64,000 nucleotides of DNA, from assembly GCA_017881245.1 (NCBI GenBank), contig JADGRC010000073.1, positions 2,500-66,499 of the forward strand, given 5' to 3'. Made by a program: the position numbers and the translations under genes. The first letter of the stretch is position 1. Every line of letters starts with the position of its first letter. This DNA is from Pseudomonadota bacterium. Lineage in GTDB: Bacteria > Myxococcota_A > Polyangia > Fen-1088. The notes beneath the pieces were generated by a model, which was not told where the DNA came from, did no database searches, and was given only the letters and a program-made list of their open reading frames with translations. This document shows positions 1 to 64,000 of the stretch, one piece after another.

Positions 1-639
1 ATTCCCGACGACGTTCTGCCGCGCATCTTCGAGCCGTTCTTCACGACGAAGGAGGCTGGACGGGGAACCGGACTTGGTCTCGCGATGGTCGAGGGAATCG
101 TGAGACAAAGCGGCGGCCGGACCAGCGTCGACAGCCGTGTCGGCGTGGGTACCCGATTCAGGGTCCTCTTGCCGCGGGCCCCGGACACCGCCGTGCCGGC
201 ACGTCATGTCGTCGAGAAACCCTTGCCTGCTCGAAATGGATTTGAAACGGTCCTCGTGTGCGACGACGACGACACGGTGCGAGAGCTGTTGACCGGCATC
301 CTGACCCTTCGTGGGTACTCCATCCTGAAGGCGACCAACGGGCGCCAGGCGCTCGATGTGGCTCGGGAATATAGGGGCAAGATTCATCTTTTGTTGACGG
401 ACCTGGCCATGCCGGGCGTCGGCGGAATCGAGCTGGCTGCCGAGTTACGCAGGCGCGATCCGGAGCTGAAGGTTCTCTACATCTCGGGTTACTCGGAGGA
501 TGCCGATCGGGTGTCGATGTCACTTGGCCCACGGACGTACTTCGTCGCCAAGCCTTTCTTGCCCGGGGATCTCACGCGAGCCGTTTCAGCGATTCTCGAG
601 GGACGCCCGTCAGCCGAGGCGCGCCCGCAGTCGTCCTGA
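1..639 (+). CDS. Hybrid sensor histidine kinase/response regulator, C-terminal part (HATPase_c + REC), truncated by window edge
   Basis: Frame open from base 1: [19 protein letters not shown] (F/G2 boxes), then receiver domain VLVCDDD...LLTDLAMP...KPF. Confidence 0.9.
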
Positions 640-714
640 GGTTCTCCTGGCAAATCGACCTTCGTGCAACATTCGGCCGGCCGCAAATCCACCGCCGTCG
701 CATGCGGGGAATTG

Positions 715-2661
715 TCACGGAGCCCCGGCCGTCGTCAAAGTGACTTCGGAAATCACCACCTCCAGGAATCCGTCGGCACCAGCGGGACGATCAAGGTGGG
801 CACCGATTCGCAGGGGTCCGCGCGTCTGTTCTATCGAACCACGTACTGCGATTGCGTGGGAGTCGACCGACACGCCCCCAATCGTGACGCTGGCTCCGCC
901 GGGCTCGGCGCCACGCCAGCCAAGCGACGCTTCCATTTGAAACGATCCCCGCGCGGACTTGATGTCGGGCAAGATGATCTCGGCGTCAACCCGGCCCTGC
1001 CCGGGTCCGATCCGCAGCACGGCGCCGGGCGGCGCTCCCCACACCGGTGATGGACCGCCCACCGACGTTCCCCCCCGCCACAGAGCCAACTCGGGGCGTC
1101 CGTCGACCTGCCACACCGTGGCTGCCCAGCGGTGTCGGGTCCTTAGCGCCGCGCCCCCACGACCGAGCGCCAGTGACCCGACGATCACGAATGCGACCGT
1201 GGCCGCGGTGGCGGCAAGCCCGCGAGGCGCGTCCGCGTCCGGAGCCTCGTCCCGCCCCGACGGCGGCCCCACCACGCTCGCGATGCGCGACCGGCGCGCG
1301 GCGATCCGCCACCACCGCTGGGCGACCAGGACAGCAGCGCCACCGAATCGCCACGCACCGAACCCCGCGATCGGAAATAGCAGCACCTCCGTCGTCACGC
1401 GGTAGCGCGGCTCGGCGACGAACAACGCGTAGGTCACCGCCAACGTCAACGCGAAAGGCAGTGGCACGAGGACGCTCCAACGCCGGTCGACCACCGCGAA
1501 GGCCAGGCCCGCGCATAGACAGAAGACGAACAGCAGGTAGTACCAATCCGCCAGCGCCGTGATCACGGGACGATGCTGGTTGAACCACGCGGCCGTCGCG
1601 GGCGGCACGACACCGGGTCGATAGACCGACCAGTAAAGCAACCCGCGCTCTGGCGCGAACAAGCGTTCGATGCGCAGCGCGACCATGGCGCACGTCCACG
1701 CTGGATCGAATTTCATGAATTGCACGGCCAACCGATACGCGACGCGATCGGTCTCGCGGTGTGGCTCCGTTAGAAAAGTCCGACCCGTCAACCGAAGGAA
1801 CATCGCTCCGAGCGAGCGCGAATACGTCCCCTCCGTGTTGGGATCGTTTCCCATGAGAGCCGTGATGCCACCGTGGCTGTCGGTCAGGTAAAATTCGCCG
1901 CTCTGGCGACGGTTCCGCAATCCCCAGGGCAACAACAGCAAGACGGTGAGCGACATCGCCAGCGCCGTCCGACCGATGGTCGCTCGCAGTCCCACCCGTC
2001 GAACCCACCAATACGTCGCCGACAGGATCGCGAGAGGCAACGCCACGGCGCGAAAATACGCAGCGACGCCCATCGCCGCGCCGAATGCCGCCGACGCCAG
2101 CAGGGGTCGCGTATCCCCCCACGAGCAGAGCAGCGATAACGCCAGAAGGATGATCGCCGCCGTCGGAATATCGGTGCCGATGACGCTGGATAGGGCGATC
2201 CCAGCCGGCCAAAGCGCGTACCCCAACCCGGCCACCAGGGCGGCGCCCCCGGAGGACCGCGCCACGCCGGTAAGGTCCGGCTGCACGGGCAGCCCCGGTC
2301 GTCCCGGTTGCTCCGACAGCCCGGCTTGCCCAGGTTGCGAGCGCTGCCCGTTAACCAACAGCCTTGACGCGACGATATATAGGGGCCAGGCCGCGAGGCC
2401 CCCAAACAAAACTCCTAGCATTTTCGCCGCCAGGACTTCTCCACCAAGAGCGTGAAGCACGGCCAACAGCCAAATCAGCCCGGGCATGTAGACGAAGCCG
2501 GCGTCCAGATGGCCGAACTCCGCCAGATAGATCGCCGATTCACGGTACGTCGCGAAATCCCCGACCGGGATCGTGGGAACCGCCAACGTCCAGGCAAGCC
2601 GGACGGTCGTTGCAATCAGTGCGAGCATCAGGCCGATGCGCCATCGGCCCCCGTGACTCAT
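715..2661 (-). CDS. Multi-pass membrane protein, GT-C/ArnT-like glycosyltransferase candidate
   Basis: Many TM segments; GDFATY, LLLLPWGLRN and EPRYR motifs typical of PMT/ArnT-like proteins; overlaps bcp stop. Confidence 0.6.
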   Translation of the reverse strand: MSHGGRWRIGLMLALIATTVRLAWTLAVPTIPVGDFATYRESAIYLAEFGHLDAGFVYMPGLIWLLAVLHALGGEVLAAKMLGVLFGGLAAWPLYIVASRLLVNGQRSQPGQAGLSEQPGRPGLPVQPDLTGVARSSGGAALVAGLGYALWPAGIALSSVIGTDIPTAAIILLALSLLCSWGDTRPLLASAAFGAAMGVAAYFRAVALPLAILSATYWWVRRVGLRATIGRTALAMSLTVLLLLPWGLRNRRQSGEFYLTDSHGGITALMGNDPNTEGTYSRSLGAMFLRLTGRTFLTEPHRETDRVAYRLAVQFMKFDPAWTCAMVALRIERLFAPERGLLYWSVYRPGVVPPATAAWFNQHRPVITALADWYYLLFVFCLCAGLAFAVVDRRWSVLVPLPFALTLAVTYALFVAEPRYRVTTEVLLFPIAGFGAWRFGGAAVLVAQRWWRIAARRSRIASVVGPPSGRDEAPDADAPRGLAATAATVAFVIVGSLALGRGGAALRTRHRWAATVWQVDGRPELALWRGGTSVGGPSPVWGAPPGAVLRIGPGQGRVDAEIILPDIKSARGSFQMEASLGWRGAEPGGASVTIGGVSVDSHAIAVRGSIEQTRGPLRIGAHLDRPAGADGFLEVVISEVTLTTAGAP

Positions 2662-3185
2662 CCGGCGGCGGCCCGCAGCGCGGCAAGCTCCTCGCGAACG
2701 GCATCCGCATGACCGGCCGATTTAACCCGCGGCCAGTGACGCGCGATCTTACCCATCGGGTTGATGATGACCGTCGACCGGATGACACCAAGAAACTTAC
2801 GACCGTAGAGCGTCTTTTCGCCCCAAGCTCCGTACGCCTGCATCACGGAGTGATCGGGATCCGACAACAGAGCCAGCTTCAGCTTGTGCTTGGCGATGAA
2901 CTTCCTGTGACTCTCCGGCGAGTCCGGACTGCAGCCGAGAACCACGGCGTCAAATCTTTCGAACTGCTTGATCCCGGCGGTGAACTCGCAAGCCTCCGTG
3001 GTGCAACCGGGCGTGTCGTCCTTGGGATAAAAATAGAGCACCACCCAGTGCCCTTTCAGGGCCGAGAGCTTGACGGTCGTATCGTCGTCTCGCTTCAGCG
3101 AAAAGGCCGGCGCGGTCTTTCCGACGACCAGTTGGGGTTGACCCGAATCGCCGCCTGAAGGTTCGCGTACCATGGGCAAGCTCAT
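2658..3185 (-). CDS. bcp: Peroxiredoxin Bcp/PrxQ
   Basis: VVLYFYPKDDTPGCTTEAC motif; start uncertain. Confidence 0.92.
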   Translation of the reverse strand: MSLPMVREPSGGDSGQPQLVVGKTAPAFSLKRDDDTTVKLSALKGHWVVLYFYPKDDTPGCTTEACEFTAGIKQFERFDAVVLGCSPDSPESHRKFIAKHKLKLALLSDPDHSVMQAYGAWGEKTLYGRKFLGVIRSTVIINPMGKIARHWPRVKSAGHADAVREELAALRAAAG

Positions 3186-3320
3186 ACCACTCGGCCCACG
3201 ACGATCAAGCCCGCGGCTCGACCGCGGTTCGACCATGGGAACGCGCGCAATACGACTTACGGTAGTGTTACCGCGCGCCCGAGCAGGGGTGCGTCAAGAG
3301 ATGCAACTGTCCATAGGAGT

Positions 3321-4502
3321 TTGTCACCAATGAGGCGCCTTGTATTTGTTCTCTTCGTTGCTCTGCCCGCGGCCACGGGAATCACCCTGTCGTGCGTTCC
3401 CGCCGACCCAGCGTCGAGGGGCGGCGATGCGAGCGTGACGACGGGCGGCCCTGACGCGAGGCAAGGCAGCGGGGGTAACGGAACTGGATTGGGTGCCTTG
3501 TCAACGATGGGAGGCGGCGACGGCCTAGGCAGCGGAGGTGATGTGTCGAGCGGCGGGGTTACCGGAATGGGTGGTGGGACCGTGGCCGGAACCGGTGGAG
3601 CCGCGGCTGGAGGAAGCGACGGACAAGGCACGGGTGGTGGCACCGCGGCGGGTGGGCGAGCAAGCGGTGGAAATGGTGGCGGGACCGGTACCGGGGGACG
3701 GGGCACGGGCGGCGCCGGCGGGGGCAACGCCAGCGGTGGGAGAGGTGCCGGCGGTGCCAACACGGGCGGCAGCGCGACCGGCGGAGCGAATACGGGAGGC
3801 GCCGGCCCGACCGCCTGCAACCTGACGAATCACAGCGGAAACGGATCGTTCACCTACTACTGGTTTGGCCAGGGAACCGCGCGCGAGGGCAGCGGATACC
3901 GCACCGCCTGCGGCTACTACGGGACCGAGAACGGCCAGACCGACACGGTCCAAAACATCTCGAGCACCGGTACGGCGAACGCGACATATTTCGCCGCCGT
4001 TCCGGGAACGAGTGGATTCAACTCGTCGGCGCATTGTGGCGCGTGCGTGCAGATCACAGGACAGAACGGCAAGATGATCATCGCCACCATCGCCGACGAG
4101 TGCCCGTACGGCAGCGATGGCGGCAATTCGGTTTGCGCGAACAATCCGAACGGCCACCTGGATCTCAGCAAGGCGGCGTTCGACCAACTTGGTTACTCGG
4201 TTGGCAATCCGAGCGGTACGAATTGGAAGTACATCCCGTGCCCCATATCGGGAAATGTGATCGTTCGCCTGAAGACCGGGAATCCCAACGAGTTATTCGT
4301 GGAGAACTCCATCCTGGCCATCACCGGCGTGCAGGGCGCATCGCGCACGTCCTACGGCACATGGCACTTCGGCGCCAACCTGGCCTCGGGGCAGTCGATA
4401 ACTCTGACCGACGCCGCCGGGCGAACGCTGACCGTTCAACTGTCGAACACATCCCAGAACGTCAATCAGGACACCGGTAAACAGTTCCCAGCCTGCCAGT
4501 AG
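3321..4502 (+). CDS. Expansin-like lipoprotein (Gly-rich linker + DPBB domain + CBM63-like C-terminus)
   Basis: Signal ending TLSC; Gly/Thr linker; TACG, CGAC, IADECP, HLDLS motifs. Confidence 0.8.
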   Translation: MSPMRRLVFVLFVALPAATGITLSCVPADPASRGGDASVTTGGPDARQGSGGNGTGLGALSTMGGGDGLGSGGDVSSGGVTGMGGGTVAGTGGAAAGGSDGQGTGGGTAAGGRASGGNGGGTGTGGRGTGGAGGGNASGGRGAGGANTGGSATGGANTGGAGPTACNLTNHSGNGSFTYYWFGQGTAREGSGYRTACGYYGTENGQTDTVQNISSTGTANATYFAAVPGTSGFNSSAHCGACVQITGQNGKMIIATIADECPYGSDGGNSVCANNPNGHLDLSKAAFDQLGYSVGNPSGTNWKYIPCPISGNVIVRLKTGNPNELFVENSILAITGVQGASRTSYGTWHFGANLASGQSITLTDAAGRTLTVQLSNTSQNVNQDTGKQFPACQ

Positions 4503-4522
4503 TACGGCAGACTCCGGACATC

Positions 4523-5821
4523 TTGACCGTTGACGCCGGCGCGCCCGAAGAGACCGGCGCAGCACATCAGACGCTTGGAGATGCTTCCCACCCGCCCCGT
4601 TTCTGGCGGTCGGCCGTTGTCATCGCGACCGGGATCTTCGTCACGGGGCTTGGCTGGCCCGGGTTGATTGGTCGGCTGCCGTTTGGCCTGTTGTTGAAAA
4701 ACACCCTGAGCCTTCCCCCCGAGAAGGTCGCAGCGTTCTGGGCGGTGGCCACGCTCGCTTGGTACCTGAAGCCCTTGGTGGGACTGGTATGCGACAGCAT
4801 TCCGCTCTTCGGCACGCGCCGACGCGGGTATCTGATCGTCGGGGGGATCGCCGCAGTGATTGGTTGGGCGGCGTTCGCTGTCATCCCCCGGGCCTACGTG
4901 CCGTTTCTAATACTCATGACCGGACTCAATGTCGCGCTGGTCGTCATCAGCACGACCGTCGGCGGCATGCTGGTGGAGGAGGGGCAACGCCTGGGCGCGA
5001 CGGGACGCTTGAGCGCCATGCGTACCGGCCTCGAAGGTGTTATGTCGCTGGCGGCCGGGCCGCTCGGCGGGCTCCTGGCGGCGGCGCCGTTCGCGTGGAC
5101 GAGTGGCAGCGGCGCGCTGGTCGTCGGCCTCGTCGTTCCGGTCACGTTGAGCCTGCATCGGGAACCGCGACGGGCCGTCAAGGACGTCGCGGTCTGGGCC
5201 GCGGCGGGAAAGCAGCTTCGCAGCATCGTGCGATCGAGGCCGATGTGGATGACGTCCATATTGTTGTTCCTCGTCTACCTGGCCCCGGGCCTTCAGACGC
5301 CGCTCCTTTTCTACCAACAAGATGTCTTGAAGCTGGACGTGCGATACATGGGCATCTTGCAGTTCGCCGGTGGCGCGGGCGTCCTCGGGGGCTCGGCGGT
5401 GTACTTGTGGCTTTGCCGTCGATTGCCACTCAGGCTGACCCTCATTGGCGGCATTCTGGTGAACGCGGCATCGGCGCTGCTTTACCTCGCCTACCGGTCT
5501 TCGACCGCGGCCCTCGTCATCGAAACCACGGTCGGCTTCGTCGGGGTGATGGGCACCCTTCCCCTGTACGATCTCGCGGTTCGCGCAACGCCCCGGGGCA
5601 GTGAGAGCTTCGGCTACGCGCTGATGATGAGCGTCCGCAACATCGCCGTATTTGGCGTTTCCGACGTCGTCGGCTCGCTGCTGTACGGGCGGTTTCACCT
5701 GGGGTTCGACAAGTTGGTCTGGATCAATGCCGGGTCCAGCGCCGCCGTGCTGCTGTTCGTGCCATTTCTGCCGGTTGCCTTGCTCGCATCGCGGGAGGGC
5801 AAGGTCCAGCCAGAAACCTAA
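4523..5821 (+). CDS. MFS transporter, BT1 folate/biopterin-like
   Basis: WYLKPLVGLVCDSIPLFGTRRRGY signature; about 12 TM helices. Confidence 0.8.
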   Translation: MTVDAGAPEETGAAHQTLGDASHPPRFWRSAVVIATGIFVTGLGWPGLIGRLPFGLLLKNTLSLPPEKVAAFWAVATLAWYLKPLVGLVCDSIPLFGTRRRGYLIVGGIAAVIGWAAFAVIPRAYVPFLILMTGLNVALVVISTTVGGMLVEEGQRLGATGRLSAMRTGLEGVMSLAAGPLGGLLAAAPFAWTSGSGALVVGLVVPVTLSLHREPRRAVKDVAVWAAAGKQLRSIVRSRPMWMTSILLFLVYLAPGLQTPLLFYQQDVLKLDVRYMGILQFAGGAGVLGGSAVYLWLCRRLPLRLTLIGGILVNAASALLYLAYRSSTAALVIETTVGFVGVMGTLPLYDLAVRATPRGSESFGYALMMSVRNIAVFGVSDVVGSLLYGRFHLGFDKLVWINAGSSAAVLLFVPFLPVALLASREGKVQPET

Positions 5822-5956
5822 ATCAGGCCTGCGTGAGGCGCGACCGGGCCAAGATCACGACCTCGCAAACCGTACCGAGCTTTTTTCTTCCCAAGCAGGG
5901 AGGTTCGGCCTATGCTGCGCGCCCCGTTCGAACCACACAACAAAGGGAGAAATCAC

Positions 5957-6148
5957 ATGAAACTTGTTCGCACCGTATTCATCGCCATGGCCGTTCTGCT
6001 CCCCGTCTCCTGGACCGTTGCCAAGGCAGCGGATCCGGCTCCGGCCGCAGAGACCGACAAGAAGGACAAGAAGAGCAAGACCGAGAAGACGGAAAAGTCG
6101 GAAAAGACCACGAAGACAGAGAAGACCGAGAAGACGGAAAAAAAGTAG
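5957..6148 (+). CDS. Small secreted Lys/Glu/Thr-rich protein (63 aa)
   Basis: GGGAGA RBS, signal peptide ending AKA, KTE repeats, followed by a terminator. Confidence 0.8.
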   Translation: MKLVRTVFIAMAVLLPVSWTVAKAADPAPAAETDKKDKKSKTEKTEKSEKTTKTEKTEKTEKK

Positions 6149-6190
6149 TTTCACGTCATTCGCGTCTGCACCTCGTCGAGGTGATTTCCG

Positions 6191-6230
6191 ACCCCGCGGC
6201 GCCCACAAGGGCCGTGGGGTTTGTTATTTT
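6191..6230 (+). terminator. Intrinsic terminator
   Basis: ACCCCGCGGC...GCCGTGGGGT stem followed by TTGTTATTTT. Confidence 0.7.
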
Positions 6231-6261
6231 CGGCAACGCCGTCCAGTCTTGGGGAAAGCCC

Positions 6262-6750
6262 ATGCCCGTACGCAAGTCGCCCACTCAAAACGATTCCGAC
6301 CTCGCCGACGCGGCGTTCGTGTGCGATCTGGTCAAGGTGCGGGACCTTCTGGCCGCCGGCGCCGATCCGGACGTGCGGGACGACGACGGGCGTACCCCCC
6401 TGTTCTCGGCGGTGCTTGGCGGAAGCATCGGACTTGTCGGCCTGCTGCTAGAAGCAAAGGCCGACATCAACGCCCGTGACGGTCAGGGTTTCTCGGCGCT
6501 GCACTTCGCCGCGCAAGAGGACCTGCCCGAGATGGCACGCTTGCTGATATCCAAGGGCGCCGATGTGAACGCCGTCGACGAGGACGGCGCGTCGGTCCTG
6601 TGGCGCGCGATCTTCTCGTGGCGAAATCGTCCCGACATGATCCAGATCTTGATGGCGGCCGGCGCCAAGCCGGATGTGGCCAACAAGGCGGGCGAAAGCG
6701 CCCGCGATCTGGCGACCCGCCTGGGCATCGGCGCCTTCACGGCGAACTAA
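6262..6750 (+). CDS. Ankyrin repeat protein
   Basis: GRTPLFSA, GFSALHFAA, GADVNA repeats; start set at ATG 6262 downstream of the terminator. Confidence 0.88.
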   Translation: MPVRKSPTQNDSDLADAAFVCDLVKVRDLLAAGADPDVRDDDGRTPLFSAVLGGSIGLVGLLLEAKADINARDGQGFSALHFAAQEDLPEMARLLISKGADVNAVDEDGASVLWRAIFSWRNRPDMIQILMAAGAKPDVANKAGESARDLATRLGIGAFTAN

Positions 6751-6752
6751 GA

Positions 6753-6792
6753 GCGGCTTCGCCGCCGCAAGGGGCCTGGGAAGGCCCCCTGC
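6753..6792. repeat. Paired short palindromes (REP-like hairpins)
   Basis: GCGGC-TTC-GCCGC followed by GGGGCC-TGGGAA-GGCCCC. Confidence 0.4.
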
Positions 6793-7012
6793 GAGACCCC
6801 CTCGGAGTTGCTTGACGGCGAAGCCGGTCCAGCAAGCTGGACCTCCCCGTCCTTGGATCGGCCACTCTCTCGTCGGAGGTGAAACTTTGCCTCATTCGTC
6901 AACATTCGATCGAGTAACGCATCCGGCGCGGCAATCACGCGCACTGTTCTGCTGCGGCGACAATCGAGCTGCGTGATCGCGGCGCTAGCCAGAACCCTGG
7001 GCCGCGACGGCG

Positions 7013-7711
7013 CTATTTGGCGGGCGCCTGCTGTTGTTGCTGCTGCTGCTGAAGTTTTTCATTGGCCGCGATCTGGACCTCGACCCGGCGGTTCTGTTTG
7101 CGCCCGTCCGCCGTGCTGTTGTCGGCAACCGGACGATCGTCCGCGTATCCACGGCCGACCATGCGTTGAGCGGCAACGCCATCCGTTCCCAGATTGGCGA
7201 TGACGGCCTCGGCGCGCTGGACCGACAGCTTCTGATTGGTCGCCTTCTTTCCCGTATTGTCGGTGTGGCCTTCAATCACCAGATCCGTGTCCGGATACTT
7301 CTTCAAAACCTGGGCAAACTGCGCGAGGTCGGTCTTCGACTGGGGTTTCAGCTCGGCCTTGTTCTTGTCGAATAGGATCGCGGAATTGAATCTGACGACC
7401 AGCTTGTCGCCCTGTCGATCGATGTTCGCTCCCTTGACCTTCTTCAGATCGGCTTCTTGCTTGTCCATGTAACGACCAATCAGCGCCCCCGACCCTGCCC
7501 CCACACCCGCGCCAATCGCACCACCAATCAATGCCCCCTTGCCACCCCCAGCCAGGGCTCCCAATCCCGCGCCCAGCAACGCGCCGCCGCCCCCTCCTAT
7601 CGCGGCACCCTTCCCTTGGTTCGTCGCGCAGGCCGCTCCCGCCAGGAAGGCCGCGCACAGAACGGCTGCGGCCGCTCGATTTCCGATTCGGTTCACACTG
7701 CCATCGGTCAT
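7013..7711 (-). CDS. OmpA-family lipoprotein with glycine zipper (YiaD-like)
   Basis: GAAC lipobox, Gly zipper, IEGHTDNTG...NQKLSVQRA...NRRVE. Confidence 0.92.
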   Translation of the reverse strand: MTDGSVNRIGNRAAAAVLCAAFLAGAACATNQGKGAAIGGGGGALLGAGLGALAGGGKGALIGGAIGAGVGAGSGALIGRYMDKQEADLKKVKGANIDRQGDKLVVRFNSAILFDKNKAELKPQSKTDLAQFAQVLKKYPDTDLVIEGHTDNTGKKATNQKLSVQRAEAVIANLGTDGVAAQRMVGRGYADDRPVADNSTADGRKQNRRVEVQIAANEKLQQQQQQQQAPAK

Positions 7712-7824
7712 GGATTTCGTGCCTCCTTAAAGACATGCGCAATAGTAGCGCGCCGCCGCCCGTTCGGGCCGCCCGCACCACAAGACCGGGCGCGGCGCCG
7801 GCCAAACGGATAAAGTTGGAATAG

Positions 7825-8718
7825 ATGGCTGCAAAGCAAGAGATCCGTACCACCGCCGCCGCCACGCTGCTGGCGGAGGTACCGATCTTCCAGCTACTGG
7901 ATGACGAGGAACGCAGCCTGCTGGCCGCGGATCTGGACTTCGTTCGCTATGGAACGGGGGAAACGATCTTCAGCTACGGTGATCCGGGTGATTCCCTGTA
8001 CGTCATCAAGTCGGGAGAGGTCGAGGTCTTCTTCAAGGACGATACCGGGGAACGCATCGTGATCGAGACCGCCGGGAAAGGAGAGTTCTTCGGTGAGTTG
8101 TCGCTGCTCGACAATGGCCCACGCACCGCCTCGGTCGTCGTCACCCGGGATTTGGAAGCGTTGCGCGTCGACCGACGAGACCTTGACCACCTGTTGAGGC
8201 TGCACCCCGAGGCCGCGCTGGAGCTGTTGACCGCCATGGGGCGCCGCATGCGCATCACGGCCGAGCTGCTGCGGCACACAACGTCGCGAAACGTGAACCA
8301 GGAGATCGCGGACAGCCGTACGTCGATCCAAAAGGCCGCCGACTGGATCGCGTCGTTCAGCGGCAGCATCCCCTTTCTGATGATTCATTGCGTGTTTTTC
8401 CTCAGTTGGATCATCGTGAACATCGACTGGATTCCCGGTATCCCGGTGTTCGACCCCTACCCGTTCGGTCTGTTGACCATGGCGGTATCCCTAGAGGCGA
8501 TCATCCTTTCGGTCTTCGTGTTGTTGAGTCAGAATCGTCAAGTTGCCAAGGACCGCGTTCGCGGCGACATCGAATATGATGTCAACCTGAAAGCGGAACT
8601 GGAAATAGCGCACCTGCACGAAAAGGTGGATCGCCTGACGTCGGAGCTGTTGTCCCGTCTGGACAAGATAGAACAGGCGACACCCGGAGTCGGGGCCCGA
8701 GCAAACGGACAACGGTAA
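7825..8718 (+). CDS. cNMP-binding domain + DUF1003 membrane protein
   Basis: GEFFGELSLL...PRTASV; FDPYPFGLL...LSQNRQ...D. Confidence 0.88.
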   Translation: MAAKQEIRTTAAATLLAEVPIFQLLDDEERSLLAADLDFVRYGTGETIFSYGDPGDSLYVIKSGEVEVFFKDDTGERIVIETAGKGEFFGELSLLDNGPRTASVVVTRDLEALRVDRRDLDHLLRLHPEAALELLTAMGRRMRITAELLRHTTSRNVNQEIADSRTSIQKAADWIASFSGSIPFLMIHCVFFLSWIIVNIDWIPGIPVFDPYPFGLLTMAVSLEAIILSVFVLLSQNRQVAKDRVRGDIEYDVNLKAELEIAHLHEKVDRLTSELLSRLDKIEQATPGVGARANGQR

Positions 8719-8782
8719 CGCCCTAGTTGAAAGCGTATGTGGCCCGTTCAAGGTCGACCGAACTCGTGGAAGTTCGCGGGCG

Positions 8783-9622
8783 TCATCCGGTCGGCAGAAC
8801 CAACCCCAGGATCCGAGCGCCGGCGAACAGATAAACCAGTGCGCCGACCGCTAGGAATGGCCCGAACGGAACCTCCACATGCCGCAAAGACGTCTTCCCC
8901 GCGTGACTCCTCGTCGCGAGCAAAATGGGAAGGCTGATCGCGGTTCCCACCACCGACGCCACGAACACCACGACCGGTAACGCCTTCCAGCCCAGCACCG
9001 CGCCCATCATGGCCAGGAGTTTTCCGTCGCCGAGGCCGAGCCCTTCTCGCTTCAAGACGTAGTAGTAAAAATCGGCGATCAGACGGACGAACAGGTAGCC
9101 CGCCGCCACGCCGATCAGACGCTGTTGCCATGACACGTCGTGCGCGGCGAATGCCGCCAGGAACAGCACCACCGTTCCTGGCAACGTGATGACGTCTGGC
9201 AGCCGTTTGGTGTCAAGGTCGATGAATCCCAGAACGACGAGCGTGCTTGCGAACGTGAAATAGACCGCGAACCGGCCCAGCCGCACGGCGACCAGCTCCC
9301 CGTCGTCGGCCCCCGTGAACTTCCAGAAAATCGCCGCAGCCAGCGCGGCCGTCAGGGCCTCGACGATTGGGTAGCGCGCGGAGATGCGCACACCACACCG
9401 GCGGCAACGACCGCGCAACAGCAGATAGGACAGCACGGGAACGTTGTCCCACGGGCGCACGGGCGCCTGACAAGACATGCAGCGCGATGGCGGCCGAACG
9501 ATGGATTCACCCCGCGGCACGCGCGCGATCACCACATTGAAAAAGCTTCCCCACACAGCCCCCAGGACAGCGGCGCACGCGATCGCCGCTGGCGTCGAAA
9601 GGAAGTCTGCGATCGCGTCCAA
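8783..9622 (-). CDS. pilD: Prepilin peptidase (A24)
   Basis: GSFFNVVIARVP, two CxxC pairs, FIDLD and GLGDGKL catalytic Asp motifs, PFGPFL; TTG start inferred. Confidence 0.92.
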   Translation of the reverse strand: MDAIADFLSTPAAIACAAVLGAVWGSFFNVVIARVPRGESIVRPPSRCMSCQAPVRPWDNVPVLSYLLLRGRCRRCGVRISARYPIVEALTAALAAAIFWKFTGADDGELVAVRLGRFAVYFTFASTLVVLGFIDLDTKRLPDVITLPGTVVLFLAAFAAHDVSWQQRLIGVAAGYLFVRLIADFYYYVLKREGLGLGDGKLLAMMGAVLGWKALPVVVFVASVVGTAISLPILLATRSHAGKTSLRHVEVPFGPFLAVGALVYLFAGARILGLVLPTG

Positions 9623-9658
9623 GCCCGGTCTCCAAGGCAATGTTAAGGTTGCCGTCGG

Positions 9659-10627
9659 GTGTCTGGGAAACTTTTCACGCGGCGGCTGGCGCCGACGACG
9701 CTGGCACTGACCCTGCTGTGGCTCGGCCCCCTCGTCGGAGGCACCGGAGCCTGTCGCGGGCGGCGCGCCTTGACCCGCCCGATGGCGGCCGTGGACACGG
9801 CCGTCCGTCCCGAACGTTTCGCCTCCGCGCTTCGCAAGCTGGGACGAGCGCACTTCCGCTGTGTCGCGCGCTTTGACGCCGGCGCCGACAGTGGCGCCAC
9901 GGAAAGCGTGACCACGGAAACCGATCTGTGGCTCGACGAGCAGGGCAATTGGCGGCTGGTGGAATTGAACGACAAGGACGGGGGGCGCGAGATCGTTTTG
10001 CACGGACGGGAGCTGAGCGTCGCGCTACGCTATGGGAAGATGATTCGCCGCGCTGCCGAGGATCCCGAGCCGCAACGTTTGCTGGAAGAGGGCATCGGGG
10101 CGCCTTTTGCCGCTTGGGAGCTGCTGCGCAACGTCAGCACGGTCGACGATTTCGGCGAAGAGAGCCGGGCGGGTCGCAGGGTTCACATATACAAGCTGAC
10201 CAAAGCGTCCCGACCGTTGCCGCCCGCGATGCCGATCGATGTAAACGACAGGCGTGCTTGGCGGCAGACCTTGTTTGCCGGGATCATCGACGGGACCGTC
10301 GCGATTGACGACACGACCGGCACGCCCTTGCAGGCCGACTTTCGGGCCCAATACAGCATGAGCCGGCCCAATGGAACCTCCGCCGGTGGAAGCGGGCCCG
10401 GCCGGCGCTTGCCACAAGGATCCGGGGAAGCGACGCCGATGCACGGCGGCGTGGAGGTCCACGCGTCGATCGAGGACATCGGACGTAGCCCGTCGATTGC
10501 GCGTCCAGAGGCCGAGGACACCCCAACCCGCCCGCGAACGGTTCCCGAGGAAAAGGCATTGTTGGGGGGACTGCCCCGATCGGCCCCCGCGCCGGTTCCT
10601 CCACCGCCCCTCAGAGGCCAACGGTGA
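9659..10627 (+). CDS. Hypothetical exported/lipoprotein
   Basis: Long ORF with N-terminal hydrophobic segment and GAC; overlaps next gene. Confidence 0.6.
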   Translation: MSGKLFTRRLAPTTLALTLLWLGPLVGGTGACRGRRALTRPMAAVDTAVRPERFASALRKLGRAHFRCVARFDAGADSGATESVTTETDLWLDEQGNWRLVELNDKDGGREIVLHGRELSVALRYGKMIRRAAEDPEPQRLLEEGIGAPFAAWELLRNVSTVDDFGEESRAGRRVHIYKLTKASRPLPPAMPIDVNDRRAWRQTLFAGIIDGTVAIDDTTGTPLQADFRAQYSMSRPNGTSAGGSGPGRRLPQGSGEATPMHGGVEVHASIEDIGRSPSIARPEAEDTPTRPRTVPEEKALLGGLPRSAPAPVPPPPLRGQR

Positions 10628-11601
10628 CGACGAAACCGCCGGCGGATGGCGAAGGCGACGACCGCGTGCCGCACTCCGCCGATCCGCGCCCGGGCCGCCA
10701 CGGCGGAGACGAGCCGCGCGAAGCGGAGCTGATATCGTTTCCCCGCGGCGTTGCGCGCGGTGGCCGCGTAACCGAGCATCTGACTGCCAATCGCAGCCTG
10801 GTCGTGCGACGGTCATTGCTGGCGACCGCCGTCGGAGGCGTTGTTCCCATCCCGGTCATGGACGACTATTTGGCCGGACGCGTGCGGGCCGGCATGTTGA
10901 TGCAGATCGCCGATCGCCGAAAGGTAGACTTGGTTCCGTCCGCGGCCGAGCTGTTGGCGGACCCGCGTGAGGGGACGGCGGCGCGCAACGCGACGATGAC
11001 CGCGGCCACATTGCTGGCGTTGAAACTGGCCTGGCGAAAGTTCTTCATCGTTCTTGGCGCGGGCAGACGCGCCGAGGAAATGGCCACGACGTTCCAGATG
11101 GGAACACTCTTCGATCATTTCTGCGCCAAGAGCCACGTGGGCGCGGGCCTCGACAGGACCGCCGCCATCCAGATCCGCGCCGCAACGTTCGCTTCGATTC
11201 GTGGCGCGGAGCGCGGGGCGCTCGTCGGAATATTCCGGGAAGGCGCCGAGGTGCTGGGGCGATCCATTGGGGAGGCCCCGGGCTGGGTATCACGACAGCT
11301 ACAACGGGCCGTGGAGCACTATGTGGCCTCCGGCGGGAACCCCGATGCCGTTCCCATGGACCTGCCAAGAGATCGGAGTGGTCGAACCCAGGATACGCGT
11401 GCCCCCAGCCCCAAGGACGCCACAAATGCCGCCGAGGCCGACGCCATCGATCCCGATGCGCGCTGGCTGGATCGAGCCGCGGCAGTTATCGAGGATCGCC
11501 TCGGCCGCCTGGGGAGCGGTTACCTCGAATCGCTGTTGTCAAGGTTCGACGACCACCTGGCGGCGCCGCGACCGGCGCCCCGACCAGTTGGGACGAAATA
11601 G
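10624..11601 (+). CDS. Hypothetical protein (DUF697/EcsC-like helical segment)
   Basis: AVGGVVPIPVMDD motif; GTGA overlap with the upstream stop. Confidence 0.6.
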   Translation: MTTKPPADGEGDDRVPHSADPRPGRHGGDEPREAELISFPRGVARGGRVTEHLTANRSLVVRRSLLATAVGGVVPIPVMDDYLAGRVRAGMLMQIADRRKVDLVPSAAELLADPREGTAARNATMTAATLLALKLAWRKFFIVLGAGRRAEEMATTFQMGTLFDHFCAKSHVGAGLDRTAAIQIRAATFASIRGAERGALVGIFREGAEVLGRSIGEAPGWVSRQLQRAVEHYVASGGNPDAVPMDLPRDRSGRTQDTRAPSPKDATNAAEADAIDPDARWLDRAAAVIEDRLGRLGSGYLESLLSRFDDHLAAPRPAPRPVGTK

Positions 11602-11669
11602 ATGCGTGCGACGACCTCGCGAGTTTGATACGATGCGCCTGAGATAGCGGGCCAAATCGGCGAAACTCA

Positions 11670-12377
11670 TTGGCGTCAAAGTCCAAAAAGACCAGCAAGA
11701 GTGCTGGCAGCAAAAGCAAGCAAGCGCCGGCCTCCGGCAGCAAGCCTGACAAAAGGGCCACCGGAAGGGCTAAGGGCACAGCGAGGAATTCGGCCGCGTC
11801 CGCCGGATCGTCCTCCACCGCGCGGGCCAAACGAGTGGTCAATCCGACCGGCAGGACTAAGGAGCGATCCCAGCGTCGGGGCAAGGCGCCGTTCGGCCCG
11901 AAGTCGGCGGGACGGGTAAAGGCACTTGGTTCAGGTGACGCGCGTGGCGAGACGCCACCGGACGCGAAGAGGCTCCGCCAGACCGCCGACTCGCTGAAGA
12001 CAGCGGTCGCGGCGGTTGATGCCGCCCTCGAAAAGAAGGCCTTGCTACCGGTTCTAATCAACGTCTCATCCCTGGCCAGCTACACCGACTTCATTGGCAT
12101 CGTCAGTGGCCGAAGCGATCGGCAGGTGGACGCGATCGCCGACGGTATACTGGCCGCCATGAAGGCGCGGGGGCGATCGTTGCTTGGACAGGAAGGCGCC
12201 GGCAGCGGACGCTGGACGTTGCTGGACTTCGGAGACGTCGTGTTTCACGTATTTTACCATCCTGTGCGCGAGTTCTACGACCTCGAAAGCTTGTGGGTCG
12301 ACGCGCCACGCGTTCAGCTCCGAATTCCGCCCGAGGCGGTGATGGCGCAACCCGACGCTCTGTACGGCAACCTCTGA
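11670..12377 (+). CDS. rsfS: Ribosome silencing factor with basic N-terminal extension
   Basis: SGRSDRQVDAIAD, WTLLDFGDVVFHVF, REFYDLESLW. Confidence 0.92.
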   Translation: MASKSKKTSKSAGSKSKQAPASGSKPDKRATGRAKGTARNSAASAGSSSTARAKRVVNPTGRTKERSQRRGKAPFGPKSAGRVKALGSGDARGETPPDAKRLRQTADSLKTAVAAVDAALEKKALLPVLINVSSLASYTDFIGIVSGRSDRQVDAIADGILAAMKARGRSLLGQEGAGSGRWTLLDFGDVVFHVFYHPVREFYDLESLWVDAPRVQLRIPPEAVMAQPDALYGNL

Positions 12378-12796
12378 AGCTCGTCATCCTCGCGGTTGGC
12401 CGTATGCGCGATCGGCACCTCGGCGCCGTCTGTGATGACTACGTGGCGCGGGTACGACGTCACCTGCCGATGGAAATAATCGAGGTCGAGAACGACGACG
12501 CCTTGGTGCGGCGTATTCCGCCAGGGTCGGATGTGATCGCGTTGGAGCCCGGGGGCGAGTCTTGGGACACCGCGAAACTAACCACTTACATCCAAGACGG
12601 CATGCTGCACGGTCGCAAGGCGGTGACCTTCCTGATCGGGGGCAGCGACGGTCTTCCGAAGGCGGCGGTCGACCGAGCGTCCCGTCGCCTGTCCTTGTCG
12701 GCCATGACTTTGCCTCACCGTCTGGCGCGGGTGATCGTGTGCGAACAGCTCTATCGCGCTCTGTCTATCGTGAAGGGCGAGCCTTACAACCGCTGA
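12374..12796 (+). CDS. rlmH: 23S rRNA pseudouridine-1915 N3-methyltransferase
   Basis: FLIGGSDGL, MTLPHRLARV, EQLYRA, GEPYNR; rsfS-rlmH synteny; CTG start inferred. Confidence 0.93.
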   Translation: MKLVILAVGRMRDRHLGAVCDDYVARVRRHLPMEIIEVENDDALVRRIPPGSDVIALEPGGESWDTAKLTTYIQDGMLHGRKAVTFLIGGSDGLPKAAVDRASRRLSLSAMTLPHRLARVIVCEQLYRALSIVKGEPYNR

Positions 12797-12899
12797 CACG
12801 TCCGGGCAGCCCGCCCAGTTCCGGGGCGCGCCGGCCCTCCGGACACGCTCCCGACCTTCAGCGCGCGGATCGCGGACCAATGTTTTCCGCTGGTTTGCG

Positions 12900-12928
12900 T
12901 TGACTCTCGCGAGATCGACTGGGAAAAT
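12900..12928 (+). promoter_or_regulatory. Candidate sigma70-type promoter of metK
   Basis: TTGACT-17 bp-GAAAAT about 70 bp upstream of the ATG. Confidence 0.45.
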
Positions 12929-12996
12929 CCCGCGCCTCGCCGATTCCACGAATGCATTTTTTTGCGTCGATCTCGAACTGCAAAGGAGTCCCTGTC

Positions 12997-14265
12997 ATGT
13001 CCGAGTCTCTCTTCACATCCGAAAGCGTCACCGAGGGTCACCCCGACAAACTTTGCGACCAGGTATCCGACGGAATCCTGGACGCGCTGTTGAAGGGCGA
13101 CAAGGGCTCGCGGGTCGCTTGCGAGACGCTGACCAAGACCGGATTCGTCATGGTCGCCGGCGAGGTGACATCCGCCGCGCAGATCGACATCCCCAAGATC
13201 GTGCGCGGAGTGGTTAAGGAAATCGGCTACGACCATTCGGACATGGGCTTCGACTGGAAAACCTGCGGCATCATGGTCGCGCTCGAACAACAGTCGCCGG
13301 ACATCGCGCAGGGCGTGGACGGCAAGGGTGTCTATACGCGCGACGAGCAGGGCGCGGGCGATCAGGGCATGATGTTCGGATACGCGTGCGACGAAACGCC
13401 CGAGCTGATGCCTATGCCCATCGTGACGGCCCACAAGCTGGCCAAGCGACTGGCCGAGGTACGAAAGAAGGGCACGCTCGATTTTTTGCGCCCCGACGGC
13501 AAAAGCCAGGTCACTGTCCGTTACGATGGCGACAACCGCGTTTTGAGCATCGACGCGGTCGTCATTTCCACGCAGCACAGTGAGGACGTGAAATACAAGA
13601 CGCTGAAGGAATCGGTCATGGAGGAGGTCATCAGGCCAATCCTTCCCGGAGCGTTCGTGACGCCCAAGACCAAGTACTTCATCAATCCGACAGGACGGTT
13701 CGTGGTCGGCGGGCCGATGGGCGATTCGGGCCTGACGGGCCGCAAGATCATCGTCGACACCTACGGGGGCATGGGCCGACATGGCGGTGGCGCATTCTCG
13801 GGGAAGGATCCCTCGAAGGTCGACCGTTCGGCCTGCTACTACGCGCGGTATATCGCGAAGAACGTCGTTGCGGCCGGCCTGGCACGACGCTGCGAAATTC
13901 AAGTTGCGTATGCGATCGGCGTGGCCGAGCCGGTGTCGCTGTTGGTACACACGTTCGGGACGTCCACGATCGACGAAGATCGGCTGTCCGATCTGGTTCG
14001 AGCCCACTTCGACTGCCGCCCCGGCGCGCTGATCCGCGAGCTGAATCTGTTGCGCCCCATCTACCAGAAGACCGCGGCGTACGGCCATTTTGGCCGAAAT
14101 GATCCGGATTTCGCGTGGGAGAAAACGAACAAGGCCGATGCGTTGAAGTCGGCTGCGCGAAAGACATTCGCCCAGGGCGCGCACCTCAACGGCAGTCCGA
14201 AGGTGGGGAAGCCGACGGCGTCTCGGGCGCCACAAAAGAAACGGGCCGCGGCCGTCGCGATCTAA
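12997..14265 (+). CDS. metK: S-adenosylmethionine synthetase
   Basis: [35 protein letters not shown]; AAGGAG RBS. Confidence 0.98.
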
Positions 14266-14404
14266 GCGCGCAACACGCCTCTGCGCCGTGGCCACACGAG
14301 CGGGTGAGTCTATTGGCGTGTGATTGCGACTTGCGTCGGAGTCGCGAGGGGCGGTTTGCCCTGAGGCGCCTGGGATCGTAGTGTGTCTTCGGCTCGGCCG
14401 TACC

Positions 14405-15271
14405 ATGAATGACGTCGATTTCTCGTACGCGATGTTTCTGCTCCTGGGGGTCACGGTGGGTCTCTATGCCGCACGCGCCGTGGTTCGGGGCAGGGCCCGT
14501 CACGAACGTTCGGACCGCGACGGTGGCAGCGTGTTCGTGGGCAAGACCTTCATGGAATTCGGCCTTTGGCTCATGGGTCCGGTGGTCGGGCTGCTCGGCC
14601 GGACGCGGGTGACACCGAACCAAGTCACGGCTTTGTCATTGGTGCCCGCGTTGGGCGCCGGCGTGGCGGTGTCTCAGGGGTGGTTTGGTCTTGGCTGTGT
14701 GTTGGCGACCTGCGCCGCGCTGGGCGACGTGGTCGACGGACTCCTTGCCCGTCAGCTGGGCTCGGCCTCGGACGCGGGGGAAGCAATCGACGCCTTCGTT
14801 GACCGGTTCGGTGAGTCCTTCTTCATGGGCGGGTTGGTCATCTACTATCGTTTCTCTCCCGGCTTGTGCCTGCTGGCGATGGTCGCGCTATTGGCCGCGT
14901 TCATGGTGAGTTACTCGACCGCCAAAGCCGAGGCGCTGGGCGTGGCGCCGCCCCGTGGAACGATGCGAAGGGCCGAGCGCGCGGTCTACTTGATGTTCGC
15001 CTCCGCGCTGACTCCGCTGGTTAGTCTGTGGGCGGGCTCGGATGCACCTCTGATCGTGCGACAGGCGCCGATGATTTTGGCGCTGAGCTTGATTGGGGTC
15101 GTGGGCAATGTTTCCGTCGTGCGAAGATTGCGTGCGATCATTCGGGCAATCCACGTGCGCGACGGCGGAAACGGGCCTTCGGTGCGTCCGCCCCGTGGTG
15201 GGCCCGTGACCACGCCGTCGTCGCGCCTAATGACCGTCGCGGGCATCGACGAGTCTCCCTCGACCGGCTAG
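14405..15271 (+). CDS. CDP-alcohol phosphatidyltransferase family protein
   Basis: TPNQVT; DVVDGLLAR...GEAIDAFVDR signature. Confidence 0.9.
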   Translation: MNDVDFSYAMFLLLGVTVGLYAARAVVRGRARHERSDRDGGSVFVGKTFMEFGLWLMGPVVGLLGRTRVTPNQVTALSLVPALGAGVAVSQGWFGLGCVLATCAALGDVVDGLLARQLGSASDAGEAIDAFVDRFGESFFMGGLVIYYRFSPGLCLLAMVALLAAFMVSYSTAKAEALGVAPPRGTMRRAERAVYLMFASALTPLVSLWAGSDAPLIVRQAPMILALSLIGVVGNVSVVRRLRAIIRAIHVRDGGNGPSVRPPRGGPVTTPSSRLMTVAGIDESPSTG

Positions 15272-15458
15272 CTGACTGGGCCGCTGTGTTGCTTGCGTTG
15301 GCGGCGATGGGCGCTCGGGCCTTCGGGTCGCGTCAGGTTTGAACCAGCGGCCCGCGATCGGTCCTCGTCCCGCCCAATTTGTTGGGCGACGGGAAAAATA
15401 CGTTTTGCGGATTGGACCTTGGCGCTAGAATCGGCCCACCAACTGGAAGGAGGGGTCG

Positions 15459-15890
15459 ATGGGGCTGTTACGTTTGGCTCAGGAAACGCCAGAAGTCGCG
15501 CCGGAATTGCCCGTTGCGGAGGCGGTGGCGATCATGACGACACGACGGGTAGGCGCGGTTGCGGTGACCCGTGGCCGCAAGATTCTGGGTGTCTTTACCG
15601 AACGGGATCTCATGCGTCGCGTGGTATTCGAGCAGCGTGATCCGGCGACGACCGTGATCTCGGACGTCATGACCAGCCCGGTGCGCACCGTGCCGGACTC
15701 CATGTCGATCGAAGAAGCGGCGGCGCTGATGCGGAAGGGTCACTTCCGGCACCTGGCCATCGTGGATGAAGGCGACAACCTGCTTGGCATGATCGGTCTT
15801 CGCTATCTGCAGTACGAGCTGCTTGCGGAGCTCGAACGCAAGATCGGGGGCCTGCAGAGTTACATCATGGTGGACGGTCCGGGCGGCTAG
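15459..15890 (+). CDS. CBS-pair domain protein
   Basis: GVFTERDLM, VMTSPV, FRHLAIVD; GGAGG RBS. Confidence 0.9.
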   Translation: MGLLRLAQETPEVAPELPVAEAVAIMTTRRVGAVAVTRGRKILGVFTERDLMRRVVFEQRDPATTVISDVMTSPVRTVPDSMSIEEAAALMRKGHFRHLAIVDEGDNLLGMIGLRYLQYELLAELERKIGGLQSYIMVDGPGG

Positions 15891-15940
15891 ACCGCGACTA
15901 GATTCTGGCCTCGAAGCGTCACCCTCGTGCTGCGAGGCGA

Positions 15941-16933
15941 CTAGCCTTGCCGGGCGCCAGGAAGGGGAACGGACGTGGCCCGCCTCGAGAGGTTGGCGTC
16001 TGAAAAGTGATCGGCGAATGAGCCGGTTGAAGTGGCGGCACACGCGATCCGATAGCGCTCACAGCGTTCGATCATCTCGTTCGTGCTCTTCGGCATCGCA
16101 ACCCGTGCGCGCGCGATGTAACCCGCGAGATCCTTGCACTGCTTGATCAAAGTCAGTCCCTGCGACGCCGCTAGCTCGTCGGCCGGGGCTCGCGCGGGGG
16201 CCAAGCGCGGCTCGAAAGCCGCGAGACGTTCGCCGGTCACGACAAACGACGCCCAGACATCAAAGATATCCTCCTCGGTGCGTAGCGTCTCGCATTTAAC
16301 CTTGGCGGCCGCGGCAAACTCACGGACCAGCGGCTCGACCCCGACGAACATCGGGAGACGACCCAAGGCGCCAATCAGCCCGTCGGCGATGCGGTCGATC
16401 CCACGCATGGCTTGGGCGATCTTGATGTAGCGGCTCTTGTAAAATTCCTCGATGGGAAAGGCGAAGGCCTTGAACGGCTCGCCCCACAGCTCGTCGATGC
16501 CCTCGTCACCGCTGCGATGCAGGACCATCTTCCCCAGAACGAGGGCCTCCTGTAAATGTTCTCCGCACTGACGCATGAGCGCGTTGTCGGGCAAGATGGT
16601 GACGCCGCACGTCTGGATGTCCACCAATTTGGTGAAGATATCGGCGGCTCTGTTGAACAGGGCGCCGGCCAGCATGGCCCCCTTGACGCGCCGTCGCTGG
16701 CCATCGCTCTCACGTTCGAAAGCTGTGCGCGCCTCTTCGAGGCGAGTACTCGGCACATTCAAGCCGTGCTCCACGTGGTTGAACAGTCGACGAGTCGACG
16801 CTTCGATCAATCGTTTTTTCGCGAGGAGTGTGTCCGCCGGAACGTCGTACGCCTTGATCCAGTAGCCGTCGTAGTAGACGCGCCACAGACCGTCGGTGAA
16901 TCGTTTTGTGCCTGCTGCTAGTTCGCCATCCAT
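15941..16933 (-). CDS. Hypothetical protein
   Basis: 330-aa ORF with protein-like composition; no family recognised. Confidence 0.75.
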   Translation of the reverse strand: MDGELAAGTKRFTDGLWRVYYDGYWIKAYDVPADTLLAKKRLIEASTRRLFNHVEHGLNVPSTRLEEARTAFERESDGQRRRVKGAMLAGALFNRAADIFTKLVDIQTCGVTILPDNALMRQCGEHLQEALVLGKMVLHRSGDEGIDELWGEPFKAFAFPIEEFYKSRYIKIAQAMRGIDRIADGLIGALGRLPMFVGVEPLVREFAAAAKVKCETLRTEEDIFDVWASFVVTGERLAAFEPRLAPARAPADELAASQGLTLIKQCKDLAGYIARARVAMPKSTNEMIERCERYRIACAATSTGSFADHFSDANLSRRATSVPLPGARQG

Positions 16934-17155
16934 CGCGCCATCCCCATCGCCCCCTCGCGCGAGAGCAGCGATTCGCGCTCACATTTTACAACTCGGCCAC
17001 CGATTGTGTGGCTTGGTCCATGAATTCATTTACGAAGAAACAAGTACAAGACCGCGTGGTGCCCTTGCCGGAAATGCGACGGAGACATGTGCGAAATAAT
17101 GTCGTGGGCCGCCAGGTCCAGCTCCTGTGGGTCGTCCTTCGAGACCGACCCGCGA

Positions 17156-18313
17156 TCAGAGTGTCGTATCACATACGATGGCGGCGTGGTCCGAGACTGG
17201 ATGCCCTTCGGCGTCGCGAGGATTGACCACCGTCGCCCAAACCGGACGGAGCCCCTTGCCCGCGAACCAATCGAGGCGAGCGGGCAAGCGGGCGTGCCAC
17301 CGCCGCAGCATCCGGCGTACGATCCAGACCAGGACCCGTCCCCCCGAGCGTCGCAATTTTTCCACCGCGTAGGGGTCGTTGAAATCGTAGTGATAGGTGG
17401 CGAGGCGGCGGTCATTGAAGCCATCGACGGTGTAGCCGCGGGCGGCGAGTAGATCGAACAGGGGTCGTTCGCCACCGAGATCGGGCATCATGTAGGCATC
17501 GATCGTGCGCCGAAGACCGGACAGAGCGAGCTTGCCAAGGACGTCGCGAGCCAGCGCGAGCGACGACGATAGATCGTGGGTCGAACAATTGAAGTCGCCG
17601 CCGACGATCGCGGGTAGCGAGCCTTCCGCGCGGTGGAGAACCGCACCGAGTTGGCTCGCGCGCTGGCGTGGGCTGGCGTTCGAATCGAAGTGACAGGCGG
17701 CGACGACGAACGGACCAGACAAAGTCTCGATCTCGACCAGGACCGCCCGTTTGCGACCAAGGCGTCGCTCGGACGATGAGAACTTGTCGCGCAATTCAGG
17801 TAGATCGACATTTTCGGCGCGTAGAAGAGCGGCGCGACTGAAAATGGCGGTCCCCGCGAGCGCGCTGGTATTGGTAGCTCCCGCGCGGTTTTCGCCCCAA
17901 TCGTCCTCCAACGCCAAGTACGACGGCCCGAACACGTAACTCATGCCCAGTGCCGAGGCCAGATCGCGCGCGACGTTGCGATTGTGCGAGCGACCGAGTC
18001 CACAGTCGATCTCGCTCAGCAAGAGTACATCCGCCATCGAGAGGATCGGATCATCCCGCAGCGCGCCCAGGATCGCATCGAACCGAGCGCCCCGCTGGAT
18101 GTTCCAGGCGACGAGCCGCAAGGTCCCGGCGCGCGCGGCGGGGCGGGGCGCGTGGTCGCCACGTTCGACGCCGGTGGTTACGCGTTCCACCTCGTCTCGA
18201 ATCCGTGGCCATAGCGCCGATCGCTCAAGCGCGCGCCGATCACGCATGGCCCGCAGAGCCGGGTAGTGCCGCGCGAGATCGTGTTCGATCGGCTGCAGAC
18301 GCAGGAACGCCAA
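17156..18313 (-). CDS. Endonuclease/exonuclease/phosphatase (EEP) family protein
   Basis: VAWNIQRG, LLSEID, GGDFN, LDW, SDH motifs. Confidence 0.9.
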   Translation of the reverse strand: MAFLRLQPIEHDLARHYPALRAMRDRRALERSALWPRIRDEVERVTTGVERGDHAPRPAARAGTLRLVAWNIQRGARFDAILGALRDDPILSMADVLLLSEIDCGLGRSHNRNVARDLASALGMSYVFGPSYLALEDDWGENRAGATNTSALAGTAIFSRAALLRAENVDLPELRDKFSSSERRLGRKRAVLVEIETLSGPFVVAACHFDSNASPRQRASQLGAVLHRAEGSLPAIVGGDFNCSTHDLSSSLALARDVLGKLALSGLRRTIDAYMMPDLGGERPLFDLLAARGYTVDGFNDRRLATYHYDFNDPYAVEKLRRSGGRVLVWIVRRMLRRWHARLPARLDWFAGKGLRPVWATVVNPRDAEGHPVSDHAAIVCDTTL

Positions 18314-18316
18314 CTT

Positions 18317-20236
18317 CTACTCCACGGCTGGATACTGCGAGTCGGAGGTCCGTCCAACCGCCGGATAGGTCGAACGGGGTTCGGCGGCGGGTGGTGCTGT
18401 CGCCGGCCGTTCTTCAACAGCGGTCGAGGACCGCTTGAGATTCCGCGCGCCCGTGTGTCTGTGTCCGGGAGGACGAGTCGGTTGGTGAGCGCCTCGAAGC
18501 TCCGCGGCGCGGCCCGTCCCCGCCAGACCAGCCGAGGGCCGAGCGGCGGGCGCGCGTACCAGACCAGCCGAGGGCACGGCTGGCGGCGCCGGCGGCAGGC
18601 CAGCCGAGGGCACGGCGGCCGGTGCGCGTGCCAGGCCAGCCGAGGGCCGAGCCGGCAGCGCCGGCGCCACGAAGGTGGGTGCGGGGCGGAGACGTTCCGC
18701 GTTCGTTGACGTTGACGCCGGCGCGGGAGCCGCGGGAACCGCATTTTCGATCGCCGATGTCCCTGGCGCGGGTTTCAAACGCGACCAGAACGCCGCAAGG
18801 ACGACGACGGTGACCGTCAACACCAGCAGCGCGCCCAGCCAGAAGCGAGACGTTCGAATTCTCGGGGGGTTGTCGAGACTGTCGCTCGTCCCCCAGTTCA
18901 CGAGGTCTGATCCAGCCGCCGGATGGGCGTTGGCCACGACCCCCGAGATCACAGGTGAAATCGAAACGATCTGCGCAGGCGGGGGTTGGGTACTGGTGGA
19001 CTGCGACGGTTGCACGTCAAGCAGCGCCGGCGCGGCTGGCCGTTCAGATCTCCGTTCAGACCCCTCGGACGACAACGGCTGGGTTCGACCCCCCCGCGAC
19101 ATGGGCGTTGTCTCGGCATTCGCCGACACCAGCGGTCGCTGGCTGCCGCCGTAGGAAAGCGGCTGGGTCACGAAGACACGGTCGGGCCGAGGGAGCCAGG
19201 TGGAAGAAGCCGCCACCGCAATCGGCGCTGTCAGGGTGTCCTTCGGCGAATGCACGCGGCCGTAGTAGTCCGCCCAAAGAGACTGGTGCTTGGAGGAAGC
19301 AAACGGGAAGAGGGCCTTGCCGAGCAGATACACCGACGGATATCGGTCGGCGGGACGTTCCCTCATCGCCGTCAGGATGACAGTCTCGAATTCCGGCGGC
19401 AGATCAGGACGAAGCTCGCTCGGACGAGGAAATTGGAAACGAGCGACGCTGCCCAATACGTCGATCGCGGATTCCCCCTCGAACGGGCGGCGTCCGATCA
19501 CGCTCTGGTAGAGAATCACGCCGAGCGCATATTGGTCGCTTCGTTCGCCGGCCGGAAAATCCGAAAGCTGCTCCGGCGAGATGTAGTGGACGGTACCGAC
19601 CAGATCACCGTCTTGCGTTTGACCGACAAAAGACGGTGGCCCCGCCCCGATCGGCTTGACGATACCGAAATCGAGCACGGTCGGAACGATGTTGCCGACC
19701 TTGTCCCTGGCAAGGAAAATGTTTCCCGGCTTGAGATCGCGGTGAATCAGACCTTGCTCGTGCAGCTCCGAGATGGCCGCGCAGATCGCAAGCATGATGC
19801 CCGCCGTCTGCTCGACCGTCAGACGCGTCCGCGTGAGGGCGCTGGCGAGATCCTCGCCCTCCAGGTACTCCATGACAAAGAAGGGCAGGCCCTCGTAACT
19901 TCCAGAATCGAAGATCTTGACCACGTGGGGGTGGCTGATCCGCGCGGCAGCCTTCGCTTCTTTCAAGAACCGCGCCTGCGCGAGCGGGTGGTCCACCCAT
20001 TCGGGCGCCAGCGTCTTGAGGGCGCGCAGCATGCCGAGATCGACGTGCTCGGCCCGGTAGACGATGCCCATACCACCGCGCCCTATCAGGTCGACGATGC
20101 GATACTTTCCAAGAACAGTTCCAAAGGGAAGGCTTCCCACCTCGGTTCCGTCGCGCGGCGCATCGGGGGATACCGGCGGTCGGTTCTCTCCCTTGGCCGG
20201 ATCGTTGTCGCCGCCCCCTGCCATTCCAGGCGACAT
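18317..20236 (-). CDS. Membrane-anchored Ser/Thr protein kinase
   Basis: GRGGMG, HRDLKPGN, DFG, SPE; TM helix; Pro/Ala-rich tail. Confidence 0.95.
   Translation of the reverse strand: MSPGMAGGGDNDPAKGENRPPVSPDAPRDGTEVGSLPFGTVLGKYRIVDLIGRGGMGIVYRAEHVDLGMLRALKTLAPEWVDHPLAQARFLKEAKAAARISHPHVVKIFDSGSYEGLPFFVMEYLEGEDLASALTRTRLTVEQTAGIMLAICAAISELHEQGLIHRDLKPGNIFLARDKVGNIVPTVLDFGIVKPIGAGPPSFVGQTQDGDLVGTVHYISPEQLSDFPAGERSDQYALGVILYQSVIGRRPFEGESAIDVLGSVARFQFPRPSELRPDLPPEFETVILTAMRERPADRYPSVYLLGKALFPFASSKHQSLWADYYGRVHSPKDTLTAPIAVAASSTWLPRPDRVFVTQPLSYGGSQRPLVSANAETTPMSRGGRTQPLSSEGSERRSERPAAPALLDVQPSQSTSTQPPPAQIVSISPVISGVVANAHPAAGSDLVNWGTSDSLDNPPRIRTSRFWLGALLVLTVTVVVLAAFWSRLKPAPGTSAIENAVPAAPAPASTSTNAERLRPAPTFVAPALPARPSAGLARAPAAVPSAGLPPAPPAVPSAGLVRAPAARPSAGLAGTGRAAELRGAHQPTRPPGHRHTGARNLKRSSTAVEERPATAPPAAEPRSTYPAVGRTSDSQYPAVE
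18521..18656 (-). repeat. Imperfect ~36-bp tandem repeat (x4) encoding PSAGL units in the kinase tail
   Basis: CCAGCCGAGGGC recurs four times. Confidence 0.75.
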
Positions 20237-20483
20237 TACTACAGGCCATGGAGCCGAAGGGTCCGCGAAAGACGAGAAGGTAAGGCCATACCCCGCACAA
20301 TCACGGATTCGCGCACCTGGAAACTCCAGCGAAGATCCGGGCGGATCTGGAAAATTAGGGGACGGTTCTCAGAAAACTGATGCGCTCCGCGGCGAGCTCG
20401 TCCCGGGCACGCGCATTATTGGTCCCCTCGGCGTCCCGAACAACCGACACATGTTTGGCGTCCGGGTTGCAAGCGAGGGTGAA

Positions 20484-21377
20484 ATGCTTCACATCACTCG
20501 TAGGCGCCCGCGTCTTCCCATCCACTCTTGCCGCTCTTGCCGCTCTTGGATTTTGTCTCGCGTCCTGTTGGTAAGCTGCGCGACAGCATGTTGTTCCGGC
20601 AGGCCCTCTCCGATCGGCGGGCCGGGTGCTACGGGAGGAATCCACGGATCTGGCGGAAGCACTGCCCCGACGGGCAGCGGTGGCCACCTGGTCGACGCCG
20701 GCGGATCGACCGGGGGCAACGGTGGCCGCATGGTCGACCCGGGTGGATCGACCGGGGGCGACGGCGGCCGCATGGTCGACGCCGGCGGATCGACCGGGGG
20801 CGACGGCGGCCGCATGGTCGACGCCGGCGGATCGACCGGGGGCAGCGGCGACCCGACGGGCAACGGTGGCCGCATGGTCGACGCGGGCGGATCGACCGGG
20901 GGTAGCGGTGGACGACAAGCCGCCTCGGGTGGTTCGGGTGGCAGCGACGCAGGGGTCCCAGGGAATCCCGACGGCAACCGCGATGCGGTCGATGCCAAAG
21001 GTGACAGCGTGGGACAAGACGCCGCGGCGGGTGTCTCGTTCGTTACCGTGCAAGCAATCTTCGTCAAAAGCTGTGTCAGGTGTCACGATCCGGCGCATCC
21101 CATCGTGCCTGAGGCCCCGACCTTCGTCGAGATGCCCCTGACGCCCGCGACCGCTTATGCAGCCCTGGTCAACAAGCCGGCGTCCGAGACTTGCGGCGGA
21201 ATGCGGGTGACGCCTGGCGACGCGAGCCGCAGCTACCTCTATCACAAGGTCACCGACGCCACGCCTTGCGACGGCAAACGCATGCCCCACCCCGGAATGC
21301 TGGCCAACGGACCTCCGCTACCGGACCAGGACATCGCCACGATCGCGGCCTGGATCAACGCGGGCGCGAAGCCCTGA
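20484..21377 (+). CDS. Lipoprotein with Gly-rich repeats and monoheme c-type cytochrome domain
   Basis: CVRCH heme motif; VTPGDASRSYLYHKV...RMP (planctomycete cytochrome c-like); start inferred. Confidence 0.72.
   Translation: MLHITRRRPRLPIHSCRSCRSWILSRVLLVSCATACCSGRPSPIGGPGATGGIHGSGGSTAPTGSGGHLVDAGGSTGGNGGRMVDPGGSTGGDGGRMVDAGGSTGGDGGRMVDAGGSTGGSGDPTGNGGRMVDAGGSTGGSGGRQAASGGSGGSDAGVPGNPDGNRDAVDAKGDSVGQDAAAGVSFVTVQAIFVKSCVRCHDPAHPIVPEAPTFVEMPLTPATAYAALVNKPASETCGGMRVTPGDASRSYLYHKVTDATPCDGKRMPHPGMLANGPPLPDQDIATIAAWINAGAKP
20689..20907 (+). repeat. 42-bp coding tandem repeat (~5 units, MVDAGGSTGG[N/D]GGR)
   Basis: GGTCGACGCCGGCGGATCGACCGGGGGC repeated nearly exactly. Confidence 0.9.
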
Positions 21378-21506
21378 CCACCAGGTCGTCAGGCAAAACG
21401 CTATTCTTCGATTCATTCGTCCGCTTTTGCGGGGTACTATCGGCGACCCATGAGCAACATGTTAGGAAATAAGTAGCGGCGATCCCCCTGCCAGCGCGGT
21501 CGTGAC

Positions 21507-24086
21507 GTGAGACAGCTGCTCCTGTGTTCGGTCGCCTTGTTCTTCGGAACCACGCTGCTCGCCGCCGAACCCGGGCGCCGGACGGTCAATTTCAACCGCG
21601 AGTGGAAGTTCCTTCTGGGCGATCATCCCGGTGCGGAGGCCCCCGGCAGCGACGACAAATATTGGGACGACGTAGGACTGCCGCATTCCTTTAGCATTCC
21701 GTACTTCGCCGCCCCGCAGTTTTATGTTGGCACCGGCTGGTATCGGAAGCACTTCGACGTCCCGACCAACTGGGTCGGCAAACGGTTGTCCCTTGAATTT
21801 GACGGCGCGTTTCAGGACGCGGAAGTCTTCGTAAACGGCCGACGGCTAAGTGAGCACACGGGCGGCTACACGGGATTTTCCGTGGACATCACGGGCGTGG
21901 TGAAGACCGGCGCCAACGTCGTCGCCGTGCGTGTCGACAACCGGTGGAATCCGCGGCTCGCCCCGCGCGCAGGCGAGCACGTCTTTAGTGGCGGTATTTA
22001 CCGCGACGTGCGGCTGGTCGCGACCGGGAGACTGCACGTCACTTGGTATGGCACGTTCGTTACCACGCCGCGGATCTCGAAAGAGTCCGTAACGGCGAAC
22101 GTAAAGACGGAGGTCCGTAACGACAGCGCCTTCGCGAAGACGTGTCTGCTGAAAACGGTCCTCCTTGATCCCGACGGAAAAACGGTCGCGAGCATGTCCA
22201 CCACGCGATCGGTGCCCGCGGGCACGACCGTGACGTTCGATCAAACCAGCGACCCCATCGCCGGACCGAAGTTGTGGCATCCCGACCATCCGTTCCTATA
22301 CAGAGCGGTGAGCGAAGTTTACGAAGGCAGGGCGATGTCGGATCAATTCGCAACGACGTTTGGTTTGCGTTGGTTCAAGTGGACGTCGGACCAGGGATTT
22401 TTTCTGAACGGCGAGCATTACTATTTCAAGGGCGCGAACGCGCACCAGGACCACGCGGGGTGGGGCGACGCCGTGACGGACAGCGGGTTCTTCCGCGACG
22501 TGAAGATGGTGAAGGACGCGGGGTTCGATTTCATCCGCGGCTCGCACTACCCGCATGCCCCGGCGTTTGCGGATGCGTGCGACAGGCTGGGCGTGTTGTT
22601 TTGGTCGGAAAACAGTTTCTGGGGCACGGCCGGCTTCAAGAGTCCCTGGAGCAGCAGCGCCTATCCGCCAGAGTCTGAAAATCAGCCCGGGTTCAAGCAA
22701 AGTGTCAAGGACAGCCTGCGCGACATGATTCGCATCAATCGCAACCATCCAAGCATCATCGCGTGGAGCATGGACAACGAGGTGTTCTTCACGGAGGAGT
22801 CGACGCTGCCCGCCGTCAGGACTTTCCTGAAGGAACTGGTGGCATATTCGCACGAGCTCGATCCGACGCGGCCGGCGGCCATCGGCGGCTGCCAGCGCGG
22901 CGCCCTGAACAAGCTCGGTGACATTGCCGGCTACAACGGCGACGGCGCACGGCTGTTCATCAATCCCGGCCTTCCCAACCTGGTGACCGAGTACGGATCG
23001 ACGATGGTCGACCGGCCGGGCACATACGCGCCAGGCTGGGGCGATCTCGTCGAAGACCCAAACGACGACGCGCGGCCATTGGTCTGGCGCCATCCGTGGC
23101 GCAGCGGCGAAGTGCTTTGGTGCGCGTTCGATCACGGCAGCATCGCCGGGCGGCGCTTCGGCGCGATGGGAATGGTCGACTACTTCCGGCTGCCGAAGCG
23201 CCAGTGGTACTGGTATCGGAACGAGTACCGGCAAATTCCGCCGCCGGCCTGGCCCGCGCCCGGCACTCCCGCCGGGTTGAGAATTGCGGCCGACAAGACA
23301 ACCCTGAACTCGGCTGACGGCACCGACGATGCGCAGATCGTCGTCACCGTCATCGACAAGGAGGGTAGGGCATTGAGCAATTCGCCTCCGGTCACGCTGG
23401 CAATTGCCTCCGGTCCGGGTGAATTTCCAACCGGCCCTTCAATCACGTTTGCGGCGGAGTCCGACATCACCATCCGCGATGGCCAGGCGGCGATGGAGTT
23501 TCGTTCTTATCATGCGGGCGAGACTCTGATCCGTGCCACCTCGCCCGGACTCAAGGACGCTACAGTCACCATCATTTCCTTGGGCGAGTCGAAATTCGTT
23601 CCCCGGGTCACCCCGCCCGTGAAACCGCGTCCCTATGTACGCTTCGAAGGACACGCACCGGGGACCGGAACGGGGACGAATTCAGCGTTTGGCCTGAACA
23701 ACCCAACCAAGGCCAGCAGCGAGACATCCGACCACGACGCCGGCCTCGCCAACGACGGCAATCCCACCACCTTTTGGCAGGCGCGGGACGCGGCGGCCGA
23801 CGCCTGGTGGCAGGTGGACCTGGAGCGCGTCGTCGCGGTGTCGCAAACGCGGCTCGGCTTTCCATCCGAGGGCGACTGCCCTTATAGAATCGAGTTTTCC
23901 AACGACCAGATCCACTGGACGCTGGGCGTGGACCGAACCCGCAATCGCAGCACCGACAAGACGCGCACGGATGCTGTCACGCCGGCAATCACCGGGCGAT
24001 TCGTTCGGGTGACGTTCACGGAAGTGCCCGCCGGAAAGCTCGCCGCCTTGGCCGAGATAGAGGTTATCGGACGAGTCGCGCAGTAG
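21507..24086 (+). CDS. Glycoside hydrolase family 2 with C-terminal F5/8 (discoidin/CBM32) domain
   Basis: Signal peptide; GGIYRDV, IRGSHYP, RNHPSIIAWSMDNE, VTEYG; ANDGNPTTFW...WWQVDL. Confidence 0.93.
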   Translation: MRQLLLCSVALFFGTTLLAAEPGRRTVNFNREWKFLLGDHPGAEAPGSDDKYWDDVGLPHSFSIPYFAAPQFYVGTGWYRKHFDVPTNWVGKRLSLEFDGAFQDAEVFVNGRRLSEHTGGYTGFSVDITGVVKTGANVVAVRVDNRWNPRLAPRAGEHVFSGGIYRDVRLVATGRLHVTWYGTFVTTPRISKESVTANVKTEVRNDSAFAKTCLLKTVLLDPDGKTVASMSTTRSVPAGTTVTFDQTSDPIAGPKLWHPDHPFLYRAVSEVYEGRAMSDQFATTFGLRWFKWTSDQGFFLNGEHYYFKGANAHQDHAGWGDAVTDSGFFRDVKMVKDAGFDFIRGSHYPHAPAFADACDRLGVLFWSENSFWGTAGFKSPWSSSAYPPESENQPGFKQSVKDSLRDMIRINRNHPSIIAWSMDNEVFFTEESTLPAVRTFLKELVAYSHELDPTRPAAIGGCQRGALNKLGDIAGYNGDGARLFINPGLPNLVTEYGSTMVDRPGTYAPGWGDLVEDPNDDARPLVWRHPWRSGEVLWCAFDHGSIAGRRFGAMGMVDYFRLPKRQWYWYRNEYRQIPPPAWPAPGTPAGLRIAADKTTLNSADGTDDAQIVVTVIDKEGRALSNSPPVTLAIASGPGEFPTGPSITFAAESDITIRDGQAAMEFRSYHAGETLIRATSPGLKDATVTIISLGESKFVPRVTPPVKPRPYVRFEGHAPGTGTGTNSAFGLNNPTKASSETSDHDAGLANDGNPTTFWQARDAAADAWWQVDLERVVAVSQTRLGFPSEGDCPYRIEFSNDQIHWTLGVDRTRNRSTDKTRTDAVTPAITGRFVRVTFTEVPAGKLAALAEIEVIGRVAQ

Positions 24087-24089
24087 GGA

Positions 24090-25742
24090 CTACGGCGTGA
24101 ACACGCGCGTCCAGCTGAACACCGCCGCGGTCGAGGGGTCGACCGTCAACTTGACCCAGTCCTTGAAGTTGGTCGAGCCGTCGACCGTGATGCGCGTCAG
24201 ATTCGGCACTGGGAACGCCACCGGGTGCATGATGCCGGTCGCACTCGTTGGATCGGCGAGCGGATGGTCGGACTCGTACAGATGTGAATCGCCGTTGAAC
24301 AGAAGCACCGGCTTGCCGTAGGCAACGGTCAACGTGGCGAGTTGCTGGACAAAGGCATCGTACCCGTTAAGCCCGTCGCCACCCGCAATGAAGGCGGCCG
24401 GATCCCACATGTCGGCCTGCAAACCAATCACGATTCCCGCGGAGCCATCCGTCGTGGCCTGCGCGAATGCCCGGGCGAGCCAGCGGCTGTTGGCGGCGTT
24501 GCGCTTCGCGACCTCATCCGCTTGAGCGGCGGGGTTCGAAAATGTTCCCGTCCAGGGCAGAAGATCGTTGTTTGACCCCGGAAGGTTCAAGGTCACGAAC
24601 AGGACGTTGGCCTGTTCCCACAACACGTTCTCGACGAAGGCCGCGTCATCTGGGTAGAGCGGATCGAAAGCCAGCGCCTGCGAGACGACGTTCTTCTGGA
24701 CCCCGCCGATGGTCTTGCCGGGATTCGGGAAGAAGAGCTGCCGGTCCTTGGCCAGCTCGTCGGGCGGGTATCCGCTGCTCGATTCCTTGGGCTTGTGACA
24801 GTCGGTCCATTCGTTGTCGCCCGGCGTGTAGACGAAGGGATCGGCGAACGACTGGAAGAACCCGAAGACCATCGAATTCCAGGCGGCCGTGCAGGGCATA
24901 CTGCCCGAGTGGATGTCGCCGAGGAAGAGCGCCAGGTCAACGTCCGGATCGGCGTTGACCTGGGCGATGAACGATGGCGCCGACGCCGCCAGCGCGGTGC
25001 TGTAGGGCCAGTCGCCGAACACGGCTAAAGTGGTCGTGCTCTTTGAACAGGTCACGGTCGCCGTCAAGGTGTCGGTGCACGCGGGGGTCGGATCGCCGTC
25101 GGAGACGGTGAGGGTGATGGTCACGGGACCCGCCGTCGTGCAGGTGAACGTCGGCGCTTTCGCCGTGGTGCTGTCAAAGGACCCGGAACTCGCGCTCCAG
25201 ACGTAGGAGACGGCCGAGGGGCCGTTGTCCGCGTCGTGGCTCTTCCCGTCGAGCGCGATACTGCCGCCGACGGTGATCTCGGTCGGGTTTGCACCGATGC
25301 CGTCGGCAACCGGGCACACGTTGATCGTGCCGTTCACCATAACGCTTCCCGATCGCGCACCCTGGTGGCAAGTGAGGTGGACATTGACCGGCACGGTTAC
25401 ACGGGCGGCAATGTTGAACGTGGCCGATCCACCGCACGTGGTCCCGTCGGTGGCGGTCGCCGACAGCGCGATGCCGTAGGGCCCCCCCACGGGGATCCCG
25501 TCAATGGTGACCGAGATTGAAGCGCTGTGGCTGACGTCGATCGTCGCCGATCTACTGAAGCCGCCCGGCCCTGTGATTTCGTAGCTGGCGACGTTAAACG
25601 TCAGACCCGGCGTCCCGTCGATGTGCAGGCCGAACGAACCCACCTCGATCGGCCTGGAGCCGAGATCGTCGCCGCACGCGCCGAAAAGAGTCAGACCGGA
25701 TACAGCCGCCGCCAAGAGAGTTGCCTTCGCGCGTCGAATCAT
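24090..25742 (-). CDS. Lipoprotein with Ig/PKD-like domains and calcineurin-like metallophosphoesterase
   Basis: FGAC lipobox; FGDWPY, LGDIH, TPGDNEWTDCH, NGDSH. Confidence 0.85.
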   Translation of the reverse strand: MIRRAKATLLAAAVSGLTLFGACGDDLGSRPIEVGSFGLHIDGTPGLTFNVASYEITGPGGFSRSATIDVSHSASISVTIDGIPVGGPYGIALSATATDGTTCGGSATFNIAARVTVPVNVHLTCHQGARSGSVMVNGTINVCPVADGIGANPTEITVGGSIALDGKSHDADNGPSAVSYVWSASSGSFDSTTAKAPTFTCTTAGPVTITLTVSDGDPTPACTDTLTATVTCSKSTTTLAVFGDWPYSTALAASAPSFIAQVNADPDVDLALFLGDIHSGSMPCTAAWNSMVFGFFQSFADPFVYTPGDNEWTDCHKPKESSSGYPPDELAKDRQLFFPNPGKTIGGVQKNVVSQALAFDPLYPDDAAFVENVLWEQANVLFVTLNLPGSNNDLLPWTGTFSNPAAQADEVAKRNAANSRWLARAFAQATTDGSAGIVIGLQADMWDPAAFIAGGDGLNGYDAFVQQLATLTVAYGKPVLLFNGDSHLYESDHPLADPTSATGIMHPVAFPVPNLTRITVDGSTNFKDWVKLTVDPSTAAVFSWTRVFTP

Positions 25743-26113
25743 GAACAGTGCCTCCGTTTTAGGTCCGCAGATGCGACGGCACACTATCGGGCCACGTTTG
25801 TCGGACGGGCGACAGTTCGGCAACGATTCGGCCTTGCGGCCTTGCGGTCTGAGGGCGAGTTCCTGGCGATTTCCTGCGCTTCTGCGCCGGCTGCTGTGAA
25901 TGCGAAACAGCGAACCCTAAGAGGACCCTAAGAGGGCGAGCGGATAGCGCTCCCCAGCGCCAACCGCTCGCCCTTCCCCCTGCCCCTTTTTCCCCCACCT
26001 TCCACCGACACCACCCATCCGTCTTTACCTTCGCCCCCGTTCCCGCCTCCGCTTTAGTCTAAGGAAAAGCCAACTCCTGCTCTTGCGATCCCCCACGGAC
26101 AGGCCTTGGAACA

Positions 26114-26128
26114 GCAAGCGGCATACCA
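26114..26128 (-). promoter_or_regulatory. sigma54 -24/-12 promoter
   Basis: Minus strand TGGTATGCCGCTTGC matches TGGCAC-N5-TTGC with exact GG/GC spacing. Confidence 0.65.
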
Positions 26129-26189
26129 GGGCATTCGACCCGGAAAGACAGCCGTTGGAAGTTCGCGTCCCCTTCGAGGACGTTCAAGA

Positions 26190-26229
26190 TTGATCAGGTT
26201 GTGCAGAAAAGGGTTGATCGAGCTGTGCA
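26190..26229. promoter_or_regulatory. Tandem candidate enhancer (UAS) sites
   Basis: TTGATC-N4-TGTGCA twice, 24 bp apart, 60-100 bp upstream of the -24 box. Confidence 0.5.
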
Positions 26230-26396
26230 ACCGGAACGGGGAAGGTGGGCATCGGGCATCAACCTCCGCACGGCGAGGTGTCGCCGCACGAATCCCAGAA
26301 CCGTGTCGCGCGCGGTCAAAACGACGCGTCAATCCCCTGGGGGACAACGTGCCGCAGGCCCGATGATGGACACGCGCCGCACGATCCGGGCGACGT

Positions 26397-26510
26397 TAGC
26401 CCGACCGGCATCTCGCCGATCTCGTCCAGAAAGACCGTGCCCCCCGACGCGGCCTCCAGCAACCCGGCCTTGGCTTGCTTGGCGTCGGTGAAGGCGCCTT
26501 TCTCATAGCC
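26397..26510 (-). pseudogene. Fragment of a sigma54-dependent activator AAA+ domain
   Basis: [38 protein letters not shown] only; no Walker A and no continuation. Confidence 0.85.
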
Positions 26511-26512
26511 GA

Positions 26513-27156
26513 GCCGGCATCGATATCGAGCTGATTTCCAGCCGGGAGGAAGCGCATCTGCTCGCGCTGGCGGCGCTGGACGGGACGCCGGACCACATTC
26601 GGTCGCTTCTGATCGACGTGGGCCCGGATGGAGCGCGGGTGATTTTGGCCTCCGGGGACCAGGCGCTTGCGTTTTGGGAGTTGCGTCTGGAGCTGAGGCA
26701 GGTGGCGGAGCCCTGGCCGCCGCCCGTGAGACCGGCGACAAGGTTCTCTGGAATCATCTCTGGAGCGCCTTGCGGACGCGCGTGCGCGAGTTGGTGTCTG
26801 CGACGCGCCCGGGCGCACCCCGGGGCGGGGTTGACTCGGTCGTGGCCGTCGCGGGAACCGCGGCCACCGTGGTTGGCTTCGCGGCCGATGGCGGAACCCG
26901 AGTGACCGGCGCCGAGATCAGCCGGGCCATCGAACGGCTATTACCGGATTCCGGTAGCGGGCGGCGACAACGCCCCGATCCAGGATGGAAGGATCTGAAG
27001 TTGGCGGGCGCGGTGTTTCTCGAAGCGATATTGGACCGGCTCGGCCCAACCACCGTCGAGGCCGTGGATCTAAGGTTGGCGGACGGCGTGATCGGCGGTT
27101 TGGCGCGCAGGAGTACCAGCGAGGAAAACCCCCGCCGGCACTCGGGCGACTACTGA
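26513..27156 (+). pseudogene. 5'-truncated, frameshifted Ppx/GppA-like phosphatase remnant
   Basis: [15 protein letters not shown]...LLIDVG in one frame; AVAGTA...LAGAVFLEAILDRLG...LRLADGVI in another. Confidence 0.7.
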
Positions 27157-27590
27157 GCCACCGTCACGGCAAGCTGGCGTGTCTTGTCTGGTTCCGGAAG
27201 CTTGGCTGCCTCCGTGAACCGTTCGACGTGCCAGGAGAGTGATGCGCGGCGACTGACCACCGCGCACATCGATTGGTTCTTAGGGATTTCCAGCCAGCCG
27301 CGGGCCGGCATCACCACCGAAGACATCTGTGTCCCGTCGGTAAAGCAGTCCGCCGCCGTGCCATCGTGCCGGGGAACCCGGAAAACCACGACCGGCCCGC
27401 TCCGATCGCTGTGCAAGTGAAGCAACCGCGCCGGCCCGGCGACGATCAGGCGCGGCTCGGGATCCGACACGATCAACGTCTGGCGAAAATCGGCATGATC
27501 CGACCGCCAACCTCCCATCCGACCTGCACAACCACCCACTCCAAGAACCAATAAGACAAGACAAGCCCGACGACTAAGTTCCACCACCAT
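27150..27590 (-). CDS. Hypothetical lipoprotein
   Basis: LVLLVLGVGGC lipobox; AT-rich upstream region. Confidence 0.55.
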   Translation of the reverse strand: MVVELSRRACLVLLVLGVGGCAGRMGGWRSDHADFRQTLIVSDPEPRLIVAGPARLLHLHSDRSGPVVVFRVPRHDGTAADCFTDGTQMSSVVMPARGWLEIPKNQSMCAVVSRRASLSWHVERFTEAAKLPEPDKTRQLAVTVAQ

Positions 27591-27859
27591 TTCGGCTCCC
27601 CCTCGACTAATTGAAATTAACAAAACTCGTTACAGTGCTCACTGTACTCAGAAAACTTCAAAAGAAAATATCTTTCTCGTCAATTCGACGTAACTTCTTG
27701 CGACGGTGACTCGTTGTCGTTCAAGCTACGGACGATCTCGACCATTCTTCTCAGGGATTTCTCTCGGTATTCCAGAAATCGTCCGCCGGCGTAGATGGGG
27801 CGCCATTGTCCTGTTCCTGGAACCGGGGGAGTGTTAGGAATCGGCCTGGGGGACACACC

Positions 27860-28345
27860 ATGGCAAAAGCAAAGAGCGCGGTTCCTGAGGGCTACCACAC
27901 GGTAACGGCGTCGCTGGTCCTGGACGACAGTGCCAAGGCGATCGAATGGTACAAGCGCGCGTTCGGGGCAGAGGAACGCGCGCGCAGTATCGGCCCGGAT
28001 GGGAGGATCATGCACGCGGAGATCCAAATCGGTGATTCGCGCGTGATGCTCAACGACGCGATGATGGGCGGCAAGAGCGCTCGCGAATTCGGGGGCTCGC
28101 CCGCAAGCCTGTGGATCTATGTTACGGACTGCGACGACTTCTACAATCGGGCCGTCGCGTCGGGCGCCCAGCCGATGATGCCGCTCGCCGACATGTTCTG
28201 GGGCGATCGGTTCGGGGCCATCATCGATCCCTTCGGCTATCGCTGGTCGATCGCGACGCGCGCGGAAGACCTGACCGTCGACGAGATCCAACAGCGGGAG
28301 GCGGCCTGGTTGAAGGAATTCGCCGCCAAGGGCGGCAAGTTCTGA
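27860..28345 (+). CDS. VOC/glyoxalase (PhnB-like) protein
   Basis: PEGYHTVT, IMHAEIQIGDS, MFWGDRFG...DPFGYRW. Confidence 0.93.
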   Translation: MAKAKSAVPEGYHTVTASLVLDDSAKAIEWYKRAFGAEERARSIGPDGRIMHAEIQIGDSRVMLNDAMMGGKSAREFGGSPASLWIYVTDCDDFYNRAVASGAQPMMPLADMFWGDRFGAIIDPFGYRWSIATRAEDLTVDEIQQREAAWLKEFAAKGGKF

Positions 28346-28536
28346 CGCGGTCTACGCGAACCTGAACCGCAGCTTGGCGGCCCAATCCGATCTATCCCAG
28401 GATGGAGGCGTGTCGACGGATCGACAAGGTGATGCCCTGCCTCGCGATCGCGGTGCTGGAGGCGCCGGTCGCGTGGGCGGGGGGACGGGGCCGGGCGCGA
28501 CATTTACGAACGATCCCCAGCCCGCGACAGGAAGGG

Positions 28537-30609
28537 TCAAGCGATCCAGCAGTGTGCCTTCATCAAGGGCTGCGTCGTTCCCGCAGCCGACGGATAACAA
28601 TAGTTGCCCAACGCGCGGAGCACGCATTCCACCAGGCCATCCGGGGCCACGCCGCCATCCACAAGGGTCAGCGCGACGGGGACCCCGGCGTCGTCGAACG
28701 TGACCTGAATCGGTTCTCTTGAGATAAAGCAACAGTCAAATGGAACCGCGGGCGACGGATCCTCGGTGGGCGTTCTTCCTCCATCACCACAGAGCGACGA
28801 CAACGCGTCCAACGCAGTCGGGGTCGCAGGAGCCCGATCGCCGACCAGAACCAGCGCGTCGAGCGAAGACCGTCCGGTATCGGCGCTAGGCGCGAGATCC
28901 ACGCCGGCGGCGGCGTCGAAATTCGCGGACACGGCGCGCCCGTGATCGCAGGCGGCCAGCATCATGGACAGCGCAACACCCGACAGCAGACTTCCGCGTC
29001 GGTGCGCGTGCACGGGCGTGCCACGAGCTTGCGACACGGCCGTCTCGATGTCGCGCAGTGCGCGGGCGCATGAGGCGCGCAGCTCATTGTCGAGCGCTCC
29101 CACACCATCGCGCTCCGCGGCGATAAAGTCGGCCACCAACTGGCGATTTAGCGTCCGCGCCGCCGCGGCCGCTCCCCTCAGCACACGAACCTGATCGGTG
29201 TTCCAACGTCGAGTCACGTCGCGGTACGTCTCGGTGGCGGTTGCGATATCAGCGCCCGGAACCAGGCGACGTGCGATTCCCAGGTTGTATCCCAGGTCAT
29301 AAAGGGCGATGGGAACGGAGTACTCCTCCAACCGGGTGGGAAAAGCGGTGACCGCATCGGCGAGAAGCGCGGTCCGCGGATCCTCGAAGCGGTAGCGACG
29401 CAGCAGCATTCCCCCTTCCAGCAAGCCGCGGGCCTGGACGCGATTGAAATACGAGCTGCCCTTTCGGACGTCGAGGGGCAACAAGTGAACGGGAGCATGG
29501 CGAACGTCGCCGAGCGCGTCGATCTCCTTTTCGAGCGAAGCGAACGTGAAGGTCGGTCCCAAGATCAGAGCGTTACAGACCGAAAAGACGCCCGCGCCCG
29601 CCAGACGGGCGAGCGCCAGCGGGCCCGCATGATGAGAGGCATTGCGCCCCAGAGCCACCAGTTGCCGACCGGAGTACCCGTCGATGCCGACGTAGGCACG
29701 GACCAGCCCCAGATCGACAAGGGCGGACACCACCTCGTCCGTGCAAACGTCCGCGCGCATTTGCAGCGAGAACGCGATGCGGTCGACAGCGCGGGCACGG
29801 AGCGCCGTCGACAGCGCGCGGCACCAAGCGTGGGCCGCCTCGGGTTCCATGGGCAGAAGATTGTCGTCCATGAAATTGAACGCGCGGACATTGTGCCCGT
29901 GATAGAGCCGAGCCATCTCGTCGGCCAATTCAGTGGTGGCCTGACGCGCGTAACGTGGGCCGCCGGCAGCCTCGGCGGCATCGCTCACGCCAGCGACGCA
30001 GCAGTAGGAACAGTGGGCTTCGCACCCGCGGCTGCCGACCATGTCGGCGGCCGGAAACCCAAGATGTACCGGCATCGGCGACTGCGGGTCGGTTGGGTCA
30101 GAGACCCCGCTGCCGGTCACAATTGCGTCCACCACGGCAGGAGCACCCCGACGCACGTCCCCGGCGAGGTCCCGAAACACCACGCCCGGTACTTCCTCCA
30201 GAACGGTCTGGTCGAGACGTCGCTCGGGACGCTCCCGCAGGAGCGCCGCAAGGGCGGGCTCGCCCGCGAACCGCACAACCACGTCAATGGCGGTGACTTC
30301 GCGCAACAGATCCTCCGCGTTCAGAGTAGCGAAGTGACCGCCCACCACGATCTGTCCCTCGTACCCACGCAGGCGCAACATCTCGACCAACGTCGCCGAC
30401 GCCAGCGCGGATTCACCCGTTTGCATGGACACGCCACAGATTCTCGGGCTGGCCTTCATGACCGCCCCGATGACGGCCTCGATGTCCACGAAGCCGCCAA
30501 AAGGAAGGATCTCGGCGCCAAACCCCGCCAGCCTCACGGCTGCCGCCAATCGCCCGAGCGTGTGGTTCTGGACCTGCGGCAAGATCAAGCCAATAAGCGC
30601 AACGTCCAT
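28537..30609 (-). CDS. Cobalamin-binding radical SAM protein with C-terminal membrane/exported extension
   Basis: B12 domain (IVVGGHFAT, DVVVRFAGE), SRGCEAHCSYC, FMDDNL; hydrophobic LAAC segment and Cys-containing tail. Confidence 0.88.
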   Translation of the reverse strand: MDVALIGLILPQVQNHTLGRLAAAVRLAGFGAEILPFGGFVDIEAVIGAVMKASPRICGVSMQTGESALASATLVEMLRLRGYEGQIVVGGHFATLNAEDLLREVTAIDVVVRFAGEPALAALLRERPERRLDQTVLEEVPGVVFRDLAGDVRRGAPAVVDAIVTGSGVSDPTDPQSPMPVHLGFPAADMVGSRGCEAHCSYCCVAGVSDAAEAAGGPRYARQATTELADEMARLYHGHNVRAFNFMDDNLLPMEPEAAHAWCRALSTALRARAVDRIAFSLQMRADVCTDEVVSALVDLGLVRAYVGIDGYSGRQLVALGRNASHHAGPLALARLAGAGVFSVCNALILGPTFTFASLEKEIDALGDVRHAPVHLLPLDVRKGSSYFNRVQARGLLEGGMLLRRYRFEDPRTALLADAVTAFPTRLEEYSVPIALYDLGYNLGIARRLVPGADIATATETYRDVTRRWNTDQVRVLRGAAAAARTLNRQLVADFIAAERDGVGALDNELRASCARALRDIETAVSQARGTPVHAHRRGSLLSGVALSMMLAACDHGRAVSANFDAAAGVDLAPSADTGRSSLDALVLVGDRAPATPTALDALSSLCGDGGRTPTEDPSPAVPFDCCFISREPIQVTFDDAGVPVALTLVDGGVAPDGLVECVLRALGNYCYPSAAGTTQPLMKAHCWIA

Positions 30610-30808
30610 GTTAACCCCCGGGGTGGTTGGTTCGGTCCGGCCCGCTCGTCACCGTTCGCCCCTTCTGTGGCGGCATAACGATAGTAGCCAAATTCCCACT
30701 CGCCTGGTGCCTCCTCGCAACAGATACTCCGGACGGACTCCCCGAACACGGTGGAGCGCGCAGCGGCGGAAGAGGCTTGATTCAGGACAGCGTCGGTTTC
30801 ACCTCGGG

Positions 30809-31231
30809 TTAGCTGCGTCTTGGTCGATCGGCGAGTCGGACGACAAAACGCAGGCCCGACCAGACGTCGTCGATCGCGCAGACTTTGTTGTCGACCAGGC
30901 CCGTCCCAAGACCGATCGCGCGCACGCTTGCTTCGGTCAAGTCCGTGGCGACTCCCGATAGCCTCTTCGGCCACGAGATCCACAAACCCCCGGCGAAGTC
31001 CAACTTCTCACGAAGGGAGGCGAGGCCCGTCTCAAGGTCGCGGGTGCTTCGCGCGAAGAACACGATGACGTCGAAAGGACCGTTTCGCCTTTTCGCATCG
31101 ACGGTGGTGACGCCTTCCGGCAACTCGCCCAGCGTCGCCAAAAAGTTGGAGGGCGCTCCCGCGAGTCCCAAGCGCGAACCTGCCTTGAGCCCCAATTTGC
31201 GCGGCAGAGGCGTTCCCGAGTAACCGGCCAT
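30809..31231 (-). CDS. DUF3052-like protein
   Basis: MAGYSGTPLPRKLGLK, LWISWPK, GLVDNKVCAID..WSGLRF. Confidence 0.85.
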   Translation of the reverse strand: MAGYSGTPLPRKLGLKAGSRLGLAGAPSNFLATLGELPEGVTTVDAKRRNGPFDVIVFFARSTRDLETGLASLREKLDFAGGLWISWPKRLSGVATDLTEASVRAIGLGTGLVDNKVCAIDDVWSGLRFVVRLADRPRRS

Positions 31232-31241
31232 CGGTGCGCGA

Positions 31242-31670
31242 CTACTTGTTTAGGACGGCGACGGTCAACCGACTGACGCAGATGAGCGCGCCGGCGTCTT
31301 CCGACTCGATCCGAATGTCCCAGACGTGCGTTCGCCTGCCAAGGTGAATGGGGCGAACGGTCCCAACGACGAAGCCACTTTTGATGCCCTTCACATGATT
31401 CGCGTTGATTTCGATGCCCACCATGCTTTCGGTCTCGGGATTGATCCGGAGCATCGACGCGTAACTGCCGAGCGTCTCCGCCAGGACGCAGGACGCGCCC
31501 CCGTGAAGGAGCCCGAGCGGCATCCGCGTCCGCTCGTCGACGGGCATGCGCGCGCGGAGAAAGTCCGCGCCAACCTCCACGATCTCGATCCCCATCAACG
31601 TGGCCAGGTGCGCCGGCCCGTCGACCATCGCCTTGAATTCCGAAAGCCCGATCTCCTTGAACCAGATCAT
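31242..31670 (-). CDS. Hotdog-fold (PaaI/MenI-like) thioesterase
   Basis: GLLHGGASCVLAETLGS, GIEINANH. Confidence 0.92.
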   Translation of the reverse strand: MIWFKEIGLSEFKAMVDGPAHLATLMGIEIVEVGADFLRARMPVDERTRMPLGLLHGGASCVLAETLGSYASMLRINPETESMVGIEINANHVKGIKSGFVVGTVRPIHLGRRTHVWDIRIESEDAGALICVSRLTVAVLNK

Positions 31671-31727
31671 GTGACTTCTGCCTTCCATGCTTCCATTCGC
31701 GCGCAAACGGCGCCCCTGGTCCGGTCG

Positions 31728-33623
31728 TCAGGGGTTGGTGGGTGTATCCGAAACCGGAGGTGACAGCTGAATCGTTCCGGGTGGAAGCTGATCAATTCCC
31801 TGCGACAAACTGCGCACGCGCTTGGCGCTTTCCTTGAAAACATCGCGAGAGCTTGCACCCAACCCGTGGGATTTGCCGCCGGCCGCGCGCTCGGAGTGCG
31901 TCACGACACGATCCCGGGTCGGCTCCGGCTTGGGCGTCGCTGGTGATTCCGCGCGCGGGGCGACGGGGGGTACCGTCGGCGCAACCGTTGGCGTTACCGA
32001 CGCCGGGGGTGCTTCGATTCCTGCGGGAGTGGTGGCGGGCGCCACGGGCGGCGATGCGGCGGTGCGCGCTGATGACTTGTGGGGGGGGGCTGAGGTTCCC
32101 GACGGGGACACCGGCAGCGCCCCAGGCGCCGGTACGACGGGAGGCGCAGGCGCCGCGGGAACGGCCGCCCGCGTGGCAGGCTTTTCGGTTCCCGACATCT
32201 CCAGCGCCCCCAGCACCTGGTCCAGCCAACCAAAGTGCCGAGCGGCCGCGTAGCCTCCCCCGCCCAGCAGCAACAGCACCAGGAACGTAGGCAGTGCCCT
32301 GCTCTTCTTCCTCCGGAATCGCTCGGGCGGCGCGTCGTCCGCCGCCCCTTCGGGAATGGACAGTTCCTCGATGAGACGTCGCGATGAGCGCTGTGGCGTC
32401 ATTACGCGTCCCCTGGCTTCCAGGTCCAATTCCACGCGCTCCACGACACGTCGGCCTGAGCGCGCGACGCCCAGCTCTTGGCCGACCGCCGACTCGTTTG
32501 TCGCGCGCCCGAGATCGACCGTGCGACGGGTCAACCGTGGACCGGATCCCTCGACCGCCGTGAACTCGGCGAGATCCGTTCGCTCGGCGGCCAGATCGTC
32601 TTCGTGCGCGTCCCCCAGAACCACCGCGTTGCCTTCGAGCAATTCGCCGCCACTTCGCGACGCTGTATCGTCGACGACGGGCTGGCCGCGTCCGATGGGC
32701 GGGACGCCGTCCCGTCGACCAAGCTCAGCCAAGTACTGCTTCAGCTCGGTTTGCCCGACGCCCCCGTACAACGACCTAAGCAGACGTTCGAGGTCGAGGA
32801 GCATTTCATCCGCCGTCTGATAGCGCTCGTCGGGCGAAAATCTCATGGCCCGCGTGATCACGCTACCGAGCTCCGGTCCCAAATCGGGACGCGCGCGCCC
32901 CGGTGCCTTGAAGTCGGCACGCTGGACCCGCAAAAGGGTCTCGAGATCCGTCGATGCGTCGAACGGACGCTCGCCCACCGACACGACGTACAGCAACGTG
33001 CCCAAAGAGAAGACATCGGACCGACAATCGATCGGTTTGCCGAGGCCCTGTTCGGGGGACATGAAGGCGACCTTACCTTTGACCACGCCGGTCCCCGTGT
33101 GTTCCCGCTTGTTCATCGCCTTGGCGATGCCGAAGTCCGCGAGCTTCACCTCGCCATGCTCGCTTATTAGAACGTTGTTTGGGCTCACGTCGCGATGAAC
33201 AATCCCCAGCGGCACCCCGTCGGGACCGCGCTTGGCATGAGCGTACGCGAGCGCCCGACACACCTCGGTCACCACGAAAAGGCCAAGGCCGGGGGGCAAC
33301 CGAAACCCCGTGGCCTTTCCGCGCTGGAGCACATGGCCGAGATCCCATCCGTCTATGAGCTCCAGGACCAGAAAATATCGCCCCCCCGCGAGTCCCAGAT
33401 CCAGCACCTGCACAATGTTGCTGTGCGTGAGGCTCATCGAAATGTGAGCCTCGTCGATCAGCATGTTGCGGAACTGCGGATCCGAGTAAACCGAGCCGAG
33501 GATTCGCTTGAGCACGACGGGCTTTTGAAAGCCTTCATGCCCTTGCTGTGATGCCAAGAAAATCTCGGCCATTCCGCCGTTGGCGAGTTTACGAACGACG
33601 GTGTAGCGGCCGTGCTGTGCCAT
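31728..33623 (-). CDS. Membrane-anchored Ser/Thr protein kinase
   Basis: GGMAEIF, HRDVSPNN, ADFGIAK, KGKVAFMSPEQ; TM helix and Pro-rich tail. Confidence 0.95.
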   Translation of the reverse strand: MAQHGRYTVVRKLANGGMAEIFLASQQGHEGFQKPVVLKRILGSVYSDPQFRNMLIDEAHISMSLTHSNIVQVLDLGLAGGRYFLVLELIDGWDLGHVLQRGKATGFRLPPGLGLFVVTEVCRALAYAHAKRGPDGVPLGIVHRDVSPNNVLISEHGEVKLADFGIAKAMNKREHTGTGVVKGKVAFMSPEQGLGKPIDCRSDVFSLGTLLYVVSVGERPFDASTDLETLLRVQRADFKAPGRARPDLGPELGSVITRAMRFSPDERYQTADEMLLDLERLLRSLYGGVGQTELKQYLAELGRRDGVPPIGRGQPVVDDTASRSGGELLEGNAVVLGDAHEDDLAAERTDLAEFTAVEGSGPRLTRRTVDLGRATNESAVGQELGVARSGRRVVERVELDLEARGRVMTPQRSSRRLIEELSIPEGAADDAPPERFRRKKSRALPTFLVLLLLGGGGYAAARHFGWLDQVLGALEMSGTEKPATRAAVPAAPAPPVVPAPGALPVSPSGTSAPPHKSSARTAASPPVAPATTPAGIEAPPASVTPTVAPTVPPVAPRAESPATPKPEPTRDRVVTHSERAAGGKSHGLGASSRDVFKESAKRVRSLSQGIDQLPPGTIQLSPPVSDTPTNP

Positions 33624-33723
33624 GATGAAATTCGCTCGGGAATCTAGCATGGACGGCGGACGAAGCGGCCGTCGCCGGTCGGCGGCAGCCGGCGGCGAAA
33701 CCTGCTCGCCGGACCGCCGTTCG

Positions 33724-36414
33724 TCAGCGCGTACGGCGGCGACGGCCGACGACGAGGACCGCCAGCGCCAACAACACGGAGGACCCGATGCCGGTCGACC
33801 ACGGGCGCCCGTCCGCGACACCGCAGGCACACCCACCTCCCGTGTTCTTGGCCTGCGTTCTCACGTGACCACAGGTGTCGCCGTACTCGCAAAATGGCAA
33901 GTTGTCGGGAGTCTTCACGCAGGTGAAACAGCCGTTGCTGGGGCAGACAACGTTGGCGCAAGGGTCGGGCGTACACTCACCCGTCGCCGGCGCGCAGAAC
34001 GGGCACGTCTTGGCCGCGCACATGTCGGGCTTGCATGTGCCGCTCGTGTAATCGCAGTACTCAACCGGGCCGCACACCACGCCGTGGCAGTTGAAGGGAA
34101 CGCACTGCCCCGCGACACACTTCTCGTTCGCCGCACAAGACGGACAATCGAGGTTCACGCACTTGCCGCCCGAGCAATACTGGCTCCCCTCGCACTGAAC
34201 TCCCGCGCACTTGTCTTTCACGCACTGACGGTTGATGCATAGCTGGCCGGCCGGACAGGCGAGCAGCGAGCTGTTCCCGCAATCCAGGCACGACCCCCGC
34301 ATGCAGGTCTGACCACTCAGGCACGTGACTTTGTAGCAGAGGTCCACGCAGCTGCCGGTGTCGTTGTCGCACTTCTGGTCGGCGCCGCAGTGCACGTTCT
34401 TGCAGCGATTGGGGACGCAGTAGGACTGGATGCAGTCATAACCCGGCGGACACTGAAACTCGCCCGGCCTGCACAAAAGGCCGCATGAGCCTTCGCGGCA
34501 ACCGAAGCCGCTCGGGCACATCGCCATGTTGTCCCCTACTCCGTCGCAGTCGTCGTCCTTCCCGTTGCAGATTTCGGGTTGCGGCAACACGCAACCATCG
34601 CATTGAACACCCTCGACTCCTTTGCAGACCTTCTTGCCGGCGCGACACTGACCGCCGGAATCAACCTGGGCCTGGGTCAGGCCCGGACACAAACACGAGT
34701 CCCCGACCCCCGGAAAAACCCCGTCATCGACCAGGCCGTTGCAGTCGTCGTCCTTCCCGTTGCAGATCTCCGGCATCGGCTGCGACGTCGCGTCGCATAC
34801 GATCTTGCCGCCCACGCACTTCGTTACCCCCTTGGTGCAGCCCTGCCCCTGGATGCCGCAGTCCACGCCGACCCCCTGCGCGGGCCCGAGGCCATCGTCG
34901 ACCAAGCCGTTGCAATCGTCGTCGATGTTGTTGCACACCTCGGTCGCGATCGGAGCCCCGGACAGGTTGCACGTGACGCTCATCTTGTCGGGTGAACACT
35001 CGTAGACACCGATGCGGCGACACGTGCCGGTCAGGCCGTTGTTGCAGGCACCACCCACGTCAAATCCTTCGTCCACGTCGCCATTGCAATTATTGTCGAT
35101 GCCGTCGCAGATCTCGGCCGGGATCGGACAATTGGCGCTCGCGGCGCCCGTACCGCAGGCGTTGGGCGGGAAACCCTCGTCGATCAATCCGTCACAGTCG
35201 TCGTCGATACAGTTCGGTATCTCCACGGCGCAGTGTTTCGGCATCGGGTGTGCCGGGGTGAGGGGGGTGAGGTCCAAAGGACAGGCGTTCTTGACACCCT
35301 CGTCGATTTGCCCGTTGCAATTGTCGTCGACGCCATTGCAGATCTCCGCTGGCGGCACGGTCTCGGCGATGATTCCGACCACCGCCGCCTTGGCCGCGTT
35401 GGCGTCGTTCAGAGACACGCGAATCGCGGCGGTGGTACCCCCGGCGGCCGCAATCCGATCCGCGGCCGCCAGATCGGCGGCCGGAAGGCCATTGTCCGTG
35501 ATCATGTACGTCTTGATCTGCGACGTGCGAAACAATTGGCAGGCCTGCGCCACGGGATGATACGGTTCAAACGCCGCACCTCCCATGCAGGTGGTGAGAC
35601 TGAACGTGTTGTCGGGCGCCGTCGCCACGTCACAGGTGTCGGCACCATCGGTAATTAGGATGACTACGTTCTTGCGGCACATGTTTCGCGGCGGTGGGTC
35701 GTTCGGCTTGACGACGCCATCGAAGTACATGCGGGCGTAGAATAACGACCGCCCGAGCGGTGTGTTCCCTTGCGCGTGAAGTTCCGGATCCGTCACGGCC
35801 CCGTTGGTGATGGGCAACTCCACGTTGTCGATCCACTGATAGATCGCTGGAATATTGGCGTCGGGCGGGTCGAAATTCGCGGCAACCGGCGTGACGCCGG
35901 GCGCCGCGGTCGTGACGCCGACCCTCAAGACCTGTGCCGCCCCCGTGTTGAACCAAGGGCCAAACGTCATCTCGTTGTTGAGGTTGGACGTCATCAGGCA
36001 ACCCGTGGAGTACGCTGCCGCCGGCTGCCGATTCGGAGTCGTGACGGTCTGAGCGGGCGTCACGACATAATGGCCCACCGAGCAGGCGTTGACGTTGAAG
36101 GTGTTTGATACCGTCTGCGGAAACGACATCAAGCCGAAGTTCGCTTCATCAGTGCCCACCTGCGCGAGTGCCGCGCGGAGCGCGCTCTTCAAATTATAGA
36201 TTCGACTGGTGGTGCCCGCGGCCGCCGTGCAGATATTCGTCGCCTCCCCGCGACTGGTCCCCCCCGCGTCCTCTCGCATCGAGCCTGAGGTGTCGAAGAT
36301 GAACATGATGTTCGGTCGCAACGACTGCGCGTTCGCGGCAGAGGCGACCGACGCCAGCAGACCAAACACGATGAGACGAATCGAACCCGAACGAACCACC
36401 TGACGAACCGTCAT
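33724..36414 (-). CDS. Surface protein: vWA domain + six MopE-like Cys/Asp repeats + Cys-rich stalk + MYXO-CTERM
   Basis: DTSGS MIDAS, LITDG; EICNGxDDxCNGxxDxG x6; GGGCAC...LLALAVLVVGRRRR. Confidence 0.88.
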   Translation of the reverse strand: MTVRQVVRSGSIRLIVFGLLASVASAANAQSLRPNIMFIFDTSGSMREDAGGTSRGEATNICTAAAGTTSRIYNLKSALRAALAQVGTDEANFGLMSFPQTVSNTFNVNACSVGHYVVTPAQTVTTPNRQPAAAYSTGCLMTSNLNNEMTFGPWFNTGAAQVLRVGVTTAAPGVTPVAANFDPPDANIPAIYQWIDNVELPITNGAVTDPELHAQGNTPLGRSLFYARMYFDGVVKPNDPPPRNMCRKNVVILITDGADTCDVATAPDNTFSLTTCMGGAAFEPYHPVAQACQLFRTSQIKTYMITDNGLPAADLAAADRIAAAGGTTAAIRVSLNDANAAKAAVVGIIAETVPPAEICNGVDDNCNGQIDEGVKNACPLDLTPLTPAHPMPKHCAVEIPNCIDDDCDGLIDEGFPPNACGTGAASANCPIPAEICDGIDNNCNGDVDEGFDVGGACNNGLTGTCRRIGVYECSPDKMSVTCNLSGAPIATEVCNNIDDDCNGLVDDGLGPAQGVGVDCGIQGQGCTKGVTKCVGGKIVCDATSQPMPEICNGKDDDCNGLVDDGVFPGVGDSCLCPGLTQAQVDSGGQCRAGKKVCKGVEGVQCDGCVLPQPEICNGKDDDCDGVGDNMAMCPSGFGCREGSCGLLCRPGEFQCPPGYDCIQSYCVPNRCKNVHCGADQKCDNDTGSCVDLCYKVTCLSGQTCMRGSCLDCGNSSLLACPAGQLCINRQCVKDKCAGVQCEGSQYCSGGKCVNLDCPSCAANEKCVAGQCVPFNCHGVVCGPVEYCDYTSGTCKPDMCAAKTCPFCAPATGECTPDPCANVVCPSNGCFTCVKTPDNLPFCEYGDTCGHVRTQAKNTGGGCACGVADGRPWSTGIGSSVLLALAVLVVGRRRRTR

Positions 36415-36547
36415 AATTACACCCCGCTCGATCCGAGGCTTGGCCGTTCGGTCGAGAACAAGTCAGATAAGGAATTGCCGACGTGGAAAATCACGATATT
36501 TCTAGAGAACCTCATTTTAGCCGACCCGGAAGGAAAACAGAAGTGCT

Positions 36548-36617
36548 CAAAACCTGATGAGCCTGATGCAGCCGGATGTCCTGAGGGGACCGAAAGCCGG
36601 ATCCCGGAAGCCGGATG
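36548..36617. promoter_or_regulatory. Cluster of five RCCKGAT direct-repeat motifs upstream of the vWA gene
   Basis: CAAAACCTGATG, AGCCTGATG, AGCCGGATG, AGCCGGATC, AGCCGGATG. Confidence 0.5.
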
Positions 36618-36696
36618 ACCCACCCCGCCCCACATCCACGCGACCTTTCGGTCACCGGTCGGCGGCGACGGCGACGCCCGCGCATCCGACCCCGCC

Positions 36697-39402
36697 TCAC
36701 GAGGCCCACCAAAACGACAATTTGGCGAGCAGGGTGTCCACCGCGGGCGCGTTGCCGATCGCGGACAACCGCAAAGCGGCCTGCGATGATCCCAGGAATA
36801 TGTCGGGCGTCTGGGATCGACTGTAAACGATGAACAGAGTCGAGCCCAGGCGGTACTCCCAACGCAGGACCACGTTGACGTTCAACGCGGCCGACTCCGA
36901 ATCCGCGTCGGTTGGCCCGGCGGCCAACGGCGCCAAGTTGGCGGCGCGGACATGGGCGACGCTGCGAGGGGCGCCGCGAAAGTCCGTGTAGTGCTCCGCG
37001 GCAAGGAAGAGCTGGGCGAAAGTCTGCAACGACAAGCGTGGCGTGAATGTGTAGCCGATCCTCAGGGTAACGCTGGCACTTCGCCCCAGCAAACGTCCGA
37101 AGATGCGCGGGTCGGCCGGATTCTCCGAGTAATTCTCGTTCGAGTGCCAGACGAACCTCTGCTCGCCGCTGCTGTACTTGGCCTGGGGCGTGAGCTCCAC
37201 GGCAAACTGCGGCAGCAAACGGAGAATCAGCGGTGCCTGCGCATCCACCGAGACTCCGTTCGCGAGGAATCGCACCTCGCTTTTCAATCCGACACCGAAA
37301 CGCGCGGTCGGATCGCTCACAATATCAATCTTGCCCCCGACGAACCGCGCGCGCTCGAGCGCCGATCCGTCCCTGATCTCCCGGTCGTCGAAATATGAAG
37401 GACCTGCCTCAAGTGACGCTCGAAGATTCCAGAACCCCTTCGTGCGAAAGGCCAAGCCAAGTTCGACAAGCATTCCCAAATCCAGACCATCCAGGTTGCG
37501 ACGCATGGACAAGTCGAGCCGCAGGTGTCGTTCCAGCGTGAGCCGCCCGGGATCCAGATTGCGCAATTCGAGGCCCACCTTGCCCTCGTGCAGGTTCTGG
37601 CGGGCCATGTACCCCAGATCGTTGTACATCAGCCGCCTGCCCAGGCCCGTGTAGATCCCCTCCGCAAGGAAGGTGCGACCGCCTTCCTTGGCCAGTCGCA
37701 CCCAGCCGCCGATGTCGCGGTCCCCGGACCCGATGGAAGTGCCGTCCCACTGGAGCTCGGGGCGACCTTCGCGGACAGCACTTCCGACCAATTGCCCCGA
37801 GGCAACATAATCCGCCTTGGGTGATCGCCAGGTGGCATCCAGGCCACCGACGGTGGCGTCGCGAAAACAGCGGATGCCGGGTGCCACCACCTCTCCCGTG
37901 GGACAGACCCTGCCGGCGCCGGTGTCCTCGAAGCGCGTGGTGGCGGTGGCAACCACGCCGATCTGCGTCCGGGCGCCGATCTCGCGGCGCAGGCGAAACA
38001 CGTTGAACGCGGTCAGGGGTTCGACCGTGTGGCGCAGGGGACCCGTGAGCGGAAGGCCTGCCTGCCGGTCAAAATTCTGGACTTCGAAATCGTTTCGCGA
38101 GGACAGCGCCGACAACAGGCCCACCGTCCAGGCATCACGAAAACGGCCGGAGAACTTCAGCGCTCCGTAGATTGTCGCTGCTCTGGGCACCTCGACCAAC
38201 CGCGCCTCGACGCCGCTGGGGTCATTCCTGAGCATTGGCTCAGACAGGGAACTGCCAAGTTGAATTCGGACGAACCGCTGCCCGTCGAGTGTCGGCAAAG
38301 GCGGCGAACTTCCGATGCGGCGGGAGTAAAGGACGCCAAGCGGCGTCGCGAAAAGGTCCGCGCCCTCCAGAAAGAGTGGCCGCTTCTCTGGATATTGAAT
38401 CTCGTAGTTGTTCAGATTTAGGATCAGTTGGTCGGCCTCGACCTGCGCGAAATCCGGGTTGATGGCGGCATCTAGCGTCAGGGACTGGGTCACGTGGAGC
38501 TTCAAATCGAGGCCAGCCGAGGCGGCCGCGTCGATTCCGTGATTGACAAGGGACGCGTCCGCGGATTGGCGGCGCACTTCCCCGAGGACGAATGGCCGCA
38601 ACTCGACGGTGCCACCGGGCGCCAGGTGCCGCAAATCCGTGAGGCGCCCGAAAAATGGAATCGGCGTCGCCGCATCGCGGGGGATATACGGCCAATCGTC
38701 TTTTTCTTGCGAGACGCCAATGAATCGAGACGCCCAGAGTCCCCAGTCTTGGACCGGCAGGCCAGGCGTGAAACGCAGGACGCGAAAGGGAATGCGCAAC
38801 TCCGCCGACCAGCCCCGAGGCGTCAGGGCCGTCCGCGCTTCCCAGTTTTCGTCCCACTCCAGGCCCCATGTGGTGCCATCGTGCAGGATGCCGTCGGATA
38901 GGACCCCTTTGACGTTCACCGCGAAGACGTACGCGGTACGGGCGTCTCGGCGGCTGTCGATCTCCACCCACACCCAGTCACTTTCCGAATCCTCGTCTCG
39001 GCGGGTCAGGCGACCGACGACGGGGGTCCGCACCTGATCGCAATCGAACCCAAAATAGACGGCCTCGTCGTCGTAGACGACCCGCAAGGTCGTGTGCTCC
39101 GACGGAGGCTTTCCGTCGTAGGGCACCTGCTGGGTGAAATCCGAAGTGCCCGGAGACGAGGCCCACGCCGGATCGTCCAACCGGCCGTCCAGCACGGGTG
39201 GCGACGAAACGCGAACCGCGCCTAGCCTGGGCAAGATCTCCGAAGGGGCGCGCAGAGGGGTTTCAGGGCGGGCCGCCCTCGGCGCCGCGTGAAGGCTACC
39301 GGACGCGACGGGCGTTGATGCCGCACCCTCGGCATTGACGCGGCCTGACTGGCACGCGATCGCGATCAACAGTGCGGCAGCCACCCATGAGCGCAAGGTC
39401 AC
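36697..39402 (-). CDS. DUF5916 / CBM9-like sugar-binding outer membrane protein
   Basis: PVLDGRLDDPAW, WSAELRIPF, INPDFAQVEAD, EKRPLFLEG, VLRWEYRLGS. Confidence 0.88.
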   Translation of the reverse strand: MTLRSWVAAALLIAIACQSGRVNAEGAASTPVASGSLHAAPRAARPETPLRAPSEILPRLGAVRVSSPPVLDGRLDDPAWASSPGTSDFTQQVPYDGKPPSEHTTLRVVYDDEAVYFGFDCDQVRTPVVGRLTRRDEDSESDWVWVEIDSRRDARTAYVFAVNVKGVLSDGILHDGTTWGLEWDENWEARTALTPRGWSAELRIPFRVLRFTPGLPVQDWGLWASRFIGVSQEKDDWPYIPRDAATPIPFFGRLTDLRHLAPGGTVELRPFVLGEVRRQSADASLVNHGIDAAASAGLDLKLHVTQSLTLDAAINPDFAQVEADQLILNLNNYEIQYPEKRPLFLEGADLFATPLGVLYSRRIGSSPPLPTLDGQRFVRIQLGSSLSEPMLRNDPSGVEARLVEVPRAATIYGALKFSGRFRDAWTVGLLSALSSRNDFEVQNFDRQAGLPLTGPLRHTVEPLTAFNVFRLRREIGARTQIGVVATATTRFEDTGAGRVCPTGEVVAPGIRCFRDATVGGLDATWRSPKADYVASGQLVGSAVREGRPELQWDGTSIGSGDRDIGGWVRLAKEGGRTFLAEGIYTGLGRRLMYNDLGYMARQNLHEGKVGLELRNLDPGRLTLERHLRLDLSMRRNLDGLDLGMLVELGLAFRTKGFWNLRASLEAGPSYFDDREIRDGSALERARFVGGKIDIVSDPTARFGVGLKSEVRFLANGVSVDAQAPLILRLLPQFAVELTPQAKYSSGEQRFVWHSNENYSENPADPRIFGRLLGRSASVTLRIGYTFTPRLSLQTFAQLFLAAEHYTDFRGAPRSVAHVRAANLAPLAAGPTDADSESAALNVNVVLRWEYRLGSTLFIVYSRSQTPDIFLGSSQAALRLSAIGNAPAVDTLLAKLSFWWAS

Positions 39403-39526
39403 CGGTGGGCGAGCTTATAGCGCGTCCGCGCGCGCCGACAGTTCTCACTGCCTCACGGCCCTCACGGCCTCACCGCCTCATCTGCCTCGACTGCGTCGCC
39501 CGCCGCGCCTGACAGAGCGCTCGGCG

Positions 39527-39946
39527 TCAGTGGCAGAACATTTCACATACGAGGTCGGCCACGCCGGCCACGCACGCTTCGGTCTCCGCGAGACAGTGGC
39601 CATCCACGAAACAGTGTTGCTCGCAGCCGCAGTAGGAGTCGCCTGTCGGACAGTACCGGGCAGTGCAAGCAGCCAGAGCCTGGTACGTTGTCTGCGCGGC
39701 GGGCGATCCCTCGGCGATGCAGTTTTGCACGCAGGGCTGGTCGACTTCGCTCGCGCAGGAGGCCACGCATTTGCGAATGTCCTGGCAGGTGTTGGCGGTT
39801 GCCCCGACACCCACCCCGGCGTCCTTGGTGGCGTCGAACCCAGGCTTGGTTCCGCCAGAGCAGCCCGCGAACACCATTGTCGCCAGGCTGTAAACCAGAA
39901 GGCCGCGCGACCGGCTTCGCATGCCCCTGACAATCCGGGAGGACAT
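39527..39946 (-). CDS. Small Cys-rich lipoprotein
   Basis: FAGC lipobox; CxxxC repeats; starts just after the protease stop. Confidence 0.7.
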   Translation of the reverse strand: MSSRIVRGMRSRSRGLLVYSLATMVFAGCSGGTKPGFDATKDAGVGVGATANTCQDIRKCVASCASEVDQPCVQNCIAEGSPAAQTTYQALAACTARYCPTGDSYCGCEQHCFVDGHCLAETEACVAGVADLVCEMFCH

Positions 39947-39949
39947 GGA

Positions 39950-41785
39950 TCACCCCCCGCGGGACCGCCGTCGGGCCAGAAGGAACATCAGCGCCGTGAT
40001 CGCGCTCGCGAGCCCCGAGGTCGCCCCGACCCCTTCCGCGTCCATCGAACAAGCACAGCCACCCGTGACCGTGTCATTGAGACCAACCGCCGCGTCGTTC
40101 TCGGTTGAACCAGTGCCGAGCCCAGGGACAACCTGTCCCCCGCTTCCCATCGCTACTCCCCCTGTCCCGACTCCGGCACCACCCGAGCTCGCAATACCGG
40201 CACCGCCGGTCGCGCTCGGCCCCGCGGTGGTTCCCCCCGTGGCGATGGTGGTGGCGCCGCTCGCGCCACCAGTACCAACCGGCTGTACCGTGCCGACAGG
40301 CGTCGCCGTATTGTCCACGCAAGATTCCGGACCCGCTCCAGGACCGGTGAACGGTGAATCATCCAGGCAGGTCGGAGCGGTCGTCCCGCCCACAATCTCG
40401 ACCGTGATGGTCGCCTGCGTGGGGCCCACGGCCGTCGCCGTGATGTTGACACCCCCCGCCGGGTCCGAGAACGTCTGTCCCACCGCGAGCGCCGCATCCG
40501 CGAAACCCGCGGCGACCCCGGTCGTCGTATTGGGTGTCATGTCGATGATGTAGGGGTGGATCGCCCGCTTGGTCGAGGCCACAATATCATTCGCGATGTG
40601 CAGCAAAATACGAGGTGATAAGGCCGTCCCTCCGCCCAATGTCCCGTCGAAATCCAAACCCGTCCGCAGCTCAACGAAATAGTAGTCCAATGTCTCGATG
40701 GTGGCGGCGCCCCCGCCCCCTGAGCGCATGATCGTGCGCGGCTTGGGCGCCTTGATCTGTAGAAACTGAACCCCATCGCAACGCATCTCGAAGGGAAGCA
40801 GGGTGAACGTACCACTGGCTGCGACGTTGACGCCGTTACAACCCCCGAACCAGCCTTGATAGCCTTTTTGCCAGGCGTTCATGTGCTTGCAGCCGCTGCC
40901 CATCGGATCGAACGGATCTCCGTATTCCGATGCCGTACATGTCATCGTGTCGTCGGCCAGCGGCACCCCCGCGCAGCGGATGGACGACGAATGTTGCATG
41001 CCAAAGTTGTGTCCGGGTTCCTGAACCAGGACCACGCACCCGCTGGCGCCGTTGTACCAGGTATCGCGCGACGGTTTCGCGGCGGTGCCCACGGACGCAA
41101 GTCCCGCCCACTTGCAAGAGGCCTGCTTGCTTCCGAAGTACCACAGGTAGTGCTGAAATGTTCCGGGAATCATGGGCCGCAACATATTGGCCAAACTGGT
41201 CGTGTCGGTCGTTGCGCAGGTGGACAAGGCCGACGCTGTCAACGGCCCAAGAACCTGGGTCGTGATGTTCTGGCGGCCATACGAGGCGTACAGGTAGTAG
41301 TTTCGAATCGAGTTGGGGTCGGTCACCATGCGCGCCATAACCGTGTCCGCGGTGATATTGACGCCGCCACCCAGGTCAATCAGCACGAACGCGAACGATC
41401 GGTCCGTGAAGGCGGGTCCCGCGCGCAACGCCGACGTGCGTTCCTCGATCGGGGGTGAAACCACCTGGAACGACGTCACCCGAACGCCATCGGAGGTTTC
41501 ACTGCCCCAAACCTTGAGCTCGACCCCGGGAACCAGGTCCGACATGTCCCGATCGAACAAGAGCGGGCGTTCCGTCCCGGACGGCGCGCGGAGCGCATAC
41601 CGCGTTTCACCGTTGCCGTCGGAATCGTCCGACGTGTACACGGCCAGCTCACCTCTCAGGGAGCCATCCTCGATCTGGAATCCTTCATTGGGACGGCCCT
41701 CTGTGCAACCCGGCAGGACCGCCAACGCGGTGAGAAACGGCGATAGCGCGACGACGGAGGTGATGCGGCGGCGGCCGGTGTTCAT
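39950..41785 (-). CDS. M11 (gametolysin)-like metalloprotease with QEXXH motif and MYXO-CTERM
   Basis: CKWAGLA, QEPGHNFGMQH, EYGDPFDPMG, YFVELR; GGCAC...ARRRSR tail. Confidence 0.8.
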   Translation of the reverse strand: MNTGRRRITSVVALSPFLTALAVLPGCTEGRPNEGFQIEDGSLRGELAVYTSDDSDGNGETRYALRAPSGTERPLLFDRDMSDLVPGVELKVWGSETSDGVRVTSFQVVSPPIEERTSALRAGPAFTDRSFAFVLIDLGGGVNITADTVMARMVTDPNSIRNYYLYASYGRQNITTQVLGPLTASALSTCATTDTTSLANMLRPMIPGTFQHYLWYFGSKQASCKWAGLASVGTAAKPSRDTWYNGASGCVVLVQEPGHNFGMQHSSSIRCAGVPLADDTMTCTASEYGDPFDPMGSGCKHMNAWQKGYQGWFGGCNGVNVAASGTFTLLPFEMRCDGVQFLQIKAPKPRTIMRSGGGGAATIETLDYYFVELRTGLDFDGTLGGGTALSPRILLHIANDIVASTKRAIHPYIIDMTPNTTTGVAAGFADAALAVGQTFSDPAGGVNITATAVGPTQATITVEIVGGTTAPTCLDDSPFTGPGAGPESCVDNTATPVGTVQPVGTGGASGATTIATGGTTAGPSATGGAGIASSGGAGVGTGGVAMGSGGQVVPGLGTGSTENDAAVGLNDTVTGGCACSMDAEGVGATSGLASAITALMFLLARRRSRGG

Positions 41786-41905
41786 GATGGGACCTCGTCA
41801 GCGAACTGCTCGTCGGGCGGCGTTTATCCTACAAGCGCACACATACAAGCCCTTCCCCAAAGTTACGCGCGTTCGTTCGCTCGTTAGAGACGCTGACCCA
41901 CTTAA

Positions 41906-41923
41906 TTGGATCAGTCAATCCAA
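41906..41923. promoter_or_regulatory. Palindromic operator candidate
   Basis: TTGGAT-N6-ATCCAA in the AT-rich region upstream of the protease. Confidence 0.35.
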
Positions 41924-41952
41924 CACATCGGCGGATGATCGAAAAAATCACG

Positions 41953-42972
41953 TCAAAAAGCGTAAGGGGCGGTCCAGACGCCCGTGTCCGTGACCACCGC
42001 CGTGACCAAACGCGCGGGGGTAACGTCGAACACGGGGTTTCGTGCGCCCACACCGTCGGGCAACACGCGACGTCCCTCGATGCTCGCGACTTCCTCGACG
42101 TCCCGGAGCTCGATGGGAATCTCGGCTCCATTTTCTGTCGAGCGGTCAACGGTCGTCTGTGGCGCCGCGACGTAGAAGGGAACTCCGAAGGTGGAGGCCG
42201 CGGCCGCCAGCCCCACGGTGCCGATCTTGTTCGCGACGTCGCCATTTCGAGCGATGCGATCCGCGCCAACGACGACCGCGGCGATCTCGCCCCGCGACAG
42301 AAAGTGCGCCGCCGCGCCGTCGATGATCACCTCGACCGGTATTCCATCCTGTGCCAATTCCCACGTCGTCAGACGCGCTCCCTGCAGCCACGGTCGCGTT
42401 TCGTCGCACAACACGGAAATTCGTTTTCCCGCCGCGACCGCCGCGCGCACGATGCCCAATGCCGTTCCGTAGCCCGCGGTGGCCAACCCACCGGCGTTGC
42501 AATGGGTGAGAATGGTTCCTTCGGCGGGCAGCAAGGCAGCGCCGCGGTTGCCGATCTCGCGGCACGCGGCGAGGTCTTCCTTCCAGATCAGTTGCGCCTC
42601 GACCACGGGATCGCGCTCCATGGTCAACGCGTTGGCCATCCTGTGCACGGCCACTGCCAGATTTGCGGCGGTCGGTCTTGCCTCCACGATCGCGCGCATC
42701 CGGCGGCGCAACTCGACCGACGGGAGTCCCAGCCGGGCCATGAGAGCGACGGCAAAGGCCCCGGCGCAACCGATTGCCGGGGCGCCGCGCACCTCCATCT
42801 CGCGAATGGCCCGAACGATATCGTCCGCGTCATCGTAGCCCGTCCAGACCTCTTCGTGGGGCAGACGGCGCTGGTCGAGCAGCACCACGCGATCGTGAAG
42901 CCAAAATACCGGCGACAGGACGTCCGGATGCCCGGGCGGTCGTTGCCGGGGACCTAGTCGGACCGCCGCCAT
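41953..42972 (-). CDS. mtnA: Methylthioribose-1-phosphate isomerase
   Basis: LLDQRRLP, VRGAPAIG, LTHCNAGGLAT, ETRPWLQGARLT, ANKIGT, NPVFDVTP. Confidence 0.96.
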   Translation of the reverse strand: MAAVRLGPRQRPPGHPDVLSPVFWLHDRVVLLDQRRLPHEEVWTGYDDADDIVRAIREMEVRGAPAIGCAGAFAVALMARLGLPSVELRRRMRAIVEARPTAANLAVAVHRMANALTMERDPVVEAQLIWKEDLAACREIGNRGAALLPAEGTILTHCNAGGLATAGYGTALGIVRAAVAAGKRISVLCDETRPWLQGARLTTWELAQDGIPVEVIIDGAAAHFLSRGEIAAVVVGADRIARNGDVANKIGTVGLAAAASTFGVPFYVAAPQTTVDRSTENGAEIPIELRDVEEVASIEGRRVLPDGVGARNPVFDVTPARLVTAVVTDTGVWTAPYAF

Positions 42973-43015
42973 GTAGCGGATCCTAGCCTGTTTCAAGCGG
43001 AGGCGTCTACATCGA

Positions 43016-43071
43016 GTCCAGCGGGACCAGCGGGACCAGCGGGGTTTCAGCGGGTTCCAGCGCGGCCAGCC
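43016..43071. repeat. Short 9-11-bp tandem repeat (CAGCG core) between divergent genes
   Basis: CCAGCGGGA x2 plus four degenerate copies. Confidence 0.65.
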
Positions 43072-43164
43072 ACGGAGCGGCGTCGTCGAAAACATCTCCA
43101 CCGGCACGGTCCGCGCAACGGATGTGATTGACAGCGGACCGAATCGCGCCGTGAATGGTACACT

Positions 43165-44178
43165 ATGAGGCACGCGTTCCACGGAACCTCGCGCGGCGGG
43201 TTCCTGGCGGTGATCGCGTTGGCTGGTTGTCTGGTCGACAGGTCCGGTCTGGGCCTGAGCAGCGGTGCCGGGGGAACCGTTGGCGTGGGGATTCTCGCTG
43301 ATTCGTCGGGCAGGAGCGGCGGAGGTTCCGGCAACGCGGTCGACCGAGGCGGGATGGCAAGCGGCGGCGGACCGAGTTCGATCGGCACCGGAGGAACCCG
43401 AACGATGGGTGATTCATCGGACGTGGACGCCGGAGGTCCGACGGACATGCGAGACCCGTTGGTCGGAGCTGGTGGCGTCGCCGAACCGCAAGCCTCCGCC
43501 GGAGGGATGGGGGCAGGCGGACCAGGTACCGGGGGAATCGGAGGTCCTGTGCCAGCGATGGACGGCGCGGGGGGAGCCGCCCTGTCGAAGGCGTGCACGA
43601 CCTGCGCGCGGGCGGGGGGCGCTTGTGAACCAACGACGGGCGCATGCGCTTTTGATTGCTCCGGTCCCGGAGCCTGTGGCGCCGCGATCAAGTGCCCCTC
43701 GGGGATTCCCTGTCACATCACCTGCGGGGCATCCGCGTGCGGGAGCGACGTCGATTGTTCCGGAGCCACGGGCTGCGAGATCGCGTGTGCGGGAGACCGA
43801 TCGTGTGCTGGTAACATCCGCTGTGCCGGGACTGCGTGCGTCCTGTCGTGCGCGGGCCCATCATCATGCGCCGGAACGATCGCGGGAAACGCCGCCACGG
43901 CAACCATCTCGTGCACGGGCGACGACAGCTGCGGGGGCGCCATCCAGTGTCACGGAAATCAGACACAACTGGAATGTTCGGGCCGATCGTCGTGCAAGGG
44001 CGCGATCATGAGCGACGCGGCGAAGATCGTCGTGGCCTGCGGGGGGGCCGCGTCGTGCGCGGCAGCGATCTCGTGCGGCGGCGCCTCCTGCGGTATCACC
44101 TGCGGCGGCGCGGGCAGTTGTGCGAAGTCCGTCTGCTGCAACGCCGCCATCTGTGGCAATCCGCGAATGTGTAAGTGA
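43165..44178 (+). CDS. Gly-rich/Cys-rich repeat lipoprotein
   Basis: LAGC lipobox; repeated CxGxxSCxxxIxC units. Confidence 0.75.
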   Translation: MRHAFHGTSRGGFLAVIALAGCLVDRSGLGLSSGAGGTVGVGILADSSGRSGGGSGNAVDRGGMASGGGPSSIGTGGTRTMGDSSDVDAGGPTDMRDPLVGAGGVAEPQASAGGMGAGGPGTGGIGGPVPAMDGAGGAALSKACTTCARAGGACEPTTGACAFDCSGPGACGAAIKCPSGIPCHITCGASACGSDVDCSGATGCEIACAGDRSCAGNIRCAGTACVLSCAGPSSCAGTIAGNAATATISCTGDDSCGGAIQCHGNQTQLECSGRSSCKGAIMSDAAKIVVACGGAASCAAAISCGGASCGITCGGAGSCAKSVCCNAAICGNPRMCK

Positions 44179-44205
44179 ACCGCTCGCGGATCCGCACGTC
44201 CGAGG

Positions 44206-45714
44206 TCAGTTACCTTGCAGAAATTTCCTGAGGATCTCGTTTACTCCCCGGGGATTGGCCTTGCCGCCGGTCTCTTTCATCACGGCACCAACAAAGAATC
44301 CTATCAACTTGCCCTCACCCGCCCGGTACCGCGCGATCTCGGCGGGATGCGCGTCAAGCACGCGGCGACAAGCCTCCTGCAGAGTGCCGCTGTCGGACAC
44401 TTGGGCCAGGCCCTCCGCCGCGACGATGTCCGCCGCCCTACGGCGCTCGGTCCACATGCGCGCGAAGACCTCCTTGCCCTGCTTTCCCGACAGCACGCCC
44501 GATTCGACCAAGGCCACCAGTTCGACCAGCGCCGACGGGAGCACGGGCAAGTCCCCGGCACCTAGGCGGCGTGGATCGTCCACGCGTGCCAAGACCTCGT
44601 TGATCAACCAGTTGGCCACCTTCTTCGCCGTGACACCGATGGTCGCTCCGACCGTCACGGCAGCGTCGAAATAGTCGGCGATCTCTCTTTCGCCGACCAG
44701 GACCCCCGCATCTTGTGGGGACAGGCCGCCCGAGCCCGTGTATCGGTCAAACCGATCCTCAGGAATCTCGGGCAGCGAAGCCCGCGCGTCGGCTAAAAAT
44801 TTTTCATCGATCACCAACGGAGGCAGATCCGGCTCGGGGAAATACCGGTAGTCGTGCGCCTGCTCTTTTGAGCGCATCGAGATCGTGACTCCGTTCGCCG
44901 CGTCCCACAGGCGCGTCTCCTGGACGACCCGAAGGCCGCGATCCAGCAACGCCGCTTGCCGCCGCACCTCGTGTTCGATCGCGTCGCGCACGTTCTTGAA
45001 CGAATTGATGTTCTTGAGCTCGGCCTTCGTCCCCAGCTTCGTCTCGCCCCGCAGGCGCAAAGACACGTTCGCATCGCAGCGAAGCGACCCTTCCTCCATA
45101 TTCCCGTCGCAAATGCCCAACGTTCGCACAAGCGCCCGCAGGGCCCGCACGTACTCCGCGGCCTCTTCCGCCGAGCGCACGTCCGGCTCGCTGACTATCT
45201 CGCACAGACCGACACCGGAACGGTTGTAGTCGACGAAGCTGAAGCCGCCCGCCGCGTGGACGCTTTTTCCCGCGTCCTCTTCCAGGTGAATCCGGACCAA
45301 ACGGACCTTCTTGGTTTCTCCGCGCACGCGAAACCTGACGATGCCCCCTTCGCAGATCGGCTCGTCGAACTGCGACAGCTGAAAGCCCTTCGGCATGTCG
45401 GGGTAGAAGAAATGCTTACGCGCGAAACGGCATCGCCCGCGGATGCGACTGCCAACCGCCAGCCCCAGGCGGACGGCCGCGCGCACGACCGCCTCGTTCA
45501 GAACCGGCAGCGTGCCCGGCATTCCCAGGCACACGGGATCCGTGGCGGCGTTCGGCTCGGCGCCGTACGCAGACGACGACCAGGAGAATATCTTGCTGCG
45601 CGTGGTGAGCTGCGCATGCACCTCCAGCCCGATGACGATCTCGTATTTTCCGAAGCCCGTTGCGGGTTCGCCGGCGTCAGGCAAAGTCGAATATCCCGGG
45701 GTTGCGTCGTTCAC
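44206..45714 (-). CDS. gatB: Asp/Glu-tRNA amidotransferase subunit B
   Basis: IGLEVHAQL, RIHLEEDAGK, GSLRCDANVS, YRYFPEPDL; GTG start overlapping gatA stop. Confidence 0.97.
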   Translation of the reverse strand: MNDATPGYSTLPDAGEPATGFGKYEIVIGLEVHAQLTTRSKIFSWSSSAYGAEPNAATDPVCLGMPGTLPVLNEAVVRAAVRLGLAVGSRIRGRCRFARKHFFYPDMPKGFQLSQFDEPICEGGIVRFRVRGETKKVRLVRIHLEEDAGKSVHAAGGFSFVDYNRSGVGLCEIVSEPDVRSAEEAAEYVRALRALVRTLGICDGNMEEGSLRCDANVSLRLRGETKLGTKAELKNINSFKNVRDAIEHEVRRQAALLDRGLRVVQETRLWDAANGVTISMRSKEQAHDYRYFPEPDLPPLVIDEKFLADARASLPEIPEDRFDRYTGSGGLSPQDAGVLVGEREIADYFDAAVTVGATIGVTAKKVANWLINEVLARVDDPRRLGAGDLPVLPSALVELVALVESGVLSGKQGKEVFARMWTERRRAADIVAAEGLAQVSDSGTLQEACRRVLDAHPAEIARYRAGEGKLIGFFVGAVMKETGGKANPRGVNEILRKFLQGN

Positions 45715-47228
45715 GGCGCACCTTCGACCGGCACCACTGGATCCGCCGGCAATCGTCTGTGCCAATCCGTCCGCGCCTCGTACGCCCCGGCCGCGCGAAA
45801 CAGGGCCTCCTCTCCGAGGGGCGGAGCGATGATCTGCAACCCGACAGGCAAATTCGCACGCGTGAATCCGCAACACTGGGACGACGCGGGCACACCGGCC
45901 AGATTCGGCGCGACCGTCATCACGTCGGCCAAGTACATCTGCAGCGGGTCCTCGGTCTTCTCCCCGAACTTGAACGCGGGAACCGGCGACGTAGGCGTGA
46001 CCAGAACGTCGCAAAGCGAAAACGCGGCAGCGAAGTCGTCGGCGACCTTGCGGCGAGCCTTCAGCGCCTGGTTGTAATACGCGTCGTAATATCCGGAGCG
46101 CAGCACGTATGTCCCGAGCATGATCCGGCGCTTGGGTTCCGGGCCGAAGCCTTCGCCGCGCGTGAGGGTGTAAAGCTCATCGAGCGATCGCGCGTCCGGG
46201 GTTCTGTAGCCATAGCGGATGCCGTCGTACCGCGCGAGGTTCGACGACGCCTCCGCCGTGCAGATGAGGTAGTACGTCGCGATTGCGTATTTCGTGTGGG
46301 GCAGCGAGACCGGCACGATCTTGGCGCCCGCGCGCCCGAATTCGTCGACGGCGGCGCGCACCGCGCCCTCGATCTCGGGATCCATGCCGGCGCCGAAGTA
46401 TTCGGCCGGAACCCCCACGCGCAGGCCGGCAACACCGGCGCGGGCGGCTTCACGATAACGGCCGACCGGGGAAGGCACGCTGGTCGCGTCGCGCGGATCG
46501 AGACCAGCAATCACCTCGAGCAACGCCGCCGCGTCATCCACCGTGCGGCCGAAGGGTCCCGGGTGATCCAACGACGAGGCAAAGGCAATCACGCCAAAGC
46601 GAGACACACGCCCGTAAGTCGGCTTCACGCCGACCACCCCGCACATGGCCGCCGGCTGCCGGATCGAACCGCCTGTATCTGTCCCAAGCGATCCCGCGCA
46701 AAGCGAAGCGGCCACGGCCGCCGCCGAGCCACCCGAGGATCCGCCCGGAACATGCGCCAGCGACCAGGGGTTCCGGACTGGCCCACGCGAACTGTTCTCG
46801 GTCGACGATCCCATCGCGAATTCGTCCATGTTCAGCTTGCCAAGCATCACCGCACCCGCGTCCGCAAGCCGTTGCGATGCCGTCGATTCATAGGGCGGCA
46901 CGAAACCGCGCAAGATCTTCGAACCGCACGTGGTCTCGATTCCACGGGTCACGAAGATGTCCTTAAGCGCGATCGGAACGCCCGCAAGCGGTCCGACGTC
47001 CTCGCCAGCGGCGATCCTCCGATCAATATCGTCCGCCCGCCGCCGCGCCCCCTCGCTGTCCACCAGCAGGAACGCCCCAAGCGCGCGGTCGAGGCGTGCC
47101 ACGCGGTCGAGATACGCCTCGGTCAAGTCGCGCGCCTTGAACTTGCGGGCACGCACCCCCTCGGCCAGCCGCGCGATGCCGGCGCCCCGAACGTCGCGCG
47201 CGTCTACGGCGTCGCTCGGCAATTCCAC
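45711..47228 (-). CDS. gatA: Asp/Glu-tRNA amidotransferase subunit A
   Basis: GGSSGGSA, GTDTGGSIRQP, SSNLARYDG. Confidence 0.97.
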   Translation of the reverse strand: MELPSDAVDARDVRGAGIARLAEGVRARKFKARDLTEAYLDRVARLDRALGAFLLVDSEGARRRADDIDRRIAAGEDVGPLAGVPIALKDIFVTRGIETTCGSKILRGFVPPYESTASQRLADAGAVMLGKLNMDEFAMGSSTENSSRGPVRNPWSLAHVPGGSSGGSAAAVAASLCAGSLGTDTGGSIRQPAAMCGVVGVKPTYGRVSRFGVIAFASSLDHPGPFGRTVDDAAALLEVIAGLDPRDATSVPSPVGRYREAARAGVAGLRVGVPAEYFGAGMDPEIEGAVRAAVDEFGRAGAKIVPVSLPHTKYAIATYYLICTAEASSNLARYDGIRYGYRTPDARSLDELYTLTRGEGFGPEPKRRIMLGTYVLRSGYYDAYYNQALKARRKVADDFAAAFSLCDVLVTPTSPVPAFKFGEKTEDPLQMYLADVMTVAPNLAGVPASSQCCGFTRANLPVGLQIIAPPLGEEALFRAAGAYEARTDWHRRLPADPVVPVEGAP

Positions 47229-47543
47229 CTAGCCCTCCTCCACCGTCCCGGTGACGGGAACGATGCGCGGGACCTGGAAAAAATTCTGGTCGCGGCGCGG
47301 CGCATTTCGCAGAGCCTCGTCCACGGACAACGGGGGTTCCTCGACGTCGGGCCGCAAGGGGCAATCGAAGGGCACCGCATGGGTCATGGGCTCCGTCGAT
47401 GTCGTATCCAGCTCCCGCAACGCATCGATGTGCCCCAGGATCGCGTCAAGATCCCGCGTCATTCTGACGATTTCCGCGTCGGTGAGAGCCAACCGCGCCA
47501 GTACGGCGATTTCTCGGACTTCTTCCGGGCGGATGCGCGACAT
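47229..47543 (-). CDS. gatC: Asp/Glu-tRNA amidotransferase subunit C
   Basis: IAVLARLAL...NAP...FFQVPRIV; gatCAB order. Confidence 0.95.
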   Translation of the reverse strand: MSRIRPEEVREIAVLARLALTDAEIVRMTRDLDAILGHIDALRELDTTSTEPMTHAVPFDCPLRPDVEEPPLSVDEALRNAPRRDQNFFQVPRIVPVTGTVEEG

Positions 47544-47638
47544 CGGGTCCCTTAACTACCAGAATATGGCCGCAAGTGCAGAGGAGCTGTATGATGGGGG
47601 GTCTTTGGACGCAACCAAAATGCCCCGCATGCCACCTA

Positions 47639-47814
47639 ACGCGCCTTCGGCGCTCGCGGGAAGGGGCGGACCCCTCCCCGCGGACCCCTCCCGACGGATC
47701 CCTAAGCCGTCGATCCCGGCGCAGCTAAGCTGCGCCTCCCGGTGCTTGGAAAAGCTCTGCGATCGCCATTCGGAAAAGTTGCCTCATTTGCTCAGATTTC
47801 GATCGGGTAAGGCA
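47639..47814 (+). repeat. Hairpin-rich interspersed repeat, copy 1
   Basis: Aligns with 51577-51739; internal duplication of GCGGACCCCTCCC. Confidence 0.9.
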
Positions 47815-47844
47815 CCTGTTGCTGCCCTATCGCGGAAGGACCCT

Positions 47845-48870
47845 ATGTCGGCGCCGCCGGATGCGCGGCGTCTCGGCTGGGCGTTGCCCGCGCTGGCGGG
47901 AGCCCTATGGACCCTAGCGGCTTGCGACGGTGCCATTCCCTCGGTCGATGCGTCGACGCCGGTCAGCGCTCGCACTTCGGCGGTCTCCCTGCGAATCGAC
48001 GTTTCGCCGCAAAGTCCGGCGTCCTTGCCGGACTCCTTGCCGGCGTCGTTGAGCGTCTTGGCATTTCGCGCCGTGTTTTCCGGCATGGCCGCGGCCGAGA
48101 TCTTGGGGATGGTCGATCCGCTGGCGGCGGACGCGCCACTCCATGATTGCCAGGTGCGCGACGTCGACCAGGCGGCCGCGGCGCTGGTGGCGCGCGGCGA
48201 CGCTATCGAGCTCGAGGAACTGGCCGGTATTGGGGTTTCCGTCGCCGGCGACAACGCCGTCGAGATTCGACCCTCTCCCCGTCTTTATCCCGATCTGGCC
48301 GCGACCATCGGCGGTGTGGTCGGCGAGGCTGGACCCCTCGGACTGTCGTCCGTCCCCCAGGAGGTGCGCGTCCGGGGCGGGATGACGGTCGTGCCCAGCC
48401 CGAATCCTTCCCGAGACTCGTCCCGGAACCTGTCCGGGGACTTGGCGGGTGACCTGTCGGGCGACGGATTGGACTTGGCAGTCGTCGGTGTTCCCGCCAC
48501 CGGTTGGATCAAGACGGTAAATGGCAGTGTCCCGCGCGATGGAATGCTGATTCCGATCAGCGCCGATTTGAATCTGAACCTCACCCCGACCGAGGTGACC
48601 GAAACATCCATCGAGCTGCGGCCTTTTGGCGCGACGGTCGCGTTGACCTGCGTCGTCCCGTCGAACAGCGTTCCGGCCAGCGGTCAGATTCCCTTTACGG
48701 TGTCCCGACAAGCGCTCGACGCGCTGGTCTCGGCGGCTCGGGCGACACCGGGCGCGCCCATCGCCGCCGCGTTGGATCTCGTTCGTCGTTCAGGCAAGCA
48801 AATGCCCCTGTCCGCGACCCGCGTCTCGTTAGAGGTGCGGACGTCGACTTTCGTGGAGCTGCGCCCGTGA
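47845..48870 (+). CDS. Hypothetical lipoprotein
   Basis: AAGGA RBS, LAAC lipobox; overlaps the PilZ gene start. Confidence 0.7.
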   Translation: MSAPPDARRLGWALPALAGALWTLAACDGAIPSVDASTPVSARTSAVSLRIDVSPQSPASLPDSLPASLSVLAFRAVFSGMAAAEILGMVDPLAADAPLHDCQVRDVDQAAAALVARGDAIELEELAGIGVSVAGDNAVEIRPSPRLYPDLAATIGGVVGEAGPLGLSSVPQEVRVRGGMTVVPSPNPSRDSSRNLSGDLAGDLSGDGLDLAVVGVPATGWIKTVNGSVPRDGMLIPISADLNLNLTPTEVTETSIELRPFGATVALTCVVPSNSVPASGQIPFTVSRQALDALVSAARATPGAPIAAALDLVRRSGKQMPLSATRVSLEVRTSTFVELRP

Positions 48871-49229
48871 GCAACGCGCATGTCCGACGCGACATGCGCA
48901 AGCATTCTCGGCAGCCCGTCGAGTTGCCAGTTCTGGTGAGCGACGCCATGAATCGGGTCAAGGCCGGCATCCAGTTCGAGACGACCGAACTGTCGGCCGG
49001 TGGGGCGTTTCTGCGCTCCGACTTGCTCTTCGAAGTGGGCGAGATCCTGAACCTCCAGATCGAGATTGCCCCCAGTCGTCGCATCTCGGCCGTCGGTCGC
49101 GTCGTTCGGGTATCGCGGGGGAATGCTCAGGACGGGCAGAATCGTATGGCCGGAATGGGCATTGAATTCGTCGATCTGTCTCCCGCGGACCGCCTCGCCC
49201 TGGAAGCACGCTTCGCTGAGACTCCCTGA
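48867..49229 (+). CDS. PilZ domain protein
   Basis: RKHSR (RxxxR), ELSAGG (D/N replaced by E), GMGIEF. Confidence 0.85.
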   Translation: MSNAHVRRDMRKHSRQPVELPVLVSDAMNRVKAGIQFETTELSAGGAFLRSDLLFEVGEILNLQIEIAPSRRISAVGRVVRVSRGNAQDGQNRMAGMGIEFVDLSPADRLALEARFAETP

Positions 49230-49259
49230 ACCTGGCGCCAAGCCCGAGGTCCCATTCAC

Positions 49260-49670
49260 ATGGCCGAGACCCTGGATGAGCTGACGTACAACTACGAGGA
49301 GGATGGGACGCTCGTCCGAAAGGAATTGGACCGAGCGGTCCTGACCAAGGGTGGCTGGGTGACCATGATGTTTCTGTTCCAGGAACTGGATAGAAAGAGC
49401 GGCAAGTTTCGAGCGCCGAAGATGGCCATCGTTCGTTTCAAGAAGAGCAAGGGCAGCTATCGCAAACAGTCGTCATTCAACATCTCGAGCGAGAAGCAGG
49501 CGCGCCAGATCGTGGCGGTCTTCGAGGACTGGTACCCGAAGATCGCGACAGTGTCCGAGGCCGAGGCCGCGGCCGCGCGCGGCTCAGATACCTCCGCCGG
49601 GGAGGTCGACGATTCCGAGGCTGCTCAGGATAATGCGCCCGAGCCCGCCGACCACGAAGACGAAACCTGA
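49260..49670 (+). CDS. Conserved hypothetical protein
   Basis: 136-aa ORF with acidic tail, within the operon. Confidence 0.75.
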   Translation: MAETLDELTYNYEEDGTLVRKELDRAVLTKGGWVTMMFLFQELDRKSGKFRAPKMAIVRFKKSKGSYRKQSSFNISSEKQARQIVAVFEDWYPKIATVSEAEAAAARGSDTSAGEVDDSEAAQDNAPEPADHEDET

Positions 49671-49678
49671 TAGGGCCC

Positions 49679-50707
49679 GTGATCGCAGCGTTCGTCAATC
49701 CGCGGTCTCGGGCCAACCGGAAGAATCCGCTTCTCGCTGCACGCCTCGCGCGCGCTCTCGGTGACGCGGGCCGGGTGATCGCGCCGTCATCCCTGCAGGC
49801 GCTCGACGAAGAAACACGCGCCCTGGCAGCCGATCCGCCGACCGTCATAGCCGTGCATGGAGGCGACGGGACGTTACACAAGACCCTGACCGCCCTGTTG
49901 CGAGCCTTCGACCAGAGTGCCCTGCCGCCGATTGCAATTCTGGGCGGGGGCACCATGAATGTGGTCGCCAGTTCGCTTGGGATTCGTACCCGCGCAGTCC
50001 CGTTTTTGGCGCACCTCGGCGATCTCGACAGGGCCGGGCGCTCGCCCGCCCTCATCTACCGGCGCTGCCTCCGCATTGGCGACCACGTCGGGTTCGTATT
50101 CGGCAATGGTGTTCTGGCCAACTTTCTGGTCGAGTATTACGCGGGGCGCCAATACGGCCCGGCGCGGGCGATATGGCTGCTCGGGCGACTGTTTCTATCG
50201 GCCCTCATTCAAGGGCCGTTCGTACGCAGGGTGTTCAAACGGTTCCGTGGCGTGGTGGTCGTCAATGGGCAGACGTTGGATTTTCCGGACCTGATGGCGG
50301 TGGGCGCCGGCACGGTTCGGGAGGTGGGCCTCGGATTCAAGCTCCTCCACCAGGCGGACGATGATCCAGATCGCTTTGCCGTCCTCGCCATCCACGCCGG
50401 TGCGCGAGCGCTGGTTTCCGACCTGGCCTCCGTGCGCAGGGGCCGCGGCATATCACCCGCACACGCGTTCAGCACGGTCGCTTCCAACGTGGAGATAAGA
50501 CCCTTTGAGCCCAACACACCCTACACGATCGACGGGGACATCTATCGGGCCGGGGAATGCCTGTGCATCGAGTTGGGACCACGAGTGGCCTTCGTCGACC
50601 CCCGCCAGCGCGAGCAGGGCGAACGCGACGAACAGGGCAAATCGGGCAAACATGACAAATCAGGCAAACAGACCCGTGGGGGCGAGAGTCCAAGCTCAAG
50701 CTCATAG
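49679..50707 (+). CDS. Diacylglycerol kinase (DAGK_cat) family lipid kinase
   Basis: VNPRS, GGDGT, GGTMN, TIDGD. Confidence 0.88.
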   Translation: MIAAFVNPRSRANRKNPLLAARLARALGDAGRVIAPSSLQALDEETRALAADPPTVIAVHGGDGTLHKTLTALLRAFDQSALPPIAILGGGTMNVVASSLGIRTRAVPFLAHLGDLDRAGRSPALIYRRCLRIGDHVGFVFGNGVLANFLVEYYAGRQYGPARAIWLLGRLFLSALIQGPFVRRVFKRFRGVVVVNGQTLDFPDLMAVGAGTVREVGLGFKLLHQADDDPDRFAVLAIHAGARALVSDLASVRRGRGISPAHAFSTVASNVEIRPFEPNTPYTIDGDIYRAGECLCIELGPRVAFVDPRQREQGERDEQGKSGKHDKSGKQTRGGESPSSSS

Positions 50708-50782
50708 CGGCTCCCCGCGTTCGCGCGAACGCCGCATTTCGTTGCGACGTTCGGCTCGCGAGGCTACGATGGATGTTTCGCC

Positions 50783-51574
50783 ATGAGTACGTCATTCCCG
50801 CTCGACGGAATGCGTGTCCGCTTCGCCGGCGACACGAACGTCGGCATGAAGCGCGCGCACAACGAGGATTCGTTGTACTTGCCAGAGTTCGAGCGGTTGG
50901 CCATCGTCGCCGACGGCATGGGTGGACACGCATCGGGCGAGGTGGCCAGCAAGCTGGCGGTTGAAACGATCGCGGGTTTCTTCAGGACCACCCAAGACGA
51001 GCAGCAGTTGACGTGGCCGTTCAAGATGGACCGTGGGCACAGATACGACGTCAACCGCCTCATCACGGCCATCAAACTGGCGAACCTGAAAATCCACGAA
51101 CAAGCGCAGCGCGACCCCAATTGCCACGGCATGGGCACGACCGTGATCTCGACGTTGTTTCTGGATGATGCCCTGATAGTCGGCCACGTGGGGGACAGCC
51201 GCCTCTACCGCCGGCGCGATGGTGCGTTCGAACAGCTGACCGAGGATCACTCGCTCCTGAACGACTACATCAAGATGAAACATTTAACCCCCGCGGAAAT
51301 CGCCGCGTTCCCGCACAAGAACGTGATTGTCCGGGCGCTCGGAATGCGCGACACCGTCCAGGTGGACGTCTACGTGGACACGCCTCGAATGGGCGACGTG
51401 TACGTACTGTGCTCCGACGGGCTGTCCGGCATGGTGTCCGACGAGCAGATCGCCGACATCGCCGGCACCGACAGAGATCTAGACAGCATCTGTGAGGAAC
51501 TGATCAGCCTAGCGAACCGCAACGGGGGCCTCGACAACGTGACCGTCGTGGCTGCCCGCATCGAGAATGCCTGA
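50783..51574 (+). CDS. PP2C-type Ser/Thr phosphatase (Stp1/IreP family)
   Basis: NEDS, ADGMGGH, HVGDSR, LCSDGL, DNVT. Confidence 0.95.
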   Translation: MSTSFPLDGMRVRFAGDTNVGMKRAHNEDSLYLPEFERLAIVADGMGGHASGEVASKLAVETIAGFFRTTQDEQQLTWPFKMDRGHRYDVNRLITAIKLANLKIHEQAQRDPNCHGMGTTVISTLFLDDALIVGHVGDSRLYRRRDGAFEQLTEDHSLLNDYIKMKHLTPAEIAAFPHKNVIVRALGMRDTVQVDVYVDTPRMGDVYVLCSDGLSGMVSDEQIADIAGTDRDLDSICEELISLANRNGGLDNVTVVAARIENA

Positions 51575-51576
51575 TC

Positions 51577-51739
51577 ACGCGCCTTCGGCGCTTCGCGGGA
51601 AGGGGCGGACCCCTCCCGACGGATCCCTAAGCCGTCGATCCCGGCGCAGCAAAGCTGCGCCTCTGGGTGCTTGAAAAGCTACCGCGATCGCCATCCGGAA
51701 ACTTGCCTCATTCGTTTACATTTTCGTCCGGGTAAGGCA
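51577..51739 (+). repeat. Hairpin-rich interspersed repeat, copy 2
   Basis: Direct-orientation homologue of 47639-47814, starting 3 bp after the PP2C stop. Confidence 0.9.
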
Positions 51740-51899
51740 TCTGGAACGCCTGTGTCACGGCTTACCTCGAGAATGCCTCCAAGAAGTGCGACTACCCGTG
51801 ATCACACGGGCACGGAAATCCTAGTAAATCCTCGCGTCGAATCTGGAGGCACACCGAAAGGCCCGCGGTTTTCAGCGCCTCCATTCGGAAGCCCGTACA

Positions 51900-53789
51900 T
51901 CACGTCGTGATTGCCTTGGCGGAAACCCCAGCCGATGGCGTGGGCAGGCCGCTTCCGGCGGGAGTCGGACGCTCGCCCGTCTGAAGTCGCCAGAGCGCCG
52001 CGTACGGCCCGCCGGCCGCGCGCAGATCGTCGTGGGTCCCCTGCTCGACGATACGTCCGTCCTCGAGCACGTAGATGAAGTCGGCGTTGCGCACGGTGGA
52101 TAGGCGGTGAGCGATAATGATACTGGTTCGACCCACGACCACGCGGTCAAGTGATCGCAAGATGGCGGCCTCGGTTTCGTTGTCGACCGCGCTCGTGGCC
52201 TCGTCGAGCACCAGGATGGGGGGATTCTTCAGGATCGCGCGCGCGAGCGCGATTCGCTGCCGCTGGCCGCCCGACAACTTCTGACCGCGCTCGCCGACCT
52301 GCGTGTCGTAACCGCTTGGCATCGCCGACACAAAGTCGTGCGCCTCCGCGGTGACGGCGGCCGCGACGATCGCCGCGCGCGGAACATCGGGGACGCCATA
52401 GGCGATGTTTTCGGCGACCGTGGCGTCGGCCAGAAAGCTGTCCTGCGCCACGTAGCCGATGGCCCGACGCAGGTCCTCCAGATCCAACTCCCCGAGCGGT
52501 CGTCCGTCCAGCCGGATTGTGCCTCGCCGCGGTTCATGAAACCGCAACAGCAACTTTACGAGCGTGCTCTTTCCGCCGCCTGTGCCGCCCACGAAAGCCA
52601 CGGCGTGACCAGGCGGAATGGTAAGCGTGATGTCGCTCAGTGTGGCGTGCAGCGTGGGCTTCGTTGTGGACTGGGCCCCGCCGTCGTAGGCGAAGTCGAC
52701 GTGATCGAACGCAATCTCGCCCACCACCGCCGTCGCCGGCAGGCGCGCGCCCCCATAAGGGATCGCGATCGGCGTCTGCACCAGATCCATCACCCGCTTT
52801 ATCGACGCGGTGGAACGTTGATACAGATCGCTCAGCTCGGCGAGCCGAGTCATGGGCCAAAGCAAACGCTGCGTGAGATACACGAGCACTGAGTAGCTGC
52901 CCACCCCCAGCCTGCCCTGCAGCGCCATGAAGCCCCCGTACAATAGCGTGACGGTGAAGCCGGCCAGGATGGCCATGCGGATGATCGGTGTGATCGCGGC
53001 CGACAAGCGGATCGCCTCGCGATTGGCGCTTCGGTAACCATCCGACGCGTCTTGGATTCGTTCGGCCTCGAAGGCCTCAGCGGTGTAGGCCTTGATCGTG
53101 GCCACGCCGAGCAGGTTGTTGTTCAGCCGGGCATTCAACCCGCCCGATGCTTCCCGGACCCGCGCGTAACGGGGGGCCAGCCGGCGCTGAAACCAAAATG
53201 CCCCGTAGATGATCACCGGCACGGGCAAGAGCGCCAGCAAGGCGATCCGCGGCGCGAGCGCGAAAAACACGGCGCCGACCAGCAGGGAGCCCGTGACGAT
53301 CTGAATCAGATCGTTCGCGCCACCGTTCAAGAAACGCTCCATTTGGTTGATGTCGTCGTTCAGGATCGACATCAGGTTTCCGGTGCGCACGTTCTCGAAC
53401 CACGTCATTTCCAGCTTCTGAATGTGCCGGTATGCCTCCATGCGCAGCTCGTGTTGCAGGTTCTGGGCGAGATTCCGCCAGCGCACGTCGTAGAGGTACT
53501 GAAACAACGACTCGCCAACCCAGATCACGACCGTCACCACGGCTAGGCCTATGATCTGCGTACGGGGATCGCTAACGCCGAAGCGCGACAGGAAGGAATC
53601 CTTCCGGTGCACGACGACATCGACGGCAACCCCGATCAGAACCTCGGGCAAGACGTCGAAGAACTTGTTCAGGACCGAGCACAACGACGCCAACCAAACG
53701 TCACGACGGTACTGTCGCGCGTAGGCAAACAAACGGCGAAACGGGTGGAGGGCTGGGTCTGCGTGAACAAGCGGAGCGGCGGGCGGCAT
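51900..53789 (-). CDS. ABC exporter, fused permease/ATPase (MsbA-like)
   Basis: GGTGGGKST, LSGGQRQR, LDEATS, IAHRLS. Confidence 0.95.
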   Translation of the reverse strand: MPPAAPLVHADPALHPFRRLFAYARQYRRDVWLASLCSVLNKFFDVLPEVLIGVAVDVVVHRKDSFLSRFGVSDPRTQIIGLAVVTVVIWVGESLFQYLYDVRWRNLAQNLQHELRMEAYRHIQKLEMTWFENVRTGNLMSILNDDINQMERFLNGGANDLIQIVTGSLLVGAVFFALAPRIALLALLPVPVIIYGAFWFQRRLAPRYARVREASGGLNARLNNNLLGVATIKAYTAEAFEAERIQDASDGYRSANREAIRLSAAITPIIRMAILAGFTVTLLYGGFMALQGRLGVGSYSVLVYLTQRLLWPMTRLAELSDLYQRSTASIKRVMDLVQTPIAIPYGGARLPATAVVGEIAFDHVDFAYDGGAQSTTKPTLHATLSDITLTIPPGHAVAFVGGTGGGKSTLVKLLLRFHEPRRGTIRLDGRPLGELDLEDLRRAIGYVAQDSFLADATVAENIAYGVPDVPRAAIVAAAVTAEAHDFVSAMPSGYDTQVGERGQKLSGGQRQRIALARAILKNPPILVLDEATSAVDNETEAAILRSLDRVVVGRTSIIIAHRLSTVRNADFIYVLEDGRIVEQGTHDDLRAAGGPYAALWRLQTGERPTPAGSGLPTPSAGVSAKAITT

Positions 53790-53834
53790 GGATTATGGAC
53801 CAACGAATAAAATGAACGACCACGGAAAGGGCTG

Positions 53835-55169
53835 TCAGGCCGTAGTCCCGGGGGACGCCTTGCGGGATCTGCCGCGGCCGATCCCTTCATAGGTGAAGCC
53901 GGCGGCGCGAACCTCGGCCGGATCCCAAACGTTTCGCCCATCGAAAATGACCGGCTGACTCATGGCCTTCTTGAGGCGCTCAAAGCTCGGGCGACGGAAC
54001 TCGTTCCACTCCGTCACCAGCACCAAGGCGTCCGCTCCCTCGACGGTCTCGTAGTTCCCCTCCTCGAATCGGATACGATCACCGTAGAGCTTGCGAACCC
54101 CCGGTATGGCCACCGGATCGGTCGCCACGACCTCGGCGCCAGCCCCCAGCAACTGATCGATTAACGTGAGCGCCGGAGCCTCGCGAATGTCATCAGTCCC
54201 CGGCTTGAAGGCGAGGCCCCAGACGGCGATTCGCTTGCCCCGCAGGTTGCTACCGAAGTAGGCCAATACCTTTTCGCCCAGTCGTTGCTTCTGCGTCTCA
54301 TTGACCGCGACGACCGCTTCCAGTATCCGCAAGGAGTACCCTGCCTGCTGCCCGGTGCTGATGCAGGCTCGCAGATCCTTCGGAAAACAGCTGCCCCCGA
54401 ATCCAGGACCCGCGAACAGAAATTTGGGGCCGATGCGCGCGTCCGACCCCATGCCCTTTCGGACCAATTCGATATCGCAGCCCAGGATCTCGCACAGGTT
54501 CGCCAGATCATTCATGAACGAAATTCTCGTCGCCAACATCGAATTGGCGGCGTACTTGGTGAGCTCGGCCGACCGACGGTCCATGACCATCATCCGGTCG
54601 CTCGTGCGCGTGAAGGGAGCGTACAGGTTTCGCAAGCATTCGATGGCACGCTTGTCCTCTGCGCCGACGATCACGCGGTCCGGCTTCATGAAGTCGTTGA
54701 CGGCGTCGCCCTCCTTCAAGAACTCGGGATTGGATGCCACGGCGAATTCTTGCCGCGTCCGCTTCACCATCAGGGCCTCGATCTTGTCCCCGGTTCCCAC
54801 GGGTACGGTGGATTTGGTGACCACGACCGCCCAGCCGGTCAGCGCGTCCGCGATGCTCTCGGCCGCCTTGAAGATGAACGACAGGTCGGCCGAGCCATCG
54901 GCGCCCGGGGGTGTTCCGACGGCCAACAAGACAACCTCCGCCCCCGCGACACCGCGCGAGATGTCGGTGGTGAACTGCAAGCGGCCCTCGGCGGCGTTCC
55001 GCGCCACCAGCTTGTCCAGGCCCGGCTCGTAGATCGGCAGCTCGCCCCGGTTCAACCCATCTATCTTGTTCCGATCGACGTCGCAGCAGACGACGTCATT
55101 CCCCATGTCCGAGAACCCGGCGCCCGCGACAAGGCCCACGTAACCGGTTCCGATGACGCAGATTTTCAT
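53835..55169 (-). CDS. ugd: UDP-glucose 6-dehydrogenase
   Basis: GTGYVG, SNPEFLKEG, GFGGSCFPKD, FKPGTDDIRE. Confidence 0.96.
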   Translation of the reverse strand: MKICVIGTGYVGLVAGAGFSDMGNDVVCCDVDRNKIDGLNRGELPIYEPGLDKLVARNAAEGRLQFTTDISRGVAGAEVVLLAVGTPPGADGSADLSFIFKAAESIADALTGWAVVVTKSTVPVGTGDKIEALMVKRTRQEFAVASNPEFLKEGDAVNDFMKPDRVIVGAEDKRAIECLRNLYAPFTRTSDRMMVMDRRSAELTKYAANSMLATRISFMNDLANLCEILGCDIELVRKGMGSDARIGPKFLFAGPGFGGSCFPKDLRACISTGQQAGYSLRILEAVVAVNETQKQRLGEKVLAYFGSNLRGKRIAVWGLAFKPGTDDIREAPALTLIDQLLGAGAEVVATDPVAIPGVRKLYGDRIRFEEGNYETVEGADALVLVTEWNEFRRPSFERLKKAMSQPVIFDGRNVWDPAEVRAAGFTYEGIGRGRSRKASPGTTA

Positions 55170-55204
55170 CGCGAAAGGCATACCATGATAGCTTTCGGAA
55201 CTCG

Positions 55205-56191
55205 ATGAAGGTGATGCTGCTGGCGGCGGGCCGTAGCACGCGGCTTGGCGCTCTGGGCCGGACGCTGCCGAAACCGTTGGCGCCGATCTGTGGTTACCCC
55301 GCTATTTTGTTCGGTTTGGCGGCATGCGCGCGTGCGGGCCTGACCGAAGTGATCGTGAACCTGCATCACCATGGGGATCTCATTCGAAGCACGCTCGGCG
55401 ACGGCAGCGCCATGGGGGTCCGCGTGACCTACTCGGATGAAATCGACTTGCTGGGCACGGGCGGCGGGTTGGCCCGCGCTCGACCGTTGCTCGGTACCGG
55501 CTCCGTCGTGGTCATGAATGCCAAGGTGGTCGCCAACGTGAACCTGCAGGCGCTGATCGCTGCTCACGAAGCGTCCGGCGCCGATGCAACATTGGTCTTG
55601 CGTGACGATCCGGCCGCGCGCACCTGGGGCGCGATTTCCTCCGACGAGGACGGGCGCGTGGTCGGCATCCTCGACGCCACCTCGCCGCTCGTGCCCCGCG
55701 GGAAGATCATCGAGCGGATGTTCACCGGAATTCAGATAGTCGGTCGGCAGGTGTTGGATCGGCTGCATCCGGTGCCGTCCGATTCCGTGCGCGATGGGTA
55801 TATCCCGGCATTGCAAGACGGCGCCGATATCCGGGCAGTCGTGCTACCCGGGTATTTCGCGGAGCATTCGACGCCGGAACGTTACCTAGCGGGCAATCTT
55901 GCGCTGTTGCGTGACCCCCACCTCATCAGCCATCCGCCAGGGCCCCTGACCGGAATCGATCCCCATGCCAACATTGATCCCCGCGCCCACGTCATCGCCC
56001 CCGTTCGCATCGAAGCCGACGCGGTGATCGAGGCCAATGCCATCGTCGGCCCGGAGGTCGTTGTGGGCCGAGGCGCAATCGTCCGCTCGGGCGCCCATGT
56101 TTCCCACGCCGTCCTGTGGCCCGCCGCCGAAGTCGAGGGCAAGGTGGATAGCGCCGTCCTCCAGCCTCGTGACCCGGCCGCGTTGCTGTGA
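55205..56191 (+). CDS. NDP-sugar pyrophosphorylase (mannose-1-P guanylyltransferase-like)
   Basis: LAAGRSTRL...LPKPL, LLGTGGG, C-terminal left-handed beta-helix. Confidence 0.88.
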   Translation: MKVMLLAAGRSTRLGALGRTLPKPLAPICGYPAILFGLAACARAGLTEVIVNLHHHGDLIRSTLGDGSAMGVRVTYSDEIDLLGTGGGLARARPLLGTGSVVVMNAKVVANVNLQALIAAHEASGADATLVLRDDPAARTWGAISSDEDGRVVGILDATSPLVPRGKIIERMFTGIQIVGRQVLDRLHPVPSDSVRDGYIPALQDGADIRAVVLPGYFAEHSTPERYLAGNLALLRDPHLISHPPGPLTGIDPHANIDPRAHVIAPVRIEADAVIEANAIVGPEVVVGRGAIVRSGAHVSHAVLWPAAEVEGKVDSAVLQPRDPAALL

Positions 56192-56358
56192 TTTTGCCGG
56201 CGGGCCTCGATAGTCGGGCGCTAAATAAGGCAACTTCTCCGAAGGCCGATCATAAGGCTTTTCCAAGCATCGGGAGGCGTGGCAAAGCCGCACCCCACGC
56301 AGGAAGACCTGCCTGGGGACCCCGCGCCACGCCGGCGTTGACGGCCTGCGGGGGAGCA

Positions 56359-56393
56359 CATGAGGGGGACACCCGGGGGGACACCCCCTCATG
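56359..56393. terminator. Perfect 10-bp inverted repeat between convergent genes
   Basis: CATGAGGGGG...CCCCCTCATG; no U-tract. Confidence 0.4.
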
Positions 56394-56429
56394 GCGGCGA
56401 AGCCGCTCTGGCGAGAAAGACCGGCCCCG

Positions 56430-57536
56430 TCAGCCGCGGGGCGGAGTTGCTCCAACCCGGTGACCGCCAACTTCGGGATGCTCTGCCAGGGAACCGGGGG
56501 CACGACCGGCGGCCAGGCGGAACCGGGGGCTGCCCGGCCCACCCCACGGTTTGTCGTCCACGAGCCCGGTTCCGTAGCGCTGATGCGTCGTTTGATAACG
56601 GCCCGCCACGACCACGACCCTGTCCGGATACAGATACAGGGCGCCCACCAACCCGACCGCCTCGGCGGGCATCGCGTACGACTGATCTTCGTGCAGCACG
56701 GCGGCGCGCGGTCCAACGACGATGGGAACACGAAGGGCCAAGGCCTCAGGCGTGGTTTTCAACGGACGCAGGCGCTGCCGCTCCTCGGCCAACAAAACAG
56801 CAGGGGTTTGGTTATCGAGCTGGGCACCCTCCACGGAAACGGTGTTGTTGGTTTTCGCGACCCAGTCCTTAAGTTGGCGCTCGAGATCGACTTCGCCCGC
56901 AAAAGAGCGGTCTTTGAAGAAGCTGTTCTTGACCCAGTTTCCAAGGTTGGTCCCGAATCCGCGATCCGCGCCGCGGCGTGCCCGCACTTCCACCCCCAGG
57001 CCAAGTTGGATGGCCGCGTACGCGAAGGACGGATCCCATTCAAGGACCTGTCCATCCGCATCGGTTCTGGTGGCGACGGGCTTGGACCTATCAAAAGCCG
57101 CCAGCAGAGCAACGCCACCCATCAGTTCATAGTGACGGACCAACGACCGAACCAGAGTCTCGACGCCCTGGTCCGGCATCAGGGACACGTGGGAAAACCG
57201 TGAGTATTCCAGGCGCGAGGCCAGAAATGCGAGGGACCGGGTTTGCCCATCCATGAAACGGACATCGACCTGGCCAAGGCCATGCCGTATGACTTCGCCG
57301 GGAATTTTGTCCTGGTGACCAAGCGGCCGACTCCGCCGAGGTCTCAAACTGGCGATCACCGCGTAAAGAGCGCTTTTGCCGCCATCGTAGCCGGCGGCCT
57401 TTGCCCCGCGAACGATCTCGAGGGATTTCATCTTGGGGTTGGCGAGCAGCAGGTCCACCACAAAAGACCGAAATGGCTGCGCCTTTGAAGGCCTGCCAAC
57501 CCCCCGACCTGAGCTACGCCCTATCTGGGATTCCAT
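56430..57536 (-). CDS. IS21-family IstA transposase homologue with degenerate DDE triad and no istB
   Basis: GYDGGKSALY, PGE..RHGLG.VDV, ASRLEYSRF, AFDRSK, NLGNWVKNSFF, TPAVLLAEER..LRPL. Confidence 0.8.
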   Translation of the reverse strand: MESQIGRSSGRGVGRPSKAQPFRSFVVDLLLANPKMKSLEIVRGAKAAGYDGGKSALYAVIASLRPRRSRPLGHQDKIPGEVIRHGLGQVDVRFMDGQTRSLAFLASRLEYSRFSHVSLMPDQGVETLVRSLVRHYELMGGVALLAAFDRSKPVATRTDADGQVLEWDPSFAYAAIQLGLGVEVRARRGADRGFGTNLGNWVKNSFFKDRSFAGEVDLERQLKDWVAKTNNTVSVEGAQLDNQTPAVLLAEERQRLRPLKTTPEALALRVPIVVGPRAAVLHEDQSYAMPAEAVGLVGALYLYPDRVVVVAGRYQTTHQRYGTGLVDDKPWGGPGSPRFRLAAGRAPGSLAEHPEVGGHRVGATPPRG

Positions 57537-57546
57537 GTCGTCGCCC

Positions 57547-57587
57547 TACACGCAAAACCTGATGTCATACACGCAAAACCTGATGTC
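57547..57587. repeat. Perfect 20-bp direct repeat x2 (21-bp period)
   Basis: TACACGCAAAACCTGATGTC at 57547-57566 and 57568-57587. Confidence 0.95.
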
Positions 57588-57670
57588 TTTTGCCCGCGAT
57601 TGTTCGTCCCGTCAAGTACTTTCTGCCTGACTACTCTCGCCCCTGAACGGGTTTGTGAAACGCGATGCGT

Positions 57671-58747
57671 CTAGGCGTCGTGTAGCGGCGAGAGAGCTAA
57701 ATCACGGCGTGCGTCCCTACGCTCGACCGCTAGATCGACCAGCCTGTCCACCAGATCGGGAAGCGGCAACCCTGACGCCTCCCACATCTTGGGATACCCA
57801 GAAAGCGAGGTGAATCCGGGCAGGGTGTTCACCTCGTTGACGAAGAGCTCGCCGGTCTTGCGGTCCAGGAAGAAATCGACTCGCGCCATGCTCGAAAGTT
57901 CCAAGGCCCGAAATGTGGCGATGCTGAGCGCGCGGATGCGCTCGATCCGCGCGGCGGTGAGATCGGCGGGAATCTGGAAGACCGCCCCGTTGGGGTCCAC
58001 GTACTTCGCGTCGTAAGAGTAAAAACCATCCTTGTGCGTCAGCACGATTTCGCCCGGTGTGGACGCGATCGGATCGTCGTTGCCCAGCACCGCACACTCG
58101 ATTTCCCGAGCGTCAATGGCCCGTTCCAACAGCACCTTCCGATCGAATCGCAAGGCCGCCATCAGGGCGGGGCCCAAATCACTCGGGCGGGCGACGCGCG
58201 CGACGCCAACCGAAGAGCCGGCGTTGGCGGGTTTGCAGAACAGGGGATAGCCAAGATCGGCCCCCTTCACGAGACACGCGCTCGGGTCACGAGAAAAGTC
58301 GTGCGCCCTTACCAGACGGAAGTCCACGACGGGGATCCCCGCGTCGCGAAGCAGGCGCTTGGCCACTTCCTTGTCCATCCCGATCGCAGAACCCAGCACC
58401 CCGGCACCGACATAGGCCACGTCGGCCAGCTCCAAAAGTCCCTGAACGGTTCCGTCCTCGCCATAGGTCCCGTGCAACATGGGAATGACGACGTCGCCCG
58501 GTCGCAGGATGCCGGTGTCGACGACGGGCGCGCGATCGTCGAGGCGCACGTGACGAGGATCGCCGTGCGCCCCGTCCAACGTGGCGGGAGATTCCAACCT
58601 CCATCGGCCACCCTTGTCGATGCCGACCAGCACCGGTTCGTACCGATCGCGGTCGAGCGCACGGTACACGTTGCGCGCGGAGAGCACGGAGATCTCGTGC
58701 TCGGCGGATCGGCCGCCAAACAGGATGACCAAACGGACGGCGGTCAT
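57671..58747 (-). CDS. ddl: D-alanine--D-alanine ligase
   Basis: FGGRSAEHEIS, LHGTYGEDG, KPANAGSSVG, FYSYDAKY, NEVNTLPGFT. Confidence 0.96.
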   Translation of the reverse strand: MTAVRLVILFGGRSAEHEISVLSARNVYRALDRDRYEPVLVGIDKGGRWRLESPATLDGAHGDPRHVRLDDRAPVVDTGILRPGDVVIPMLHGTYGEDGTVQGLLELADVAYVGAGVLGSAIGMDKEVAKRLLRDAGIPVVDFRLVRAHDFSRDPSACLVKGADLGYPLFCKPANAGSSVGVARVARPSDLGPALMAALRFDRKVLLERAIDAREIECAVLGNDDPIASTPGEIVLTHKDGFYSYDAKYVDPNGAVFQIPADLTAARIERIRALSIATFRALELSSMARVDFFLDRKTGELFVNEVNTLPGFTSLSGYPKMWEASGLPLPDLVDRLVDLAVERRDARRDLALSPLHDA

Positions 58748-60186
58748 TTTTCCCCGAGCACGGCGTGCAAGGGACGATTGAAAGCCCGTATCGCGAGTCC
58801 CGCCCCCACACCGAGGACGGTGAGCAGGAGGAAGAACGCCTCCTTCGGCCAACGGGTGTAAAGCACTCCGATCGCGCCGCTCAGAAAATTTCCGAGGAAG
58901 CTGGAGGCCAGCCACATCCCCATCATCATGGACACGATTCGCGCCGGGGATACCTTGGTGACCAACGACAATCCGATGGGGGAAAGATAGAGTTCACCGA
59001 CCGTCAGAAGCAACACGCACAGCATGGGCCAGGCGGGGCTTCCTTTTCCATCGCCGATGAGCCGCGCGCCCACGATCATCACGATGAAGGACAGGCCGAG
59101 AATCACACAACCAATGGCCATCTTGGTGACGCTGGTGGGCTCCGTGCCTCGACGCGACTGCCGCATCCAAAACATATCCAGCACGGGCGCGAAGAGAATA
59201 ATCATGAGGGGGTTGAACGATTGAAACCAGGTCGATGGAATCTGGAACCCAAATACCTTGGGCCAAACCGTCTGAGAATCCGCCCAGCTTTGCATGGTGT
59301 TACCCTGCTGTTCGTAGACGGCCCAGAACACCACGTTCAACGCGCACAGCAAGATCAGCGCCCCCACGCGCTTTCTTTCGTCGGAATCGAGCGGCTGCTT
59401 CTCGGTTTTGTGGGCCGCCCTTCGCTTGCTGAGATCGTCGGACGCCAGGTGCTTTCCCCCGGCCAAATAGACGGCGAGACCGAGGAGCATACCCACGCCC
59501 GCGGCGGCGAAACCGTAGTGCCAGCCGAAGACTGCGGCCAGAGTGCCGCACACCAAGTTGGAGATGAAAGCGCCGAGGTTGATTCCCATGTAGAAAATGG
59601 TGTAGGCGCCGTCCCGCCGCGGGTCCCCGGGCGGATAGAGCCCCCCGACCTGCGTCGACACGTTGGGTTTGAACGCACCGTTCCCCAAAATGAGCAACAC
59701 CAAGGCGACAAAGAACGAGCTTTCGACCGCCATCACGAAATGGCCGAGGGCCATGAGAACAGCACCCACGATGACGGTCCGCCTCTGACCGAGCCACCGA
59801 TCCGCGAGCAGGCCCCCGAAAAAGGGGGTCGCGTACACGAGCCCGGTGTAGGTGCCGTACAAAATCGATGCGGCCTCGGCCGGATGTTGTGGAAACCATC
59901 CCTGAAGGACGCTCCAGAACAATATGTCGTGCGGATTGCCCGGGACCAAAGCGCAGGGCGGCGCGTTCTGGCGGCAACCCTGCAGCGCCTCGCGCAACGT
60001 GACGAAAAGGTAGTTTGCCATGTAAAGCTTGAGCAAACCCCTCATGCCGTAGTAGCTGAACCGCTCCCACATTTCGGTGAAGAACAGGATCACCAGGCCA
60101 GGAGGATGCCGGAAGCGCTCCTCGAACGCGGTCATCGGAACGGGGCGATCCGTGGAGGTCGAGGCGGGGGTTGAGGACTCAGGCAT
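58744..60186 (-). CDS. POT/PTR proton-dependent oligopeptide transporter
   Basis: EMWERFSYYG, FKPN, FYMGINLG, FQSFNP, GELYLSP. Confidence 0.95.
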   Translation of the reverse strand: MPESSTPASTSTDRPVPMTAFEERFRHPPGLVILFFTEMWERFSYYGMRGLLKLYMANYLFVTLREALQGCRQNAPPCALVPGNPHDILFWSVLQGWFPQHPAEAASILYGTYTGLVYATPFFGGLLADRWLGQRRTVIVGAVLMALGHFVMAVESSFFVALVLLILGNGAFKPNVSTQVGGLYPPGDPRRDGAYTIFYMGINLGAFISNLVCGTLAAVFGWHYGFAAAGVGMLLGLAVYLAGGKHLASDDLSKRRAAHKTEKQPLDSDERKRVGALILLCALNVVFWAVYEQQGNTMQSWADSQTVWPKVFGFQIPSTWFQSFNPLMIILFAPVLDMFWMRQSRRGTEPTSVTKMAIGCVILGLSFIVMIVGARLIGDGKGSPAWPMLCVLLLTVGELYLSPIGLSLVTKVSPARIVSMMMGMWLASSFLGNFLSGAIGVLYTRWPKEAFFLLLTVLGVGAGLAIRAFNRPLHAVLGEK

Positions 60187-60274
60187 CGACAACAAACGTT
60201 ACACCGATGAACGAAGACGGCAAATACCCCAGGGCACAGAACCGGGACAGAGGACTCGCGAGGCTATCGGGTAT

Positions 60275-61456
60275 TCATTTCTTGCCGGGAGCCGCAGCCG
60301 TCGCTGCCCGGGCGTCAACTAGATCTCCGCGCAAGGGGATCGATCCCACCACGCGATTGACCAGCGCCTGCACGTCCTTCGGATCCTCGGCGTCCAGATC
60401 CAAATCCTCGCGCAGATGCCACAGCACGCGTCCGTCGGCGGCATTCACCAGAGTCATGCTCAGGTACATCTGGTCGCCGCCAAACAATTCGTCCTCGTGC
60501 TGAACTTGTCCTTCGTGCGTGTACGCGGGGCCGTCGAGGGGAACCATGAAGCCCACCCCGAAACCGACACCGACATGGGGACCGCCGGAGCCGTAAACCC
60601 GTCTGGGGCCGCCTGCCGCGATTGGCCTCGGCCCCGGTCCGCGGCCCACCGGCGTCGGTCCACGCGTGGCGCCCGCCGCCGACATACCGGGGGCGGGCCC
60701 ACGACCAGCGATGGGTGGTGCGCCGCGCATGGGTGGCGCGGCGACAGAACTGGTATTGCTGCCGCCGTTCCGGCCCGGCTGGCCACCGCCGCGGCCTCCA
60801 CTCTTGCTTTCCGCAAGAACGGCTAAGACGATGAGTGCGATCACGACGACGAAGAAAATGATCTGCGCCGCGCGTTTGCCATCGGATGTGGTGACCCCCT
60901 TGAGGTTGACGTACAGCAGGGAATCCGACCGGGTCGCCCAGCCGATCTTCGCCGCCAAATCGGGAGCGATTATTTCCGCTGTCGTCAGGGATCCCTGTTG
61001 GGCGCCCGCCGGACCGTTGGCGAATTGCAGGATGCTGTTCGCCATTGCCGCCAACTCGTCGCGGCCCACCAAGACCTGCCCGTCCTGACCGACAACACCG
61101 TCCCAACGCGCCGACAAATCCAGATCGTAGCCGCGCTGACGAAACGCCTCCGTGGAGAATTTTACCACCTCGCCGAAGACCGCCTGCCGCAGCGCCTCGG
61201 ATTTCGCGGGATCGTTGTCGCCCACTTGGTCCAACACCATGAACACGTCCGGGGGCAGCAGGGCGATCCGAATCGGCGTGTACGTCCGCGCCGCGAACGA
61301 TGGCTCGATGGCCGGTCTTGGCCCGGTGGCACAGCTCGCCGACCAGGCGGTGACCGCCACCGTGATCGCAAGGCCGGAATGCCGCAACAGGGTGAGCGGG
61401 GAATGCGATGGACGCGATGACACGACGGCCGAGCCTAGCGCAACGTTCAACCTCAC
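60275..61456 (-). CDS. Hypothetical lipoprotein with internal TM helix and Gly/Pro-rich linker
   Basis: SASC lipobox-like; IALLPPD motif. Confidence 0.65.
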   Translation of the reverse strand: MRLNVALGSAVVSSRPSHSPLTLLRHSGLAITVAVTAWSASCATGPRPAIEPSFAARTYTPIRIALLPPDVFMVLDQVGDNDPAKSEALRQAVFGEVVKFSTEAFRQRGYDLDLSARWDGVVGQDGQVLVGRDELAAMANSILQFANGPAGAQQGSLTTAEIIAPDLAAKIGWATRSDSLLYVNLKGVTTSDGKRAAQIIFFVVVIALIVLAVLAESKSGGRGGGQPGRNGGSNTSSVAAPPMRGAPPIAGRGPAPGMSAAGATRGPTPVGRGPGPRPIAAGGPRRVYGSGGPHVGVGFGVGFMVPLDGPAYTHEGQVQHEDELFGGDQMYLSMTLVNAADGRVLWHLREDLDLDAEDPKDVQALVNRVVGSIPLRGDLVDARAATAAAPGKK

Positions 61457-61500
61457 GCGCTAACGCATCTGACGCTGATCGGATTGTATCTCGTTCGTCG

Positions 61501-61646
61501 GGCTCGCCGTTTGGCTTCGAAGCGCGTTCTCAACACGATCCTCACGGGCCCTCTTGGCCATGAGGCGATGGTCACCGGCTCCCCGTTGGCTTCGGGGCGG
61601 ATGCTTAACACGATCTTCACGGGCCCTCCGTCGCCATGAGGCGATG
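61501..61646. repeat. Degenerate ~75-bp tandem duplication in a divergent intergenic region
   Basis: GGCTC.CCGT..GGCTTCG...AACACGATC.TCACGGGCCCTC...GCCATGAGGCGATG twice. Confidence 0.8.
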
Positions 61647-61648
61647 AT

Positions 61649-62494
61649 ATGCTCGGTACTGTCCCCCAAATGACCCGCACGCTTCGTCGAACTCTTCGAT
61701 CTTCCCGTTCGCCGGGCATCGGCGCTGTTGCGCTCGTCATGCTCGTCCTCGCGACCAACGCGGCGCGAGCGAGCAAGCATACTGGGGCGAAGTCATCCAC
61801 GCCCGCGCCCCAAGTTCAGATAGACAAGGCCAAAGTGGACCTCGGCAATCATCGTCTGGAACTGCGAATGTCGCTTCCGCCCGCCGAAGTCGAGATCAAG
61901 GTGCTGGCCGAGTCGGGCGAAGTGCTCGCCGACGAGCGCCACGATTTCACGGGACAACCAGCGGGCGCGGCGCTGACCGTGACATGGAATCCCACCAACC
62001 CCGCCCCCGCCGCGCGCATCGAGCTTCGCGCGCATGATGTGGCGGGTGGATTCGCGGGCGTGGCGATCTTTTCGTGGTCGGTGTCGATTCCCCACGAAGA
62101 GGTCGTTTTTCAAACCGACTCGGCCGAGATTATGGCGTCCGAGCGCCCGAAGCTCGATCAGAGTCTGCAAAGAATCAACGCGGCACTGGCCGCCCACAAG
62201 GATGAATTCGGGCGGCCTACGTTATTCGTCGCGGGACATACCGACACCGTCGGTGCCGACGCGCACAACTTCAAGCTTTCCCAGGCGCGTGCCCAGGCCA
62301 TCTCGCGTTGGTTCAAGAGCCACGGCCTGCGCATTCCAATCGCCTACGAGGGTTTCGGCGAATCCGCGCTGGCCGTCAAGACCGCCGACAACGTCGACGA
62401 GATCCGGAACCGCCGCGTCGACTACATTCTTTCGGTGGAGGAACCGGCCGTTCGGGCCGCGGGTTTTCGCCCGTCCTGGAAACGCACGAACTGA
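61649..62494 (+). CDS. OmpA-family peptidoglycan-binding protein
   Basis: Signal peptide; VAGHTDTVG...NFKLSQARA...NRRVDY. Confidence 0.9.
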   Translation: MLGTVPQMTRTLRRTLRSSRSPGIGAVALVMLVLATNAARASKHTGAKSSTPAPQVQIDKAKVDLGNHRLELRMSLPPAEVEIKVLAESGEVLADERHDFTGQPAGAALTVTWNPTNPAPAARIELRAHDVAGGFAGVAIFSWSVSIPHEEVVFQTDSAEIMASERPKLDQSLQRINAALAAHKDEFGRPTLFVAGHTDTVGADAHNFKLSQARAQAISRWFKSHGLRIPIAYEGFGESALAVKTADNVDEIRNRRVDYILSVEEPAVRAAGFRPSWKRTN

Positions 62495-62509
62495 CGCTGG
62501 CTTGTGCTG

Positions 62510-63964
62510 CTACAGGCAGCGTCCGGTGGACGAATTCAAGGACCACCCGCTCCCGCAAACGCAGCGCAGGCCTTCCGTGCAATGGCCGTGCAAAGACGCA
62601 AGAATTGGATTGTCGTTGCAGGTTTGGTCCTGCCCCGGCGTGCACAAGGGCGGGTTGGTTAGAAATAGGTCGGTCTGGGTAACGCCCGCGATCAGTTCGC
62701 GCAGGTTGAAGCCAGACCTTGCGAACCAGCGGTGGGCGTCGTTGATGGCGGCGCTGTCCTGATCGGTCAGATCCCGGCCGACCGCGTACTCGATCCATTT
62801 GCGGGACATGCAGACCTGCGCCTCGGGCGTCTTCGCCAACACCGCGGCCAGCTGCGGAGCGCCGTCGAAGGTGGCGACGCCACTTTGAAGTCCCACCGTC
62901 TGCCCCGACGCATCGATGACCAACCCATTCTCGGTCGCACGAAATTGACCGATCGGGTCAAAATGTTCGAAAGCAAGCCCAAGGGGATCGAGGTACTGGT
63001 GACAACCTTCACACTGAGGCTGGCTGACGGATTCGGTCAGGCGCTGGCGGGTTGTTGACGGAGTTGGCGTTGCGGGCGGGGGGAGTTGGATGATGACACC
63101 AACTGGCGGCAGAGCTATCGCCTGGCAAAACATTTTTGTCTGGATGAAGGAGCCGCGCAACGAGGGATCGGTGTCAACTGGGTGGGAAGTCCCTGCGAGG
63201 AACGCCGGTTGCGTGAACAGGCCCGCCCGCTCGGTCGGATCGAGCGCGACCCGACGCAGCGCCGTCCCCGTGACGCCGTCGAGACCGTCGAGCTTGTAGA
63301 TACCAGCCAGGGCTTGGTTCACGAACGTGAACGGCGCCGACAGAAGGGTCGCGAACAATCCGTCCCCGTCCAAGGTAACGTACGTTCCAAAGGTTTGGGT
63401 CTCGGTGGCCATCGCCGCCGCCAAATCGGCGGTGAACTGAGGGAACAACACCGGGTCCTTCGGTTGGGCGGTCGCCAGAGTCGCCACGCGGTCAAGGTCC
63501 AGCCACCAGCGATAGAACGCGCCGACTCCGGTCTGGGCGCGGGCGTCGATCAGCATCCGCAACGTCACCTTGCGGAGATCCTCGGCGGTGGCCACCGCGC
63601 CGGAATCGGCCATGCCGAGCAGCGAGGCATCCGGGGCAACTTGCCACAGCAACCGAGCAACGGCGGTCACCGCTTTACGCGCACCCATCGGCAAGGGGCG
63701 CGACGCCGCCGACGTGCCTGAGCCGCCCAATCCGGTGATGCCGCCAGTGCCCGCGCCCGCGCCACCACTGCCGCCCGCGATGATCGTTCCCCCGGAACCA
63801 CCAACGCGCGGAGCCTCACCGCCCGCGCCGCCCGCCCCGGTGCCGCCGGTCCCCAATGTCGATCCGGCATCCAACCTGTCACCCAGCAGATGTCGCTCCC
63901 CATCGCACGCGGCGAGCGCCGCCAGCATCAGCGCGCACCGGGACCAGGTCACATGCGATCTCAT
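62510..63964 (-). CDS. DUF1592/DUF1588/DUF1585 lipoprotein (PSCyt-type) with CxxCH
   Basis: LAAC lipobox, FYRWWL, ERAGLFTQPAFL, PSLRG, TTRQR, CEGCH, FEHFDPIG. Confidence 0.88.
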   Translation of the reverse strand: MRSHVTWSRCALMLAALAACDGERHLLGDRLDAGSTLGTGGTGAGGAGGEAPRVGGSGGTIIAGGSGGAGAGTGGITGLGGSGTSAASRPLPMGARKAVTAVARLLWQVAPDASLLGMADSGAVATAEDLRKVTLRMLIDARAQTGVGAFYRWWLDLDRVATLATAQPKDPVLFPQFTADLAAAMATETQTFGTYVTLDGDGLFATLLSAPFTFVNQALAGIYKLDGLDGVTGTALRRVALDPTERAGLFTQPAFLAGTSHPVDTDPSLRGSFIQTKMFCQAIALPPVGVIIQLPPPATPTPSTTRQRLTESVSQPQCEGCHQYLDPLGLAFEHFDPIGQFRATENGLVIDASGQTVGLQSGVATFDGAPQLAAVLAKTPEAQVCMSRKWIEYAVGRDLTDQDSAAINDAHRWFARSGFNLRELIAGVTQTDLFLTNPPLCTPGQDQTCNDNPILASLHGHCTEGLRCVCGSGWSLNSSTGRCL

Positions 63965-64000
63965 CCAAACCTCCGGGAATCTTGTGCCTAGGTGATGAGT

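Follow-up and report, generated by a model that had tools for sequence, protein, structure and literature searches.

Background

That new genes can arise in eukaryotes by domestication of DDE transposases is textbook knowledge, whereas a bacterial transposase gene is commonly taken to be active or, failing that, in decay. CENP-B, a eukaryotic protein that arose from a pogo/Tc1-like element, descends from a DDE transposase; it has no functional triad and serves its host as a DNA-binding protein with both of its N-terminal DNA-binding domains. The Tn5 inhibitor protein (Inh), which poisons the Tn5 transposase, is a form of that transposase that lacks the N-terminal DNA-binding part; the gene of the active element itself encodes it, and it is otherwise identical to the transposase. 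A further case is that of the TldR proteins, nuclease-dead bacterial repressors of RuvC/TnpB fold and ancestry, in which a transposon-encoded nucleic-acid enzyme has lost catalysis and been domesticated; as described in the accessible part of the report on them, they are RNA-guided, were kept for DNA targeting and have a demonstrated function (PMC10705468). The terms 'IS21' and 'DDE' are both absent from the accessible text of a review of prokaryotic mobile-element recruitment (PMC8987985), and no account of a domesticated IstA came up in our literature searches.

The closest described relative of the protein studied here is IstA, the transposase of IS21 elements, solved for IS5376 (PDB 8B4H, 8Q4D). 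In the available portion of the structural account, the catalytic residues of IS5376 IstA are D124, D187 and E233, and mutation of any single one leaves IstA activity nearly gone; the linker between the two helix-turn-helix (HTH) domains binds the minor groove, HTH-1 supplies half of the sequence-specific contacts, and the tandem-HTH arrangement is common to IstA and CENP-B (PMC10122671). The surface of the DDE domain and the beta-barrel make the contacts between IstA subunits and with IstB, according to the accessible parts of two reports (PMC10122671, PMC11208146).

Here we describe a gene in a window of 64,000 nucleotides, the whole stretch of DNA analysed, from a soil myxobacterium (Polyangia) with a 6.17-Mb genome that is known only via metagenome bins. 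The original prediction, made from the letters of the window alone, held that the gene encodes an intact but catalytically dead IstA that looked exapted rather than left to decay, with transcription regulator or transposition inhibitor as putative roles, and named catalytic-site alignment, syntenic orthologues, dN/dS and structure prediction as ways to examine this. The analysis below indicates that it is very probably a domesticated IS21-family transposase. Since the IS21 transpososome structure has been solved, each part lost or kept in the protein can be read mechanistically.

Results and discussion

The gene and its surroundings

The coding sequence of the IstA-derived protein, here P0001, occupies positions 56430..57536 of the minus strand, with its stop codon at 56430-56432. 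The ORF check returned a single uninterrupted frame of 368 aa, in line with the intact, IstA-like reading frame first noted; the strand is absent from the original prediction. Its relationship to IstA emerged from both profile and structure-sequence matches. The NCBIfam model NF033546, 'IS21 family transposase', matched with E 9.9e-27 and 94.2 bits, under the curated cut-off of 160, a match that by sequence indicates homology without equivalog status; residues 14-259 correspond to profile positions 45-292 of 294. Aligned with the solved IS5376 IstA (8b4h/8q4d), the protein gave E 2e-11, the alignment beginning at IstA residue 49. No Pfam family was found in P0001, even at E<=1, and its homologues are now labelled 'hypothetical protein' or 'transposase' in the databases.

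The gene is flanked, as had been remarked, by housekeeping genes. Upstream on the same strand lies ddl, encoding D-Ala-D-Ala ligase (57671..58915, minus strand), the syntenic anchor of the locus, with only 134 nt between its stop and the P0001 ATG; upstream of ddl, a POT-family peptide transporter (58744..60195, minus strand) is a member of the conserved block. On the other side, an NDP-sugar nucleotidyltransferase with NTP_transferase and hexapeptide-repeat domains (55205..56191, plus strand) is convergent with the P0001 gene, followed by a UDP-glucose/GDP-mannose dehydrogenase (53835..55181, minus strand) that is a conserved downstream neighbour in most genera. The GC content of the locus is 0.60-0.68, compared with 0.64 genome-wide. 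Rfam returned 0 matches and the PADLOC defence-protein models 0 families at E<=0.01.

Few transcription signals were apparent. Among the 21 runs surveyed, no RNA run covering the locus was found. No sigma-70-like promoter site was found in 56100-57800; some 6 nt ahead of the start codon, a hexamer containing TAT may represent a -10 box, a candidate that would imply a leaderless mRNA. A weak terminator-like hairpin (56424..56442, minus strand) overlaps the stop codon, 3 such sites having been found against 2.0 expected. The intergenic region also contains a feature that had been overlooked, a perfect 20-nt unit present twice at 21-nt spacing (57547..57587, no strand assigned), which stops 10 nt short of the ATG; in orthologues, a related motif is present once. 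Autoregulation at this conserved motif seems rather unlikely to us. The motif occurs at this locus only and nowhere else in the 6.17-Mb genome, so no regulon can be proposed. We also considered it as a relic element end and rejected this: the terminal repeats of active relatives match it at 9/14 positions (5 mismatches) and in the opposite orientation, a likeness that is not significant and is poorer still in the orthologues.

Retained and lost parts of IstA

Beginning with the linker, P0001 follows IstA in domain order. The end of the inter-HTH linker (residues 12-22; 57471..57503, minus strand) carries a G-R-P-S-K core that is near-invariant in the family and common to the nearest active IstA proteins, as is the GGKSA-Y helix. 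It leads into an HTH-2-like three-helix domain (residues ~20-64; 57345..57479, minus strand), whose recognition-helix motif GGKSALY is invariant. The first ~45 positions of the NF033546 profile, which represent HTH-1, have no counterpart in P0001, so that the two-HTH-plus-linker layout of IstA is represented by HTH-2 and the linker end only; the absence of HTH-1 had been overlooked earlier. This also separates P0001 from CENP-B, which has both N-terminal DNA-binding domains and is not IS21-derived.

The RNase H-like (DDE-fold) domain (residues ~83-253; 56778..57290, minus strand) is present without its triad. In the residue-by-residue alignment with IS5376 IstA, the first catalytic Asp, D124 of IstA, aligns with G86 (codon GGC, 57279..57281, minus strand) in the context RHGLG, invariant in 44/44 rows of the P0001 family alignment (A1); the second, D187, aligns with D149 (GAT, 57090..57092, minus strand) in the context AFDR, which is also invariant; and the catalytic Glu, E233, aligns with T196 (ACC, 56949..56951, minus strand) in the context GFGTN, a Thr in 15/16 loci and at least 90% of the A1 rows. 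P0001 thus reads G86, D149, T196 where IstA has D-D-E, at the same three contexts from which the original prediction had concluded that only the middle Asp was left. The domain contains a predicted dimer helix (167-183) and a near-invariant Arg-rich loop (185-201) at the old active site; nearly all positions of this loop are invariant or near-invariant, and nowhere else is the protein as well conserved.

Some domesticated eukaryotic transposases cut or join nucleic acid for their host, and P0001 might likewise still be an enzyme, with a metal site rebuilt from D149 and other acidic residues. The invariance of D149, the complete or almost complete conservation of six further acidic positions (E110, E126, D168, E183, E251 and E252) and the exceptional conservation of the old active-site loop all fit such a reading. 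However, two of the three carboxylates have become Gly and Thr in all or at least 90% of the family members, respectively, the triad positions vary freely across the wider clade described below, and single triad mutations nearly abolish the activity of IstA itself (PMC10122671, accessible part). We consider retained catalysis very improbable.

A beta-barrel domain (residues ~268-319; 56580..56735, minus strand), the counterpart of IstA/MuA domain II-beta, follows the RNase H-like domain, as seen in an AF2 model and by Foldseek. Beyond it the similarity fades, as had been observed from the sequence: residues 322-368 (56433..56573, minus strand) form an unconserved tail, predicted to be disordered, with pLDDT <50 and a pN/pS of 1.07, a value of neutral drift. 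At this place active relatives carry a helical C-terminal extension of ~100-140 aa, which P0001 lacks.

Predicted structure

The AF2 model of P0001 (pLDDT 80.8) is IstA-like. Its top Foldseek match was IstA 8b4h_C (E 3.4e-17, 335 aligned columns), followed by TnsB and MuA, and all clusters obtained from the ESM Atlas were IstA-like, with PF22483 or rve. A P0001 homodimer was predicted with a score of 0.75, against 0.01 for the best control; in the calibration of this score, the mark was reached by 20/30 proteins solved as pairs and 1/23 solved as single chains. Contacts agreed by at least 54% between the homodimer runs, with pLDDT of at least 81, and the predicted interface includes residues 144-145 and 167-183, among others. 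This homodimer prediction may simply echo the resemblance of P0001 to IstA, whose DDE/DDE dimer has been solved.

No sign of a mobile element at the locus

The claim that the gene has no istB stands at both scales considered. None lies beside it, its downstream neighbour being the convergent nucleotidyltransferase, and genome-wide no IstB rises above the AAA+ background: the best PF01695 match (24.5 bits) is on another contig, and the model fires in 13/14 control genomes too. Two orthologous loci were likewise devoid of istB remnants downstream of the P0001 gene.

Nor did a second element end come to light, as first reported. The locus is not flanked by inverted repeats of the IS21 kind, which mark the element termini and contain multiple direct repeats. 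The nearest active IS21 elements have ends that start with TG and bear two direct repeats 27 bp apart, unlike the P0001 locus, and their terminal-repeat motif was not found in 55-59 kb; across the window it gave 6 matches with 3 mismatches, compared with 7.6 expected. The window's own genome holds 1 copy of the gene.

Orthologues, synteny and selection

An orthologue of P0001 (E<=1e-60) was detected in 48/89 genomes of one Polyangia family, distributed over 8/19 genera and always in exactly one copy. Within the genera that have the gene it was found in 3/3 (plus the window's genome), 25/26, 7/8, 4/5, 4/5, 2/2, 1/1 and 1/1 genomes; those without it stood at 0/13, 0/11, 0/3, 0/2 and 0/2, with six genera at 0/1. 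The reading frame is open in 16/16 complete loci. Instead of the several copies at variable positions typical of an IS, the immediate upstream neighbour, in the same orientation, is ddl in 16/17 loci. This is likewise so in 3/4 loci from named 'Polyangia bacterium' MAGs, in the fourth of which the gene is at the contig start. Syntenic orthologues with the same substitutions, which the original prediction had proposed to look for, are thus found across these eight genera.

The gene and ddl appear to have diverged together. Their trees have a common split, {g1, g9, g14} versus {g2, g8, g11, g4, g15} (SH-aLRT 98 and 99), which is the deepest split of the gene tree, and in either tree each genus that has more than one row there forms a clade. 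Five genomes from genera without the gene possess ddl, followed by different DNA (GNAT/PGK, an HDOD response regulator and others); they offered no clean empty site and so lend no support to a single insertion event.

Over the core of the protein the median dN/dS was 0.198 (Nei-Gojobori; 115/120 pairs usable), with the strongest constraint, 0.093 by the same method, on the part comprising the linker and HTH-2, values that are rough because dS is near saturation (median 1.15). Within the protein itself the values contrast, at 0.20 in the core and about 1 in the tail. In one orthologue pair dN was 0.009 against a dS of 0.73.

These comparative data bear directly on whether the frame might be the remnant of an IS21 element in decay, or else a long ORF that GC-rich DNA happens to contain by chance. 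The lack of a Pfam family and the NCBIfam score under the cut-off would suit that reading, and a truly decayed IS21 fragment does exist elsewhere in the host genome (contig C37: 118 aa, then a stop). P0001 differs from such a remnant in its frame, open at every complete locus, in its single-copy, syntenic presence in 8 genera, in its dN/dS of 0.2 and in its confidently predicted fold. Decay or chance is contradicted to the point of being scarcely credible. On the evidence of single-copy synteny, a dN/dS of 0.20, the conserved G-D-T and the IstA-like fold, the choice of exaptation over decay holds up well.

The same measurements touch on a second possibility, that the fold was kept as a protein scaffold without a DNA role, for contacts with, for example, the envelope or nucleotide-sugar enzymes encoded nearby. 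Conservation of the POT-ddl-X-UDPGDH/NTP-transferase neighbourhood and the loss of HTH-1 would accord with it; yet the strongest constraint falls on the linker and HTH-2 (dN/dS 0.093), the motif of the DNA-recognition helix is unchanged from active transposases, and the synteny is more simply explained as the ancestral insertion site. We hold this to be highly unlikely.

Nearest active elements and a wider triad-less clade

The nearest active IS21 subgroup is 40-47% identical to P0001 across the whole retained core. Its elements are 2.43 kb long, with four copies in one Myxococcota genome and many in Acidobacteriota MAGs, and its members have D-D-E, HTH-1, istB and multiple copies, in contrast to the single-copy, syntenic and vertically inherited P0001 gene.

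Could P0001 be a host-encoded inhibitor of transposition, an N-terminally truncated, inactive IstA that joins the IstA tetramers of invading IS21 elements, or takes up their IstB or ends, and poisons them much as Inh does the Tn5 transposase? It has lost HTH-1 while keeping the dimer surface of the DDE domain and the beta-barrel, it is predicted to form a homodimer, and in HTH-2 it has exactly the recognition motif of the nearest active subgroup. Those nearest IstA proteins, however, are no closer than the identity given above; a search of 61 relatives yielded no element of their subgroup, the other IstA matches there being 22-29% identical; IstA matches are few in genomes with and without the P0001 gene alike; and P0001 is about as conserved as Ddl, which is not what one would expect if it were engaged in a conflict with mobile elements. 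P0001 differs from Tn5 Inh, too, in coming from a separate, diverged chromosomal gene. Inhibition is in our judgement distinctly unlikely.

Among representative rows, 111/151 cover the three triad sites, 49 with D-D-E and 62 without; since many of the 62 are fragmentary or apparently frameshifted, we relied on trees rather than on this count. A 60-row maximum-likelihood tree unites 26/28 of its rows that lack D-D-E in a single clade (ultrafast bootstrap 97, SH-aLRT 100), which nests among active IS21 transposases and includes the P0001 family. As judged by sequence, then, P0001 belongs to a supported clade of short, triad-less IstA derivatives branching from active IS21, a finding that goes beyond the original prediction. 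All members lack the C-terminal extension, and some subfamilies have HTH-1 while others do not. The three triad positions read G/E/D/A/H, D/R/E/F/I/T/S and T/E/D/L/Q/A across the clade, a free variation that fits general loss of catalysis. Two other members with genomic context lie beside histidine kinases, without istB. In a scan of genome contigs, 74/80 loci were D-D-E, active elements. We tentatively suggest that the P0001 gene could be one branch of a single old IstA domestication that radiated into a non-catalytic DNA-binding family in Myxococcota and perhaps beyond.

A model for P0001

The history that we propose begins with an IstA gene of the G-R-P-S-K-linker type, which would have become fixed downstream of ddl in an ancestor of a subset of one Polyangia family. 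It would afterwards have shed istB, the element ends, two of the three catalytic carboxylates, HTH-1 and the C-terminal helical extension. Since fixation, the comparisons indicate, the gene has passed from parent to offspring as a host gene in single copy, and purifying selection has acted on it with about the same strength as on Ddl. The parts kept, according to alignment and model, are the minor-groove linker motif, an HTH-2 with the recognition motif of active relatives, the RNase H-like fold and the beta-barrel.

A non-catalytic DNA-binding role is the reading that we somewhat favour for P0001. The protein would bind DNA as a dimer without cutting it, through the linker and HTH-2 of each subunit, and the cleft that once held the active site, together with its invariant Arg-rich loop, would offer an extra surface for nucleic acid or a partner; its role would be that of a site-specific regulator or an architectural protein. 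Because HTH-1 accounted for half of IstA's specific contacts, specific DNA binding by P0001 is not assured. The account as a whole, a domesticated IstA acting as a dimeric, non-cleaving DNA-binding regulator or architectural protein, we regard as probable. It would resemble that of TldR in outline, except that P0001 is of different fold and ancestry, that no guide RNA is expected or seen for it, and that the function of TldR is demonstrated and that of P0001 inferred only (PMC10705468, accessible part).

Conclusion

The locus is a clean bacterial counter-example to the view that transposase genes are either active or decaying, with the full comparative signature of one copy per genome, conserved position, divergence alongside ddl, low dN/dS and catalytic residues replaced in a conserved manner. 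It is very probably one of the rare instances in bacteria where a transposase has become a cellular protein. If the triad-less clade is one radiation, it would represent a new bacterial DNA-binding protein family and a natural experiment on the IstA scaffold without catalysis, HTH-1 and IstB. Bacteria would then possess a regulator family with a DDE transposase at its origin, a counterpart of those eukaryotic transcription factors that derive from transposases.

The IstA-derived gene and its lost catalytic residues

The gene at 56430-57536 is an uninterrupted frame of 368 codons, as originally predicted, that begins with ATG on the minus strand. A Pfam search with its 368-aa product gave no family up to E<=1. 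The 'IS21 family transposase' model of NCBIfam, NF033546, aligned with residues 14-259 (profile positions 45-292 of 294, E 9.9e-27) at 94 bits, short of the curated cut-off of 160. The solved structures of IS5376 IstA (8b4h, 8q4d) were matched at E 2e-11, residues 12-232 corresponding to IstA 49-269. As described in PMC10122671, IstA comprises HTH-1 (1-39), HTH-2 (55-104), a DDE domain (120-285), a beta-barrel (300-355) and a flexible C-terminus, and its catalytic triad is D124, D187 and E233. Residue counting along this alignment places G86 (codon GGC, 57279-57281), D149 (GAT, 57090-57092) and T196 (ACC, 56949-56951; all on the minus strand) opposite D124, D187 and E233, respectively. These are the three catalytic contexts that the original prediction had singled out as altered at the first and third sites, an observation that the alignment confirmed. 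HTH-1 is missing since the protein starts inside the inter-HTH linker, and the mere 134 nt between the ddl stop and the ATG leave no room for it upstream. The family N-terminus is variable, since at three loci of one genus (L006-L008) the conserved G-R-P-S-K motif is preceded by a further ~45-90 open codons, among which an earlier start (MK..) is possible.

The substituted residues are themselves conserved, which argues against drift: H85-G86, F148-D149-R150 and G195/N197 are invariant in 44 family members, and T196 occurs in at least 90% of them (in 15 of 16 loci, with Leu at locus L016).

Genomic surroundings

The neighbours named in the original prediction proved right: ddl (57671-58915, minus strand) lies upstream, as does a POT peptide transporter gene on the same strand, and an NDP-sugar nucleotidyltransferase gene (55205-56191) lies downstream in convergent orientation, followed by a UDP-glucose dehydrogenase gene. 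The last two form a divergent pair (53835-56191) that is inverted in this genus relative to other genera (locus L095, 6589-8856), so that the nucleotidyltransferase rather than the dehydrogenase faces the gene here. Neither Pfam nor PADLOC assigned a family to a 393-aa ORF upstream of the transporter (60275-61456, minus strand). The locus is unremarkable in its GC content.

In line with the original prediction, no istB was found downstream of the gene. Across the 6.17-Mb bin PF01695 gave no hit above 24.5 bits, this best one on a different contig, and the model finds matches in 13 of 14 control genomes as well. A search of the same genome with the protein itself returned a single match. Transposase remains elsewhere in this genome offer a useful contrast to the conserved gene: a decayed IS21 istA piece on a 4-kb contig (C37, 2877-3170) encodes only HTH-1 and HTH-2 (the N-terminal 118 aa) before a stop, and an IS3-type rve transposase lies on contig C216 (84-287).

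Orthologues, synteny and descent

Among 61 relatives, 16 genomes held one full or near-full match each (E<=6e-111, 56-79% identity) and one more held a fragment at a contig end; the remaining matches, 22-29% identical and in open frames mostly of ~500 aa, fit ordinary IstA. Within the family the gene was found, always in exactly one copy, in 48 of 89 genomes (E<=1e-60), all of them incomplete bins in which 'not found' does not equal 'absent'. By genus it was present in 3/3 (plus the genome studied here), 25/26, 7/8, 4/5, 4/5, 2/2, 1/1 and 1/1 genomes, and unmatched in others (0/13, 0/11, 0/3, 0/2, 0/2 and six at 0/1). A collection of 5.8 billion proteins yielded at least 352 proteins at E<=0.001 among 8000 candidates scored; the best 119 of these besides the query were 59-85% identical, 313-390 aa long and labelled 'hypothetical protein' or 'transposase', three source names reading 'Polyangia bacterium'.

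The original prediction had proposed a search for orthologues with the same substitutions and ddl synteny, and such orthologues exist, with G86 and D149 invariant. The gene comes immediately after ddl, in the same orientation, at 16 of the 17 orthologous loci, the exception being L002 (at L012 the contig contains only the end of ddl), and a dehydrogenase lies downstream in 12 of 17. Four 'Polyangia bacterium' MAG loci from a contig scan again show the block POT-ddl-gene-dehydrogenase-nucleotidyltransferase, one of them with the gene at the contig start. The deepest split is common to the 16-row gene tree and the 14-row Ddl tree and separates genera g1, g9 and g14 from g2, g8, g11, g4 and g15 (SH-aLRT 98 and 99), and in both each genus with more than one row forms a clade. 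Identity to the proteins of the window is similar (59-81% for the gene, 63-81% for Ddl), with a shorter median end branch for the gene (0.089 versus 0.21). The common split, genus clades and similar identity form a pattern of vertical inheritance.

Nei-Gojobori estimates over 120 sequence pairs gave a median dN/dS of 0.198 for the conserved core (115 pairs usable), well below 1; with a high median dS of 1.15 the ratios are rough, though their direction is clear. The linker and HTH-2 part was the most constrained (0.093), followed by the beta-barrel (0.195) and the DDE-fold part (0.28), and the last ~50 columns had a pN/pS of 1.07. One pair combined a dS of 0.73 with a dN of 0.009. Judged by these sequence comparisons, the gene is immobile, single-copy, vertically inherited and under purifying selection, and decay of an IS21 gene, a rival explanation, is contradicted by the data.

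A conserved motif upstream of the start codon

Directly before the ATG (57547-57587) stand two perfect copies of a 20-nt unit, set 21 nt apart. This 21-bp tandem duplication was seen in this genome alone, and the motif has no further occurrence in the genome. In three genera, seven loci carry a related conserved motif in single copy 12-17 nt before the start codon, and more distant genera have related forms. Autoregulation by the protein at this motif is therefore a testable guess. As no obvious Shine-Dalgarno-like sequence precedes the ATG, the transcript may lack a leader or carry only a very short one.

Active IS21 relatives and a wider triad-less clade

A full HMMER search of 1.84 billion representatives returned 1417 proteins at E<=0.001, of which 126 reached E<=1e-30. 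The nearest intact relatives (37-47% identity) have HTH-1, extend 100-140 residues past the barrel and keep D-D-E, within SQHDFG, VFDRP and KGSVENLV. The nearest active elements, hosted by Acidobacteriota, Gemmatimonadota and Myxococcota MAGs, are 2.43 kb long (L032, 3865-6297; L107, 1577-4011), multi-copy and equipped with istB, and their ends begin with TG and bear two direct repeats 27 bp apart. One Myxococcota genome has four copies, three of which were compared and are >99.7% identical, and single Acidobacteriota MAGs hold many. Their terminal-repeat motif was not found near our locus, in keeping with the earlier failure to see a second element end. The HTH-2 recognition-helix motif is identical in the protein and these active relatives; in IS5376 IstA, PMC10122671 describes HTH-2 as reading one conserved half of each repeat and HTH-1 the other, the linker sitting in the AT-rich minor groove between the half-sites. 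A rival reading of the protein is an inhibitor that would poison incoming IS21 elements in the manner of Inh.

Nineteen of 41 near-full-length representatives lack D-D-E, and 18 of these fell into one clade in a quick tree (SH-aLRT 97). In a more careful 60-row tree, 26 of 28 such rows formed one clade (ultrafast bootstrap 97, SH-aLRT 100) placed among intact IstA, with a poorly resolved sister group; the two proteins outside the clade, P0124 and P0150, group with intact sequences and could be cases of recent decay. Every clade member stops within ~50 residues of the barrel, most within 20, and about half keep an HTH-1-sized N-terminus. Examples of short derivatives with HTH-1 are L027 (Polyangiaceae MAG, 3902-5104; E-R-E at the triad positions) and L044 ('delta proteobacterium' MAG, 3992-5116; G-D-E), both without istB and divergent from an adjoining histidine kinase gene, L027 also adjoining a sigma-54 activator. 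The three positions vary widely within the clade. A rebuilt catalytic site in our protein would be a further rival. Because long branches, as well as shared relaxation, may exaggerate the grouping, one old domestication followed by radiation is rated as possible only. The other triad-less lineages were found neither in the 61 relatives nor in 401 genomes sampled from the phylum.

Predicted structure and dimerization

The AlphaFold2 model from the 44-row alignment (mean pLDDT 80.8) comprises three helices (20-64), a mixed alpha/beta domain (82-253) and a six-strand barrel (268-319), with disordered ends (1-10 and 327-361). The structure prediction suggested in the original prediction thus gave an IstA-like fold: IstA chains headed the Foldseek matches in the PDB (8b4h_C, E 3.4e-17, 335 columns), followed by TnsB, MuA and retroviral integrases. 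When two copies were modelled together the score was 0.75, and the best control had 0.01. In calibration the pass mark was reached by 20 of 30 proteins with a solved pair structure and by 1 of 23 known as single chains. Between runs, the agreement in contacts was 54% or more, with pLDDT of at least 81. The predicted interface is symmetric, centred at residues 144-145 and 167-183, and includes the invariant W167, D168, F171, A172, G179 and G181. Because the upper subunits of IstA pair via their DDE domains (as described in PMC10122671), the predicted homodimer may be a memory of the IstA complex. A pure protein scaffold would be another rival reading.

Discussion

Comparison with IstA and its active relatives shows that two catalytic carboxylates are gone from the gene product, together with HTH-1 and the C-terminal extension, and that IstB and the element ends are lacking too. 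According to PMC10122671, any single triad mutation nearly abolishes IstA integration, and IstB is required for IstA activation (PMC10122671, PMC11208146); as an intact triad and IstB are both missing, transposition by the protein can be excluded for practical purposes. The protein thus differs from an IS21 transposase in triad, tandem HTH, istB, ends, copy number and family cut-off while retaining the IstA scaffold, and in the comparative tests it behaves as domesticated transposases do. The nearest bacterial concept is TldR, nuclease-dead TnpB derivatives as described in PMC10705468, and the nearest structural analogy is CENP-B, cited in the IstA paper (PMC10122671). Full-text searches of the main text of openly available papers found no description of a domesticated IstA.

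On this sequence evidence the original prediction of an exapted IS21 transposase was correct. Constraint appears strongest in the linker and HTH-2, then in the helix of the predicted dimer interface and in the Arg-rich loop where the active site used to be. On the most economical reading, the protein would bind DNA as a dimer but have lost the ability to cut it, and it may serve as a regulator or architectural factor.
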